Shown: positions 1 through 64,000 of the stretch, one piece after another | Position numbering within the stretch: position 1 is the stretch's first letter | How the letters are laid out: each line of letters starts with the position of its first letter | From: Octopus sinensis | Taxonomy: Eukaryota | Length of the DNA: 64,000 bases | Reading direction: 5' to 3' | Assembly (NCBI RefSeq): GCF_006345805.1 | Contig: NC_042998.1 | Location: 64,232,001-64,296,000, forward strand | Translations under genes and position numbers: made by a program | Notes under the pieces: model-generated | Told to the model about the DNA's origin: nothing | The model's input: the letters and a program-made list of their open reading frames with translations, nothing else | The model's database searches: none

Positions 1-423
1 AAATCCACTCAATCACACGCAGATTTTACCATAACGATAAATACGCGTGTGGTTCAATTGATACATCGACGTTATAATTCAAATGCCCCAACTAACAGCG
101 CGCCAAACTATCACGGAAAAACAAAACAGCATTTAGAATAAATGCAGCATAATTATAATTAATTAATAAGGTGAGGAAAAGATACTAATTTAATAGTATA
201 TTATTCAACACCAGTGGCCTAGTGCTCCGAGAAACTGGATTATTATAATATTTTATAACATATATAATATTTTTACAAATTAAATATAAGAGAGTGGTCA
301 CTATATGGCTCACTCTAGCACCAGTTAATCCAAAAGGTTTCAACACGAAAATACATGTTTCCATGAAAGTCAGTACGATTGTTAGCTCACACGGACAGGG
401 CAAATAAAAAATAAAACAAAATA

Positions 424-519
424 CAGATTATTTTGGGACAATTGTTTCGCTATTAATGAATTAAATGTAATTTTACTTACAAAAAAATCCATTTGTAGCT
501 CGTCGGCCAAAACTATCTG
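424..519 (-). ncRNA. Type-I hammerhead ribozyme (core mutated, CCGACGA)
   Basis: Minus strand: CAGAU-AG-UUUUGG CCGACGA GCUA...UAGC GAAAC AAUU GUC CCAAAA-UA-AUCUG. Stem I and stem II pair; stem III is minimal with a palindromic loop. Confidence 0.8.
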
Positions 520-956
520 GATGAAATCCACTCAATCACACGCCAGATTTTACCATAACGATAAATACGCGTGTGGTTCAATTGATTACATCCGACGTTA
601 TAATTCAATGCCCCAACTAACAGCGCGCCAAACTTTCACGGAAAACAAATACAGCATTTAGAAATAAATGCAGCATAATTATAATTAATTAATAAGGGTG
701 AGAGAAATAGATACTAATTTAATAGTATATCTATTCAACACCAGTGGCCTAGTGCTCCGAGAAACCTGGATTATTATAATATTTTATAACATATTATAAT
801 ATTTTTACAAAATAAATATAAGAGAGTGGTCACTATATGGCTCACTCTAGCACCAGTTAATCCAAAAGGTTTCAACCACGAAAATACATGTTTCCCATGA
901 AAGTCAGTACGATTGTTAGCTCACACGGACAGGGCAAATAAAAAATAACAAAAATA

Positions 957-1052
957 CAGATTATTTTGTGACAATTGTTTCGCTATTAATGAATTAAATG
1001 TAATTTTACTTACAAAAAAATCCATTTGTAGCACGTCAGCCAAAACTATCTG
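957..1052 (-). ncRNA. Type-I hammerhead ribozyme (core CUGACGU)
   Basis: Minus strand: UUUUGG CUGACGU GCUA...UAGC GAAAC AAUU GUC ACAAAA. The consensus with the copy at 424-519 gives canonical CUGACGA. Confidence 0.8.
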
Positions 1053-1515
1053 GATGAAATCCACTCAATCACACGCCAGATTTTACCATAACGATAAATA
1101 CGCGTGTGGTTCAATTGATTACATCCGACGTTATAATTCAAATGCCCCAACTAACAGCGCGCCAAACTTTCACGGAAAACAAATACAGCATTTAGAAATA
1201 AATGCAGCATAATTATAATTAATTAATAAGGGTGAGAGAAATAGATACTAATTTAATAGTATATCTATTCAACACCAAGTGGCCTAGTGCTCCGAGAAAC
1301 CTGGATTATTATAATATTTTATAACATATTATAATATTTTTACAAAATAAATATAAGAGAGTGGTCACTATATGGCTCACGTTATTTTTTATTTGCCCTG
1401 TCCGTGTGAGCTAACAATCGTACTGACTTTCATGGGAAACATGTATTTTCGTGGTTGAAACCTTTTGGATTAACTGGTGCTAGAGTGAGCCATATAGTGA
1501 CCACTCTCTTATATT

Positions 1516-1578
<63 letters not shown>

Positions 1579-1589
1579 GTGTGTGTGTG

Positions 1590-1730
1590 TGTGTGTTTAT
1601 ACGACGGCAAAACAGATCGATAGAATAAGTATTATGCTTACAAAGAATAAATCCAGGGGTCGATTTGTTCGACTATAGGCGGTGCTCCAGCATGGTCACA
1701 ATCAAATGACTGAAACAAATAATAGAAAAG
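1590..1730 (+). mobile_element. SINE 3' half (octopus-type, ...GGCGGTGCTCCAGCATGG...AATGACTGAAAC)
   Basis: The same tail occurs at 62270-62385 (+), 8385-8510 (-) and 44170-44290 (-). Confidence 0.7.
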
Positions 1731-2377
1731 TATATATTCACCAAGAATTTCTTAACTTTGGAAATTACGTTAATTGATGTTTTTATAGGAGGTATGAGAT
1801 TTCTATAAATCTTTTTAGGTACCTTAACATGTCTAGATTCATACAACTATTAATACTAGCACCCATACTGTCATAAAGAATAGAGCACCCCATATATATA
1901 GAACAGAGAGGAAGAAACCAATGAACTGTACACAGTCTGTTTACCCTATGCGAAAGGCGTCTCCGAAAAGATACAAATGATATGCGGCACATATGACATC
2001 AGGACAGTATTCAAGAGTAATACAACACTTCGCAAATATCTCCTTCGAGTAAAACCACCAATAGAAGAGAACAAGGCCAAAAACTGCGTGTACTCCATCT
2101 CATGCAGCTGCGGTAGGTTATACAAAGGCAAAACATGCTGCCCCCTCAAAATGGAGACCACCTCCCCCTGTGGAATGAAGATAAATTAATAGACAGGGAA
2201 CACCACTGGAAAGCACAACATTTTAAAGAAACAGCACATATGCTAGGACACAGCTATCTCCTGAGCAGAACATGTGCAGATATGAATAGCATATGGGAAC
2301 TGGTATTACATTATATATGGGAAGGATAGGAATATATTAGATTAAGAAGTCCTAAAATGCACTCCATAATTGCTTAC

Positions 2378-2445
2378 GGGCATATGTCGTAGTGGATAAT
2401 AGCGCGGCTTACCAACCCCAAGATTCCGAGTTCGATTCCAGTCAG
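2378..2445 (+). other. tRNA-like (Pol III A-box/B-box) segment inside the PLE 3' region
   Basis: A-box-like TGTCGTAGTGG at 2385-2395 and B-box GAGTTCGATTCC at 2428-2439. Confidence 0.65.
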
Positions 2446-2505
2446 AATAATAATAACATTGAAAAATACATTAGGAATAAGAACAAAGGTTCGAAATTTC
2501 CTCAA

Positions 2506-2551
2506 GACACCTGATGAAGTGTGAATGGTATATCAGGCGAAACGTTGTGTT
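2506..2551 (+). ncRNA. Minimal PLE-type hammerhead motif
   Basis: GACAC CUGAUGA A gugugaaugguauaucaggc GAAACGUU GUGUU. Stem I is GACAC/GUGUU, the palindrome AACGUU replaces stem III, and stem II is partly decayed. Confidence 0.7.
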
Positions 2552-2862
2552 AACTACAAACAAGATGATGACAAATATACGTCAAATGTAAATAATGTAA
2601 ATAATGTACATAATTTCTCATCACTTAAATATAGAAGAGTATCGCTGTTTCCTTCAATTTCGCAGCTGAGAATGAGAACAATGATGAAACTGCATCGACC
2701 ACGACACCAGGTTGCATATCCATCAGTGTGCAGCCGATGCAGAAAAGGAAGTTGTAAATATAAATAACTGTCATATAAATTATTGAAATCTCCGTTTTCC
2801 TTATCATTATTAATACTTTTAAGATCATTACATACTGTATGGAGATTATGCAGTCCTGAATA

Positions 2863-2911
<49 letters not shown>

Positions 2912-3368
2912 ATGTATTATGTATGTATGTAGGCGTGTATGTGCATATTTATTTTAATAACACCGTATTTATGCAAGTAAACATTTAAATTCTTTTCACA
3001 TGATAAGCGTTTTTACAAAACAGTTTAACTATAGAAATATTAATGCATACTTCCACGGGGTGAGATTCACAGAAACAAATATCCATTACAGAAAATATTT
3101 GGTATAAGAAAGAGTTTACGTATAAGGGACATTTTAGTGCATGGTGTAGCTAAAAGACGTACCCTGTAGCATAGAATTGTAACAAATACAGAACAATGCA
3201 TTAAGTGAAAGACTAGTCTTCGTTTACCTGTGACCTACTGAATCATTGAATTCCATTTCAAGACATAAGCGTAGCCAGAGAAATAACGATTGAAACAGTT
3301 ATAGAAGTAATATATTTGCATGTACTTTCCCTCCAGTCTTTATATAGATTTCTATGCGTATTAATCAA

Positions 3369-3418
<50 letters not shown>

Positions 3419-4101
3419 TGTGTGTGTGTAGTTTGTACCTCCGCATGGCCGCACGCTAACGTCTGAATGGAGTAAATATCTATACATGTTGTTTGTGTTC
3501 TGTATTAATAAAGCTTATATTGTAAACAGCTCTAAAGGTGTAAGCAATATTACATACATTGTAGTGTCATGCGTAAGTAATTATTTTCACAAATAATATT
3601 GCAGGTGCACGTCACACCTGATGGAAATATTAAAAATGAAAATTATTTTCAAGCATTTCATACACAATCTTTGTAATTTTCTATGCCTACTTACGTGGTT
3701 TTTGGTTCGAAACTGAAAGTGAAGTAGAAAAATTAATATAGTAATTTCACGATAGCTATGCAATAAAACACTGAGTAAGCCTACCGTAATACAGTTAACA
3801 TTCTGCGATATATAATTCAGAACACGTTTTTTAAGACACAGAGATGAGTGTAATAAGGAGGCACGCATAACTGCAATCCAATACAAGAAATATTTGCAAT
3901 TAATGTCAGAAGACTTATTTTATCTGTCTCTTTTGCCGAACCGCTATATTACGTGAACTTAAACATACCAACATCTGTTGTCAAGCTATTGTGGGAGGGA
4001 CAAACACAGACACAAAAACGTATGCATGTACATCCATATAAACATAGATACGTGCATATATGTATGTATATATGTATGTATGCATTTATGTATACATACA
4101 T

Positions 4102-4165
<64 letters not shown>

Positions 4166-4832
4166 ATATATGAAATATGAAGCATGCCCAAATACTGACA
4201 TACAAAATGCAATACTATATTCGACACGCGGCAATATCCACCCAAATGTACATGTTATAAGTTTGTTATAAAACAAGATATGCACTGGTCGAGACAGATT
4301 AAGGAATAATTAGGAATACGAACGTAATGCCTTTAAGTAACCATTTCTTTTTGAACAGCTAGTATACTAAACAGAATATGTGAGAATCATGTAAGGAGAC
4401 TAAGATTAAAATATCATACTTAATAACACACCGTCTTTTTTATTAATTTCGTACAAATGATATTTTAAACAGGTGCATGCTAATTTAGCAGATAATGGAA
4501 ACGAAACCAATTTATATAAAAACTTAATCACAATTCTGTTTCATGTGAAATTCCTAATGGAATATGAAACGTTTGTATTCAACGGATTATATATATATTT
4601 CATTTTATTTTTCTTTTGCATGCATTTAATGTACTCGAAACAAGTGATAAGCTGCCGCGTATTCGAATAACCTATAATGGTATGCTAAAAGTAATGCCAC
4701 TCTCACTCTCTCTCTCCCTCTCTCTTTCTCTCTCTCTCTCTCTTTCTCTCCAGAAATCCAGAGTTATTCAGTGATATAAGCCATTAGTTAACGCATTCTG
4801 TTTCTAAATTTTTGTTAATCCAATGAGTTAGG

Positions 4833-4928
4833 ATACTCCAGTTTTGTTACAGTATAGCTATACACGTGTGTATAAATACACACACATACGCATACACAGA
4901 CACAGACACACACACACACACACATACA

Positions 4929-4979
<51 letters not shown>

Positions 4980-5137
4980 CTGTAAATGTAATATATGACA
5001 ATTATTCGGTAGCCATGATGAAACTTGGAGTTTCGGATATGGGGGTGGAAATCCACTCCGCCATCTCTTCAGTTATCCGGCCATCGGAAAAAGCATTTTA
5101 TGATGGCTACCGAATAATTGTCATATATTACAGTTAC

Positions 5138-5182
<45 letters not shown>

Positions 5183-5301
5183 ATATATATGTGTGTGTGG
5201 TGTGTGTGTGTGTGTGTATGTGTGTGTGTGTGTCTGTGCATGCGTATGTGTGTGTATTTATACACACGTGTATAGCTATACTGTAACAAAAGCTGGTGTA
5301 T
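4833..5301. mobile_element. Foldback (inverted-arm) insertion with an HHR motif in the spacer
   Basis: 4833-5023 is the reverse complement of 5096-5301, including the internal (CA)n/(TA)n and the end TATACACACGTGTATAGCTATACTGTAACAAAA. Confidence 0.8.
5017..5078 (-). ncRNA. Hammerhead motif (slightly degenerate)
   Basis: Minus strand: GGAUAA CUGAAGA G-AUGG..GUGGA UU UCCAC..CCAU-AUCC GAAAC UCCAA GUU UCAUC. Confidence 0.6.
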
Positions 5302-5328
5302 ATATATGTGCATGTATGTATGTATGTA

Positions 5329-5392
<64 letters not shown>

Positions 5393-5521
5393 TAAGATAA
5401 AACTTACTTAGAAATGGGTGCATGCGTTCCGTCATATAATAAATTAATAAATAAAACATATGCATATATACATACATATATGTACGTACCTACATCTATA
5501 TGTATATATACATGCATATAT

Positions 5522-5870
5522 GGGTATAGGACACCCAAAATACGTCGAACACGATGACAAACGAAAATATAATCACAAAACCAAGGAAATGGACATTTTT
5601 CTTAAATAATGAAAAAATAGACTACAAGACATACAACTTAAGGAAAATTCCCCTTCTTCAGCCACCTCTGTTTCATTGACTCTGCGTTTCGAAGGTAAAG
5701 GCGAGACACGACTTCATTGAAACAGTCCTTCCAGCAAAAGCAGATTAAATAAAAATTGCGATTTTTTTGCGGAGGAATAAAAATGTTAACAAAAACAGGA
5801 CAGCTAAGACAGTACAAAATATAAACAGTAAAATACAGGACAAGGATAATAACAGTAACACAAACATGTG
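5522..5870 (-). mobile_element. Non-coding repeat between microsatellites carrying hammerhead half-motifs
   Basis: Flanked by (TA)/(TG) tracts. The minus strand has GAAAC GCAGA GUC followed by CUGAAGA. Confidence 0.4.
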
Positions 5871-6304
5871 TGTGTGTGTGTGTGTCATTGTGTCTCTCTT
5901 TGTCCCCCACCCACCGCTAGGCAAACGGTGCTGTAGTCCGTTAAAAAGGGCCCGAATGAGTAAGTACTAGATTTATAAAAAGAAATACCGGGATCGATTT
6001 TTCGACTGAAACTCTTCATGTCTCACCCTATAGAAATACAGTGTACACATATTGCCTGTATTTCCACTCAGGTCATAAAAAATGTTTTCCTAGATTCGAG
6101 TGAAAGTTAGTGCTTAAGCTAATGGAATCGTGATATAATAAAGAGTATATTTTCAAAAGACTGTTGATATTCCAAAATTACGCGACGCGCTATTTTTGAG
6201 CAAAATATTTCCTTTCAACATCGTCTAGCCAAATTGTCTTACCAAAACTTGTAGCTTGCTATGAAGCCATCGTCCCTTCAAGTGTAGCTAATATATACAT
6301 CACA

Positions 6305-6478
6305 TTTCGCCTGCCGCTACGTACTTAGTTCAAATTCTGCCGAAGTCGACTTTGCCTTTCATCCTTTCGGGGTCGATTAAATAATTTCCAGTTACGCACT
6401 GGGGTCGATGTAATCGATTTAATCCCTTTGTCTGTCCTTTGCCCCCCCCCCATGTGGGGCAATGAGGAAATAAATATA
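6305..6478 (+). mobile_element. SINE fragment (GTTCAAATTCTGCCGAAGTCGACTTTGCCTTTCATCCTTTCGGGGTCG core)
   Basis: B-box-like GTTCAAAT followed by a conserved SINE body. A related decayed copy lies on the minus strand at ~17620-17810. Confidence 0.6.
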
Positions 6479-8384
6479 TACGCCACAGTATCCGGGGACC
6501 ATCCATACAAGTGCATCCCTGGGGAGGAGCCTCTATTTGTAGGGAAATACGTGCAGAATTAAAGGCATGTAACAGTCAAAGCAAGTTGACAGTAACGTAT
6601 ATTTGCATTGCTATTTTCTTTCCTAACTAGTTGCATTATTCAGAATGGCAATATAATTCCTATTTGACAAATTAGAGTTAAAAGAATGTATTTGCTACGT
6701 GCTTACAGTGTACGACCACTCTGGAATTGACTTCACGTGACGAATAAGGCATGAAAAGTTAAACTTTAGTTCACGAATACTGCTTTGAATCTTCAGCAAT
6801 TTGCAGTGAAAAGATATCGCGTTGAAATGCAGACATATAATTGTGAAGTTGTAATGGCAGTAAAAGTGAACAGGTTACACGTATATACATAATCAAAATA
6901 ACCAGCATAAGTCTAGTTCTGAGCAGAGAGTTTACTTAGATGTGTCCCCCTCCATATAACCACTGTCATTAATGAATTATCATGAAGAATTTAAAAGAAT
7001 CCTGCCCGCCGGTAACGCATAATAAAAATTGGAGAATGGAGCGACAGATTTTTTCAACAGTCTATGGTCTACCTCTGCAGAAAACTTTCTAGGTGGTATG
7101 ACGCTGCAGAAGACTTTCTAAGTGGTGTGCCGCTGCAGAAGACTTTTGTATCGTTTAAAAATGAAAAATGGATTTTAGTGTACCACGTGATTATGGATAC
7201 TATTATAAGCTAACAAAAGTTCCTTTAGTTTGTCTTCCCACATAGCCTGCATGTAAATAACAGCGAATGCCTCATAAATTAAAATTAGTATGTAGTTTTC
7301 TTAAAGATACGTAAAGGTTTCGCTAGTGGAAGCAAAACTCTTATTTAAAGATGGATTCATGGGGACGAATATATCTGATTATTTAAAAAACGCTGGAATG
7401 ACAATGCGAAAATTTATTTCAAACGATGGAAAGCAGTCGGAATATAATAATGGTTGGGAAAATAAGCATCCTTAAAGTGAAACAGCGCAATGGTAGGTAA
7501 GCAAATTTATTAACAAATAGAAGAAAGGAAACGGAACATCACCTTTGAAGTAACTCAGAATAGGTAAAGGTAAGCTTGACAAAGTTGAATGCAGCTTAAA
7601 GATGGAGATTAAGATTGTTTGGCATTGGATATTCATCGCGTAGTGTTCCTAGCCAATTTAATCACAGTCGCATGTGGACAGTCGAAATAAATAAATAGAC
7701 AAAATCCTTTCATTTTTATAATATTCTCTAATTAAAACTCAAACTATACACAGCAATACACATATTAAATAAATATAGAAAGTAATTTTACACAGTTACA
7801 ACATATAAATAAATAATAGATAAAAGATATGATAACCACTAAAAAATTCTCTAATGCTAATATCCGACCATATAGAGTTAAAAAGTATGGAGGAACCTAC
7901 ATACAAAAAACTATGTACATACAACGCATTTGGATAAATATTTTAAATAAATGTAAACATGTATTTACATGATAGAAAATTACCAGAGACATAACACGTT
8001 TTGTGCTAAAAATAACAGAAAAATAAGATGTTTTGAATAAATCTTTTAAATTAATATAAACATTTATTTACATGAAAACAAAATGACAGCTTCCAAATAC
8101 TGTTTCCTGGCTATGTTACGGCGTAGGTTGACAGTTGAAATAAATAAATAGACTAAACTCGTTTCACTTTAATAAAAAGATTTACAACGTATTGAAAATT
8201 CTACATACACAAAATTAGGTGCCTTTACGTCCATTTACGCGGGATCAATGGTCAAAATGTTATAGTACATGATCATCCTTAGGTCAAGTGTTATATGTGT
8301 GTAAAGTTTAGAGAAAATCAGTTGAGAATTGTGGAAATGTATGTGAAAATAGATCACATTATACACACTGTGACCTATATTCTT

Positions 8385-8560
8385 TTATTTTTTACTCTTT
8401 TACTCGTTTCAGTCACTTGAGTGTGGCCATGTTAGAGCACCGCCTTTAGACGAGCAAAACGACTCCAGGACTTATTCTCCGTAAGCCTAGTACTTAATCT
8501 ATTGGTTACTTTTGCCGAAGCACACCAGCATCGGTTGCAAAGCGATGTTGGGGGGGACAC
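8385..8560 (-). mobile_element. SINE 3' half
   Basis: Reverse complement of the tail at 62200-62385. Confidence 0.7.
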
Positions 8561-8672
8561 ATACACACAAACATGCACACACACACACACATGCACACAT
8601 ACATACACACAAACACATATGTATATATATATGTATATATATATGTATATATATATATATATATATATCAAT

Positions 8673-8710
<38 letters not shown>

Positions 8711-8732
8711 TATGCATGTGTCTACATATACA

Positions 8733-9559
8733 TGGTCTGGTCAATAATTATACGGATTGTTGCCATAGCAGAGTAAAGCCCCTTGGCAAATATTCACCTG
8801 GAACACTGTTGTGAATGTACGTTAAGGTTTGCCGTTCTACCTTACTTCCGCTTTTTAAAACAGTGCTTGGAAAGATGGTCTGTCAGGTGTGATTGTTGCA
8901 TTGGCCTCGAGAATTTGTTATGCCGATACTTACTCAGTGGCCTACGCAAAGTTACAAGATGTGTATGGAGCGGAGTGCTTGAGCTGCACTTAAATGTACG
9001 AGTTGTTCAGACTCTTCCATGATGACCAAAAAACGTCGATATTGACAAACGATCTGAGAGACACGCAACCAGCAGAACTGAGAAACACATCGTAAATATG
9101 TGTGCAGATGTGCGGGAGTGTGGTGGTCATCGAATCACAACCCATGAGTTATCAGGGGATGTGCAGATTAGTTACGTTCAGTTTATTATTAATGAATGTT
9201 TGGGATTAAGATGCGTGCCTGTAAGTTTGTGCCAAAACTGAATTCAGCCTACCAATATGACACAAGATCTCCTTGATTGTGTTGAGAACAATGAAATGAT
9301 TTTGAGCAGGTATCGCCAAGATTTTGTCAAGATTTGATGCAGATTCTCAGCTTAACTTTCCCTCTCATGGTCAATGCAGCGATCACACGCTACATACTTT
9401 CCTTCCATCCAATCCTGTAAGCAGTGCAAGTGAGCTAGAACTTTAAAACTTACTGCGCATGTGCAGCAGAGTTCAAGGTGAATCTCTACCAAGATGTTTT
9501 ACTCTGCATGCTTTAAATTCCTTACTATTACAACTGCCCGGATACTTTCTGATCAGGCC
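8733..9559 (+). mobile_element. Decayed mariner-like DNA transposon
   Basis: Imperfect TIRs GGTCTGGTCAATAATTATACGGA and (rc) GGCCTGATCAGAAAGTATCCGGG. An internal frameshifted LGLRCVP..FVPKL resembles the mariner WVP region. Confidence 0.55.
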
Positions 9560-11739
9560 ACACACACAAAATACATCCATACATGCATACATACACACAC
9601 ACACACACACACATACACATATATATATATGTATGTATGTATGCTTATATAATGGTGATTTTGTGTTTATTACAATATATTCTTGTGTATCACATATTTA
9701 GCCTTATATCGTCCTATATTCCTATATGGTATGCTATTATTTGGGGGGTATATAGCGCATGAACTTCATGTTGAATAAAACATCAGTGTTATGCAAAATG
9801 CATTGCACAAGATTAACCACGAATCATTTATTTCAATAGGCATGTATTTGCATGTAAAAGAAAAAAAAGTCACTCGTTAAAAACAGTGACTTCCCCTATT
9901 TCAGAACGTGACAAAATTTCAGAAAATATTTCATCGTAATTTTCACTCACATTCTCAATTTCTCCTTCCTTTCTCCAATAAACAATATGTAAGCTTTTTT
10001 CACAAATTGTATTTTGCTTTTCGACTCCCACTCTTTAAATATCACCTCATTTCGAAGATTAAAAGCAGTGGTATATAACATAAAATTCCAATGCACTGAT
10101 AGCAACGTCCTTATGTTTACTGCGGGACATTTTTTGAGGTGAAAATAATTTTCACATGTCATTTACTATCTATGATTGTCACGAAGATGTTTATGATAAG
10201 TGAATTCTTTAATATCTTTTATTTTCACTTAGTGTTATCGGCCTAATAAGCAGTCGGTTGCAACTAATGCGGTTTTATGGTCTCTACACATGTATATAGG
10301 ATGATATGAAACTCACTAAACGTGAATGGGAAATGTCATAGACTTGAAACGAAGGACTGCAGACAATATTTGCATTGCAGTTTAATGCAATCAAACAATC
10401 AAATTTCGAAACTTTAAAAAATTGATGTCTCTCCTATTACTGAAACATACAGGATTATATGTGCGTTTATGGATTCCGATGCCTCACCCACATCACAGTT
10501 TTCATATCCTGGACTGATCTCTTTAGAACATTTTCCTTCGTAATGTGTTTGTTTCAGGAATTCCGTTTCCATGGAGCTATGATATAGAAACTCTTGAAAT
10601 CAAAATGAAAATGTTAATATTCAGTAAATTTCGCTATTGACCGCTTAAGACGGTGGCATTAATCAGATAAATAGAGTTATTTATGAAAATTAAATCAAAT
10701 ATATTTTTAATGTATTTATTATACGCAATGATCAATTCAATGAAAGGGAGTTCATAACCGTCTTTTCTAATATAACAAACAATATTCTTATACAGTCTAT
10801 TCTTAACTATCATAACGGGCAAGGAATTAAAATATACATCGATAACATGAATCTTCCACTGCTAAATTAATGCTTCACTTATAATAATATATCACTAGAT
10901 GTGATTTTTCTGTTGCGTTTGTATAATGAACAGTAGTAGTCTGTTTTATTTTCCTCGTGTGACATTATAGAACACATAACGTTGTATGCTTTAAATATGA
11001 ATAGATCCATTACAAGGCTCGAAATATTAATTGGAGTTCTATTTTACAACAATTAATATTAATATTTCCCTAAAAGAGTCTCACATTCCCCTGTTCAAAT
11101 ATTTGCGAAAGCCTTTGGGTTACAGTTCTCTTTCATCGCAGGCTTCATTTTAAACAGTCATTTATTAAACGACCATTTTTTTCGAATGATCATAAAAATT
11201 AATTAAAACCTGGAGATCATGTGCTAAAACATTTAGCGAAAATACCAAATATTACAATTTTAAAATTATTATTTCTGGATTTAATATCTGAAAGTCACAA
11301 TACATTGGAAATAAAAGGACAAAATATACTTCACATTCCGAATTTGTGCACAGGTAATGAACAATCGAACGAGAAATATGAAACAAAAGAAATAATTGAT
11401 ATAACATAGGTAATTTCAAATGACACAATTCATATATGTAATTTACATGAAAATCCAGAGCTAAGTGGGGCTGAGTATAATTGATTCAGAAAGAAATTTA
11501 TAGTTAGAATCTTCAATGCTATAAAGATATGTGGTCGTTACATTCATAAGTAATATTAAATTATGAAAATAGCTGCAAGAGTAACTTGTTCATGCAAAAT
11601 ATATACTTGTGTTGGTGGCAAAGTCATTTGTATAGTGATAGAAAATCATTTAGTTAATTAATTCTGGCCAAGAATTTAAGAGGTGGTATGCACACACACA
11701 CACACGCTCGTACACAAACACACGCATTATATATTTATA

Positions 11740-11790
<51 letters not shown>

Positions 11791-11894
11791 GATATATATA
11801 TATATAGATATATATATATATATGCATATATATATAAATTCTGGTACCTCAAATGAAGTGCCATATTCATCTGAATCTATATATATATATATAC

Positions 11895-11980
<86 letters not shown>

Positions 11981-11998
11981 TATATATATATATACATA

Positions 11999-12067
<69 letters not shown>

Positions 12068-12099
12068 ATATATATATATTCAAAATATAGTAAACTAAA

Positions 12100-13790
12100 A
12101 ATTATGTATTTACTTATTTAGCTAGTATCAATAAGGACTGATACCTGGTATTAGCTAAGGGGTATTTATGTTATGGGACACTTTAATTTTACACTATTTT
12201 TTTTAAAACTAAGTGTTATGTTATAGGTTTTAGAAATTCTTATTGTTACTCCATACATGATATTTATAGTTTCTTATGGGTATTTAATTAGAAGGGCTAC
12301 TTATATAAAGGTCCTTTTAAATACTAAGATCAGGAGGGTAGATCACTTTAAGAAAGGAAAGGGATAAATCAAGTAACTTCTAAAGATCATTTGAAACAAT
12401 ATTGCCCTATTATATAAAGTTAAAATTTAGGGTAGTGAAAACGATCATTAAGGATGATATTATAACAAAAAGATAAAACTTCTATGAAAAAGTTTGACTA
12501 TATACCAAATCTTATCACAATAGTGTGAGGAAAAGAAAATTACATAGAAATATCTTAATATTTATACTTATTATTTATCTAAATATCAATTATTAGATGG
12601 TATCTATGGGGATTGATCAATTGGAATTTAACTGGTATTAAATAAAGGAGCACTGAGGCTAAAGAACATGTTACCTATATACTAATTTAATTAAATTGAA
12701 TTATTTTAAGGTGTGGAGATACCAGTATTGTTTTATATAAGCTATATATGATTTAATAATGGGTACGAATATTATATTTATTAAAAACGATCAAGTAGGG
12801 TAGTGCACAATAGAAAAGGAATAAAGATAGCCTAATTTCTAAAACCATTACAAAGTATATATACCTAATTCAACAGAGAAGATTTATATAAAATATATAA
12901 TAATTTAAGTGTTGTGAACTAAAAGTTGTTTATTAACTTATTTAGCTTATTACAATCAAGACTGATACCCGGTATTGGTTTAAAGAATATTGTTATTTAA
13001 AAGAACACGCTAATTATATGCTAATTTTAAATGAAGAGTTATGATGTAGGTTTAGAAATTATTAGTGTTGATCTGTACATGATAGTACATATTCTTTTGG
13101 GTACTTAATTAGAAGGGCTGCTTGTATAAAGGCCATTATAAATACTAAGATCAGGAAGGTGGAGCCTTTAAGAAAGGGATAAAAAATAATTACTAAAAAC
13201 TATTTTAAACAATATAGCCATATTGCATAAAGTTAAGATTTAGGGTTATCAAGAAGATTTCGCATTGAGGTGAAAGAACAAATTACTATAACTTAATTGA
13301 ATTATAATTTTAGCAGTTTAATTTTAAGTTGTGGAGATACCCATATTGTTTTATATAAGCTAAGTATGAATTTAGAGGGGGACACAAATTTAGCTTTATC
13401 TAAAGGCAATTATAAAGTATCAAAAAGTATTGAAATGATCAAGTAGCATAGAAAAGGATATCAAATAGCTTAATCACTAAAAATCACGATGAAGTAAATA
13501 TACAACTTAGTAACATCAATAGAGGAGATTTATAGAAAATGTATAATAATTCAAGTATTTAAAGTTAAAATCTGTTTATTTACTTATTTAGCTAGTATCT
13601 ATAATGACTAATACCCTGCATTAACTAAAGGAATATTTATGTTGCAAGACATTCAAAACTATGCACTGATTTTAAACTAAGAGATACACTACAGGCTTTA
13701 AATCACAAGATCAATAAAGTGCTACTTTCTAAAATATTTAAAGGTACGGGTGATACTATGTACACATGATAACTTAAGGTCTAATTGATT
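12100..13790. repeat. Diverged tandem repeat (~824-bp unit, about 2.3 copies)
   Basis: ACTTATTTAGCT..GACT(G/A)ATACC at 12112, 12936 and 13582. Shared blocks AAATACTAAGATCAGGA and GTGGAGATACC..TATTGTTTTATATAAGCTA. Confidence 0.75.
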
Positions 13791-14460
13791 ATTAATCAGG
13801 CTGTCTTAAAAATTTCATATGTTTCCATATAACACAGCTCACACCCATATCTGCTATTTCTATAAGGTTGTGCTTTTCTTATTGTTTCCCATTTGGGGCT
13901 AAACCCAATTCCGCTTTCCTTCAATTCTCAAATCTTACTAGGTAATGATGTATAATTCGCCGTATGAATACGTTTAATGGGCGAAACGTGTTTGTATAGA
14001 TGTTATTTAAAATTAATCGAACATCCAATGTATATATAATTACTAGTTGTAGTTATCATTGTACATTTATGTATTACGTTCTGGGTTAGACATCGGCATA
14101 ATAACGTACAGCAGGATTTAACCTTACAATTGCAACTAGGGGAATTATCATTATTAATATTAGTATTGTTAAAGATTATTATTAAATTATTATTGATATT
14201 ATTAATATTTTCGTTAATAATATTTCTATTATCAAGTATGTTATGTTAACATCTGTTCGTTTTTAACTCCACTTCAGTCGTAGTTTCATTTAAAACCGTC
14301 TCTGCATCAGCAGGCATACTAATAGTTTCCATGCACGTTTAAGCACCGGAACTACAATCCATAATGTTTATATTAGAAGTGCTACCACTGTTCCTTCTAT
14401 TCAGCACGTCATCATCACTACCATTATCATTTTGGGGATTTGCGTTACAGTTGACAGTAC

Positions 14461-14540
<80 letters not shown>

Positions 14541-14541
<1 letters not shown>

Positions 14542-15287
14542 CCTTCTTTCTTCAAATTTTCTTCCGTTTCTCGCCGAGTGTTTTCCATATACCTAGGGCA
14601 GAGAAGGGCATTGCATGCATTCCCAGATTACACACGCAAATTCACAGATAAAATATGTATTTAAAAATTAATAGATAAATAAATTCATGGATGGATGTTA
14701 TTTTCACAGCGATAGTGCTCTTCTCGGTACATAAGCCGTTCCAGTTAATACGATTTTTTGCACTTTCTGTAGGAATCATTTTCAAATATATTTCAGTACC
14801 TTTTTTTATCATTCCTAGAGATCCTACAATTATTGGTACTGTAGTCGCCTTGAGATGCCACATTTTTTCAATTTCTATTAGCAGGTCTTTATATTTACTA
14901 ATCTTGTCAAATTCTTTCGCCGCTATATTGTGATCGCAAGGGATACTCATGTTAATTAATAAACACATCATTTTTGTCGGATTTTTTATAAAAATATCCG
15001 GTTTATTAGCTTTTATAGTCCTGTCGGTCTGCACGGGTAAGTACCATAGAATCGACACATTTTCTCCCTCAGTCACAGCTTCAGGATGCTGTTTATACCA
15101 TTTGTCAGCGGTTTTGATTTTATAATGCCGACATATTGTCCAATGTAAATACTGGCTGACTGTCATGTCTTGCTTTATATTCTGCAGGTGCTAAGTTTCT
15201 ACACTCTGAGATTAAGTGGTCTATTGTTTCAATCTCGTCGGTACAGAATCGGCATTTTGGGTCAGCTCCATTTTACATCACATTGGC

Positions 15288-15289
<2 letters not shown>
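14541..15289 (-). mobile_element. R4/Dong-like RLE non-LTR retrotransposon 3' fragment inserted in (TAA)n
   Basis: CRFCTDEIETIDHLISEC zinc knuckle, RHD motif, then KPDIFIK...LLINMSIP...KISKYKDL...VPIIVGSLG (PD-(D/E)xK-type endonuclease). (TTA)n on both sides. Confidence 0.85.
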
Positions 15290-15371
<82 letters not shown>

Positions 15372-15399
15372 AACTCTGGTTAATTTTATATTCTTCTTA

Positions 15400-16620
15400 T
15401 TTAATTTAACTATGATGCTACCAATATTGGGAAGAGTAGAGAATGAGATTCTAACTGTGAAATGATTCTATTATATCTATGCGAAGTAGAGACGTTCTTT
15501 TCTAACATAGCCATAAAGTTTATAATTGTTTGCGGATAATGAATAGTTGTATGGGATATTGAACCAAACGAAATTTTTACTTTTAAATTTAAGGTGTAAG
15601 TAAGGACGGGTAATATTTGTACTATCCCTGTTCCCCAGAATGGTGCCTTGATTAATAGCTTTATTTACATTTCTAGTAGATTCCACATCTGGAGGAGTAA
15701 CCATTTCTTTCACATTGTCCACTTTCGTATCTAACCTAAGCTTCATACTCGTTTTAGTATCCTGTCTTTTATCGAAACAAACAATTATTATTAGGCTTGG
15801 AGGATGCTTCATCATTTGGTATATTTTCACAACTAAGTAAATTAGTAGACTTTCTATTAAACAAAGTCTCATTTCTTTCCTCTTTAAAAAGGTGCTGAAC
15901 TTACAGGACTAAGAAATGTAATTTCTTGGTCATATCCTGCCTTAGACAAAGTAATAATTCAGTGGTATGAATGGGAATTAAATTTATCAATGTTTGATGA
16001 TAATTTAGTAATTCTCCTAGTAGTACTTTTAACTACCGATTTTAAGAAATTAGGGTGTGATTTGATAATTTATTCACATACCTTCTAACCACACATTCTT
16101 TCCTATAGGGGTAGTATAATTTAGAGTTAAAGTTTAAAGTAGTATCAAAAATATTTACTACCTTAATACTTAAGTTATAGCTTTTGAAAAATTTTCTAAT
16201 TCTTTTTCTCATTCTTTCTATGATTGATTTTTGTTGCTACGGATGAGGAACACAGCATCATCCCTATATAAACCTATATAGATTGTTATGCAATTACTTA
16301 GTTTCCTCAAATGTAAGTTTTTTTTTCTAAGTGGGTGTTCCTTGAATTTTACATTAGCTGTTAGATCAAATAAGTCGTTTTCAAAATTTTCCAGTAGTGC
16401 ACTAGGTGGAGGATTTTTCTGCTTTTGAATAATATTTTTTCTCATATGTTTTTAGAGTTCCATATTTCTTCTTAGTCTCATTCGAACAAACTCATTTTTC
16501 TATGGATTTGTAGCGAGATATAGGCATCTTTACTATGTAAGGGGATGTCTTTCTGAGAACATTCTATATTTACCTTTTCCATCTTGTTGATAATTAAGTA
16601 CTAGAAATATCGTTTGGGTA
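15400..16620 (-). mobile_element. Decayed Penelope-like element (RT remnant)
   Basis: LENFENDLFDLTANVKF, GLYRDD (RT catalytic motif) and FVWFNIPY (PLE WFNPPY-like), with many stops and frameshifts. Confidence 0.7.
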
Positions 16621-16671
16621 TGGTATATGAGTTCAGCAAATATTTAGATTCATATACCTATGTATGTATGC

Positions 16672-16720
<49 letters not shown>

Positions 16721-19700
16721 GTATATGTATGCATATGTATGCATGTATACGTATATATAGGCGTATGTATCTATCTATCTGACTGCCTGTCAATATATAT
16801 AATCACATATAGAGATGTGCAGAGTGCGTGCAATGGTGGGGTGTATGAATGATTAAGAATAATTTAGAAATGGAATGAAGATAAACTGTAGATATCATAT
16901 ATTTAGTAGGTGCTGTGACAACTCCGAACACATTCCGATCTCTTCAGCATATCGTAATTTACCGGTAATTAATAAATCATAGATTATTGAAATACCTGAA
17001 GACACAGAGCGATTAAAATCTAGTAAATTGATTTAAAATAATAGCTGCAGATGTTTATTAATGACACATTCTCTGTCATTCATAACAATTTATGTATACG
17101 CTAACTGCGCAAAATAAATAAAGCTCTTAATTAACAGTGGAAATTATGCTAGCGTCTTATAAGAGATTTAGTTAATGTAAAGCATTTTGAAAATAGGGGA
17201 TACATTTTATTTGTATTGCACCAAATAAAAGGGATAACATTTTAGCAATATTTGCTTTTCATTCAGATGACTGAGATACGAGTAGCTTGACCGAATAAAT
17301 TTTAGGACTCAGTCAGGAAATATTTAATGAAACTTAAACATACTTAATATAGTTGATTCACGATTATCCTATTTAAATTATATTTATAAGACATATGAAG
17401 CGCGTCCGTACGCATTTCCCTCAAAACTTTAATTCATAAGGATTGCAACCATTACAAAATGTTTATAACTGCTAAGCAACTAAAAGTCTGGCAAGTATTT
17501 GTAACTACAATATTACCTACAATCCACACCCCATTTGCCCTACATGTGAAGTATGTGATAGCGGATGTGTTGTCACTAGCTAACAGAAACGACGGATGCT
17601 GTCCCTAAATATTGATTTAAATTTTAGCACAAGGCCAGCAAATTCCCAGTTGAAAAATTCTGTTCAACTGATGCTTAGTACTTTTTACCCCAAAAGGACG
17701 AAAAGTAAAGTCAGCCTCTGCAGAATATGAACTAAAGGCATAAAAGCAAACGAAATAACACTAATGCATTTTGATGGATGAGCTAAAGACTCCGTCAGCT
17801 CGCTGCCTTATGCTCTTCTAGATATTCCTGTATTACAAAGACATTTTAATGATTCTTTTAAATTGTAATCATTATATGTGTCAGTACTTATGCTGTAAAT
17901 GTATTTGCGCCCAGAACTCGTAAGCACGTTAATGTGTTGTGGTAAATATACATATATATACGAGTACAGACGCATAAATATACTCATAGTTTCCGTAAAC
18001 ATAAAATATTGCGAAAAATATTCTGTCAAAACGAGGATTATAACGTGAAATAAAATGTAAATGTAAGGGAAACTTAAGCGTTAGTGAACTAGAAAAAATT
18101 TCAATGGAAGAGAAGACAAATATATTGGCATTAAAAACAAATATCGATCATTTGTGTTAATGTACCATTATTATAGTTTTTTCTCTTGAACATTTATCCA
18201 TTAACTTAAATCATGTGAAGTTCCTCAAGGAATCAAGTACAATAAAAGAGGAAATTTTAATAATAGACTGCAATGAATTTCTTGCTTTTTTGCTAAAATT
18301 TGAATCAATATTTAGGACAACATCCGTCGTTTAGGTTCGCGTAATTTGTTTTCTGCTAACTAGTGCTAACACAACGTCTATTGCATAAACGTAGCGTGCA
18401 TATAAGATATGGATCATAGGAAGTATAATACTTATAAATTATAATTGCCACACATTTAGTTGATTATTGGTCATAAAGATTTGGTAAAGATTGTAATACT
18501 TATGCATTAGATTTTTGAGGGAAATACGTAAGAACGCCCTTCATATGTCGTATAATTATAATTTAAATAAAATATTTAAGCACCAACTAATTCAGTACGT
18601 TTAAGTGTCCCTGAACTTGGAAGTAGAAGGAATAAGGTTATTGGGGAGAGAATTATAAACGGTAATGTTAAAAGACCAACTGCATATAACAAAGTGCAAA
18701 TGCATTTGCACATCATTTCTGATTTTATGCATCATCAGCAGCTCCATCACAGGAATGTATAATACATCCAATAACTAAATGAATATATGTTTGTGCGCAA
18801 ATATCGAGTAATATTGGACTATTTTCAAATAACTAAAGTAATGTAATTGTACTTGTCGTAGGCGTAATACAAATGATTATGCTATATAAATTTAATTTAT
18901 TTCTGGGACATTAGTATCTGCCATAAACAGTTTTAGTTCTCCATTAATAATATATTTTATGCGATGGATACTGCCTTTTTACTTCAATGTATTTACGTAA
19001 ATCACAAAAAGGACACTTCAGAGATTTTATTCTCTGGCGTTGAATTATTTGATATAGCATTTTCAGTGAGATTGTATGGATACTGGCAGTAGACATGCTG
19101 ATATATGAAGAATAGTTATGAATGAAAGGATCCCATTATACTGCATCATTCATTCTCAAGAGTAAAATTAAAAGTAAGAGAGAGGAACGTTTCAATAAAT
19201 ACTTCACAGAATTCGAAGTATAGCTATAGGATGTCTACGCAAATATGAAGTTTATATTTATGGTAACATTTATTACATGTATACTTAGATATTTACCAGA
19301 CAAAAGCGCGCATGTAACCCATATATTAACATTTTACCCGTAAAGCTAAATGTCTAGTTACTAACGAAAGCGTTTGGAGAATATCGTACGATAGACAACT
19401 AAAGAACTTAGACACGGAAGCATGAATAAATATTGACACAAGTACAAAACATCCAATGAAATAAGTAGCGTCCTTTTTAAGTTTCCTCAAGATGTTCTAT
19501 ATCCAATACTGATTACTTTCAATAGAGGACATTGGTGCTGCACTTTGGGTATATTCAAGTGTTTAACAATGTGCATTATCGCCATAATCTATAGTAAATA
19601 TATTCCATGCATTCAACGAGACTAATCACCATATATCATGGAGGACTTGGATTAAAATAACTGAATATCAAGTCAGAGGAAGAATAGTTATAGTGTGTGA

Positions 19701-20001
19701 TTTGAAATAGGTAATACGTAAAAACCTACTCAATTCCTTTCATCAAAGATTTATTATCGCATGATTAGCAACTCTGGTTGCTATATACAAGCTATGTATA
19801 GTCGTAGTATTCTTTGTAGAATTCTACCATATCCGATATGGGATGGAGTGTATTGAATACATTGATCAATAAACATCATTCAGTGATTATCATTTGCTTT
19901 GTGTCTTACGTATAAACTTTATATCTACTTCAGGCTAACAAACTGTCCATAATGCAGACATTTTCAAACTCATTAATTTATTGTAAATGTATATGCATGC
20001 G

Positions 20002-20093
<92 letters not shown>

Positions 20094-20161
20094 TATATAT
20101 ATATATATCTATCTATCTATACACATATATATATACACACACACATATATATATGTATATA

Positions 20162-20222
<61 letters not shown>

Positions 20223-21200
20223 TACTGGAGTACTGGAGTAAACATATAAATGTGAAACGAGGTGGAAAAAAGAGTACTCAAATACCAGAGGTAGAGTAAT
20301 ATGCTTTATTTAAAAGCAGCAGAAATTTAACAATTTCACGTTCCCGTTCGTCGGACAGGTTTGTTAAAATGGAACCGAGATGATAATTCGATCCAAACTA
20401 GCATAAACGATACACCTTTAAAAATGGGCTTGTTTCATTGGTCCTTTAAAATAACGGTCATAAGCGAGCGATAAACAAAAATAAACAAAACAAAATAAAT
20501 GAGTTCAATATAAAATTATAAAAATCGAGGAAAACTTTAAATTGAAGTGTTGACACGAATACATATTGCCATTAATTATGTAGAAAATATAATCGATTAA
20601 TGCAATTAATACATAAAAACTGAAATTAAAATATATTAAAATATATTAAAGTATTTGACAACAGTATATACTCATTCTAAACCATCAATATACATGTATA
20701 CATGAAAATACACAGATATTCCCATTCGATATTATTAAGTATGGTAAGTTTTTCGATAATTTTCGAATTTTAAAAGTTGACATTTTTTTCTATTGCGGAC
20801 GAGGAGGTGCGTCTGAGAAGAAGATTTGAAAGAATGAGGATGTATGTATAAGAGGCTTATAATTGATCGTCTCGTGTTTATATATTTACTCTGAGGTGTA
20901 CCTGCTGATGACGAATATTTAACTTGCTAAACTAAAATCAGAAACTAATTGGTCCAGAAAACTAGCTGGCAAAAGTTTGTTTTCATTTCGTTCCTTTCGG
21001 GATTTTATACCTAATTTTGTGGTTTTGAAACCTAGCCATTCTTTCTAGAGCGAGGAAACCCATGAGTGGATTACTTCTATGTGTTTAAATGTACACAGCA
21101 TTTTCTGAAAAATACATAGTCTTTGGACTAGATTTTTACACGGTAGGCCACTGGAAGTGGAAATTTCTATTAATTTCTATTTCACTTAGATGTGATTAAG
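20223..21200 (-). mobile_element. PLE-like remnant between (TA)n tracts with a broken HHR
   Basis: Minus strand at 20326-20368: UUUAACAA..CUGU CCGACGA ACG GGAA CGU GAAA then directly UUGUUAAA; stem III and the cleavage site appear deleted. Downstream motif TACCTCTGGTA...TTTCCACCT. Confidence 0.5.
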
Positions 21201-21237
21201 TATATATATGTATATGCATACATACACACACACACAA

Positions 21238-21280
<43 letters not shown>

Positions 21281-21299
21281 ATATATATATACTTAAGTA

Positions 21300-21343
<44 letters not shown>

Positions 21344-21484
21344 ATATATATATGTGTGTGTATGTATGTATGTATGTATATGTATAGTTAATCCAAATAA
21401 GAACGATGGAAAAATACAACAACGAGAGGACGTGAAACAAGTATAGTATTATTGGACGCTCAGGAAAAGAAAGAAAGAAGGAGG

Positions 21485-21519
21485 ATTTAACGTTTCTAGA
21501 GGAGCTCTTCGTCAGAAGC
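21485..21519 (-). ncRNA. Minimal hammerhead motif (degenerate) in a short repeat at ~21390-21590
   Basis: Minus strand: GCUU CUGACGA A GAGCUCCUCUA GAAACGUU AAAU. Stem II is mutated. Confidence 0.55.
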
Positions 21520-21586
21520 ATAGAAAAAGGAAATGTCCACGAAAGGGAAGACGGAGAAAGAAAATCGCCAACGATACACACGCGGT

Positions 21587-21667
<81 letters not shown>

Positions 21668-22867
21668 ATGTGTGTGGATGTGGGTGTATGTGTGCGCGTC
21701 TGTGCATGTTGTGTTTGTGTGTTCATGTGAGTGTATGTTTGTGTGTGTCTGTGTGTGAATATGATTTAAATTAGAATAAATCGTTTTGCCGAATTATAAG
21801 AATTGCATAGTAAACAAGAATTTGCAGATTATAGTCTCAGTTCCCCCTGGGAGAATTTTATGAATTCATTAATGAGACTTGAGCAAAAATGATATTACTG
21901 CATGTCTGTGTGTTTGGTGATGTATAAGAGCGAAATGTGGTAGTGCTTAAACACACACAGTTTGAACCTGTAAAAGAAATAAGAAATAGGACTTGAAGTA
22001 AAGTGGTTGTGTAGTCCTGTCTATTACATGTAAACAATGAAATGCAAAGTCACACAAAAGTAATTAAACTACATTTAATTATATGTATGGCAAAGCATAT
22101 AACTAGAATGCTATATAAATCGAAATGCTTGAAACGTAATAAAAGTTACAGTAAAATAGATATTTCTACACGGAAAATAAAGAAAATATATGCAGAGAAT
22201 ATATTATAAACGAATTAGATTTATGTAAGTATTTGAGTGGCCGTCTACAGCGTTATAGGTTTTGTGCAGTAGTATTTAGTCGTTGTGTCAAAGTGTAATT
22301 CTTAAAAATACTAAATGAAGATACCGTAACAAGAGTGCTGCAATTGTAAATTATATGCGGTACTGACAATTCAAATTTTGCAAATAACAAATTTATCAAT
22401 AACTTTAGGAAATTAAAATCAAGACCTTAGCACGTTAAATGCAGTAAATGATGAAATCCATAAATTTCAATGACCACGTAAGTACAATTTTTTCTCAAAG
22501 ATTGATATTAATTTCTAAGTAAATAAAACATTTAATCTTCTCTCGTTTAAGTGAATTTGGCAAAATAGTGTATGTGTGGTAGATGAAGCCGCTTGTAAAT
22601 CCGAAATACTGATATTCACGTTAGTAAAAGCAGTATGTGCTACACATCAAACTCGTTGTAAGGTACGAAATCTGTATTTCACTTCCTAATCAAGAACGAA
22701 ATCGTTTTTGAAAATGTAGCGAATATGTGACAACTCTGCAGGTAAGCATATTTTTAATCACTATTTGTAATGAGAAGCAAGTTATATGTGTTATTAACGA
22801 GATATCCAACGTTAACTATTAAGTATATTTCCGATGTACACTCTTGCTGATTCACCTATTCAGTTAA

Positions 22868-23770
<903 letters not shown>

Positions 23771-23790
23771 ATCTATCTATCTATCTATCC

Positions 23791-23842
<52 letters not shown>

Positions 23843-23863
23843 GTCTATCTATCTATCTGTCTA

Positions 23864-24419
23864 TCTAACTGCCTGCCTATATACATAATTATTCAATACA
23901 GGTACATGAATAAATATGTACACACATAGGAGAAGGATTTGCATGTGTACCTGTTACAAGGACATAGCATAGCGCCTAGTATATTTTTGTAACGATCAAG
24001 AACACCGTTTGACACATGCATTGTTTCGCATAAAAGTTTCCTTGAACAAAGCTCTTAATGTTCCCATTGCCATTATCTATTAACCTGAAATAATTCCCCG
24101 CTGAGTGCGAGTAGAGTGTTTTCTCTATCCAGTTGTGTCGCCGGCGATGTTCTGCTAGGCCATGCTGTCAATATTTAGGACCGCACCCGAGTGAGTTCCA
24201 CTTCCTGTAAACGATTGCATTGGCACATTGAAAATATTTACAAATACATAACTCATGCTCTCCAGTTACGAACACATACGCATAATGACTTGATTTGTTT
24301 ATTTTTACTTGTTGTTTGTCATTTGTATGCGTGCATGCGTGCATACACACAAATCTCACATCATACTCGTATGTATAAATGTATTTGTCTTTGTATGAGT
24401 ACATTCGTGTGAATATTCG

Positions 24420-24470
<51 letters not shown>

Positions 24471-24495
24471 ATCTATCTATCTATCTATCTATCTA

Positions 24496-24548
<53 letters not shown>

Positions 24549-25125
24549 GTCTATCTATCTATCTGTCTATCTAACTGCCTGCCTATATACATAATTATTC
24601 AATACAGGTACATGAATAAATATGTACACACATAGGAGAAGGATTTGCATGTGTACCTGTTACAAGGACATAGCATAGCGCCTAGTATATTTTTGTAACG
24701 ATCAAGAACACCGTTTGACACATGCATTGTTTCGCATAAAAGTTTCCTTGAACAAAGCTCTTAATGTTCCCATTGCCATTATCTATTAACCTGAAATAAT
24801 TCCCCGCTGAGTGCGAGTAGAGTGTTTTCTCTATCCAGTTGTGTCGCCGGCGATGTTCTGCTAGGCCATGCTGTCAATATTTAGGACCGCACCCGAGTGA
24901 GTTCCACTTCCTGTAAACGATTGCATTGGCACATTGAAAATATTTACAAATACATAACTCATGCTCTCCAGTTACGAACACATACGCATAATGACTTGAT
25001 TTGTTTATTTTTACTTGTTGTTTGTCATTTGTATGCGTGCATGCGTGCATACACACAAATCTCACATCATACTCGTATGTATAAATGTATTTGTCTTTGT
25101 ATGAGTACATTCGTGTGAATATTCG

Positions 25126-25126
<1 letters not shown>
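23864..25126. repeat. Near-identical direct duplication (706-bp offset) bounded by (TATC)n
   Basis: 23864-24420 matches 24570-25126. Identical ORFs at 24168 and 24874. Confidence 0.9.
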
Positions 25127-25161
<35 letters not shown>

Positions 25162-25162
25162 C

Positions 25163-25218
<56 letters not shown>

Positions 25219-25229
25219 CTCTCTCTCTC

Positions 25230-25284
<55 letters not shown>

Positions 25285-25789
25285 AATAGCTAGCAAGTTA
25301 TACACAAAGTAGACGTGAAAACATTTGTGTACAAAAGATTCAGTGTGTAACACCGAACATAATACCTCATTACTGTTTCAATGTAACAGCTATTAAGTGC
25401 CTAAAGAAATAGGATAAACGGATAGGTCAACATTTGTCAGAAGTCAATTATAAAAACAGTGAAAAGAATTTATTGTGTTCAACAATACAAAGTAAATATC
25501 ACACCATCGTTCTGAGGATCATCAGTAGAAATATTTAGTGAGATGATTTACACCTATTGTATACTCGACAGAATTAATTGGAAAAAATCCTTTAAGAGGT
25601 GATTCGTTTCGATTCATTATCCTATGCGTATGTTTATCTCATGCTCAGCTGTTTTAATAATTATTTTAGACTATGAATTAGAACCTACGCCACTGAAGAC
25701 AGATAGTTTTAATAAGCTTTCCTACAGTTGTATTATCTCTTTAGGCAAGCCAAAGAAATCTCCTTGTGCGTTGGATAAAAAAAAAACAA

Positions 25790-28175
25790 TAATAAAAACA
25801 GCGATGGACTTCTTTTGGATTCCAAAAGATGTTCAACGAATGTTCATGTCGTACTACGACAACCTGAGGATGAGATTTACAGCAGGAAAGTTCACAACGG
25901 AGTGGCAACGGCTTGAAATAGGTATTGCAGCCGGATTCACGATATCAGTCATCTTGTTCGTGCTAGTCATGGAAATGCTACTCAGATCTACAAACTGGGA
26001 GAAAGCTGTTACAAAGACACAATTAAGGGCTTTTATCGACGACGTAACTATATTATCGGAAAGTAGAGAAGTAGCAGGGGGAACGTTAGAGCGGTTGGAC
26101 GAACTGATAGGATGGGCCAAGATGAAATTCAAAGCCAAAAAATCTCGAAGCGTGGCTTTCGTGAAAGGAAGGCAAGAAGAAGTGAAATTCAGGAAGTGAA
26201 GACATACCAACGATGGTATAGAAACTTATTAAATGATAAGAAGCAAGGGAAAGAAACACACGAGTTAGTAGAACAAGGATTAAAGGTAATTGACAGAACA
26301 ACACTGCCAGGGAAATTCAAGTGTTGGATTCTGCAATTTGAGCTGTACCCAAGGATAATGTGGCCATTGCAACTGTACGAAATAGCCTCGAGTAGAGTAG
26401 AAAGGTAGGAGAAAAGATGCAGTGTGTTTATCAGAAAATGGCTCGGTCTGCCGAAACCACTGAATACAACTGCACTATATGGAAAATCCGTGCTGCAACT
26501 ACCAATAGCATCAATCGCCGAAGAATATAAGGCAGGAAAGGCAAGGACAGTAATGATGCTAAGGTATTCAAAAGATCAGAGCATTCGGGAAAATCCTCCA
26601 AAGGTACGAACAGGGAGGAAATCGAAGGCGGAAGAGGCAGTAAACAGTGCGATCGAAAAACTCAGGCACGCAGATATAGTCGGAGCGACGCAAGAAGCTA
26701 GAACCGGCCTAGGGTCGCAAAATGTCAGGCCATTTTGCAAGAGCAGTGTAAAAGAGATGAAAGAGGCAGTGGTATACGAAGTGAGAAAGGAGGGAGAAGA
26801 AAGGCGAAATGTACATTTGGTACAATGCAGTCAACAGGGACTTTGCCTGAGATGGGAGGAGTATGTGATCAACCACAGAATATCATGGAAGGAACTTTGA
26901 GCTTGGGAACAAACAAGAACATCCTTCCTGATCAAGTCTACCTTCAACGTTCTACGCTCACCGGCGAACTTAGTCCGGTGGAATTTAAAAACAACCGATG
27001 AGTGTAGATGCGGAGAGAAATCGACGGTTAAACATGTTCTGTCAAGTTGCAGACTAGCACTTGAAAGATATACTTGGCGCCATAATCAAGTCCTCGGCGT
27101 CATAAGCGCAGCACTCAAGGAAAAAATCGAGAGGTACAATAGGGGAGAGTACCCAAAATTAGAAAAGCGCAGGAAAATATACTTCCACAAGGGAAAAGGT
27201 TATAAAACCAGGCCTACAAATACAGTATTCGAGATGGACGAAAGATGGAAGGGATACTGGGAGGTGGCCACGGACTTGGAATGACAAGTAATATTTCCAC
27301 TAATAAAACCAACAAAAAAACCGGATTTAGTTCTATGGAACAGAGACCGGAGAATGGGAATTTTACTAGAAGTGACAGTACCTTGGGAAGAGAACATCGG
27401 CAATGCAGAGGACCGAAAGGAGAAGAGGTATGAAAAGCTAATCGAAGAATGCAGAGAACAGGGATGGAATGTGGAATATTATCACCTGGCAGTGGAGGCT
27501 AGAGGCTTCATTGAAAAGAAAATGACAACGCTTTTCAAAAGAAGATTTGTTTTTTCTAGACTCGAGCTGCGTAAACTAATAAGGAAAGTACAAGAGGCGG
27601 TCGAAAAAGTCAGCTTCTATATATGGCTGAAGCGGGAAGACCGAAAATGGCTTGAAAGTCATAAACACACCGACGGGAAATAAGATCATTAGGTGAGACA
27701 AGCTGAGTGACAGTTGACGGTCGTGTAGAAGAATTGCGGGCTAAAACTTCGCGCCTTCACTAGTCAGTTAAGGTGAGACAGTGTCACGTGACAACTTGCT
27801 TGGGCTGCCTGCTGGAGCCTTTGCGGCAGGTAATTAAAGGCAAAAGTTTGACAAGACAGTCAGTCCCTGGCTGACGCTCGCTGACGATACATCGAAGAGG
27901 TCAGGGAACAGAAGAAAGAAGAAGAAAGAAGATATGCACCCAACAACAGAACTGAAGACACCTAGGAAAGTGGGGACCCCGCCACGTCTAAACGGTAGAG
28001 AGGTAGGGGCCGAAACCGGACGTGGTTCCTCCTAATGATGTCTTGAGCTAACTGGATCCTATAAAGGATCTGTTGAGGTAGCGGACCACGAAATATGGTT
28101 GTAATTCCTATAGCAATCTAAGTGTAACTTAGTTGTAGAAATGATAACATTCCACCGATTTTGTTCTAACAAATG
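25790..28175 (+). mobile_element. 5'-truncated Hero-like RLE non-LTR retrotransposon (RT + CCHC + restriction-like endonuclease), pseudogenised
   Basis: WQRLEIGIAAGFTISVILF, AFIDDVT, KFKAKKSRS, LPGKFKCW, RKWLGLP, CRCG..KHVLSSC..RYTWRHNQVL, KPDLVLW..LLEVTVPWEE. Stops or frameshifts near 26195, 26406, 26898 and 27281. ORF ends at 27683, followed by a ~490-bp 3' UTR. Confidence 0.85.
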
Positions 28176-29229
28176 ATATATATATAATCTAAAATAATAA
28201 CTGGAATTCTAGAATGAATGTTACATAAACAACATAATAAATTTGATGGTTATAAGTATTAAGAATCAAAGCAACCTAAACAAACATTACCTATCTAACA
28301 ATAATATAACCAACTGCGGTGTGATGAGTTGAAAAATGTCTTTATCTCTGCTAATTCAGTAAGTAATTAAATGCCGAATAATATAACATTTCTCTGAAAC
28401 CAGTGCTATAATTTAATATATATTTGAGTCCTATTCAGATAATGTACATTTAAAAATATTGAAAAAAGTACATTCTGTCAATTTCAGTGATTAGATTCTG
28501 GTTTTGTTTGTTGTTTAAACGCTTATTCCATGGTACAATAAACACTATTATTATTTTCCGCCACTAACATATAAGATCAATAAATATCTATTTATATTTA
28601 ATATTTTAGTAATAGAACGCAGACAGTAGAAAAACCGAGACCGAATACACCAACACACATGCATATATACACACACACATATAAATAGACAGATAGATAG
28701 AAAAATAGACAGATAGATAAATAGAGTGGCAGAAAATATGTGTATATGTGCGGATGTTAATTTATTCCAAATAAAAAAGTTATAATGAATTCTACATACA
28801 AAACTGGGACTTAGATACCACTGTAACAAAAAAAAATTACGGCGCACGCTCACAAACACACACACACACATACACACACATAACTTATTTACATGAAGTA
28901 GATACATTGATATATATTCGTTTTGTAAGATTCTTGATGTGAAATCGTATATTGAAACAGATATTGTTGTATTTAGGGACAGTTTTGTTGCCAGTTTAGC
29001 CAATGAAATCACACGCAGTATATATATGGTGTTCACTTGCTTCAGCTTTATTTTATATTACCTGTATTTTGGCCAGAGATATTTCGTCACATTCCTGTGA
29101 CCTTATCAGTGGTTCTTTGCTTTCTTCTTTCTTTATTGTGTATCTTCTTACAAACTATCTCCCCCCCCCACAAATAAAAAAGAATGATGCAGGCAAAAAC
29201 CACTGATGTAATCACAGAAGAGTGTAACA

Positions 29230-29573
29230 TAAGAACTATGGCCGAAATGCAATTCATATAAAATAAATCCGAAGCAAGTGAATGCCAAATACATAAGGCT
29301 CGTGTTTCCATTGGCTAAACTGGAAACATGATCATCCCCAAATAAATAGTACCCAGTTGCTCGTTCTTCTCTCCGTCCACAACACACTAAGGATTCTGCG
29401 GTAACATCACATTGCAAACGCGCTCACTCTTTTCTTGTCTGCATTCAACATTCTCCACGACTCGTAACCGTACGTCGCAATACAGAAAGCGGCAACCCGA
29501 AGTAGCCTTATCTTAAGCAGCATTGACTCGACACGACTCTTCCAGATGTTCTCCATATCTTGTACCGCTGGTA

Positions 29574-29575
<2 letters not shown>
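29230..29575 (-). mobile_element. RTE-type LINE RT C-terminal fragment
   Basis: IWKSR...KIRLLRVAAFCIATYGYESW...KKRVSAF resembles the RTE YGCESW region. Confidence 0.65.
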
Positions 29576-29611
<36 letters not shown>

Positions 29612-29614
<3 letters not shown>

Positions 29615-29760
29615 GTGCTTCTTTCAGTTTCCATCTACCAAACTCACTCACAAATCTTTGGTCAGCCCGAAGACACTTGCTCAAAGTGCCACGCAGCGTG
29701 ATTGAACTCGAGACCAGGTGGTTGGGATGCAAGCTTCCTACTACATGTCCGCCCTGTGCC
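29612..29760 (-). mobile_element. tRNA-derived SINE head
   Basis: Reverse complement of the SINE head at 61946-62100. Confidence 0.6.
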
Positions 29761-29765
29761 TATAC

Positions 29766-29803
<38 letters not shown>

Positions 29804-30000
29804 ATATATATATAATATATATATATATATATAGAATGCAATTATATATGTGTGTGTGTGTGTTTATCTGTATGTGAGTGAGTATATACATACACACACA
29901 CATATATATAGTTGGAATATACAAGAAACACAAAAGACGAAGACAGGCGCATAAACAACAAACATGTGTATTAGTTTAACGCTTGCGAACGTGAGGAAGT

Positions 30001-30036
30001 CTTTTACGTTTCGAGCCTACGCTCTTCAACAGAAAA
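30001..30036 (-). ncRNA. Minimal hammerhead-like motif with CUGUUGA core
   Basis: UUUU CUGUUGA A GAGC GUAG GCUC GAAAC GUA AAAG, inside a repeat at ~29910-30060 that is related to 35790-35990. Confidence 0.55.
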
Positions 30037-30174
30037 TAAACAGAGAGAGAGAATACAATAAACATACAAAATACATATGTATGCTTCTTTGTGGTTTAAT
30101 AAAGCTGCCTTTGGTTTCCTGCGGAGAGAAATCTCAGAAACTACTAAGCCAGCCACATGATTATTTGGTATTCT

Positions 30175-30223
30175 GCTTCCTGAAGATTTCTCTTGAATGA
30201 AAAAGTTCTAGTCCTGTAGAAGC
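30175..30223 (+). ncRNA. Hammerhead motif (degenerate stem III)
   Basis: GCUUC CUGAAGA UUUC UCUU GAAU GAAA AAGUUCUAGUCCU GUA GAAGC. Perfect 5-bp stem I. Confidence 0.6.
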
Positions 30224-30317
30224 TCCTTCTATATAATAAATTAATTTTACTCTGCTATGTATTGAGTACCTTATTTACTGTGGTTAACCCCGAATCAACC
30301 CGGGACCTACATATATA

Positions 30318-30359
<42 letters not shown>

Positions 30360-30426
30360 GCAAATATAGATAAATAAATTGATAGATGCATAGATACATA
30401 GATAGATGGATGGATAGATATATAAT

Positions 30427-30716
30427 TTTCTTTATTAGCCACACACGGCTGAACACAGAGGATCAAATGGATCGTGTATCACAGAGGAATTTTTTAAACT
30501 ATAAGAAGCAAGATTAGGTTTATCGGTGGAAAGAAAATACTACAGAAAAGACCTCGGTAACTTCAGGCAGGGAGGGAATAAGCACACGAGAGAAAAGTGC
30601 TCTCTCTCCCTCTCTGTCTGTCTCTCTCTTTACAATTTACAGGATAATGCTCAAAGTGGTTTCGTCGCTCGCACGCATTATCGTTGCTGCAATTACCCAC
30701 CTTGTTTTGAAACTCT
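30427..30716 (-). mobile_element. Second, shorter Tx1-like LINE 3' end within (GATA)n
   Basis: TTTCTTTATTAGCCACAC is the reverse complement of the 23770 end. 30630-30716 matches the end of the ORF at ~23305-23390. Confidence 0.7.
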
Positions 30717-30721
30717 CTATT

Positions 30722-30752
<31 letters not shown>

Positions 30753-30753
30753 T

Positions 30754-30830
<77 letters not shown>

Positions 30831-32864
30831 ATAAATTGATTGATAGATATATGGATGGGCGCCAGTATTTTTGTGTATATGTGTCTTTTGTGTGTAAGCA
30901 ATAAGTTCAATTGAGGAATGTTTACACTTAACGTTTTCAGTGCTAATAGCGATATATTACATTCAACACTAACCATCATCACAAAAGCGTTACATTGTCA
31001 TACCACATGTAAACAGTTTGTGATGTCAATTATTCTGTTACACTGGTTTACTCATTTGTTATGTTAGCGACCATTGGATAACTTAACGAAGATGTTGTTA
31101 TCGTTCTCAACAAATTCGACAGCGCCTTATATCTTGATATTCTGGTACCTACTTTATGTAAGATTCTTTCATGAGGTGCAGTTGAGTTCGCGGATATTAT
31201 AGCGTCGGCAATATTTTGCGATACCCCTATCTTTCCAACAGAAGAACCACCAACTTTTTTTCTTTTTTCTCTTTTTTTTTCTTTTACCAAGCGTATGGTT
31301 CTCACACCATTTATTTTTCACGCCAGCTACATGCTGATTTGCTTAATAAGCACTATAAAGTGCAAATAATCTTGCAGTGTAAGACGTAATTTTCTTTAAT
31401 ATTACTTAAGATTTCAGCATCTATAATACTGGTTACTATGGGATGGTATGTCTGAATATATACAATAATTTCTGATTGCATTGTAGTGTTGAAAGAATTA
31501 ATGAATATTACACACCATTGTAACATATATTATTCATACGTCAAGCTGAGGGAGTAACATTAAACTTACGCTAACATACGCTACATGCCTACACCAACGA
31601 AAGATTAGAGATGAAATATTCTAAACTATGGACTTAATGATAAAAGCGTATGAGATTATATGAAAGATTCTGAATTTTGAAGTGAGAAACAGATATAGAT
31701 TCTAATTTGAAGCACATAAAACATTGATGTAAGTATATGATTGTGTATTACGAAAGGAATATGCAAAATGTATCTCACAGAAAAAGAAAATATTGACAAT
31801 ATTTTGTCATGTACTATTAGTACACACATAATTACACATAATTACTTTCAATATATGACTGTGATTTTCGGTATAGTCAATGCTGAAATATGTTTCCAAA
31901 CATTATATTGTATGGAAGCTTGTTTGTACATAATGGAATAAGCATGTATTGTCTCTATGGGTGCAACTACCTCTGGGTTAAGATTTTTAAGAAGTGTCGA
32001 CTGATGTTTCTGATGTGTTCTATTTTAAATTGTATTTTATTAATCCAAACCTGTAGAGAAAGTATTGTTTGCTATCATGTCTATTGATCATAATAATTAG
32101 TCTAACACTATATAGCAAATCAGTTGTTTTAAAGCTGGAATATTAACAAATTACGATTAAAGGCACAAACAACATCATAATTGACCCGCCCATTGTGAAA
32201 ATATAAGTGAAAAGTATAACTAAAAGAAAAAAACATTGAGACCAGTATCCAGATAACTGTATTAACATTTTAGTAACGAAGTAGTTTTTGAAATAGTATA
32301 CAAGTATAATCACCAAATAACTAACACGTATACTATGTAGAGATAGTTAATAGTCGCTTAAAGTTAACATAAATTCACATGCGAAATGAGGCTTCGAAAT
32401 AGAAAGAAGATAAGGCAAATATAAGAGAAGATAACACAAATGCAAGCCATTGCAAAGCCGATGAACCTCATGCAACAAATATGAAATCAAAGCAACTATT
32501 AGCGCTTAAAACAGAAATAGATAACACAGGTCCAAGGCAAAATCTGTCAAGAAATACACAAAATGAAACAAGAAAAAATATTGTCTATGTTGAACGTACA
32601 TATTGATTCCTACAACTGTAGCGAGATCTCAAATTTCTGAGATAATTAGATAACATTCTGTTACTATTTTATCGATTTCTATAAGTCAAATAGATATTTC
32701 ACGCTATTTTACGCAACAAGGATAAATAGAATACATAACAGAGAATTATACTTATTTATGTGTATGTTGGTGTGTATAGACATATATAGATATATATATA
32801 TATATATATATATACGTATGAATTTATATATGCACATCCACACACACGTAATCATGTATATATA

Positions 32865-32931
<67 letters not shown>

Positions 32932-32982
32932 TGTATGTATGTGTATGCTTCTGTTATAAAACGAAAAGTGAGGCAACATATT

Positions 32983-34284
32983 CAGGGTGGAGCAGAGAGG
33001 AGAGACATTTTTGAAAAATTAACAAAATCATTAATTTAAGCTGCAAACAAAGTTTATTGGCATCAATGTGTTCGTATTTAATTAGTATTTGTCAAAATCA
33101 AGTGTAGAAAACAACTTCCATCATGTGGTGTCCATTTTCACTGATGCATATCTGAAGGCGTTCTTGGAGATTGATTTCCACTCTCTCCAGCATTGTTCTG
33201 TCAAATCATCCATTGTACGTTTATGCGCATACACACGTGCATTGAGGTTTCTCCACAAGAATCAATCACGCATGAACTAATCAGGGACCGAGGGAACCTA
33301 GGAATGTCAACAAACCTGGAAATGAGGCGATCCTCAAACAGAGGGCAAAGAACGTCTATTGACGCTTTGGTTGTGTGACTCACCGCCCCATCCTGCTGAA
33401 ACCACACACACCAAATTTGTGTAGGGCTTCCTCGTAATTCATGCACAAAGAAGTTGTTTATCATCTTGATGTAATGATCAGAGTTCACAGTAACAGCGTT
33501 TCTATTATTACCTTCCAAAAGTTAACGAACAATGGCGGCTGATTTTCCAACAGCACAGCAGACCGGCCCTTTTGGAATGTGCGGTGGTCTTTCATGCAGT
33601 TCCCTCGGATTTTCTAGAGCCCAATAACAACAGTTCTGTTGATTCACTATGTCATCGAGATGAAAATGAGCTTCAGCATTCAGTAACAAAATGTGGTTGT
33701 CATTTGCCTCAAAAATTACTTCCACCTGACTTGCGAAGTTAAGCCGTTGTGCATAGTCTCATGGTTTCAATTGCTGTCAAATGAACAATTTGTACGGGTC
33801 GAAATGTAGGTTTTCATGCAAAATACGCCTTACCAATCGATTACCGATGCTAGGTTCAGTGGAATACTTCCGAGCAGTACGATTCAGACTCCGTATGAAA
33901 GCTTGTCGGACGCATTCCACAATTTCTGGCGTCCGTACCGTTCGTGGCGACACCACCGATCTCCTATTCATTAGTGTATCTTGTGCAGGAAGTGCATTCG
34001 CCCAACGTAAGATTATGCTACGTGCGGGAAGAGTCTGATTTCGGTGTATGTTAAAGTGACCCCAAAACTCACGATGAATGCCTGTAACAGACTCGTTATT
34101 CTTCACGTAACTGCTGTAAGCAAATATGCGGTGCTTTTCGTCTATAGCGCCATGGCTTCTACTGAAAAGAATAAAGAAATGCTGAGACACCACCGGCCGA
34201 ATGGTAATTGTCAGACAATTGTCCCTCAACCTAGGGCTGAATAATAGCACTTTCAAAAACACCCTTCCTCTCCGCTTCACCCTG
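32983..34284 (-). mobile_element. Tc1/mariner-superfamily DNA transposon with TIRs; transposase pseudogene
   Basis: TIRs CAGGGTGGAGCAGAGAGGAGAGAC and (rc) CAGGGTGAAGCGGAGAGGAAGGGT. N-terminal HTH region (RTVRTPE..VRRILHENLHFDPYK), AEAHFHL..VNQQNCCYW, WFQQDGAVSHT. Frameshifted. Confidence 0.88.
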
Positions 34285-34287
34285 TAT

Positions 34288-34510
34288 ATGAGGAGGAGAA
34301 GACCCCCTTCGGTGATGAATGATCATGGGATTGCACCTAGAAAGTTACCCTCCGAAGCACAAGTGATGTGGCAACTCATTTCTACAGCTGCGTTAACGGA
34401 GCAACGTGTAATAAAGTATCTTGTTCAAGAACACAACACACATCCTGGTCCAGGAATCGAACTCACAACCTCACGATCGTAACATCGGTGCTCTAATCAC
34501 TGAGCCATGC
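34288..34510 (-). mobile_element. tRNA-derived SINE
   Basis: Minus strand: GCATGGCTCAGTGATTAGAGC (A-box) and GTGAGTTCGATTCCTGG (B-box). Confidence 0.7.
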
Positions 34511-35718
34511 ACAGATGAAATTTTACCCTGTATATATACAGCCAAATACTGTACGGCTCTGTCCTGGGAACGAACATCTTAAAAACTTCTTAACTACTTA
34601 TCTTGTAGTGAACCTACATATGTCACGAATGCTTTGTAAATATCCATATGAGCATAGCACGTTTAATAATCATACATGAATATGAACGGATCTTTCTTTA
34701 GGTTTCTACTATAGACTAAGCGACTGTATTCTTTTCACATGACGTCTCTCAGACCAACGACATGTAGTTTGAAGAATTGTTTTCTCCTTAAATTCACTAC
34801 ATTTTTTAGGGTTACATAAATCATTGGACAGAGTTTTCCAATGTAAACCTGCGTTATTGGGCCAGGGGGTATATTTCAATGGTGAATGCATGAAATGAAA
34901 TTGTGAGTGATTAGGAAGGTCATTGTGGGTCAGGCACAGGAACATCTGAAAACCAAATGATTTGAAAATTTGTGTTATATCAATTGTAACAACTTTGTTT
35001 AAGTATTGTATGTAAGATCATTGATGCAATGTGCAATGTGTTATTAAACATACAATTCTCATCCATGGCTTACCTTTTAATCCCAAACGCCAATGTTTAA
35101 TTTTCATCTTCATGACAGAAGTGAGATAATGAGTCAATTTGATTCATTAAACCGTTTTATCCTGTTCCTGTTATTACATATTCTTAATCTGTAATATATT
35201 CATGAGGTAGATAGAATATCACCGAAATATTAATCCGATTTGTCTGCAGTTCAAGATTGTTGCATATAATAATGAGTATTAAGTAGTAAATGCTCTCATG
35301 TCAATTACGTCTAGCTTCGAAATAAATTGCTGTAACGAAATGAAGTTTGGAACAATGTCAAAGACTGTGGTTTCCTTAGTTCTACATAATCGATAAAGTA
35401 AAGAACATGATATACTCATATCTTTCTAGCATGCAAAATATTAATTAAAATTAATATTTTATCTGTAGACGTCAATCATCTAAATATTGCGTTTTATTTA
35501 TTGGACATTATTTAAAAAAAAAATTATTGGCCTGTTCAATAAAAGTGCATTCTGATATTTACGCACTTAGATGAAATCACACTTTTCATAAATATTCAAA
35601 AGGAGAAAAGGTTTTAAAACACGCACGCAACAATATATATAATGAATGTGAGAGTGTGTGTGTGTGTGTTGAGAGAGAGAGTATGAGTATGTGCGTATAT
35701 ATATATACACACACGCAC

Positions 35719-35792
<74 letters not shown>

Positions 35793-35872
35793 AGAATCAG
35801 AAAAAATAAGGCGAAGAAAGGTGAGGTAGACAACAAACAGATGTATTAGTTTAACGCTCGAGAAGTGAAAAA

Positions 35873-35911
35873 GTCTTTAACGCTTCGAGCTTAGGCTCTT
35901 CCACAGAAATG
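35873..35911 (-). ncRNA. Minimal hammerhead-like motif with CUGUGGA core (degenerate)
   Basis: AUUU CUGUGGA A GAGC CUAA GCUC GAAGCGUU AAAG. Same family as 30001-30036. Confidence 0.45.
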
Positions 35912-36212
35912 AACACAGGAAGAAAGAAGGAGAGAACATAAGGACCGAAATATAAGAGAGAAAATATATAGAGAATATATATATATATATATAGAAATAC
36001 AAAATGGCTGACGGTTAGTAAGGAGAGACACAAGTAAGTGAGAAGAAAACAAAGGACCACTGATGCGGTCACAGGAGTGTGACGAAAGAACTTTGGCCGA
36101 AATAAGATTAAGATTAATGTAAAAAATAAATATCACTGAAGCAAAATAACACCAAATATATAGTGCGTGTGTTTTTATTGGCTAAACTGGCAATATGACC
36201 ATTCCGAAATAT

Positions 36213-36255
<43 letters not shown>

Positions 36256-37471
36256 ATAATATATATATATATATATACGCATATACATACATACGTATAT
36301 GTGTGTGAGTAAGTGTGTGTGGATGTATGTGTTTGTGTATAAACGAGGAAATCTGAGACGTGAATATATTTATTTTACCCACTTGATATCCGTATGTTTT
36401 TCGGTTGTTTCAATGGGCGTTGATTGGTGAAATAAATATATTCGCACCTCGAATATCCACATTGTTAATGGTCTCTACATTCCTCGCCTAATAATTACGT
36501 AGGTTGACTATCTTGGATTTCAGCTGCATATAACTCTACATCATAGTTCTCTGTATTGGATTACTTTGGGTAATAGTACTCGGGTCCATTATGGAAAATT
36601 ACCCGTATGTTGCACTAAAATAAACATACACAGAAATTTATATGCATGTATATGTGCATATATAAATAAATATGTCTGAATACATGAACGTAGGTTTGGG
36701 GATACAAACAGGAAAATATTACCCACGATACATAAAATAAATAGATGCATAAAATAGATAACACATACTTACATAGATATATACACACATGTATAATTAT
36801 TTGGGATAGAGACAATGACTTGAGATAGAACGTAGAATCTGTGGACATCAGCTGCAAAGCAGATGTTAACATAAAGGTAAAGATCAGTGATAAAGAAAAT
36901 ACCTACCCTAAACTATTGAGAGATTCGCAGTTACTCTATTCAGATTTCATATTCAGGTTTATACCTGTTAGTATTGGAGAATTGGGATATATAACACACT
37001 GCCTAAATAGCAATCTTTAGATATTAGGCGTCTGAAAATCAGAAAGGAGAAAGCTGATTCGAAAACTACGAATCCAAGCCATCATTCAAACTGTAAAAAT
37101 CTATAAAACTTTCCAGAAATTTATCGTTTGCGTATGTAGGAATATAGCTGGATATGCAATTATATTCATGAAAATGCTAACACAAAACAAAGCATGCATA
37201 CATACAAACAAACATGCATACATACATACGCTATTGATGTTGAAATTCCAATGAATGAGCCTTGCATCCAGGTTAGAGACCCGCTTTCCCGCGGAATAAA
37301 TCTGATTAATGTCATACATACATAAATACACACATACATAACTCTATAAGTTAGGTCCTTATAAAAGTGGAATGTTTTTATTCGGCTTTTAAATAATGCA
37401 ATTTTGCAAATTGCATTACATTATTGAAATTTAATAAATGAACGGAAGGTATTATTATTATTATTATTATT

Positions 37472-38022
37472 GAGTGAGAGATAGTAGTGCATGCCATCAA
37501 AGTGACACTGGGGTAAAATATACGAAGCCCAATATATCCATCATGACTACCCGTCTGATAAGGGTGCACCAGGCACATGCATCACAACCATATATGCGCG
37601 ACTTGGTGATCTCATATAAAAATAAACAGCACATGACCTTGCAGGTGGGGCCCAGTTAGAATTTTCTTCTGGTCGAGTAGCCCATCCCACTCAAAGGGTC
37701 TCTGAATAAGGATTGTTGAAGGATGTTGAACGAAACACCCATGTTTCGAAAGGTGAATTATCCAAACCTCCAAGAATTCCTTTCAGCACATGGTTATGAT
37801 ACTCCCCCACTACTTCTGCTTGTGATCAGAGATGCACATATCGTCAGCCACTAAGGGACATGCTCAACTGGTTAAGGTGAAACATCTGACAAGCAAATCT
37901 GTGGTATTGAGCAGCATATTTGCTGTAGCCCATCTTTTATACCAAGAAAAAACAATGTACATGATAAAACTTCCAATCAGTTAAGATCAGAAGCCATGAG
38001 AGCCACTGCCCGGTACTGCATC
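37472..38022. mobile_element. Non-coding interspersed element inserted in (TTA)n
   Basis: A GC-richer ~550-bp block bounded by (TTA)n on both sides, with no recognisable ORF. Confidence 0.45.
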
Positions 38023-38029
38023 ATTATTA

Positions 38030-38174
<145 letters not shown>

Positions 38175-41101
38175 CATAATTAATTCAAGAATAACTTTTT
38201 CTTTCGGTGGTGCAAGTGCTTCATTCAAAATTGATCTATATTTTATTCACATGTATTTGCCTAATCTCATACATTCTATATTGCGAGATGTATTTTATTA
38301 CTGATGTTATTCCTTGATAAACTGTGGCTTTGTGTTCACCTTCTGCATGTCTTATTATTGAGAAACACTTTCATGTGGAGAATGTATCCGTACCGTGTTA
38401 AAGCGTTGTGAATCCTCTTGTCGAATGAACAGTGGTTTCAGTAAACACCACGTATGCCATGTATAGTTGATTAATTCTGTAAAAACAAACTCCTTCGTGA
38501 GCATCTCGTAATTGATGTTTACTTAAATTTCCTAAATTTCCATTATATGCCAAACTGTTGCGAAACTCCACCAGGCATTCCCACTTTTACATCAAAGAGT
38601 TTGGACGAATAATTCTGGTTAGGCACAGTACGGATGCGACTTCCATTATTTGTGCAATTAGACGGATACAAATCTCGTTTCCACTTATGAGGAGAGCCAC
38701 ATGCCTACATTCCCAATATGTTCTGCCAACCTATTTCAATGTTATCTATCACATTAATTATGTTCTTATACACTCATAATGTAATCAGATTTAAATATTA
38801 GATGACTGAACATATTCTTCGTGTTATAGAGTCTAAAATGTCTTCTAGAATTCCGTTTTAATTTATTAACAACTAAGTTTGTTTACAGTGAGCCTACCTG
38901 CCTCAGTATTCTTCAGGTTTAGTGACTATTTGAATAGCTGTTAATTAGTTATTCACTGCTAAACCTGTAAGCATGTAGTGTTGCTGCCAATAACAATATC
39001 ACATAACAATTTCTGGTTACGGCCCTCGTTGTATAGGTAAGAATATTTCGCAGAATCTGAACCATCGTATTACTTTATTAAAAGCATGTAATATTTACGA
39101 AATCCATGCACTGAAGCTTGTTTTTCACAGTTCGATTTTCCTGAAAGTGTTTTAATTATGTTGCACAACGGAACTAAGTTATAACCACAAATTTCAGAAT
39201 CCATTTCATCAACAATTTCAGTCCTATATTTATTTCCCGCCTCATATTTAAGATAAATGTGCTGTGTCATTCTATTCAACTTCACTTTCAAAGCATGCTT
39301 AAATGTGTCAAGTGAAAATGTGTTACAAGATTTAAATTAGATTCATAAACACACACACACTAAAAAACAATTTGCTTTTAAATGCATCCTCCACACGCTT
39401 CCAAAGCTTTCTGATGGATTAATTAAATTAAAATTAATTGATAAAATATATCGCATTTTAGTTTACTGCACAAAATATTTTTAATATGAGCATTCTCCAG
39501 ACAACAATTAAAGTCCATATTTATAGAACGCAAAACAGGACTGCCGCTTGAAGGCAGATTCATTAACGGCAGCGTAAACAGTTTTTTCTTTAGAAATATT
39601 TAATTACCTAGACATGATATCTGTTTCATTTGTTTGGTGTGTACCGTGTGTGATCACCTTCCTTTTCTATTTCTGAGACAGATTAGATCGACAGAATATT
39701 TACCAGAGGAATTGAGATGTATGAACAGATGAAATTTCTAAGAAGTTGTATCTGCGTCGGAATGAGTACAAAAAGGATTTGTAAGAGATTTTTGTAGCGA
39801 AATCTCAACGGAGTATAGAACATAGGTGGCGAGGGTGGGGAACAAATGTGTCGGGTTGACTTCGCTGGAAATCGTTCTATTTTAATCTGCCAATGTAGCA
39901 ATGATTTCGTAGGGAATAGAGAAGATATATCACGACTTCTAAATAAGTAGGTTAGTAGGTGTTGGAATAAGATAATGATACTAGGTCATGTGGACTTTTT
40001 TTAATTGTATGCCCGTATATTTAAGGGCAGAAAAGCCATCCCAAGCGCATGACCAGCTTTCCCTTTCCATGAGTTTCTTACAGGAAATGTAACAGGTTTT
40101 TTTTATGAAGTGTTTTCAATATATTAAATGGAAAACCGAAAATCTTTCTGCATTATTAGCAGCATTAAACAGAAAGCATCAAGAAAAATTGTAAACGAGA
40201 ACTATAATTCATAATTTTATCCAGAATAAATGTTCCACGGTATCCATATGTTATGTGATTGAGATTTATTGTAACCGTTGCTGTATTGAAGGTCCGGTTA
40301 TGAATGATATCCCATCACTGAAGTGTTCCTTTTAGGATTGTACTTCTGGAACAAGTGCATGAGTTAGCGTGACCTGAATATATTAGATATATTTAATACT
40401 TTTTGAAGTCGCTTAGTAAGAGTGAAGGGCAGTAGCATGATCCTGGTACACAATGCTTTATGTGAATTCTTGTAGAGGTTTGCTGTATCAAATTAAGATT
40501 GAGTGCGACAAAGCACAAAGAGCAAAGTGGAAAAAATTAGAAGATTGAATGAAAAGATTACTATGTCAGCAAAATTTAAAACTATGCAATGTGACTGTAT
40601 GCTTCCTTCCAAGAATACGATACGGATGGATCATATTGGCTTTCAGACTGATTAATACATCTGTATGTTAGGCACATGAAAATATTAAAATAATTAGCTA
40701 TTCTGAATGAAGGGTACTAATCAGATTTTGTCCAATTTTGCAAGAAGGGGTACCGAAGATATCATGGTATATTCCCGTGTCACTGCAGTATATGTCACTT
40801 TAAGATTGGCGTAGAGACAGGTCGCTCAGTTGTGCCAAAGATCAAGTTATTATGTAACGAGTATTTAAAATAAATGCCTCTCACCTGTCAGATGTTTGAA
40901 ATAAGATAAATAATACTAAGCAACGATGTATCGCACTACTTGGAAGATAATTAGTGAAGGTGTGACTTGCAAGAATAAGAGCTTGTAGCATTCAGGCGAT
41001 TTTCTTTGTGTTGAGGTGACTATCGTTTTAACTTTGGATAATCTTGACTGAATATATCTTTTATTAAAATATTGCCTGTGTACGTCTGATACCTATACAT
41101 C

Positions 41102-41490
41102 TTGTTGTTGTCACTCCGTCGCTTATGGCGATGAGGGTTCCAGCTGATCTGATCAACGGAACAGCCTGCTCGTGAAATTAACGAGCAAGTGACTGAGCAC
41201 TCCACAGACACGTGTACCATTAACGTAGTTCTCAGGGATATTCAGCGTGACGCATAGTGTGATAAGGGTGGCCCTTTGAATTAAAGGCACGACAGAAAAA
41301 GAAAGTAAGAGTGAGAGAAAGTTGTGACGAAAGAGTACAGCAGGGTTCGCCACCATCCCCTGCCGGAGCCTCAAGGCGCTTTTAGGTGTTTTCGCTCAAT
41401 AAACCCTCACAACACCCTGTCTGGGAATCGAAACCGTGATCCTATGACCGCGAGTCCGCTTCCCTAACCACTGGGCCATTGCATCTCCAC
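41102..41490 (-). mobile_element. Full-length tRNA-derived SINE with (AAC)n tail
   Basis: Minus strand: TGGCCCAGTGGTTAGGG (A-box), GGTTTCGATTCC (B-box), ending in ACAACAACAA. Confidence 0.8.
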
Positions 41491-42553
41491 ATATATATTT
41501 TATAACAGTGATTATATCGTAAACACATACCTCTTTATATTAAAGGAGATAAAGACTACTTTAAAGATGTCTAGCTTCAATTTCTAGCATGATTAAGATT
41601 TACACTGAGGTATTCTCGCACAAACTGGTTGATTCTTGCAAAGACAGGTATGATGTATTTTAACAGGAATTGGACAATCAATTAGGAAGAATTTTGTAAT
41701 GCACGATATATTTACACGACAAAGAACTTACTATAATCATATTGACAGAATGGTGAGTATACAATTAGACGAGAATTTAATACCATAGTAGACTTTATTC
41801 CAGGTGAAAATATAGCACCTATATTACGTTGTAGTGTGAAAATCGATACGCCAGCGAAGCATCAATTAAAATACTTGTTATGGAGGTTGCATTAAAATAT
41901 CAGGACATTGTGTGGAATAGAACGTACAAGAAAAGAGATAAAAACTAATGTTGATTAGCAACATAACCCGTATTTGCTGACTTGAGAAACAATAGAGTGT
42001 GAAAAAAAGTAGAGATGCAAATGAATGGATAATACAGAGCATTGAACAAGTCTTTTTTTCTTTATTTGCTGATGAAGAATGATAAAGTAAATAAGATATT
42101 TCAACAAATGATTATACACATTATAGAACGGATCATATTTTGCAAATGAGAACAAAAGTTTCATCATGGAATGAATGAAGACTGAAACAATAGGATATCC
42201 ATAGAGAGCTCCGAAAAAATTAAAACATTACAAGAACATGACGTGTAGAAATCTAAAGAAAGGTGTAATGTGTTAAATAGTTGTTTAAATCCAACATGTT
42301 TCAAGTAAGCGTTCCAAGACAGATGAGTGCTGAGTAATATCCTCTAAAAAAGCCTAGCTAGAAAGAACATAGTATTCTAGAAAGGAAAGAATATCATTAA
42401 AAGTGGAATTATTAAAGTTATAAATAATAAGTATTTTTATGTGAATCATGTCTGCGGAACACATGTACCGGAAGACATGTTATTACAGTTAGGGTTGCAT
42501 GACAGTTTTCAAAGAAGTACACACACAGACACACATACTGAAACACACGCACG

Positions 42554-42628
<75 letters not shown>

Positions 42629-43299
42629 GCTAACACACACACACGCGCACACTAGCAAACGTATAGGTTTGAAATAAGTAATATGAGGGGCGGATATTGT
42701 AAAATTAAATAAAAATAATATCAAAGTCCTACATGGAAATCAGCGGGCCCAAAACGTAAAACAGAAATGTTGTGTAAAATATATGATGTATTTTGACTGC
42801 AATGTGTGCAACAAACAGAAATAGAGAAAGAGGCGAAACGATGTGAAGGATCGTGACCTGTTAGTTAGGCTGTTGTACTTACGATCGCTAGCTCGTGGGT
42901 TCAGTTCCAATACAGGCGGTACGTTGCTTTCTGAAGAAATTCACGTAATTTCACGTTCCGCCAACAACGATAAGGTGAGCATTGTTGGTCTGCTCACCTA
43001 CCTAGTGGCTGGCGTTATTCGAAGATTAAAACAATGCAAAGAATATTATGACCAGCGATGTATAACAACATCTCATAGTCAGGTTTGTGACGTTATCACA
43101 CACACATATAAACACGCGTGCGCATACGCACGCACACATATACACGAACATGGACACAGGAATACATAGCTACTTTTTTTAGGTGGTTTAAATTAATTTC
43201 TAAAAAGGATTCAGAATGAATACTAAATCCTGCTAAACGCTAGGTACCCCTTCCTCGCAACATAAAATTCCATCATTTTCTCTCTCCATAAGACCAAAG

Positions 43300-43850
43300 C
43301 AAAGAAAAATAACGCGAACATTCCCTCCTTCGGGAAGGTAGCTCTGTTCCGTTTGTAGGAAAGGTATCGGCAGGAACTCTGTACGGTGAATCCAGTGCAA
43401 GCAGGTTAACTGGAAGGTAATCAGAGAAGATAGTTTTCATATGTGGAAGATGCTCTGAAGCCTTAACACTTCATAGATTGATCTTCTCAAATGCCCTGGT
43501 GGTTCATTGGCGGTAGTAGAAAATTTCTGGTACGTAGGGGACCACATTAGTAGTGGGGGAGGATACACGGAGAGTGTAATAGCTACAATAAGAATAGAAT
43601 TGATGGAATTCAGAGAGTTGTTACCACTGCTAGCCACCAAAGTTTTCTCTCTCCGAGTGAATGGAAGATTCCATGGTGAATTTATACAGACAGCAATTCT
43701 TACACGGTGGTGAGATGTGGGCCGTGAATGCTAAGGAAATGCGAATAATAGAAAGGAATGGGGCTAGTATGTTCCGCTGGATATGTAATGTCAGTTGTAC
43801 ATGTTCGACAGAGTGCCACTCTTCTGAGAGAGAAATTAGGCATAAGAGGA
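43300..43850 (+). mobile_element. RTE-type LINE RT fragment
   Basis: VVENFWYVGDHISSGGG..FRELLPLL..FSLRVNGR, then LHGGEMWAV..IERNGASMFRWICNV after a frameshift. Confidence 0.75.
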
Positions 43851-44169
43851 ATTCGTTTCTGCGTGCAAGAGAGAAGACTGCGCCCCCCTCTCCAGACATA
43901 CACGTGCACACTATGAAAGACACACATGCACACATATATCCGTATATGGAGGACGGTCGTCTGCCCAGTTTGCATGGAGCTAATTCACTCATAAGGCATC
44001 GGTCGACCCGAAGCTGAAGAGAACTGTTGGCCAAGGTGCCGCCTAGACTGAATGTAAAGCCTCTGAGAATTCCATCTTACTCTGAGGTGGATTTTGAGAG
44101 AAGAAGAAGAAAGTCTGCCTGTGGGCACTACCACTCGCAAAGAAAACCATTTATGTCTATTCTTATTAT

Positions 44170-44485
44170 TCTTTTCCTCTTTTTCTTGTTTCAGTTATAT
44201 GGCTGCGGCCATGTTGGACCCACTGCTTTGTAGTCGAACAAATCGACCCCAGGACTTGTTCTTTGTAAGCCTAGTACTTATTCTAGCGCTCTCCTTTGGC
44301 CGAACCACTAAGTTACACAGACGTAAACACACCAATAGCGGTTGTCGGGCGTTTGTGGGGAAGGTTTCTTTCCGTTTCCATCCACCAAATTTATTCACGA
44401 GGTTTTGGTTTGCCTGAGCCTATAGAAGAAGACACTTGCCCAAGGTGCCACACAGTGGGACTGAACTCGGAACTACGCAATTGCC
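44170..44485 (-). mobile_element. tRNA-derived SINE (internally deleted)
   Basis: Both head (GTTCAGTCCCACTG..CACCTTGGGCAAGTGTC on minus) and tail match 61946-62385. Confidence 0.7.
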
Positions 44486-47400
44486 ACACAGCAGACGCTG
44501 ATACATAAGAACACAAATCATACTCGATGATGCGCCAGGGTACAAATGAATAGACAGTTATTTATTATGACACATAACCAAAAGGATATTACACTTTGTT
44601 TTAAAGTCTTCCCTTCGATTGTAGATGTTTGGCTACATTATATGTAATAAAATAACCAAGCATATGGCAATTGCCAAGGGTTTGATCCTTGACCGACGTA
44701 CTGGAACTAATCAATAATCTTTTATTGATTATACGACTGGTTGGCTTGAGGTTTACAAATATTTTTGTCATGTAGGACACAGACATATTTTTCAAACCGA
44801 AGCAATATCTATAGCTTCGCACATTATGTTTAGAGTCCACGTCATTCAATATAATTACGTATTTGTTCCTATAGATCTGTCTGCAACTGTCGATAATATT
44901 TGAATTTTATACAGTTATGCAGAATGTTGTATACAGCGACTATCCTATTCACCTTCATTACCTAAGATGCAATACGTAAATTAGTGTTTATAACTCCATT
45001 CACTTGCATTTTACAGCGTTATTGACAATGAATCACAATCTGAGAGAGTATTCAGTTTACGGCAATATTTACAGGTTTCAATATTTTACTTTAGGCAGCT
45101 TGCATTTAGATATTGTCGTTTAAAACATTGTACTTGATATAATTTAATTTATACAGATCAATGTTTTTGCATCTTATTCATTTAATATTTTATAGCGTGC
45201 AAGATGTTGTAAATAAAACCCATAATACGTGGAATTTACTTGAGATTTACTGTAGTAACTAGAAAATCTCTGTAGAATTTCGTATATAATCTAGAATTCC
45301 TGTTACAGCAAAACAAACGCTACCTCAGTTCATTAAAATATTATTTCTGTTTAGATTAGCCCCAAATCAAGCAGCGTCTTTCATACTAATGTTGTTACTT
45401 TGCTCATAATCAGTTTAACATATGTCACGGCTTTCGCTATTTATATTTGACATATGACTAATGAAGTGTATCTAAATGTCAGGCTGTGATCTCTTATGAC
45501 TGACTTTATTTTGTTATGTTTTTGCTATGAGATCTTGGGTTAAGTTCATCTCAAAACATATGAGAGAGTAACAGAGGATATAGCTGTCCCTTTAGGGCAT
45601 ATAAGGGCGGTGTATGCGCTCAGCTTTATAGTTATTCTTACGTCTACTGCTTTCACTATGAACTGTACTCATTCCTTTTCAATATTTTGCAAATGTATGC
45701 TTTTAACGGCTGCAGTGCATTTTCTGTGATGATCGGCATCAGGAGCGCGAACACTCTTCATAGCATGTAGGCTTCTTAACGTGGAATAAATGTAAGGAAC
45801 TGAGAACCAAAGCTCTCTCTGTCCTTTAAAAACATTTTGTACAAGCCTGGGAATGTTTCAACCCTGTCAGTTACTATTTATTTACCTGATACTATTATTT
45901 GAATGTGATTCAGGGTGTCGGTTCATATTAGCAGTTTCATAAAAAGTCATCTCGTTCCATTATGAGATGTTTCTGTCGCGAACACCCTTCAGCTCCAATC
46001 ATTCGGATTTTTTAAATATTAAACAAGGTCTTCTCGTTGACGATGGCGTTGTAGACAAACAGGAGCATATGATCGGTCACTCATTTGCATTACAACATAT
46101 GATCAATCATGCATTTGTATTGCAACATACTTCATATTGCTTCAAAAAAACTGACACAGATTATTTATAATCTTCGTAAACTCGTCTTGCACACATTCAT
46201 TATGTTTCATTGTTTACATCCGTACGCAGTCTGTTTGAAGATATGTTTCTCAGAGATTATAGAAAAGTTCAGTTGTAGAATATTTATTTCGACATAAACT
46301 GTTACGTGTATTGTGTAAAGTTTCAATAGTCAAACTGAGGAGTATAGAATTGACATAATTGGCCGCAGCACACGATTTAGAGAGACTATTCTACTATTAT
46401 CAATAGGCAAGCCATCTTTGAATGTTGTTTAGAAAACTCTGCTGGAAATTGACATTTGTTACATAAGATTCAATACGATTTTATACTAAACACCATCCAT
46501 GGAAATAATTTTGTTTACTGATTATGAAGGCAGAATGTTTTATTGTGTTAGTATACCCTCTCCAAACAATTTTCTTAGGGAGCATCCGAAGGTTTTGTCT
46601 TATAATATTGGAGGAATTTGAATATGAAGCACTCCAGGAGGAAAATATTGTAATTATTTCTGAGACTACTGTATATAATTCGAGTTTATACACTCGTGAA
46701 GCCTAAAACAGTTATTGTTTTTAAATAGTCACGGTGGATTGAATATCATTGTACGTGCAATAAAAATATACTTCCACTGTTCCCTAATTTAAATCAATTT
46801 GCGTCGCACCAGCATTATTCTGCATCCGAAGAACATCTTCAATTGAAAATTCACTCAATAAACAAATAGAAGTTTCACATTGTTATCATTTGCCCAATCA
46901 TCGACATGCCTCACTCACGTTTCCACTTCTCGTATCCGCTATGGTTGTATGGCTTTCTACTCCATTAGCTTTTCGACTGATCACGGATGAAATAATTTGC
47001 TTATATGCGAGATAGTATTCGCTCCATCTTTTACTGTAAATTACCATAAAATAACCACAATTCGAAGACGAGGATAAGCTTCCTTTAGAAAACCATTAAA
47101 TCTCAACAATACCATGGTTTATCATTTATTTGAAATAATCTCATGACATATAGGCTAACATGATTTTACGCTGCATACCTCGAATATACACCGATATCTC
47201 TTCCAAAAGATATTATATTATTAGAATATCGCATTCTTGAAAAGCATTATCGTAACATTATCCGTTGCAAAACTCATAGTCTTTTCACTTGACTTGTTTA
47301 CGTTTACCATTTGTCACTTATTCTGTTGTACTTTCATCATACTTCCAAATCTTTTAGCATCATGCATGCAAAGATTTAATCATTAATTTATCTAATAATC

Positions 47401-48840
47401 GTAGTTAGATTGGCCATCTACATATATTTCTTTCTTTTATTATATGAGCGATTAAAACCAGTTTAAATAGAAGTGTTTTTTTTTTCAAAAACATAACGTA
47501 CATCTCAACAAAGGGCTTTTCATTTCAGATAGTTACATACACGTATTAAATGACAGAGTGATACATTAACGAATGCACTCTAGACGAAAAGCGAGATTAA
47601 CCAGAAGATTCAACGAGTTGAAGGCTCATTGATGTAAACGGAATTATTGAACTGAAAGATCTAATGTTGATCTTAACATTGCGAAATATGTATGGCATGT
47701 ATGGCTTTAAATATCTTTCAAGTGATCGGGAAAATGTTGATGCTAAACGATAAGACTTTCACACCATAGGCAGCGAATAATACAGAAGCGATCAATGGGT
47801 TTCTTGCTGAAAATAAATTTACTCCATTAAGTTGATATATTACTTTATATCGTCGTTCGGATATGTTACACGGTATTTGTTGCAGATATTTTTATATTAA
47901 TTTATGCATCCTTTGAGATCGTACTCGCCTAAATTCTCAAGATTGCGATATCTCTTGATATTTTTGTAATATAATTCACTTTGCCTTCTCTCAGGGCCTT
48001 ATATGATTTCATATTTTTGCTGTGCAAAATGTATCTTTTCAGGATATCCATCCTCAAAACAAGTTGATGTTATTTGTCTTCAATAATCAATTCTTTATCT
48101 CTTTGTTCTTCACTTTTAGTTTGTCACCTTCCAGCAGCTTGTTATCTTAGGTTTTCAGTTATATGATTTCATTTGTCAGAAATCTCATTAGAAATTATGC
48201 TACGATTTTGGCCAGTATTTTGTTTATTGTTTTATAACTTAGTTTATAGGTTCATTTTACATTCTACTTGCTAGACATTGCTAAAACTGAGCATCAGCTC
48301 TTTCGCTGCCTTCATTAATAGTTGTCACAAGAATTCACACACGTTTTAGTCTTTCACTATTTAACGACATCAAATCAAGGCATAGTCTAAAATTTATTGT
48401 AATCGACTAACAAAAACTATTAGGGACAAGCTACGTTAGTTTTGTAGCTGGTTTCCCGGAAGTTTGCTTTGCTTTTTAGCCTTTGATATATGCACCGCTT
48501 GCATTACGTCGTCCATTCGATTCTCTGCGATTTCCGTTCATTTTTTTTACCTCATAATTGAAAGAAAATGATACGTATAAGGATTATCTACTTATTTAGT
48601 ATTATCTTGGTTTTAAGTAATACATTATAACAAATTCTTCGTTTTACCTGTTAATGTGGCGTGAAAATTGAAAACCTTGCCGTCATTTAAAAGTTGAAAT
48701 TACGCACAATTTCATATATTACAGTTAATAAATATCCAATTAACCTCAGCTCAAGTATTATGTAAATCGATATAAAAAATATGTATATTCTTCCTCACTC
48801 ACATGATACGAAGTGTGAATTGTGATCGTGTTTGAAAAGT

Positions 48841-48994
48841 GGTGTGGCTGTGCGGTAAGAAGATCCATTCTCAACGACATGGTCCCTGGTTCAGTCCCAC
48901 AGCGGGCAAGTGTGCAAGGGGCTTATACTATATCCTTGGGCCGACCAAAGACTTGTGAATGGATACAGTAGACGGAAACTGGTAGGAGCCCGTC

Positions 48995-49072
<78 letters not shown>

Positions 49073-49185
49073 TCTGTATTCGTCTCTCTCTATCGCATGA
49101 CAACTGATATTGGCGTGTTTGCGGCCCGGTAACTTAGGGGTTCAGCTACAGATATCGATAGACTTATTGCCGGTCTTTAAAACCT
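48841..49185 (+). mobile_element. tRNA-derived SINE with internal (TA)n(TG)n
   Basis: TGGCTGTGCGGTAAG...GGTTCAGTCCC head. Same layout as 61946-62385. Confidence 0.7.
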
Positions 49186-49736
49186 GTACTCATGGCCTCA
49201 GTCTATCTGAAAACAGTATTAAGAAAGGATAAAGTAAAACTGGTTATGTAATAATGTCTTATTACTCATAATTTGTACGAAGAACCGCATTTGAACTCCG
49301 ATTTTCATCCCTATATCCACCTACATATACACGTGCCTGTATATGCTTCTACCTGCGTACGTATGTACGAATACATGTATGTATGTATTTTGGTATGGGA
49401 AAATCGAAATGAAGCAATGACACAATAAACGAAAGGCAACATGGGTTAAAGGATAAGCTGAAATTTCACGAGTCATGGCACCACCCTATATTCTTACGAA
49501 ATTTACTAGTAAATACCATGGATATGATATTTGCAAGACGTTGCAGGCGTTCTTCTGTGTCGAGGATGTAAGTTAAATATACATAACTACGATTACACAG
49601 ATATGATCTGATACACACATTAACACACACACGCGCTCAAAATTACCATATGCAAATACCGACATTTTGTTAGTACTTGAGTAGCGATTATTCAATAACA
49701 AAATTCATGTCATGCATATATATAGAGAAACGTGTG

Positions 49737-49788
<52 letters not shown>

Positions 49789-49841
49789 GATAGATAGATA
49801 GATATATAAAGAGATAAATATCGCACACATATACACACATG

Positions 49842-49880
<39 letters not shown>

Positions 49881-50134
49881 ACCAAAACGAAAAACGCGAC
49901 ACACACACATATACGCGTACAGGAAAACTTACATCGTTCTATCCATGGGTTATATGCTCCGTTATTAGACTATTGTCTTTACTCATTGCTTGGTGATCGC
50001 TTATAAGGTTTAAGCTTATAAAATACTATTATATATATATATATATGCTTGTGCATGTGGTTATATTTATGTATGTATATCATTATTATCATCATCATCA
50101 TCATCATCATCGTCGTCATCATCATCATCATTAT

Positions 50135-50575
50135 CAAGTCCGCTTAACTAATCCAACCAGTCGTTGGGGTCCCACTCTAGACGCTTTGTGATTCAGCCGG
50201 CGTCACTGATCTCTGTTCTCTTGTCATGCGTAACAGATTTCCGATGTTGTGACGTTACGTGGTCTATCATTTTGAATCTCTTTCAGCCACACTCAAACGT
50301 TCCCTCAAGCATGGTTTTTAGAAGATGGCGTTTTGCTGTGTTACATAACAGTGCGAGTCAAGTGTTTGTCATTTTACCCGCGCAGTGATTATTTACTATC
50401 TATAAGCATGTGTTAACTTGCTTCCAAACAAATTTGTTTTCTATTCTGCTCTGCATATTGGACACATTAGGCAGAGTACAGGTATGCGCTTGTACTCAAA
50501 TGCCTGGATTTTCCGGTCCATATCAGTAATGAAATATTCTCTCAAGCCCATGCAAAAGGATCGAAATCATCAGGT
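50135..50575 (-). mobile_element. Decayed RTE-type LINE 3' fragment with (GAT)n tail
   Basis: (ATC)n tract at 50085-50132 next to GC-richer, decayed LINE-like sequence. No intact ORF. Confidence 0.4.
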
Positions 50576-50859
50576 ACTGGTACACTGTGTGTCATATAAG
50601 ATGATTAATGGGGTTGCTTTCTATATGACTTTGAATTATTATCATATAACTCCTATTGAGTAAAAAATAAATAAGTGTTTACGGCGGCGCAGGGATGGCT
50701 GATGTTGTTGGCCTCTATAACTTAGACATCCTTAGGAAAGAAAATATCTACTCTAGAATTAATGGAAATATATAGAGACGATCGCCTAGGAGTGGCATAC
50801 AAGAACATTGCACTCGATATGGAAAAGACAGGAAACAAATATACGAAATGTTTAGCTAT

Positions 50860-51650
50860 TTAAATCTAAGAACCACAATTAATTGTAACCTTACAGAAGT
50901 CTATTTCTAGGAATAAACATAAAATTTCGTAATGGCAAATTAAAATCCTACTGCAAAACAAATGAGAAAGCCAACCTCAATCAATCGTTAAACAATTATA
51001 AAATCTGTTGAGCCAAATGTAGCTAGACCAAACAGTTGAAGAGAAAAGGTTTATGGTCTCATACATGATTAAAATACCAATATAGCTAAATCGTTTTTAC
51101 TAATATATAATTAATAAACACTCCCACACAAATACCATAAGGTTTTGAATAGAAATACTGATAAATTTCGATATAAATGTTCCCCAATATAGATTCATTA
51201 GTACGCAGTCACAATTAAAATGCGGTAAGAGATTGCAATTATATATCTGAACCGCTGCCCTCTGAATAATAGCAGTCTAGTAAAAGAAATTTTGCTCCAA
51301 GCCAAAATTACGGACCCCAACATACTAACAAAAACATATATAGGAAGGACGGGCAACTAGTTTAAGGAAAGATATAAACATTATCTGGCGTCATTAAGGG
51401 ACCAAAATATGAGACGCACGATATCCCTATCTAACATGATATGAACATTCAAAGAAGGAAATGTAAGCAACTCCCAGAAAACATGAAGTGTTATTACTAC
51501 AGTAGGAACATACAGAGAAAGTGATACCAAATATGAACATCATCCAATCAAAAGATAACATCTTAAATATTAGGGATGAAAACTTCTCTCCCTCTATGAA
51601 CAAGCAATATTATGTACTTTGAAAATATGTACTTTGAATATATGCCTCCT
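50860..51650 (+). mobile_element. Decayed Penelope-like GIY-YIG remnant
   Basis: KTYIGRTGN*FKERYKHYLASLRDQNMRRTISLSNMI* at ~51330-51445. Confidence 0.65.
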
Positions 51651-52011
51651 ATAAACGCCATGCATAGAATTCCGAGCTGCTACGGTATTCAAATATACAA
51701 GCATTAAAAATAAACCCAGCACATTGTACGATATAATCTAACTTAACATTCCTCAACCATCAAACCTTACAAATTCGACTTTGAAATAAGGGTAACAATA
51801 CGCGATATATGTGTAATAAAACGTAAAAGTAAATCACACGTAGAAGTTACGTAAAAGGCCATAAATTATACAACAAAAATGTGTTAAATAACTGCCCCTA
51901 CAGAATCGCATGTATGCATCTAAAATATAGACAGAGTATTATGCACGCAAGGGCAATATATATGCATGTGCCCCTATATCTAAATACATATATAGATTTA
52001 TATTATATTAT

Positions 52012-52054
<43 letters not shown>

Positions 52055-52099
52055 CATATTTGTGTAAATGTGTGTGGAATAATATTATGATTCATAATT

Positions 52100-53670
52100 A
52101 CCATACCATAAACCCTCTACTAATTTAATATATTAGAGCTAAAATAAGAGCTAATATATTAGCTCTTACAGTATTCACTGTAAAGCTATTACAGGGAATT
52201 TAGTTAAGAATATTTCACTTAGACTTTCTAGATTATCTGCTAATGTTGATAACTCCAACGATAAAGCCGACTTTTATAACTCAGCCATACATCTAGCGGG
52301 CTTTAACGAAACATTACCTATATTAACCCTATTGACATTAATTCTACCTCTATTAATCAGGACATGAAACCAATTCATAACGATATTAACCGTTTAAATT
52401 TTAATTCGAATAACAACACTAGATCGAGTAATGTAATTCTGCAGCCTAAGGGAAATAACTGTTCTTCTCTCACCCCTTTTTCGTTATAAAGGTACATCGA
52501 GGACTTTTAAAAGATAATTACACTAATAACAAGGTATGTCATAGAAAAACTGTTTAGTTGGTAATTCCATATTGTAAACAGATCAAATTTAACCTTCCTT
52601 ACCAGTTTTGTAAAGCTATAGATAAGAATTTCACCGAAAAATCATGATGCTATTCGGTTGTTGATTAACACCGAATCAAGATAGGGTTTTCTAACACTAA
52701 AAACATCTCCCAAATCATCTCTGCACATAATAATAAGTTGTTAAATACAAATACACTTAATGAAAATAGTAACATTGATGATATTAACACTAACCATTCA
52801 TTAAATAATAATAGCAACAATATTAGTATTTCTGATACAAATTCCAATCGCATTCGTTTCATTAGCAATAGTTCTAAGACTAGGAACTCTGTTTATCAAA
52901 GTAAAACTACTTCCGGTTCAGACGTCTTTACTTATATAGGTATTCCTTCTCAGTTCTCCGAAACAATATCTAAACATAACTAATCTAATCTAATCATTTA
53001 GACATATCAATAAACAGAACAATACTGGGCTGAGTAAATTAATCTGGTATCTGAAGGATCATAATAAACAGTTCGATTTGGAATGGAATATTGTATCTAA
53101 ATCATTTGCATATGATAAAGTGAAATATTTTTGCCCGCTCTCTAACGATGAACTTTATTTCATGCTGTTCTCAGAGAATCCTCCTGTTAACACGCTTCCA
53201 AGATTCAAGAATGCATTTATCGTTGCAACCTTTAGTAAAAACATACCTTAAGTTCATATCAGTGATTTCTACCAACCGGTAAAGTTCGACACTTAACTTA
53301 TATTTCACTCCCACTAAATATATCTATTTCCATGCCTTTAAACTTTATTCCTATTCACGTATCGCCCTATATTTCTCCACTTTCAATTTTCTTCTAATCT
53401 ATTTCTTCCTCCTCCCCTTTATATAAAATGCCTTTGACGTTGTATATATATAAGTTTTTTTTTATTATATATATGACGTACCAGTATATATGCAGTATAT
53501 ATATGTAGTAATCACATTCGGTTAAAACGTCTTATTTATGTGTTTTCTTTCTATTTCTTTCCCAGATGAGAAGATTGCATTGCATTTCATCATTTTCTTC
53601 CTTCTGGAATATCAATCGAAACATATATCGGAAGTATAAAGATTTGAATAACACCTGCGTTTAACTTCAT
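52100..53670 (+). mobile_element. Decayed Penelope-like element (linker + GIY-YIG + 3' HHR)
   Basis: NISQIISAHNNKLL, SVYQSK..DVFTYIG, NNTGLSKLIWYLKD..EWNIV..CPLSNDE. HHR-like motif in the 3' region. Confidence 0.75.
53558..53634 (+). ncRNA. Degenerate hammerhead at the PLE 3' end
   Basis: UUCC CAGAUGA gaa GAUUG...CAAUC GAAAC AUAU AUC GGAA. Two core substitutions. Confidence 0.5.
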
Positions 53671-54020
53671 TTCAATTATATATATGTATATGTATATATA
53701 CATATATGTATATATGAATGCATATATATATATATGTGTGTATGCATTTATGTATGTATATAACAATTATATAAAGTAAAGGCGCCTTTGTTAGCCACAA
53801 AAAATTACATTATATATATCCAGAGACATGGTTGGACAAAAAATCTAAGTGAAATAAGGATTGCATGTTACTTTTGCATGATAGAAAGAACTAATGTCAG
53901 TTAAATTGATATCATGATTTCAAATTTACCCGCCAAAAATACGCATGGTTCTCTTCACTCAAGTCTACTAATAGCAATCTCACATATCACTTCAAACAAT
54001 ATATATATATACATAAATAC

Positions 54021-54560
54021 ATACGAAGGAAAGTTAAAACTATACACACTTTTGTTTTATCAATGCATTTACACAAAAGCAGAGGATAAAGAAATACACC
54101 ATTTTCTATATAGTCTCTTTCCTTCTCGATACACTTGGTCCAGCGGTCCACATGCGTGCGTATTCCCTCCAAGGTTCTCGTTTTGCAACCATTTATGCAC
54201 CGCGTTCATCACATCGTAAACTATATCAGAGCGGTCCAAAAATATGATAGTCGGAAAAGGCAAGGTCCTGTCTGTAGCCACCTAAAAGCCCAAATGGTTT
54301 ATGGCTTCAGCAGTCTGCGCGGCATGTGTGAGCGTTCATTGCCATACAACAACAACACATTCTGAGGCAGCAGGCTTCGACGTTTGAGGTGAACTGCTGG
54401 CCTTAGATTGTTGGCCAGCAAAGCAGTGTTTCTTGCAATGTTGATCGTACAGCTCCCTTCCACAGAAATCGAATCATCGCTCGTTATTTTTCTTTTGTGA
54501 TTATTGCTTAAAACGTAAAGCCAGGAAGAAAAATAGCGTGATCAAGGTCAAACGCCTATC
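54021..54560 (-). mobile_element. Mariner transposase C-terminal remnant
   Basis: EGIRTHVDRWTKCIEKERDYIE resembles the mariner RWxKCVxxxGxYVE terminus. Confidence 0.65.
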
Positions 54561-54696
54561 ATGTGACGAGAGTAGTACCAAATATAAGCACGCCTTCGCA
54601 GATGACAGTGTGACAATAATAAAGATATGTTATGACGAAAATGCAGATAATGTTTGATTTCACCACCTCTCTCTCTCCCCTTCCATCTCTCTCTCT

Positions 54697-54805
<109 letters not shown>

Positions 54806-55057
54806 TATATAATTATACATCAAACTAAGGAACAAACCTGTACCCTCGAAAAGATGGAAAACATCCAATTCTACCGGTACTTCAGTCAAATTTCACAAAA
54901 GGTTTTAATTACAATATACCAATATTAAAGGAAATAGAAGAATACAATTGACATAATAAGCATTTTATATTATAATATATTATGATATACTATAAAAAGA
55001 TATAATAAAATATATTATGACACAATATAATATAACAAATATTTAATAAAAAATTGA

Positions 55058-55120
55058 ATCCAACAATTAATATCGACTCATATCCACTAGTGAATTTATG
55101 CATAAGAGTCTCCTCAGGGT
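55058..55120 (-). ncRNA. Degenerate hammerhead motif
   Basis: ACC CUGAGGA GACUC...GAGUC GAUA UUAAUU GUU GGA. Perfect 5-bp stem II; GAAA is mutated. Confidence 0.45.
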
Positions 55121-57721
55121 GATATTTGATAAAGAATCATGCAAAACCCCATGCAAGGATTGCTAAATTATAAAATAGACTCATTCAAAATTTACCTATG
55201 TCTGCATGAGTGAGCGTCAATAATTTTAAAATATGATAAATACCATAACAACAAAAAAAATTCAAATAGATTACATAGTCAAATAAAGAAAAATTACAAC
55301 GGTCATAAACTGTTCTTATGGATCTCCAAAAATATTAATCTAAGGTTATTTTAATCGAAAATAATCACTAGAGATTGTATATAATAAGACCTATATATGT
55401 TAAAATTTCATGGTGAAGTAGGAAATATATTTTATTTTAAATTAATATACACTGTGACAAAAAATATAAGGATACATCTTATTCGGGCACTAAATTGATT
55501 AAAGTTTTAATCAACGATTCATTTACTCAAAAGTTTCTACTAAATATGCCGATGTTAAATAAACGATGTAGATTTAACGAAAGCACAGACAATATATTTA
55601 CTGAGTTGCGTTATTAAACTGTAAGGTGGCGAAAAACTTAATATTATTAACGGCAAACAGTGCTTCGGTATAAGCAATCATCAGGTTAGCTAAAATTTAT
55701 TTATGGAATATTTCAACTTCTAAAAGCAATTAAAGGTGGAGGGAAAAACCGTCATATGGTAAAACGTGCACAACTCCATAAAGGCTCAATGAAATTCTGG
55801 ATATTTATTTCATGCATCATAGATTGCATTAATAACGGGTGTCTACAAAATATATGCTTCTTCCAGCAATGCCAAAAGACGCTGGTGTTACATGCAACAT
55901 ATGCATTTTACTGGCCTTTAGTGTACCACTTGTTTTCACTCGCCAACCGTGTAACACTATCCTCAACATGCAAAACCAGCCTTAAAAACAAGAAATAGGT
56001 CGTTTTATTATTCATCATCGACAATTAAGATTCCTATGCGAATGTGCATTGAATATTTCATAGAAAATATTGCTGGATTTCGGAATAATATCGTTACTAA
56101 TAAAATCTTTTGTACGTGATCGCATTCTATTTCATTGGGGTGTGTTTTACTAAGGATTAAAAATATGATTTAATGTCTGCACATTCGTTACAAACCATTA
56201 CTACGGCATAAATTGATTCTTGGTATTCCATTTGTGTGCCTTCGATTTACAGTTTCGCGGCTGCTGATCTGATAATCAATTTTGTATAGGCTAGATTGTA
56301 TTATAACGGCATGAAATTAATATGGTGTCTTTACTATGTATGTATGGGTAGAGACATCTCGATAAGAGATATTGAAATATATATATATTAGGAACAATAC
56401 GTGACGCATTTATCTACATTGATAACCACAAAACGCATCTGTAGAGTGATATGTGCTACGCGCGCACACTCACACACGTGTTTTTATATTCGCTCAGAAC
56501 GTAATGGACCTCGTTCATTACAATGTTCGATTCTACGGCAAACCGTTTTAGAATGTAATAAATGCATCTTAGTGTTGAAAGTCTAGAAAGATGAGTTATT
56601 TATTCAAGAAACTTGTATGTAGGGATATAACGAAATGAAAAAGAGCGTGTACATTGTCCATTACGGATATCTCTTACATGAACATTACTGGTTTCACAAT
56701 TTCCTGACTTTCAGAGTAGTTTGAGATGAAGAGATATAGTGCTAAGCCACAATAGCCGTCGTTCTTTCCAGTGTTTGAAATTATATACTGACACATATCG
56801 TAATCATTTTAAATACAGTTTCATTGTTTGAAGATTATAATAGTGTCCGTGGTAGAAAGTAAACATATGATATCCATGTAATTTATTCAAAACTATGTAT
56901 CGAATGACTCATCAATTTTTGGTGGATTTGTAGTAGACTTCATTGAAAATGACGTATGCAAGTCAAAATATTTGGATGCATGTATATATGATCATTATAA
57001 TATATACACGCACGCACACACACACGCATATATTTATACGAATAATACTAATAGAAATAATAACAATAATATTGATTGAATGTATAATCCAAAATAAGTA
57101 AAATTCATCTGAAAAAATAGTGCACCCAATACAGAAACAAGTAAACAAAACAGTTACATATAATTGAAATCAGAATAAAGGCATTTAAGACGGACGATTC
57201 AGCTGTAATACCAGTAGAGGTGATTATATAACCAGCAGTCCAACGAATAGAGGCCGCTAACACCTACAAGCAAATACCAACGTAGGGCGCTTGTTTGAAT
57301 CAGTTTACTTTGAAAAGGCCGTGACTCCTGGATCCTTGATGAAATTGCAACAACTAGAGTGCGTAGTGGAGTCACTGCAGTCGAAACCTATGGAGGTCAG
57401 ATGCATATGCTGTCGGAACCTTTTAAGTAAAGAAGCATCTGGATCTGAATACAATCTGTACTCTCCTCTACAAGTTCAACATTGTTGAATACTCTACGGT
57501 ATATTTCCAGTTCTGAATAGGAACAAATAATTACCCAACGAGGGAAATTTACTAGTACAAGTATATTTTTGTAAGCTTGAGGAGGATGTAATAGATCGTT
57601 GAGCATAGCCGGTATTTAAACAAATTTGAGTGATAATACCTTATCCATTACGATAGCATCCCATCCATACTCTCTCTTTCTCAGTCTTTATGTAAATCTC
57701 TCCCTGTATATAGACTCTTTA

Positions 57722-57806
57722 GACTCTGTTGAAGGCGAGAGCCACACCCAAGTACCTTCATTTATGTGGGGTACAGTGACGTCTTGGCAGAAACAGCTGT
57801 AAGAAA
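57722..57806 (+). ncRNA. Degenerate hammerhead motif (CUGUUGA core)
   Basis: CU CUGUUGA AGGCGAGA...UCUUGGCA GAAAC AGCU GUA AG. Palindromic stem-III loop, followed by ACTACTGGTAC. Confidence 0.5.
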
Positions 57807-58331
57807 CTGTTCTTATTTCCCTATTCCAGAAACTACTGGTACTTTATATATGTAAAAACAATTTTTATACTTGTATTTATATTCTCATAAGTGTTTAAAA
57901 TACATAGACATTATAATGCCTAATAGGTGATGCATACCACCTCTTGATCCCATCCATTTTCTTCTTGTCGTATATATATATATATATTATATATATATAT
58001 ATATAATATATATATATATATGCACCCACACTTGTCCTATGTTTCTTCTTATATGTATTCGTAAGTTATGTATGCATGTAAGTAAGTATGTATGTTTGTG
58101 TGTGGATGTGTACAGTTGTGTCTTTCAGTTGAAGGGTTGAAAAGGCATGTCTAAAGACTTGATACTGCGCCACCTGTTCCTTCTGCTGGCTGGCTCAGCT
58201 GTGTATTATGCAATAGAATGTGCAAGTCTTTAGCCGCGCTCAAGAACCACACAAGAGCCTCATATTGCATCATCTATGACACATTTCAAAGATTCTTTCT
58301 ATCAATCACTTTCACTGTATACAACAAAGCA

Positions 58332-58374
<43 letters not shown>

Positions 58375-58559
58375 TAAGCAATAAGGGTTTAGCAACGAAT
58401 TGCCTTACCACATACCGAATTTAGAAATAGCAGTCAAAGGGTTATAGCTATTTCTTCTACTAAAAAGGGAGATCTCAGTAAAAACAGCAATTGGAAGGCT
58501 GACACAAACAGGTAAGAGAGAATGAATTAACTGCAATCTATCAAACATTTTTAAAGTTA

Positions 58560-58666
58560 TCCACGGACGTACGTTTCGAAATCAAGTTTTTAGGAAAGCA
58601 TAAGAATTAAATATTAAATATTAAATAATTCTATCTTACCGAAACTTCTTTTCTCTTCAGCGTAGA
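58560..58666 (-). ncRNA. Type-I hammerhead ribozyme (canonical core) in the inverted arm
   Basis: UCUACG CUGAAGA GAAA-AG-AAGUUU...AAACUU-GA-UUUC GAAAC GUAC GUC CGUGGA. Confidence 0.88.
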
Positions 58667-59171
58667 ATACTATAATCATAAATTTAAAAATGTTTGATAG
58701 ATTGCAGTTAATTCATTCTCTCTTACCTGTTTGTGTCAGCCTTCCAATTGCTGTTTTTACTGAGATCTCCCTTTTTAGTAGAAGAAATAGCTATAACCCT
58801 TTGACTGCTATTTCTAAATTCGGTATGTGGTAAGGCAATTCGTTGCTAAACCCTTATTGCTTAGTATTACTTAAATTTTCCTCGAATGAGGCTTTTACAT
58901 GCCGAAGACTACTTGGTGTAATGATAATTATTCCAAATTAATTAATTTCACCCTTCATTATTACGGATAACCATATTGTATCTCAGTAGATGACCACAGC
59001 ATCTTGTTTTGGCTACACGCGGGTGGGGAGGGGCTGTTGACACAATCGTTTCATTCACAAATTTGAATTCGGTGATACTAGTTGCGGATTCTGGCTCGCT
59101 CTGATACTGAGTTGAGTTGGTGCCTCCTAGTATCTCAAAATTCAATATATAATCATTTATGATTATAGTAT

Positions 59172-59278
59172 TCTACGCTGAAGAGAAAAGAAGTTTCGGT
59201 AAGATAGAATTATTTAATATTTAATATTTAATTCTTATGCTTTCCTAAAAACTTGATTTCGAAATGTACGTCCGTGGA
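59172..59278 (+). ncRNA. Type-I hammerhead ribozyme (GAAAU variant)
   Basis: As at 58560-58666 but with GAAAU GUAC GUC. Predicted cleavage after 59272. Confidence 0.82.
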
Positions 59279-59772
59279 TAACTTTAAAAATGTTTGATAG
59301 ATTGCAGTTAATTCATTCTCTCTTACCTGTTTGTGTCAGCCTTCCAATTGCTGTTTTTACTGAGATCTCCCTTTTTAGTAGAAGAAATAGCTATAACCCT
59401 TTGACTGCTATTTCTAAATTCGGTATGTGGTAAGGCAATTCGTTGCTAAACCCTTATTGCTTAGTATTACTTAAATTTTCCTCGAATGAGGCTTTTACAT
59501 GCCGAAGACTACTTGGTGTAATTGATAATTATTCCAAATTAATTAATTTCACCCTTCATTATTACGGATAACCATATTGTATCTCAGTAGATGACCACAG
59601 CATCTTGTTTTGGCTACACGCGGGTGGGGAGGGGCTGTTGACACAATCGTTTCATTCACAAATTTGAATTCGGTGATACTAGTTGCGGATTCTGGCTCGC
59701 TCTGATACTGAGTTGAGTTGGTGCCTCCTAGTATCTCAAAATTCAATATATAATCATTTATGATTATAGTAT

Positions 59773-59879
59773 TCTACGCTGAAGAGAAAAGAAGTTTCGG
59801 TAAGATAGAATTATTTAATATTTAATATTTAATTCTTATGCTTTCCTAAAAACTTGATTTCGAAATGTACGTCCGTGGA
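59773..59879 (+). ncRNA. Type-I hammerhead ribozyme (GAAAU variant)
   Basis: Same as 59172-59278. Predicted cleavage after 59873. Confidence 0.82.
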
Positions 59880-60373
59880 TAACTTTAAAAATGTTTGATA
59901 GATTGCAGTTAATTCATTCTCTCTTACCTGTTTGTGTCAGCCTTCCAATTGCTGTTTTTACTGAGATCTCCCTTTTTAGTAGAAGAAATAGCTATAACCC
60001 TTTGACTGCTATTTCTAAATTCGGTATGTGGTAAGGCAATTCGTTGCTAAACCCTTATTGCTTAGTATTACTTAAATTTTCCTCGAATGAGGCTTTTACA
60101 TGCCGAAGACTACTTGGTGTAATTGATAATTATTCCAAATTAATTAATTTCACCCTTCATTATTACGGATAACCATATTTTATCTCAGTAGATGACCACA
60201 GCATCTTGTTTTGGCTACACGCGGGTGGGAAGGGGCTGTTGACACAATCGTTTCATTCACAAATTTGAATTCGGTGATACTAGTTGCGGATTCTGGCTCG
60301 CTCTGATACTGAGTTGAGTTGGTGCCTCCTAGTATCTCAAAATTCAATATATAATCATTTATGATTATAGTAT

Positions 60374-60480
60374 TCTACGCTGAAGAGAAAAGAAGTTTCG
60401 GTAAGATAGAATTATTTAATATTTAATATTTAATTCTTATGCTTTCCTAAAAACTTGATTTCGAAACGTACGTCCGTGGA
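60374..60480 (+). ncRNA. Type-I hammerhead ribozyme (canonical core)
   Basis: CUGAAGA at 60380-60386; GAAAC GUAC GUC at 60463-60474; stem I UCUACG/CGUGGA. Confidence 0.88.
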
Positions 60481-60796
60481 TAACTTTAAAAATGTTTGAT
60501 AGATTGCAGTTAATTCATTCTCTCTTACCTGTTTGTGTCAGCCTTCCAATTGCTGTTTTTACTGAGATCTCCCTTTTTAGTAGAAGAAATAGCTATAACC
60601 CTTTGACTGCTATTTCTAAATTCGGTATGTGGTAAGGCAATTCGTTGCTAAACCCTTATTGCTTAGTATTACTTAAATTTTCCTCGAATGAGGCTTTTAC
60701 ATGCCGAAGACTACTTGGTGTAATTGATAATTATTCCAAATTAATTAATTTCACCCTTCATTATTACGGATAACTATATATATATATATATATATA

Positions 60797-61192
60797 AAAT
60801 TTAATAAGAGTAGAAATTGATATTAATCAATTAAAACCAGTGGCCTGGCATATTAAAAAAATCCGAAGATTAAAATATTTTTACATACAAAATTTAGAGG
60901 ACTGACCACTGAAAGTGGATGGTCAACATGCTAGATATAGACGTCAAATCGCCATGTTCCACAAAATAGATTGCGGGTATTCACATGCGTGGATAATAAC
61001 AATCGAAACTGATCAGTACATAAGTAACGACTTTTATTTCGTATATTTTCATTTGTCTTGCTTATTTTTAAGACTTTGGTTCGTGTTGGTTTTTTATTTG
61101 AGAACATATTTTTTGTGAAAAATAGCGATTTGACGTCTATATCTAGCATGTTGACCGTCCACTTTTAGTGGTCAGTCCTTTAAATTTTGTAT

Positions 61193-61198
<6 letters not shown>
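60797..61198. mobile_element. Short inverted-arm element in (TA)n containing the 3' half of an HHR
   Basis: ~60878-60968 is the reverse complement of ~61108-61198. GAUUG...CAAUC GAAAC UGAUCA GUA at 60969-61018. Confidence 0.7.
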
Positions 61199-61223
<25 letters not shown>

Positions 61224-61945
61224 CATAAGTGGACATAGTCCCAGACGCTCCAGACAATTCCAAAGTTGTGCTCTGCATTTACATATAAATAAAAGTTAGA
61301 CGGTGCCCACGCAGCAATATTATCCTCAATAAGAGCTGATGATCATCTTTTGGTATAGCCAACGCCGAAAATTACGTTGTATCGTGATTATCCATTAACC
61401 CATTAGACTACGCCTACATTTTCGTGATATAACTTTTGCGTAGCCTCACCTGTTGGACAGTTTTGTATCTCCACTCCACATCCTATACTTTTTGCATGCT
61501 TTATGTGATTCTAAGTCTAACGTATCAAAATGTACTTACAGTATGGAATATTTTAGCTTAAGACCGTTCAGTGCATTTATACATTTCATTTGCTATTATG
61601 TCCGACTTTTAACGTATTTTCAATATATTTTTTTTGTCTCTTGATGAGGATTATATCTCACAGTGTTTCAATGAACGTATTGTATTCAATTTATTTTTTA
61701 CTTACAGCCAAAGCTTATCTTCTCAGGTCCATTTACTTTCATTATGGAATTCTTTGATCAATACCTATCTTATCTATGCACTTATGTCTCCGTTCCTGGA
61801 AGTATTTTATGGCTTTGCTTTGTTTTACCACACACTCAATGCGTCGACATGAATGTGTTTATTTTATTCCTTTTCTTCTCATATTGACATTTTACGAACC
61901 AATATGCTAACATTAAGCTTTCATTTCCAACTATCGAAATTGTTC

Positions 61946-62102
61946 GAGTGGCTGTGTGGTAAGTAGCTTGCTTAGCAACCACATGGTTTAGGTTCAGTCG
62001 CACTGCGTGGAACTTTGGGCAAGTGTCTTTTACTATAGCCTCGGGCCGACCAAAGCCTTGTGAGTGATTTGGTAGGTGGAATCTGAATGAAGCCTGTCGT
62101 AT

Positions 62103-62156
<54 letters not shown>

Positions 62157-62385
62157 ATATATGTATATAAGTATATGTGTATATATGTTTGTGTGTCTGT
62201 GTTTGTCCCCCTAACATCGCTTGACAAACGATGCTGGTGTGTCCTCTTCCCCGTAAATTAGCGGTTCAGCAAAAGAGACCGAAATAATAACTACTAAGCT
62301 TAAAAATTGATGGGGTCGATTTGCTCGACTAAAGGCAGTGCTCTAGCATGGCCACAGTCAAATGACTGAAAGAAGTAAACGAGTA
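61946..62385 (+). mobile_element. Full-length tRNA-derived SINE with internal microsatellite
   Basis: TGGCTGTGTGGTAAG (A-box) and GGTTCAGTC (B-box-like), a (TA)n middle, and tail ...GCATGGCCACAGTCAAATGACTGAAA. Confidence 0.8.
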
Positions 62386-62695
62386 TGGGCATATTTTCTA
62401 TTAGTGAAAGTTTTACAAAATATATATTACTCTCCCTACTCTCTCCCGCTTTCGATAAATAAGTATATATACATATTTACATACATATACATATGCATAC
62501 ACTTACACATACATACTCTCACATACACGCATACGCATGCTGACGTAGAAAAAGTGAGGAAGCGGGAGACGTTAGGCAGTGAGAAATGCAACTGCAGAAT
62601 ATGATGGTGCAATGCTTGCAATAAACAGCTATCAGACGTGAAGGGAGAAAATAACCAAACATCAGAATACGTATATCTATACACACACACACATG

Positions 62696-62760
<65 letters not shown>

Positions 62761-63534
62761 CGAGAGAGAGAGAGAAAGTTAGAAACGGCTTCCATGTACA
62801 AGTGAAGTCAGAAAATCCTCCACACAACGGTCGCATGTAATTTCGAAGAGCCATCAGGAGAAATTATGTGCAGCTGTGGTACCTTCCTATGGACGGCTCT
62901 ACTCCGCACAGACCCCGCTCACTAATGTAAGGACATACCTACTAGTTTGTCTGACTAGTATTCAAACTCAAATTCATTTAAAGATTATCACCTCTCCAGG
63001 CAGATTTCGTCGTATCTTTTCAGCTATATCTAATTGTTGGCCCTTGCACTGTATTCAAGATGGCGATTGCTTGACGATGTTTGATGCACAGCAATAGCAG
63101 CCACCGTTAATGCCTGGTTCTAGTAAACCACCTGCATCCATACTCTACATGAATGTGTATTGCAATCCAACTAGCAATCATAAAGTCTTCTTTTAGAGTC
63201 TCATTAAGCTCGTCTCTCCAAACTTTAGCCGAATCTACACTAAAACATTAATTCAACAAGGCACATGATCTTACGTTCATCAAACCGTATTCACTCATCG
63301 GGCTGCTTCTCCGTTACTCTTAAAATGAGGTGTTTACATCTTAAAATATTTGCTCCCATCTTCCAATCTCCCTCCCAATTGCCATCATTTACAGCTTTGT
63401 CCTATTTTGAGTATGTTCTTGATCTTGACAAACTAAACTTTTCTACACTTATGTTTTTTCCGTTGATAATTTCCATCTACATAGTAGCGGCACCATAGAG
63501 CATAGTCAAGTATTCCTTTTGTCCCCATGTATAT

Positions 63535-63609
<75 letters not shown>

Positions 63610-63792
63610 TATAGGTATATATATGTATACATATGAGATGCAAAATTATATAAGTACTAGAGCTATGTTAACTAAACTACACGCACAAATATAAAACGTA
63701 ATATGCAGCTCTGCTCCGCCAGATTCTTCCCTTCCGTTACACATAAACACACATATGCATATAAATATATGTGCGTGTTTATACTTATATAC

Positions 63793-63868
<76 letters not shown>

Positions 63869-64000
63869 GTGTGTGTGTTTATATATATCATTGCGCGTGT
63901 GTATATATATGTATATTATATATTTATATCTACAAAGTATATATGCTGTTTGTATGCGTGTGTATATATGTGTGTATATGTGTGTATGTGTGTGCGTGTG

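Follow-up and report, generated by a model that had tools for sequence, protein, structure and literature searches.

Arrays of a young hammerhead retrozyme in an octopus genome end once at each of two fixed internal sites

The tandem repeat that opens the window (the whole 64,000-nt stretch of DNA analysed here, G000:C2:64232001-64296000 of a 2.7-Gb assembly) is a non-LTR retrozyme: non-coding, young and spread genome-wide. In its two-armed arrays the arms diverge, and with near-strict regularity one arm ends at one fixed internal site (site A) and the other at a second (site B). Both arms carry a common haplotype, their truncated inner ends are mostly joined bluntly, and the hammerhead ribozyme is conserved at the level of the RNA. 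We think it probable that each array stems from one insertion, in which a pair of reverse transcriptase/endonuclease proteins of a Penelope-like element (PLE) cut the target and, from each of its two strands, copied a single and probably circular RNA template. What is new is the anatomy of the insertions. The retrozyme class has been published, and so have the idea of a PLE helper, that of a circular template, the inverted copy, the tail at one end and the pair of start sites; the value of the arrays lies mainly in the mechanistic evidence that they hold.

The array at the start of the window

Self-comparison provided a full unit at 524..1056 (minus strand) that served as a ruler, ruler position 1 being window position 1056. 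Together with a full unit of 523 nt at 1..523 (minus strand) and a 5'-truncated unit at 1057..1380 (minus strand; ruler 212-533 by alignment), which forms the inner end of the long arm, it makes up ~2.6 units of 95-97% mutual identity. At 1380..1381 the alignment places a blunt inversion junction without overlap (0 nt), where ruler 212 meets ruler 108. The short inverted arm that follows (1381..1521, plus strand; ruler 108-248) mirrors 799-949, contains a predicted hairpin, the A hairpin, at 1482-1507 (plus strand), and terminates at site A. It adjoins the (TA)n microsatellite that was the target (1522..1569, by repeat composition), which masks any target-site duplication. Within the long arm, an internal copy of the hairpin of the B end (GGUG...CACC) lies with site B (ruler 377) at 1214..1280 (minus strand), and further copies lie at 680 and 154. 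Alignment and motif thus bear out the preliminary description, which had been made from the letters of the window alone and had proposed ~2.6 tandem copies with a minus-strand hammerhead and an inverted arm running to (TA)n. Following its suggestion to extend the sequence leftwards, we find that the array reaches 1,413 nt beyond the window start, to G000:C2:64230588, and that its far end lies at the second fixed site, site B, again beside (TA)n; the whole array comprises ~5.2 units. The ~10 one-base losses of the unit at 1..523 are probably assembly errors, as had been suspected.

The array has no coding capacity, stop-to-stop frames of at least 120 aa being absent from 1-1520, and the GC fraction is 0.325 over window 1-2000 (<50%). 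To its right, a PLE-like fragment at 1902-2190 (plus strand) is followed by a small hammerhead motif at ~2506-2556 (plus strand). The fragment, for which a Pfam search returned no match, we take to be the border of the RT thumb and the GIY-YIG domain of a Poseidon-type PLE; fragment and motif form a separate, neighbouring element. Elsewhere in the window, 25603-27683 (plus strand) contains LINE-type reading frames that are broken and match RVT_1.

A type I hammerhead with a long stem II

Both full units of the window carry a type I hammerhead motif on the minus strand. In the ruler unit it occupies 957..1052, with the core CUGACGU (A9 to U) at 1039-1033, an extended stem II at 1032-982, GAAAC-AAUU-GUC with a palindromic stem III at 981-970 and a predicted cut between 970 and 969; the first pair of stem I, beside the cut, is broken in this unit (524-1056; C1.1 to A). 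In the other it occupies 424..519, with the core CCGACGA (U4 to C) at 506-500 and a predicted cut after 437. Predicted folding yields stems I and II on the minus strand. Stem II (GCUA/UAGC) is lengthened by an internal loop and two more helices to ~52 nt, and this internal loop and longer helix take the position of loop 2. Stem III has just 2-3 bp and is palindromic, as has been described for animal hammerheads that act as dimers (PMC4209133). The Rfam hammerhead models give no match, either at the gathering score or at E<=10, likely because of the extension of stem II, and a motif search that allows for the long stem II returns 6,892 matches in the genome versus 39 in a control.

Of 173 copies, drawn from 39 arrays, 155 match the canonical core CUGANGA/GAAA/NUH in full; both window copies deviate from it, in agreement with the two core changes and the canonical consensus given in the preliminary description. 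Nor are the stems unconserved across copies, the other outcome that would have spoken against a hammerhead: when the 533-nt family is compared with its relatives, among them a 494-nt family, 11 of 54 named pairs differ by compensatory changes, some of them in stem I and in the helix that encloses site A, and most of these changes are one event between the 533- and 494-nt families. Within the hammerhead they affect three pairs of stem I and one of stem II, and slid controls score far lower; a further family of 601 nt shows a swap of U-A and C-G in stem I. A natural unit folded as a circle is predicted to be highly paired, with z=-8.5 in the sense versus -5.3 in the antisense orientation (25 shuffles). 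By core, helices and covariation the element is a type I hammerhead, with self-cleavage predicted.

The core changes alternate along the window array: units 2 and 4 carry U4C, units 3 and 5 carry A9U together with the broken first pair of stem I, and the last unit has a canonical core with neither U4C nor A9U. A later duplication of two units, which may be real or made by the assembly, fits this pattern best. A dimeric circle as the source of the alternating variants was rejected, since the last unit spans ruler 24 and 88 and carries neither change. The window copies are unusual, mutated ones whose ribozymes are probably impaired.

Family size and relatives

The preliminary description had named a 533-nt monomer. 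The repeat unit is real, but in the best-matching copies it measures 535-536 nt, the window unit probably lacking some homopolymer bases. A search with the unit returned 910 candidates, of which 40 were scored, and gave 249 matches, with 93-100% identity among the matches listed. One 20-mer of the core, which represents roughly half of the variants, has 554 exact matches in the genome versus 0 in the control, and we estimate the family at ~1,000 units genome-wide. Change private to single arrays amounts to ~0.2% per site, which makes the arrays very young.

Relatives exist at 85-95% identity, with the 494-nt family at about 67-80%, and the genome holds at least four families of hammerhead arrays; together with the 6,892 motif matches this justifies the earlier surmise of a large and diverse class. 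A sister array, of the 601-nt retrozyme, lies in the window itself at 58371..60779 (plus strand), with two arms, the A-plus-B layout and a homologous B hairpin. The two families had been described as distinct in sequence and alike in layout: the common layout holds, down to the rule for the two ends (9 of 10 arrays), whereas the distinctness is incomplete in that the hairpin of the B end is common to both. In the 494-nt relatives (L166-L179; 1,550 candidates), the hammerhead begins stem II with a U-U pair and has the triplet GUU, as does HHR_Amex2 of the axolotl (PMC7229834). One further two-armed tandem family, at L140:448-3716, has a period of ~485 nt and a long-stem-II hammerhead of its own, and each of its units matches the model of the B hairpin weakly (E 1-3).

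Two-armed insertions end once at site A and once at site B

To characterize the insertions we fetched 75 stretches (L031-L105), the first 39 chosen by similarity to the window copy and the next 36 by position among the matches to one core variant. With duplicates dropped (both L053 copies, the second L072 copy and L074) and L105 merged with L069, 72 arrays remained, a sample of the several hundred in the genome. The arrays at L053/L055, L072 and L073/L074 are duplicated together with their flanks and are probably haplotype or segmental duplicates in the assembly.

Fifty arrays have two arms and 22 have one, and every two-armed array is divergent, with the 3' ends of the ribozyme strand facing outwards. 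The outer ends map to one of two places, ruler ~248 (site A) or ruler 377 (site B), which are 129 nt apart, and a TA-rich flank adjoins 119 of 125 A or B ends (duplicates included). Among the 47 two-armed arrays that can be scored, 46 have one A and one B end (p=3e-13 versus independent choice), L033 being counted as B though its B end has a small deletion. The exceptions are a single AA array (L045, on an unplaced contig and with mixed haplotypes) and three arrays with an off-site end; BB arrays number 0. Nine one-armed arrays end at A and 13 at B, and as either site can be the sole end, both function as insertion ends. The lengths of the two arms are alike, the B arm being the longer in 23 of 46 arrays.

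The same rule governs 9 of 10 two-armed arrays of the 601-nt family and 6 of 6 of the 494-nt family, and it extends to the coding PLEs of the genome, where 7 of 7 two-armed Hydra-type and 5 of 5 two-armed Neptune-type insertions follow it. The tail, i.e. the distance between the sites, is 129 nt in the 533-nt family, 105-116 nt in the sister families, ~155 nt in Hydra-type and ~33 nt in Neptune-type elements. A hairpin lies 10-20 nt before each end of the retrozyme, A as well as B; that of B is homologous among the 533-, 494- and 601-nt families, and its motif occurs 6,907 times in the genome versus 202 times in the control. A clustering of inner ends was apparent in the first 39 arrays and faded at 75 loci.

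Contigs of putative RNA runs and the A-to-G skew of variants

In contigs from sequencing runs that we guess to be RNA, changes of A>G or T>C account for 69 of 73 variant places in run X1 and for 21 of 33 in run X6, compared with 6 of 23 in contigs of run X15, which by its size is probably DNA. Individual contigs accumulate up to 22 changes in 143 nt, a pattern that resembles hyper-editing of the A-to-I type by ADAR, provided that X1 and X6 are indeed RNA, and that on the same proviso indicates that the arrays are transcribed. Some X1 and X6 contigs continue into the (TA)n flanks, and both polarities of editing are present, which makes hairpins formed by the paired arms of read-through transcripts a likely editing substrate; instead of circles, a good part of the RNA may represent read-through from the host. 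In run X7, from another of the coded organisms (C), a 565-nt contig, 535 nt plus a 30-nt overlap, forms an unbranched closed cycle of one haplotype at depth 15, which could come from a circle, from a uniform array or from carried-over material. The A9U base of the window is absent from the X15 contigs, although contigs drop rare variants.

A related skew exists in the genome. Array-fixed variants, read on the ribozyme strand and polarised with older relatives, are A>G in 21 of 57 cases and T>C in 9 (p=0.0025), and those of the 601-nt family are A>G in 9 of 21 and T>C in 4 (p=0.05). A preceding G is found at 1 of 32 such inherited variant sites, where 17% would be expected (p=0.02). Variants present on both arms of Neptune insertions skew the opposite way, with 13 T>C and 7 A>G. 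Since T>C is depleted in stems (2/125 versus 7/83, p=0.03), the A>G skew is due in part to selection on the fold, and recurrence of variants across subfamilies is 5/23 versus 2/34 (p=0.11); editing is not established as the sole cause. Singleton variants, probably mostly assembly errors, make a poor control. We give the inheritance of edits by retrozyme copies about an even chance.

Probably one template per insertion

The two arms of an array agree at 168 of 192 variant columns, compared with a mean of 14% and a maximum of 31% in shuffled pairs, and 73 arrays carry 45 haplotypes. For variants shared between arrays, 219 of 303 cases show the variant in all units. Among those private to one array, 22 occur in all covering units (9 of them span both arms), 21 in subsets of units and 179 as singletons. 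The uniformity of private and shared variants across units points to a bottleneck at the monomer combined with an output of multimers, while the 21 subset variants indicate units added after insertion by duplication at the level of the DNA (or of the assembly). The predicted cut site is crossed by 104 of 116 arms, on both arms in 33 of 45 arrays, and none of 96 inner ends lies at it. A monomer bottleneck with multimeric output is expected from a circular template and suggests one, though an uncut multimer could also produce it; that the template was a monomer circle is the reading we favour, with some reserve.

The uncut template deserves the closest attention among the alternatives. According to it, a PLE primed twice on a linear, multimeric transcript of the parent array, the ribozyme being a passenger or serving to free the RNA from read-through. 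In vitro, hammerhead cleavage was dispensable for the Poseidon element PAc, and uncut RNA was the main template (Frangieh 2024, PMC11167929). RNA contigs that extend into the flanks, arms that cross the cut site and the lack of inner ends there are all compatible with such a transcript. A multimeric template, however, would be expected to transmit patterns specific to individual units, whereas the new variants of single arrays are uniform across units and across both arms. Families 65-80% alike have moreover retained the ribozyme core and stems, with compensatory changes, and the closed-cycle contig of run X7 also argues against an uncut template, which we consider unlikely.

Probable paired priming at two sites

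With the circle retained as the preferred template, the steps leading to an array might be as follows. The transcript of an existing array would cleave itself into ~535-nt monomers, which a host ligase would circularise, as in the known class. A PLE protein acting in trans, probably as a dimer, would bind the hairpin just 5' of A and the hairpin just 5' of B; the pair would nick both strands of a (TA)n target, and each protomer would prime on one strand and start at its own site. Each enzyme would then circle the template, with the number of turns varying, and so generate multimeric arms, and the two products would be joined by their 5'-truncated ends. This last outcome is observed, the joints being mostly blunt, as are the unit duplications and point mutations that would follow insertion, as at the window locus. 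We infer the enzymology of priming at A and B by analogy with PAc, whose protein nicks and extends both strands and starts at two internal sites, which define the tail; a dimeric state is predicted for it (Frangieh 2024, PMC11167929). The same study saw in vitro no difference between strands in the start site, which counts against twin priming. Taking all the evidence together, we nevertheless regard it as a good deal more probable than not that one template was primed twice, at A and at B.

One end of each kind would likewise be predicted if a single enzyme were at work, with one end being the start of reverse transcription and the other arising by endonuclease resolution of a DNA intermediate, and the PLE tail has been called most likely a product of endonuclease-mediated resolution (Craig 2021, PMC8557442). 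Since A and B each occur as the sole 3' end, neither type of arm is the longer, a conserved RNA hairpin precedes both ends and both tail borders have been mapped as starts of reverse transcription (Frangieh 2024, PMC11167929), we hold this route to be improbable.

The inverted arm could also have arisen by fold-back or self-priming, as has been proposed for the head-to-head repeats of PLEs (Arkhipova 2013, PMC3846280). Near-mirror junctions, with inner ends no more than 20 nt apart, are indeed seen in 6 of 48 cases, one of them with a 6-nt palindrome (L082), but this is no more than chance provides (p=0.16). Most junctions unite unrelated positions with an overlap of 0-3 nt, close to the chance distribution in the 33 of 50 that are resolvable; the other 17 have a negative overlap, mostly where the ruler, compared by exact match, is unlike the haplotype of the locus. 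Overlaps of at least 3 nt occur at 6 of 33 junctions versus 7% expected, a mild excess at most. Fold-back would furthermore leave both the other fixed site of the second arm and the equal arm lengths unexplained, and it has, in our view, slightly less chance still of being correct than endonuclease resolution.

Spread of an ordinary satellite through DNA recombination, or an artefact of the assembly, would account for the visible unit duplications (the window array included), the many homopolymer errors and the duplicated loci, but is very improbable: on many chromosomes the 3' ends are fixed at (TA)n and the 5' ends vary, the layout is identical to that of PLEs, covariation is seen at the RNA level, the variant spectrum is strand-biased and the repeat is present in runs from four coded organisms.

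Coding Penelope-like elements and the putative helper

Two types of coding PLE target (TA)n in this genome. The Neptune-type family (L158-L165 and L132:123-2452) has 775-aa open frames and 16,766 candidates, many of them 99% identical, and is very young and likely still active; read by eye, its 3' UTR holds a variant ribozyme with a short stem II and a CCGAAGA core. The Hydra-type group (L146-L157) has 16,464 candidates, ~155-nt tails, an asparagine-rich linker and hammerheads with a long stem II, many with GUA cleavage triplets. Its representative L148 encodes a 906-aa frame (P0002) with DKT, without CCHH, and with CxxC and CxH around E and N; the linker motif CxCX5C was not seen in this protein. 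The putative placement of L148 in the Hydra clade, of which few families are reported outside cnidarians, follows the motifs of Craig 2021 (PMC8557442) and not a tree. An exact sequence look-up of both PLE proteins gave no match. A decayed Hydra-type PLE lies in the window at 52089-53644, with protein fragments 43-58% identical to P0002 and, at 53548-53644, a long-stem-II hammerhead (E 4e-5). Other PLE fragments in the genome are 30-50% identical.

Several searches were made for a link between the retrozyme and these elements. DNA comparison of the 533-nt unit with the examined Hydra and Neptune pLTRs gave no match, the covariance model of the Hydra hammerhead did not match the 533- or 601-nt ribozymes, and that of the B hairpin found none at Hydra or Neptune ends in 31 loci, though one of these models (R1) had only 10 base pairs and its miss is therefore weak. 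Among 20 sampled copies of the B hairpin none is joined to a PLE reading frame, and at 3 of these loci unrelated Neptune-like fragments lie nearby. That a PLE mobilises the retrozyme seems to us very probable. As to which, our judgement leans tentatively towards the Hydra type, at somewhat under an even chance, with a Neptune-type helper possible though unlikely and some other PLE a little less likely than that.

Comparison with known systems

Penelope-like elements are the closest relatives of telomerase. The link between retrozymes and PLEs had previously rested on co-occurrence and on similarity to pLTRs; here, dozens of very young arrays follow a near-strict rule that favours paired priming over self-priming. 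This touches on the origin of tandem and inverted PLE insertions, which has been named as an open problem (Craig 2021, PMC8557442). The common B hairpin is a candidate for the minimal cis signal of mobilisation in trans, of use in work on RNA-templated insertion. A large supply of dsRNA would come from the ~6,900 long-stem-II hammerhead motifs missed by Rfam and from the numerous perfect inverted repeats, and if edits are inherited via retrozyme RNAs, RNA editing would shape genomic sequence. On a wider and rather doubtful reading, the arrays would be the natural record of a dimeric enzyme that grips one RNA circle at two hairpins and performs two rolling-circle reverse transcriptions on it, one from each target strand, and the circles a protein-free, viroid-like, long-lived lineage that has no surviving parent and evolves partly through A-to-I edits written into the genome.

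In being tandem, non-coding, low in GC and dispersed, and in that every unit has a type I hammerhead, the 533-nt family resembles the non-LTR retrozymes of animals, for which a circular RNA template and a PLE helper have been proposed (Cervera & de la Pena 2020, PMC7229834; Li, Clavereau & Pollet 2026, bioRxiv 10.64898/2026.07.22.740005). Its 535 nt fall within the 51-972 bp range of Li 2026 and above the 150-450 bp of PMC7229834, and its extended stem II, ~52 nt long and missed by Rfam, is a further difference. A parent pLTR has been reported for 24 of 57 Xenopus families, in contrast to none here among the PLE types sampled, and we seem to be dealing with an independent lineage of long standing. 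The consulted passages of these two studies describe neither inverted arms nor fixed internal ends nor (TA)n targeting, and the word 'inverted' is absent from PMC7229834. Full-text searches of an open-access collection, which lacks most subscription papers, turned up no statement of paired A/B priming on one template, inverted retrozyme arms or inherited retrozyme edits.

The non-autonomous Chlamys elements, e.g. MRC1, share the head-to-tail multicopy insertions; unlike the 533-nt retrozyme, they resemble autonomous families at the 3' end, and they mostly lack canonical hammerheads (Craig 2021, PMC8557442). Like endonuclease-bearing PLEs, the retrozyme has a head-to-head inverted, 5'-truncated copy and a one-ended tail (Arkhipova 2013, PMC3846280; Craig 2021, PMC8557442), a hammerhead near the end and a (TA)n target, as in the Hydra, Neptune and Naiad clades, and it shares with Poseidon PAc the two internal start sites (Frangieh 2024, PMC11167929). 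It differs from them in having no reading frame, in that both arms are multimers, in a tail of 129 nt versus the 30-40 bp reported for PLEs and in mostly non-palindromic junctions, a palindrome at the inverted junction being frequent and non-defining in PLEs (Arkhipova 2013, PMC3846280). Neither sequence nor covariance models link the 533-nt unit significantly to the Hydra-clade PLE L148 of the same genome; the two are alike in their long-stem-II hammerhead, their (TA)n target, their long tail, their ends, one of each kind, and the hairpin ahead of each end, which in L148 lies at ~10 nt.

What the first reader, a model, noticed from the sequence alone, without database searches (positions are those of the whole stretch)
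58560..58700. Inversion breakpoints sit next to predicted ribozyme cleavage sites
Seen: in the 601-nt array the direct arm begins (58683) 10 nt downstream of the GUC-site position in the monomer. In the 533-nt array the inverted arm (1381) begins ~20 nt downstream of it. In the 4833-5301 foldback the right arm (5096) begins at about the cleavage site. The arms point 3'-outward in ribozyme sense. Known: PLE insertions often carry inverted 5' segments. Inference: HHR cleavage defines the 5' end of the RNA template, and both target strands prime reverse transcription. The fourth case (60797-61198) does not fit as well.
Basis: inference. Interest (0 to 1): 0.75.

Follow-up and report, generated by a model that had tools for sequence, protein, structure and literature searches.

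The report
Retrozyme inversion breakpoints: not ribozyme-defined
Non-coding repeats carrying a hammerhead-like motif sit head-to-head in TA microsatellites, a pattern that Penelope-type enzymes likely make by copying RNA from both cut DNA ends, and in about 150 sampled copies the inner breakpoints do not gather at the predicted ribozyme cut, so the near-matches in this window are likely chance or a minor pause site.

Summary
The coordinates are right. In the 601-nt array the direct arm starts 11 nt after a hammerhead-like GUC site. In the 533-nt array the inverted arm starts at +21. In the 4980-5139 foldback one arm starts about 2 nt before the site. The ribozyme is only predicted: Rfam Hammerhead_1 scores 13.8 bits against a gathering score of 34.

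Inversion-junction ends within +1..+25 number 5 of 94 (3.9 expected) and 8 of 88 (4.1 expected). Pooled, without the window's own ends, this is 11 of 180 against 7.9 expected (P=0.18). About half or more of the arms read through the cut site. So cleavage does not define the template's 5' end. At most there is a weak recurrent hot spot 5-21 nt downstream.

The second inference holds. Both outer ends lie at fixed start zones next to (TA)n. The two arms almost always use different zones about 100 nt apart (44 of 47; 40 of 44). This is the known Penelope-like footprint: inverted 5'-truncated copy, "tail" at one end, both strands extended.

Other agents of this scan reported the same architecture on other DNA. 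This is a new member of a known kind.

The parts
58334..58373 (.). (TA)n microsatellite flanking the outer (3') end of the inverted arm: left half of the target
   Evidence: TRF row 58334-58373, (TA)20; sequence
58371..58683 (-). Inverted arm of the 601-nt family. It covers monomer positions 484 (inner, 5' end, = -118 from the cut) to 195 (outer, 3' end, start zone S1: GCTTAGTAT|(TA)n). It holds one whole hammerhead-like motif.
   Evidence: 100% complementary to 59155-59467 (I2); mapped; motif coordinates
58566..58664 (-). Hammerhead-like motif inside the inverted arm (CUGAAGAG at 58660->58653, CGAAACGUACGUC at 58578->58566). This is most of the finding's span and forms the asymmetric 'loop' of the foldback.
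   Evidence: regex coordinates; loop of 117 nt between arms 58371-58560 and 58678-58867 (I4)
58683..58684 (.). Head-to-head junction. The inverted arm ends at 58683 and the direct arm begins at 58683/58684 (+11/+12 after the predicted cut), with 1 nt shared.
   Evidence: read from the sequence
58684..60779 (+). Direct tandem array of the 601-nt family, 3.5 units. Its outer (3') end lies in start zone S2 (GGATAAC|TATAT, monomer position about 298-305), followed by (TA)n at 60775-60797.
   Evidence: D8-D10 spacing 600-601; mapped; sequence
59172..59278 (+). Hammerhead-like motif of the first full unit: helix I, CUGAAGAG, a roughly 76-nt helix II, CGAAA, palindromic UGUACG, GUC ending at 59272. 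Repeated with GUC ending at 59873 and 60474.
   Evidence: Rfam RF00163 full-length alignment, 13.8 bits, E=1.4, below gathering score 34; the fold shows helices I and II; coordinates
1..1380 (-). 533-nt family array, which runs on beyond the window start. Ribozyme sense is the - strand. GUC ends at 970 and 437. The inner (5') end at 1380 is +125. The CUGANGAG box is mutated in both window copies (CUGACGUG, CCGACGAG).
   Evidence: D13-D17 spacing 532-535; sequence; genome copies
1381..1531 (+). Inverted arm of the 533-nt family. The inner end is at +21. The outer end at monomer position about 171 abuts (TA)n at 1510-1569.
   Evidence: 98% complementary to 799-949 (I5)
4980..5139 (-). Third family (F3), a 160-nt foldback: arms 4980-5017 and 5103-5139, and a loop at 5018-5102 with a weak hammerhead-like motif (CUGAAGAG 5072->5065; CGAAAC..GUU about 5022). 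Both outer ends lie at the same site (CATTTACAG|(AT)n). It sits in a larger palindrome, about 4829-5305.
   Evidence: sequence; family copies; no Rfam hammerhead hit
60798..61196 (-). Fourth family: a 399-nt unit with roughly 80-nt inverted arms (60888-60966 and 61112-61190) between two (TA)n tracts.
   Evidence: sequence; the foldback recurs as a unit in many genomic copies

Best explanation
These are insertions of non-coding, hammerhead-motif-bearing repeats (animal 'retrozymes') into (TA)n microsatellites. They were likely made by a Penelope-like reverse transcriptase-endonuclease that would extend both cut DNA ends on the same RNA from two fixed start zones about 100 nt apart. The inner breakpoints would then be simply where the two cDNAs stopped and were joined.

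Shown directly:
- the head-to-head, 3'-outward layout
- the TA-microsatellite target
- fixed outer ends
- one arm ending in each of the two start zones
- inner ends spread over the unit, with most arms reading through the predicted cut site.

Inferred:
- the enzyme
- that one RNA (possibly a circle, because arrays of many near-identical units arise per event) serves both strands
- that the weak cluster 5-21 nt 3' of the cut reflects pausing at the foot of the folded hammerhead's helix I, or a minority of cleaved templates.
For: Target and outer ends:
- 601 family: outer ends cluster at monomer position 195/204 or 290-310, next to (TA)n. The junction string CCTTATTGCTTAGTATATATATA occurs 535 times in the genome and 0 times in the reversed control.
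- 533 family: the analogous string occurs 572 times. F3: 649 times.

Head-to-head frequency:
- 16 of 40 best-scoring loci.
- 47 of 87 and 44 of 59 unbiased anchored insertions.

One arm per zone:
- Partners of arms anchored at 195 end at 270-312 in 44 of 47 cases.
- Partners of arms anchored at 290 end at 161-203 in 40 of 44 cases.
- In the unanchored sample 14 of 15 pairs are mixed. Singles use zone 1 in 16 of 19 cases, so independent choice has P=4e-10.

Same template:
- The two inner ends lie within 25 nt of each other in phase in 23 of 47 junctions of the 601 family (4.0 expected).

No link to the cut site:
- Junction ends in +1..+25: 5 of 94 and 8 of 88. Pooled without the window's own ends: 11 of 180 against 7.9 expected, P=0.18.
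- Read-through of the site: 44 of 87, 38 of 59 and 26 of 44 arms.

Literature:
- A PLE enzyme cleaves and extends both strands, starts at two adjacent internal sites, prefers AT-rich targets, and does not need ribozyme cleavage (PMC11167929, main text read).
- PLE insertions carry an adjacent inverted 5'-truncated copy and a 'tail' often at one end only, and (TA)n is a preferred target of the Naiad clade of PLEs (PMC8557442, passages).

The genome holds many GIY-YIG matches: 147 of 150 scored candidates passed, with open frames up to 883 aa.
Against: - No autonomous Penelope-like element was linked to these families. The six GIY-YIG loci I could read share no sequence with them, and I did not confirm an adjoining RT.
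- The distance between start zones (about 100 nt) is larger than the 30-40 nt 'tail' described for PLEs.
- Phase agreement of the two inner ends is weak in the 533 family: 8 of 44 against 4.2 expected.
- A modest excess of ends just 3' of the cut exists: all ends in the 601 family 10 of 134 against 5.6 expected (P=0.054); partner arms in the 533 family 7 of 44 against 2.1 expected (P=0.004). Cleaved templates may therefore contribute.
- Breakpoints were taken from BLAST ends, good to about +/-5 nt. I used the window's own units as reference, so diverged subfamilies are mapped less exactly (for example L102).
- No RNA data were available.
Confidence: 0.7

Rival explanations
1. One reading: hammerhead self-cleavage creates the 5' end of the RNA template, so that cDNAs run off there and inversion breakpoints sit just downstream of the NUH site.
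For: - Window cases at +11, +21 and about -2.
- Partner arms of the 533 family: 7 of 44 in +1..+25 against 2.1 expected.
- Long arms of the 601 family: 5 of 44 in +1..+25 against 1.8 expected, window included.
- In F3, by eye, 6 of 28 direct-arm ends lie within -12..+2.
- Ribozyme-defined 5' ends are known for R2 elements (recalled, not read here).
Against: - Junction ends pooled without the window: 11 of 180 against 7.9 expected, P=0.18.
- Direct arms of the 533 family: 1 of 59 in +1..+25.
- About half or more of all arms cross at least one site, and 22 of 87 cross at least two.
- Near-symmetric junctions, the class most likely to mark a physical template end, centre near positions 100, 75 and 430-475. 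Only one (L090, 16|30) is near the site.
- In each window pair the other arm ends far from the site (-118, +125, -85).
- In vitro, ribozyme-dead mutants insert normally, and no reads begin or end at the site (PMC11167929).
Confidence: 0.05
2. A minor-pathway or pause version: a small share (under about 10%) of cDNAs stop 5-21 nt 3' of the cut. Either the folded hammerhead's helix I stalls the reverse transcriptase, or a minority of templates are cleaved. This is compatible with the best explanation.
For: - Recurrence next to the window's own breakpoints: 3 of 43 within 21+/-4 in the 533 family (0.73 expected, P=0.036); 6 of 132 within 11+/-5 in the 601 family (2.4 expected, P=0.035).
- 5' ends of the 601 family are enriched on the predicted 3' strands of local hairpins (0.405 against 0.343, p=0.005). 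The main hot spots are at 101-120 and 441-460.
- Few ends fall inside the hammerhead region itself (histograms).
Against: - The hairpin enrichment is absent in the 533 family (p=0.66), and with a global circular fold (p=0.52).
- The P values near 0.035 are post hoc and would not survive correction.
- These stretches are also A/T-rich, so microhomology to (TA)n is an alternative for single insertions.
Confidence: 0.3
3. Snap-back: only one DNA end primes. The cDNA's 3' end folds back and the enzyme copies the nascent cDNA outward, giving the second arm.
For: - 23 of 47 junctions in the 601 family are near-symmetric, with 0-3 nt overlaps or short loops, for example CTTCTACT-AAAA-AGTAGAAG in L064.
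- The window's F3 copy has identical outer sites on both arms and inverted duplication of about 150 nt of flanking DNA. This is what copying back through the primer would give.
Against: - The tailed arm contains about 100 nt (196-298 in the 601 family; about 200-290 in the 533 family) that the other arm lacks. So at least the tailed arm cannot be a copy of the other.
- A snap-back from the common start zone should give same-zone pairs. These are rare: 2 of 47, and 1 of 15.
- Many junctions join distant phases. The window's own is -118|+11.
Confidence: 0.15
4. DNA-level palindrome formation or an assembly artefact, unrelated to retrotransposition.
For: - Long inverted repeats are error-prone in assemblies (noted in PMC8557442).
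- The contigs laid did not bridge the window's junction.
- The F3 palindrome includes flanking DNA.
Against: - The same architecture appears at dozens of independent loci, with fixed outer ends in (TA)n, variable inner ends, and a strict one-arm-per-zone rule. Random misassembly or replication slippage would not produce this.
- Contigs from other runs show many different near-symmetric head-to-head joints of this repeat (table 5).
Confidence: 0.03

Closest known systems
Animal non-LTR retrozymes (Cervera & de la Pena 2020, PMC7229834, passages read; Li, Clavereau & Pollet 2026, bioRxiv 10.64898/2026.07.22.740005, abstract and outline read)
   Same: - Non-coding, AT-rich tandem repeats, each carrying one type-I hammerhead motif with a short palindromic helix III.
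- Many copies per genome.
- Proposed to be mobilised by Penelope-like elements.
   Different: - Units of 533-601 nt are longer than the roughly 170-400 nt reported.
- Helix II is about 76 nt long in the 601 family.
- Self-cleavage and circular RNA were not tested here.
- The passages I read do not describe insertion into (TA)n with head-to-head arms for retrozymes.
Penelope-like element insertion architecture (Craig et al. 2021, PMC8557442, passages; Frangieh et al. 2024, PMC11167929, main text)
   Same: - High 5' truncation and (partial) tandems.
- An inverted 5'-truncated copy abutting the 5' end.
- An extension ('tail') at one end only.
- AT-rich or (TA)n targets.
- Both DNA strands cleaved and extended.
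- Two adjacent internal RT start sites.
- Ribozyme cleavage dispensable.
   Different: - No ORF in these repeats.
- The 'tail' is about 100 nt rather than 30-40 nt.
- The paper saw no difference in start site between strands. Here, the two arms of one insertion almost always use different zones.
L1 twin priming (Ostertag & Kazazian 2001; recalled, not read here)
   Same: Both target strands prime on one RNA, giving an inverted 5' segment joined head-to-head by microhomology.
   Different: - In L1 the second primer anneals at variable internal sites upstream. Here both arms start at fixed zones.
- The template repeats, so the arms overlap in content.
Ribozyme-defined 5' ends of R2 and other non-LTR elements (HDV-like ribozymes; recalled, not read here)
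   Same: [quoted passage not shown]
   Different: Here the breakpoints do not gather at the cut, and most cDNAs read through it.

Membership tests
Type-I hammerhead ribozyme | Conserved core boxes CUGANGA and GAAA, and an NUH cleavage triplet, in type-I order | tested here: met
   - 601 family: CTGAAGAG in 250 of 253 units; CGAAA-CGTAC-GTC in 201 of 204.
- 533 family: CTGA(C/G)GAG in 48 of 61 units; CGAAA-CAATT-GTC in 82 of 89.
- Both 533 copies in the window are mutated in the first box.
Type-I hammerhead ribozyme | Helices I and II closing the core (G10.1-C11.1), and a short palindromic helix III typical of animal motifs | tested here: met
   - Hand pairing, and an MFE fold showing helices I and II (energy z-score -1.13, not significant).
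- Palindromes ACGUACGU and ACAAUUGU at helix III.
- The feature is described in PMC4209133 (passages).
Type-I hammerhead ribozyme | Score at or above Rfam's gathering threshold (RF00163) | tested here: not met
   - 13.8 bits against 34, E=1.4.
- No hit at gathering score in the whole window.
- None for the 533 copy or F3.
Type-I hammerhead ribozyme | Self-cleavage at the predicted site | not testable with these tools
   No RNA run on record. The runs available are contigs, which cannot show RNA ends.
Animal non-LTR retrozyme | Non-coding tandem units, each with one hammerhead, dispersed in many copies | tested here: met
   - Arrays of 601 and 533 nt.
- At least 971 and 885 first-look candidate places.
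- No ORF of 120 aa or more within the arrays.
Animal non-LTR retrozyme | Expressed as linear and circular monomer RNA | not testable with these tools
   No RNA holder listed.
Penelope-like (PLE-type) insertion footprint | An inverted 5'-truncated copy abutting the 5' end, with arms 3'-outward | tested here: met
   47 of 87, 44 of 59 and 16 of 40 loci.
Penelope-like (PLE-type) insertion footprint | Two adjacent RT start sites, with the extension ('tail') on one side only | tested here: met
   44 of 47 and 40 of 44 partner arms end in the other zone. 14 of 15 pairs are mixed. The spacing of about 100 nt is larger than the published 30-40 nt.
Penelope-like (PLE-type) insertion footprint | AT-rich or (TA)n target | tested here: met
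   - 41 of 42 outer flanks of inverted arms are TA-rich (601 family); only 23 of 43 in the 533 family.
- 28 of 40 single insertions have TA-rich 5' flanks.
Penelope-like (PLE-type) insertion footprint | A cognate autonomous RT + GIY-YIG element sharing the 3' module | tested here: inconclusive
   GIY-YIG matches are abundant (147 of 150 scored; frames up to 883 aa). The six loci read share no sequence with the four families, and an adjoining RT was not checked.

The most novel reading that the evidence does not exclude
The two arms of each insertion almost never share a start zone, and in the 601 family half of the junctions stop at the same phase even when the arms differ by whole turns. The boldest reading is that a dimeric Penelope-type enzyme loads one small RNA, possibly a monomeric circle with exactly one copy of each start zone, and that its two subunits copy it at the same time from the two cut DNA ends. 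Genomic junctions would then be a fossil record of this two-headed reverse transcription. The weak cluster 5-21 nt 3' of the cut would be the footprint of the folded hammerhead acting as a roadblock rather than as a cutter.
Probability: 0.25. Interest if true: 0.6.

Novelty: new member of a known kind. Interest (0 to 1): 0.3.

Why it matters
The role of hammerheads in Penelope-like elements and retrozymes is an open question. A genomic footprint tying breakpoints to the cut site would have shown that cleavage shapes the template.

What the copies do record, in hundreds of events, is the Penelope-type mechanism itself:
- a TA-microsatellite target
- two fixed start zones, one per arm
- inner stops that are often shared.

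This gives a cheap natural data set for testing models of two-strand priming and of circular versus linear templates.

Tried and rejected
- Rfam at gathering score over the window: no family. At E<=10 over 58300-61400: no ribozyme. At E<=10 over the first 200 nt of the unit, looking for a second ribozyme near the position-100 hot spot: none.
- RNA evidence: no RNA holder listed, so cleavage and circles could not be examined.
- Laying contigs of four runs on 58250-59150: no listed piece spans the junction at 58683, and contigs of this high-copy repeat are short. No conclusion on the junction.
- Linking to an autonomous element: the six GIY-YIG loci showed no similarity to the four families, and only degraded frames of 102-186 aa.
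- A Pfam scan of window ORFs found only an RVT_1 fragment at 25603-26199. A follow-up call failed on stop codons and was dropped.
- Structure as predictor of breakpoints: the global circular fold gave no enrichment (p=0.52). The local-hairpin model was positive for the 601 family only (p=0.005 against 0.66). A first attempt timed out.
- A/T-richness around the ends: no enrichment.
- Helix-I-mediated snap-back for F3: rejected, because the copies hold two copies of +1..+15 plus a separate strand a.
- Literature: the search 'twin priming' + 'Penelope' gave 3 off-topic papers (listing only). In two searches I found no paper plotting breakpoints against the hammerhead site.

Full report
WHAT IS THERE

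The finding's span (58560-58700) is the centre of a head-to-head structure. An inverted arm at 58371-58683 is the exact reverse complement of 59155-59467. It meets a direct tandem array of 601-nt units running from about 58683 to 60779. Both outer ends abut (TA)n.

Each unit carries a type-I hammerhead-like motif on the array's sense strand:
- helix I
- CUGAAGAG
- a helix II of about 76 nt
- CGAAA
- a palindromic (U/C)GUACG
- GUC.

GUC ends at 59272, 59873 and 60474, and at 58566 on the minus strand inside the inverted arm. Rfam's Hammerhead_1 model aligns full-length to 59172-59278 with the same core assignment. It scores only 13.8 bits (gathering score 34), E=1.4, in a 161-nt search. Nothing passes at gathering score. 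The fold shows helices I and II, without a significant energy.

Among genomic copies the core is very well kept:
- 601 family: CTGAAGAG in 250 of 253 units; CGAAA-CGTAC-GTC in 201 of 204.
- 533 family: CTGA(C/G)GAG in 48 of 61 units; CGAAA-CAATT-GTC in 82 of 89.

A short palindromic helix III is the stated hallmark of animal and PLE hammerheads that work as dimers (PMC4209133, passages). So the ribozyme is a good prediction, but it is untested.

THE OBSERVATION

- 601 family: the direct arm begins at +11 (58683/4, equivalent to 59283).
- 533 family: the inverted arm (1381) begins at +21.
- Foldback 4980-5139: the right arm begins about 2 nt before a weak GUU site.

The arms point 3'-outward. 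In each pair the other arm ends far from the site (-118, +125, about -85).

G000 holds at least 971 and 885 first-look places for the two array families. To avoid choosing loci by their structure, I anchored on the string formed by the commonest outer end plus (TA)n. This string has 535 hits for the 601 family and 572 for the 533 family, with 0 in the reversed controls. I took the first hits in positional order: 87 for the 601 family (80 newly fetched plus 7 already held) and 60 for the 533 family (1 censored at the locus edge). Ends come from BLAST against the window's own units and are good to about +/-5 nt.

Results for the 601 family:
- 47 of 87 anchored arms have an abutting inverted arm.
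- 43 arms stop before the first cut site, 44 cross at least one site, and 22 cross at least two.
- Ends within +1..+25:
  - anchored arms: 6 of 87 (3.6 expected)
  - partner arms: 4 of 47 (2.0 expected)
  - both ends of inverted pairs: 5 of 94 (3.9 expected, P=0.35)
  - all ends: 10 of 134 (5.6 expected, P=0.054).

Results for the 533 family:
- 44 of 59 anchored arms have an inverted partner.
- 38 of 59 anchored arms and 26 of 44 partner arms cross the site.
- Ends within +1..+25:
  - anchored arms: 1 of 59 (2.8 expected)
  - partner arms: 7 of 44 (2.1 expected, P=0.004, window included)
  - junction ends: 8 of 88 (4.1 expected, P=0.055).

Pooled junction ends without the window's own two are 11 of 180 against 7.9 expected, P=0.18. 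The breakpoints are therefore not gathered at the cut.

Against my reading, there is a small recurrent excess next to the window's own breakpoints:
- 3 of 43 within 21+/-4 in the 533 family
- 6 of 132 within 11+/-5 in the 601 family.

Each has P about 0.035 and is post hoc.

WHAT THE COPIES DO SHOW

1. Nearly all insertions lie in (TA)n.

2. Outer ends are fixed. In the 601 family they lie at position 195/204 ("zone 1") or 290-310 ("zone 2"). In the 533 family they lie at 290 or about 161-203.

3. The two arms of one insertion almost always use different zones:
- 44 of 47 partners of arms anchored at 195 end at 270-312.
- 40 of 44 partners of arms anchored at 290 end at 161-203.
- In the unanchored first sample 14 of 15 pairs are mixed. 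Single insertions use zone 1 in 16 of 19 cases, so independent choice has P=4e-10.

4. In the 601 family the two inner ends agree in phase within 25 nt in 23 of 47 junctions (4.0 expected). Some agree although the arms differ by whole turns, such as L057 and L110. In the 533 family this is weak: 8 of 44 against 4.2 expected.

5. The main hot spots are near positions 95-110, 73-85 and 414-490 of the 601 unit, not at the cut.

A pre-specified local-hairpin test places 601-family ends preferentially on 3' strands of predicted hairpins (p=0.005). It fails for the 533 family (p=0.66) and with a global circular fold (p=0.52). The cause of the hot spots therefore remains open.

THE OTHER TWO CASES

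The 160-nt foldback at 4980-5139 belongs to a dispersed family (F3). F3 has two outer sites about 75 nt apart and the same tail-on-one-side rule.

In an anchored sample of 30 loci I read the junctions by eye from the printed sequences, so the positions are approximate and 28 were interpretable. They spread from about +62 to -135. There are clusters near the cut (6 of 28 within -12..+2) and, more strongly, at the hammerhead's 5' edge (10 of 28 within -61..-85).

The window's copy is unusual. Both arms end at the same site, and about 150 nt of flanking microsatellite and unique DNA are also inverted-duplicated.

The 399-nt unit at 60798-61196 is a foldback that recurs as a unit in many copies.

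MECHANISM

The layout matches what is described for Penelope-like elements:
- 5' truncation
- tandems
- an adjacent inverted 5'-truncated copy
- a "tail" often at one end only
- (TA)n as a preferred target of the Naiad clade of PLEs (PMC8557442, passages).

It also matches the one biochemical study (PMC11167929, main text read):
- The enzyme cleaves and extends both strands.
- It starts at two adjacent internal RNA sites.
- It prefers AT-rich DNA.
- Ribozyme-dead templates insert normally.
- No reads start or end at the cut.

I therefore read the structure as a two-strand ("twin") priming product on one RNA, with one arm per start zone. The inner breakpoint is where the cDNAs stopped and were joined with 0-3 nt of overlap or a few filler bases.

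Still inferred are the enzyme's identity, the use of a single (possibly circular) template, and the reason for the weak cluster 5-21 nt 3' of the cut. That cluster could be a stall at the foot of helix I, or a minority of cleaved templates.

GIY-YIG matches are abundant in this genome, but I could not tie any autonomous element to these families.

COMPARISON AND NOVELTY

These are new members of the animal non-LTR retrozyme kind, with a Penelope-type insertion footprint. They have longer units and a longer "tail" than published examples. Other agents of this scan reported the same architecture in this and other genomes. One of them noted that an arm starting at the cut was not matched by other copies; my counts agree.

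Papers seen:
- PMC11167929: outline and main text.
- PMC8557442, PMC7229834, PMC4209133: passages.
- bioRxiv 10.64898/2026.07.22.740005: abstract and outline.
- L1 twin priming and R2 ribozyme processing: recalled, not read.
- Supplements: none opened.

Noticed in passing
window 4829-5305: The F3 foldback copy sits in a palindrome of about 470 bp that also duplicates, in inverted order, the flanking (AT)n(GT)n microsatellites and about 45 nt of unique DNA. Both arms end at the same outer site, unlike 9 of the 10 other copies inspected. This looks like copying back through the primer into flanking DNA, or a DNA-level palindromisation.
   Followed up: partly
601-nt unit positions about 95-110 (window 59367-59382 and equivalents); loci L040, L047, L064, L076, L078, L083, L092, L108 and others: This is the strongest breakpoint hot spot of the 601 family. 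Both arms of short insertions stop here, often as near-perfect small palindromes. It coincides with the 3' strand of a predicted hairpin (84-110) next to a 9-bp hairpin (111-143). The cause is unknown.
   Followed up: partly
window 60798-61196 and window 1-1380: The 399-nt foldback family and the 533-nt family share short 3'-module similarity (GGCCACTGG ... CTCTTATTAA-like; BLAST matches of 82-93% over 15-28 nt). The start zones of all four families are preceded by a C(A/T)C(C/T)CTTAT-like motif, read by eye, which may be a shared recognition module.
   Followed up: partly
window 25603-26199 (+): An open frame of 198 aa matches Pfam RVT_1 (E=5e-10). Further open frames follow at 26409-27683 without Pfam hits. 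The type of retroelement was not determined.
   Followed up: partly
G000:C2:147700173-147700436 and C2:147701445-147704958: A GIY-YIG match (304-aa open frame) lies about 1 kb from a 533-family array. I did not examine whether they belong together.
   Followed up: no
window 23791-24796: Two 300-nt copies, 100% identical and spaced 706 nt apart, lie among (TATC)n arrays at 22868-25279. This is another young tandem repeat that I did not study.
   Followed up: no
533-family copies in L120-L179: Most variation in the first hammerhead box is at the one free position: 37 CTGACGAG and 11 CTGAGGAG. A further 9 copies read CCGATGAG, which also changes the conserved U. The window's own two copies carry core mutations.
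   Followed up: partly
locus L201 (G000:C1:13791756-13794778): An F3 copy and a copy of the 399-nt foldback family lie side by side in the same (TA)n tract, so TA microsatellites collect nested insertions of several families.
   Followed up: no

Follow-up and report, generated by a model that had tools for sequence, protein, structure and literature searches.

The window analysed here is a 64,000-nt stretch of the Octopus sinensis genome (NC_042998.1, positions 64,232,001 to 64,296,000), which is 2.7 Gb in size and rich in microsatellites. It contains members of several non-coding repeat families in which type I hammerhead ribozymes are predicted. The 601-nt family is represented by an insertion at 58371-60774 (+), consisting of an inverted, 5'-truncated arm (58371-58683) that runs to a short end, followed by tandem units that run to a long end, with both ends of the insertion in (TA)n. 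It carries a predicted type I hammerhead at 60374-60480 (+; stem II with a 76-nt insert, stem III minimal and palindromic, cleavage predicted after 60474), a first hairpin, with GGT/ACC at its base (hairpin 1), at 60630-60654 (+), followed 12 nt on by the short end at about 60666, and a motif made of a 5' box and a second hairpin (hairpin 2) at 60701-60758 (+), in which positions 60717-60719 pair with 60753-60755 and after which the long end lies at 60774. Other copies of the motif lie at 60096-60161, 59495-59560 and 58895-58959 (+).

The 533-nt family lies on the opposite strand, with the motif at 690-759, 1224-1294 and 164-229 (-), arrays that end 13 nt past its 3' arm, a hairpin 1 with a GAG/CTC base at 823-848 (-) located 10-12 nt before the short end, and a predicted type I hammerhead at 430-512 (-; 51-nt insert in stem II, z -5.1). 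The 601-nt and 533-nt units form young tandem arrays dispersed over many chromosomes, with at least 237 and at least 249 matches, respectively, among the matches listed (39-40 scored candidates); copies of the 601 unit are 97-100% alike, and no open reading frame of 120 aa or more was found in either unit.

The third family, referred to by its end at about 60797, occurs mostly as truncated fold-backs. Its window copy has the motif at 60802-60855 (-), where a G-U pair stands at the hairpin base in place of the G-C of the family majority, and a hairpin 1 with a GAC/GTC base at 60900-60925 (-) and again at 61152-61177 (+), the latter in an inverted arm that ends in (TA)n at 61196. This arm retains the 3' part of a hammerhead at 60967-61025 (+), the first half of the core having been lost by 5' truncation in comparison with family copies. 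The window copy is without an intact hammerhead; in family copies one is predicted, and it precedes the motif by about 215 nt. We considered whether this element is a DNA transposon bounded by terminal inverted repeats and rejected the idea, as the repeat is an arm of the fold-back and does not include the tail.

A further member at 20719-21207 (+), overlooked by the first-pass annotation, lies back to back with an element at 20223 and comprises a hammerhead-like core at about 20905, a motif variant with a GGA base at 21136-21191 and an end in (TA)n at 21207. The variant scored a covariance-model E value of 0.35, and related copies carry the standard motif. Of 69 matches to this element, 7 stop at query positions 384-390 and 49 reach 480-489. 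Similar stretches of about 20 nt occur at both termini of the 489-nt element (20719-20740 and 21186-21207), that is, a terminal redundancy of the monomer.

No Rfam model gave a hit at its gathering score in the window and no hammerhead was scored; the best 150 of 209 weak hits lie away from these features, mostly in microsatellites. Hammerhead cores were found with a descriptor of our own, which gave 15 matches in 864 kb versus 3 in one shuffle. The window also contains a two-copy direct repeat of about 705 nt (23770-25274, 97% alike), bounded by (TATC)n, and broken coding pieces at 25603-27683 (+), 14642-15190 (-) and 22851-23387 (+), which we take to be non-LTR retrotransposons (restriction-like endonuclease, L1/Tx1-like).

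The shared motif and its paired base

The first-pass annotation had proposed that one cis motif follows the hammerhead at five places. The strings quoted for the 601 family were found at 60701-60763 (+), with the array end at 60774, those of the 60797 element at 60851-60802 (-), with the end at about 60797, and those of the 533 family at 751-690 (-). The proposal held for these three families and failed for the two other places, the 20223 element and a match at 57722. The motif consists of a 5' box, a hairpin with a GGT base paired to ACC, and then a C and a T-rich run.

The motif is commoner than background: two exact patterns of its 5' half gave 3,349 and 6,143 genome-wide matches, compared with 4 and 248 for the respective reversed patterns. 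A profile scan of 800 kb of evenly spaced genome samples returned 15 matches, 6 of them rows used for training, whereas two shuffles yielded no match; these numbers point to motif copies in the tens of thousands across the genome. Local alignment of whole units placed the best match between the 601 and 533 units exactly on the motif (z 6.6, 100 shuffles). The pairs 533/60797, 60797/b (b being a fourth motif-bearing family) and 60797/21136 were also best at the motif, with z of about 2, and the 601/60797 pair gave nothing above shuffles. No comparison yielded a better match outside the motif, where the 601, 533, 60797 and b units align no better than shuffles.

For a prediction test, 70 loci were read out of the first 100 places listed for the first pattern; their 73 distinct hits were chosen on the 5' half alone, ignoring the 3' side. 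A 3' arm was present 12-60 nt downstream in 57 of the 73 hits, compared with 362 of 3,000 random TGGT sites (12%), and a 3' arm together with a microsatellite within 25 nt in 44 hits, compared with 27 of the random sites (0.9%). A predicted hammerhead was detectable upstream in only 13 of the 73, with its cut 153-215 nt before the motif (7 of 600 at random), most copies being 5'-truncated. A metagenome scan gave 14 motif matches, none of them ending in a microsatellite, which were taken as chance. The motif is a real cis element common to many hammerhead-bearing non-coding repeat families.

The hairpin was analysed in an alignment that started from 26 clusters obtained by scans of all loci; seven clusters were removed as chance matches or 20223 copies and one as a duplicate family, and six rows from other comparisons were added, giving 24 rows that represent about 15 families by our own grouping. 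The four basal pairs are paired in 95.7% of cells, and the pairing score of the basal stem was reached by none of 500 shuffles. The second basal pair is G-C in 17 rows and A-U in 6, and the fourth is A-U in 11, G-C in 4, G-U in 4 and unpaired in 4, counts which overstate the independent changes because the rows include several sister families and were in part chosen for having a hairpin. The change from G-C to A-U at the base may represent one to three events.

The hairpins vary in length from 22 to about 46 nt, and their tops are unrelated in sequence yet paired, with z below -2 in 22 of the 24 rows against shuffles of the inner part. Among 14 further places picked by hand, five have GGT, three of these with an ACC arm, and nine have GAT, which is answered by ATC in four, ATT in one, ACC in one and a degenerate arm in one, and by no arm in two; over the whole set, four places are without a 3' arm, one is degenerate and one opposes A to C. 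In some families a small hairpin can form in the interval from the 5' box to GGT; it is not retained in those with GAT and was rejected as the conserved fold.

Insertion ends and their hairpins

Insertions of each family terminate in two clusters within (TA)n, one upstream of the motif (the short end) and one downstream (the long end). The numbers of upstream and downstream ends were 18 and 7 for the 601 family, 8 and 11 for 533, 31 and 44 for 60797, and 1 and 6 for b. Since end clusters lie on both sides of it, the motif belongs to the Penelope tail. Short ends are found mostly on the arm that is inverted and 5'-truncated (examples are 58371-58683, 1382-1558 and 60967-61196), and such an arm with a one-sided tail, a feature of Penelope-type insertion, was observed in the 601, 533, 60797 and b families. 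The insertions are both fold-back and tandem, and each of the two fixed ends follows a hairpin. In tandem arrays the unit continues beyond both ends, which fall inside the repeat unit. The predicted ribozyme cut is located 227-281 nt upstream of the 3' arm of hairpin 2, and neither insertion end coincides with it.

The hairpin before the short end, hairpin 1, had been overlooked by the first-pass annotation. It has a base similar to that of hairpin 2 and was recognised by eye just before the short end in ten of ten families; in about six of these it was also recovered cleanly by the energy model. The bases, as read by eye, are GGT/ACC, GGC/GCC, GAC/GTC, GGA/TCC and GAG/CTC.

The distance from the motif to the insertion end, which the annotation had proposed to measure, is modally about 12 nt and not fixed, ranging at hairpin 2 from 0-1 to 14-20 nt. 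End distances peak at 12-13 nt past both hairpins in the 533 and 60797 families and past hairpin 1 in the 601 family. In 40 copies of the 601 family examined, the microsatellite begins 12 nt past hairpin 1 in 13 of 17 ends, and the long end lies 14-20 nt past the 3' arm of hairpin 2. In 32 copies of the 533 family, the corresponding distances are 10-12 nt in 6 of 8 short ends and 13 nt in 8 of 9 long ends. In 60 copies of the 60797 family, the short end lies 12 nt past hairpin 1 in 8 of 27 ends, with a spread of 10-27 nt, and the long end 10-12 nt past hairpin 2 in 29 of 41. One family terminates 0-1 nt past the hairpin base, so the spacing varies between families, and the AT-rich ends blur each junction by several bases. 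The conserved structure that the annotation had placed near the element ends was thus borne out, in that the hairpin base covaries and the ends follow the hairpins.

Autonomous Penelope-like elements and other tail types

The annotation had also expected the motif in autonomous Penelope-like elements. The genome contains many autonomous families, both Neptune-like (from the GIY-YIG search) and Hydra-like, including a young Hydra-like family whose open frames are about 900 aa long (loci L301-L320, e.g. L309); a Pfam search did not recognise the Hydra-like proteins. In all, 150 of 5,029 GIY-YIG candidates and 150 of 9,126 Hydra-type reverse transcriptase candidates were scored, 30-50 loci of each were read, and Penelope coding pieces were contained in 125 of 405 loci. 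In these 125 loci, a sample of part of the genome's Penelope families, the motif was joined to the coding part in none; it lay downstream on the same strand in three, each time across a (TA)n run. The expected tie to element ends was therefore found, and the expected presence in autonomous elements was not, within this sample, an absence that the annotation had named as a ground for refutation.

Nine 3' regions of Neptune-like, Hydra-like and other families gave a best profile score of 4.2 bits or less. Covariance-model searches over 14, 88 and 7 loci matched only in neighbouring non-coding insertions, the tails of 14 loci of the 900-aa family gave no model hit, and local Hydra-like tails scored 8.7 bits or less. 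The Neptune-like families have tails of other types, and a pattern search of the loci found no Naiad-like protein motif. In the 900-aa family the long end follows a separate hairpin at 14-15 nt (9 of 12 ends), the same design in other letters, and two Hydra-like families combine long-stem-II hammerheads with a faint likeness to the 5' box. Neither a Hydra-type tail hairpin nor, among the 125 loci, a coding partner was found for the motif-bearing families, and the hairpin grammar differs. A partner lineage of Hydra type is our guess.

Other observations concern the Hydra-like elements. At one locus (L287:1016-2545) a motif-bearing long end abuts, with no TA run between, a copy of the 900-aa family that is truncated at its 5' side and points the same way; this may reflect a template switch or insertion into the same TA run. 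In L301-L320, folding predicts a helix of 12 bp where the end repeat meets the frame, enclosing the long end and closing just before the start codon; such a helix, if formed, could couple translation and copying. Within the window, 52089-53670 (+) holds a decayed Hydra-like Penelope element with 42-55% identity to the 900-aa family and related to locus L262, which includes a long-stem-II hammerhead-like region near 53560-53630. Old Hydra-like coding fragments lie at 51247-51441 (+) and about 15500-16950 (-), the latter preceded by a hammerhead half-core, and at 4993-5077 (-) a further hammerhead family of Hydra type (that of L198) is represented by a 3' stub ending in (TA)n. Compared by eye, a stretch of one locus agrees with the 3' end published for Hydra-1_Obim.

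The 20223 element (20224-20718, -) is the 3' terminal part of a Penelope element of Hydra type. Its tail has a different, bulged hairpin at 20276-20297, and the hammerhead of the window copy is damaged. The covariance model gave no hit for it in the window and 8.2 bits in a family copy, and copies of the family end about 28 nt past the 3' arm proposed by the annotation (21 of 51 ends). An endonuclease piece was found in 7 of 30 loci of this family, contiguous in L074, L083 and L089, and Hydra-type reverse transcriptase and GIY-YIG coding runs into the 20223 unit, as judged by eye from protein motifs against File S7 of PMC8557442. The hammerhead resembles that of Hydra-2_Amil in File S2 of the same source. 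Among the six published Hydra sequences compared by eye from PMC8557442, the motif is absent and three have a bulged tail hairpin like that of 20223.

The match at 57722 proved to be chance. It lies at 57832-57842 within a degenerate copy of another long-stem-II hammerhead family (57725-57970, +), about 128 nt from the family end, and no 3' arm was seen in the 20 loci read. The 57722 and 20223 families have a common 9-mer near their long ends (57940-57970, +, and 20283-20292, -), and the letters before (TA)n are CCG in both, which may be a second tail type or chance. The window alone holds at least two tail types.

A proposed positioning signal and related systems

Penelope-like enzymes are the closest retroelement relatives of telomerase. 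To our knowledge, it is not known how these enzymes pick an internal start on their RNA, nor what retrozymes need for mobilisation. The annotation had read the motif as a recognition or priming signal for the Penelope reverse transcriptase; the structure and the ends agree with this reading, and a single motif at all five places does not. We consider it fairly probable that the motif is an RNA positioning signal for an internal start of reverse transcription by a Penelope-type enzyme supplied in trans. More tentatively, and as something possible rather than expected, the two hairpins may act as a ruler in which the reverse transcriptase grips the hairpin base and starts about 12 nt downstream, with one hairpin for each insertion end.

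By this mechanism, the Penelope-type reverse transcriptase would grip the element RNA at the hairpin base and the 5' box, and its GIY-YIG domain would nick the (TA)n run. Copying that begins about a dozen bases 3' of hairpin 2 would give the long end and the direct arm, copying that begins about a dozen bases 3' of hairpin 1 would give the short end, mostly on the inverted arm, and the stretch between the two starts would be the tail. The families would then be parasites of one Penelope lineage, keeping this handle while the rest diverges. For a Penelope protein of Anolis, copying in vitro is described as starting within the RNA, at two sites between which the tail lies, with no ribozyme cleavage needed and with AT-rich DNA nicked or preferred (PMC11167929). 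By analogy with these two start sites, the two ends observed here may be read as two start sites. Weighing against the proposal are the lack of a motif-bearing autonomous element among the 125 loci, which is its chief weakness, the variable spacing to the ends, the relatedness of the aligned rows and the ability of the hairpins to fold nearly as well as DNA.

The hairpins might instead act as DNA, with the GIY-YIG endonuclease recognising the hairpin in the cDNA or donor, cutting about 12 nt away and trimming both ends. We regard this as improbable. The hairpins are near-palindromic and fold nearly as well on the other strand, the tail has been ascribed to endonuclease-mediated resolution in PMC8557442, and, according to work cited in PMC11167929, recognition by the Drosophila endonuclease depended on the tail. 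However, the stems include pairs of the G-U type, the ribozyme-sense strand is 1.2-2.3 kcal/mol more stable for all four window hairpins folded, and the tail ends of the Anolis element are reported to be reverse-transcription start sites (PMC11167929).

It is less probable still that the motif is inherited baggage, the slowly decaying part of a single old Penelope end repeat, without a current function in determining the ends. Several families do show relatedness outside the motif (601 to d and k, 533 to g), the layout of long-stem-II hammerhead, hairpin 1 and hairpin 2 is common to them, and no living partner was found among the 125 loci. This explanation is at odds with the failure of the 601, 533, 60797 and b units to align outside the motif, with hairpin tops that were replaced while their pairing was kept, and with young families, such as the 601 copies, that still end at the same offsets. 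An RNA 3'-end signal, by which termination of transcription or nuclease cleavage about 12 nt past each hairpin would leave an RNA end for the enzyme to copy from, is similarly very unlikely: a hairpin followed by a U- and A-rich run does look like a terminator or processing site, and two hairpins would yield two RNA ends, but arrays of many units were inserted whole, so that the RNA reads through the motif repeatedly, and copying of the Anolis element starts internally whatever the RNA 3' end (PMC11167929). Among the sequencing runs that contain the unit, none is recorded as RNA; contigs of four runs cross the long end into the next unit, although contigs cannot show RNA ends.

Under the positioning-signal reading, a covarying hairpin at near-constant spacing from both ends names the exact bases to change in an existing in vitro assay, and the motif lets hammerhead repeats be sorted by the enzyme lineage on which they depend. 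The ruler, if true, would explain the Penelope tail, define a minimal handle for retrozyme hitch-hiking and echo a helix of telomerase RNA. That helix, the template-adjacent helix (PMC4993307), is a stem-loop too: its base is conserved, a related reverse transcriptase binds it, and it lies 5' of the copied stretch. The telomerase helix stops copying, whereas here copying would pass through the hairpin, and the likeness is offered as an analogy only.

Descriptions of retrozymes, of their connection with Penelope-like elements and of the tail have already been published (PMC7229834, 10.64898/2026.07.22.740005, PMC8557442, PMC4209133). The literature covered, which excludes Repbase entries and the supplements of 10.64898/2026.07.22.740005, gave no description of the motif or of paired end hairpins; the motif thus looks undescribed, while the kind of system is in print. 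As described for metazoan non-LTR retrozymes by Cervera and de la Pena 2020 (PMC7229834) and by Li, Clavereau and Pollet 2026 (10.64898/2026.07.22.740005), the families consist of non-coding tandem units with a type I hammerhead, a weak palindromic stem III and low GC, occurring in many dispersed arrays together with Penelope-like elements. They differ from those retrozymes in their units of 457-601 nt and stem II inserts of 36-77 nt, and in a shared end hairpin, which the consulted portions of the two sources do not describe. Li, Clavereau and Pollet link retrozymes to the end repeats of known autonomous elements, a link that was not found here among the 125 loci.

The (TA)n targeting, fold-back insertions and type I hammerheads are features shared with the Hydra-clade Penelope-like elements described by Craig et al. 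2021 (PMC8557442). The families also recall the Anolis Poseidon element PAc, as presented by Frangieh et al. 2024 (PMC11167929), in having two fixed ends within the unit that bound a tail far from the ribozyme cut, an AT-rich target and a stem-loop at the start region.
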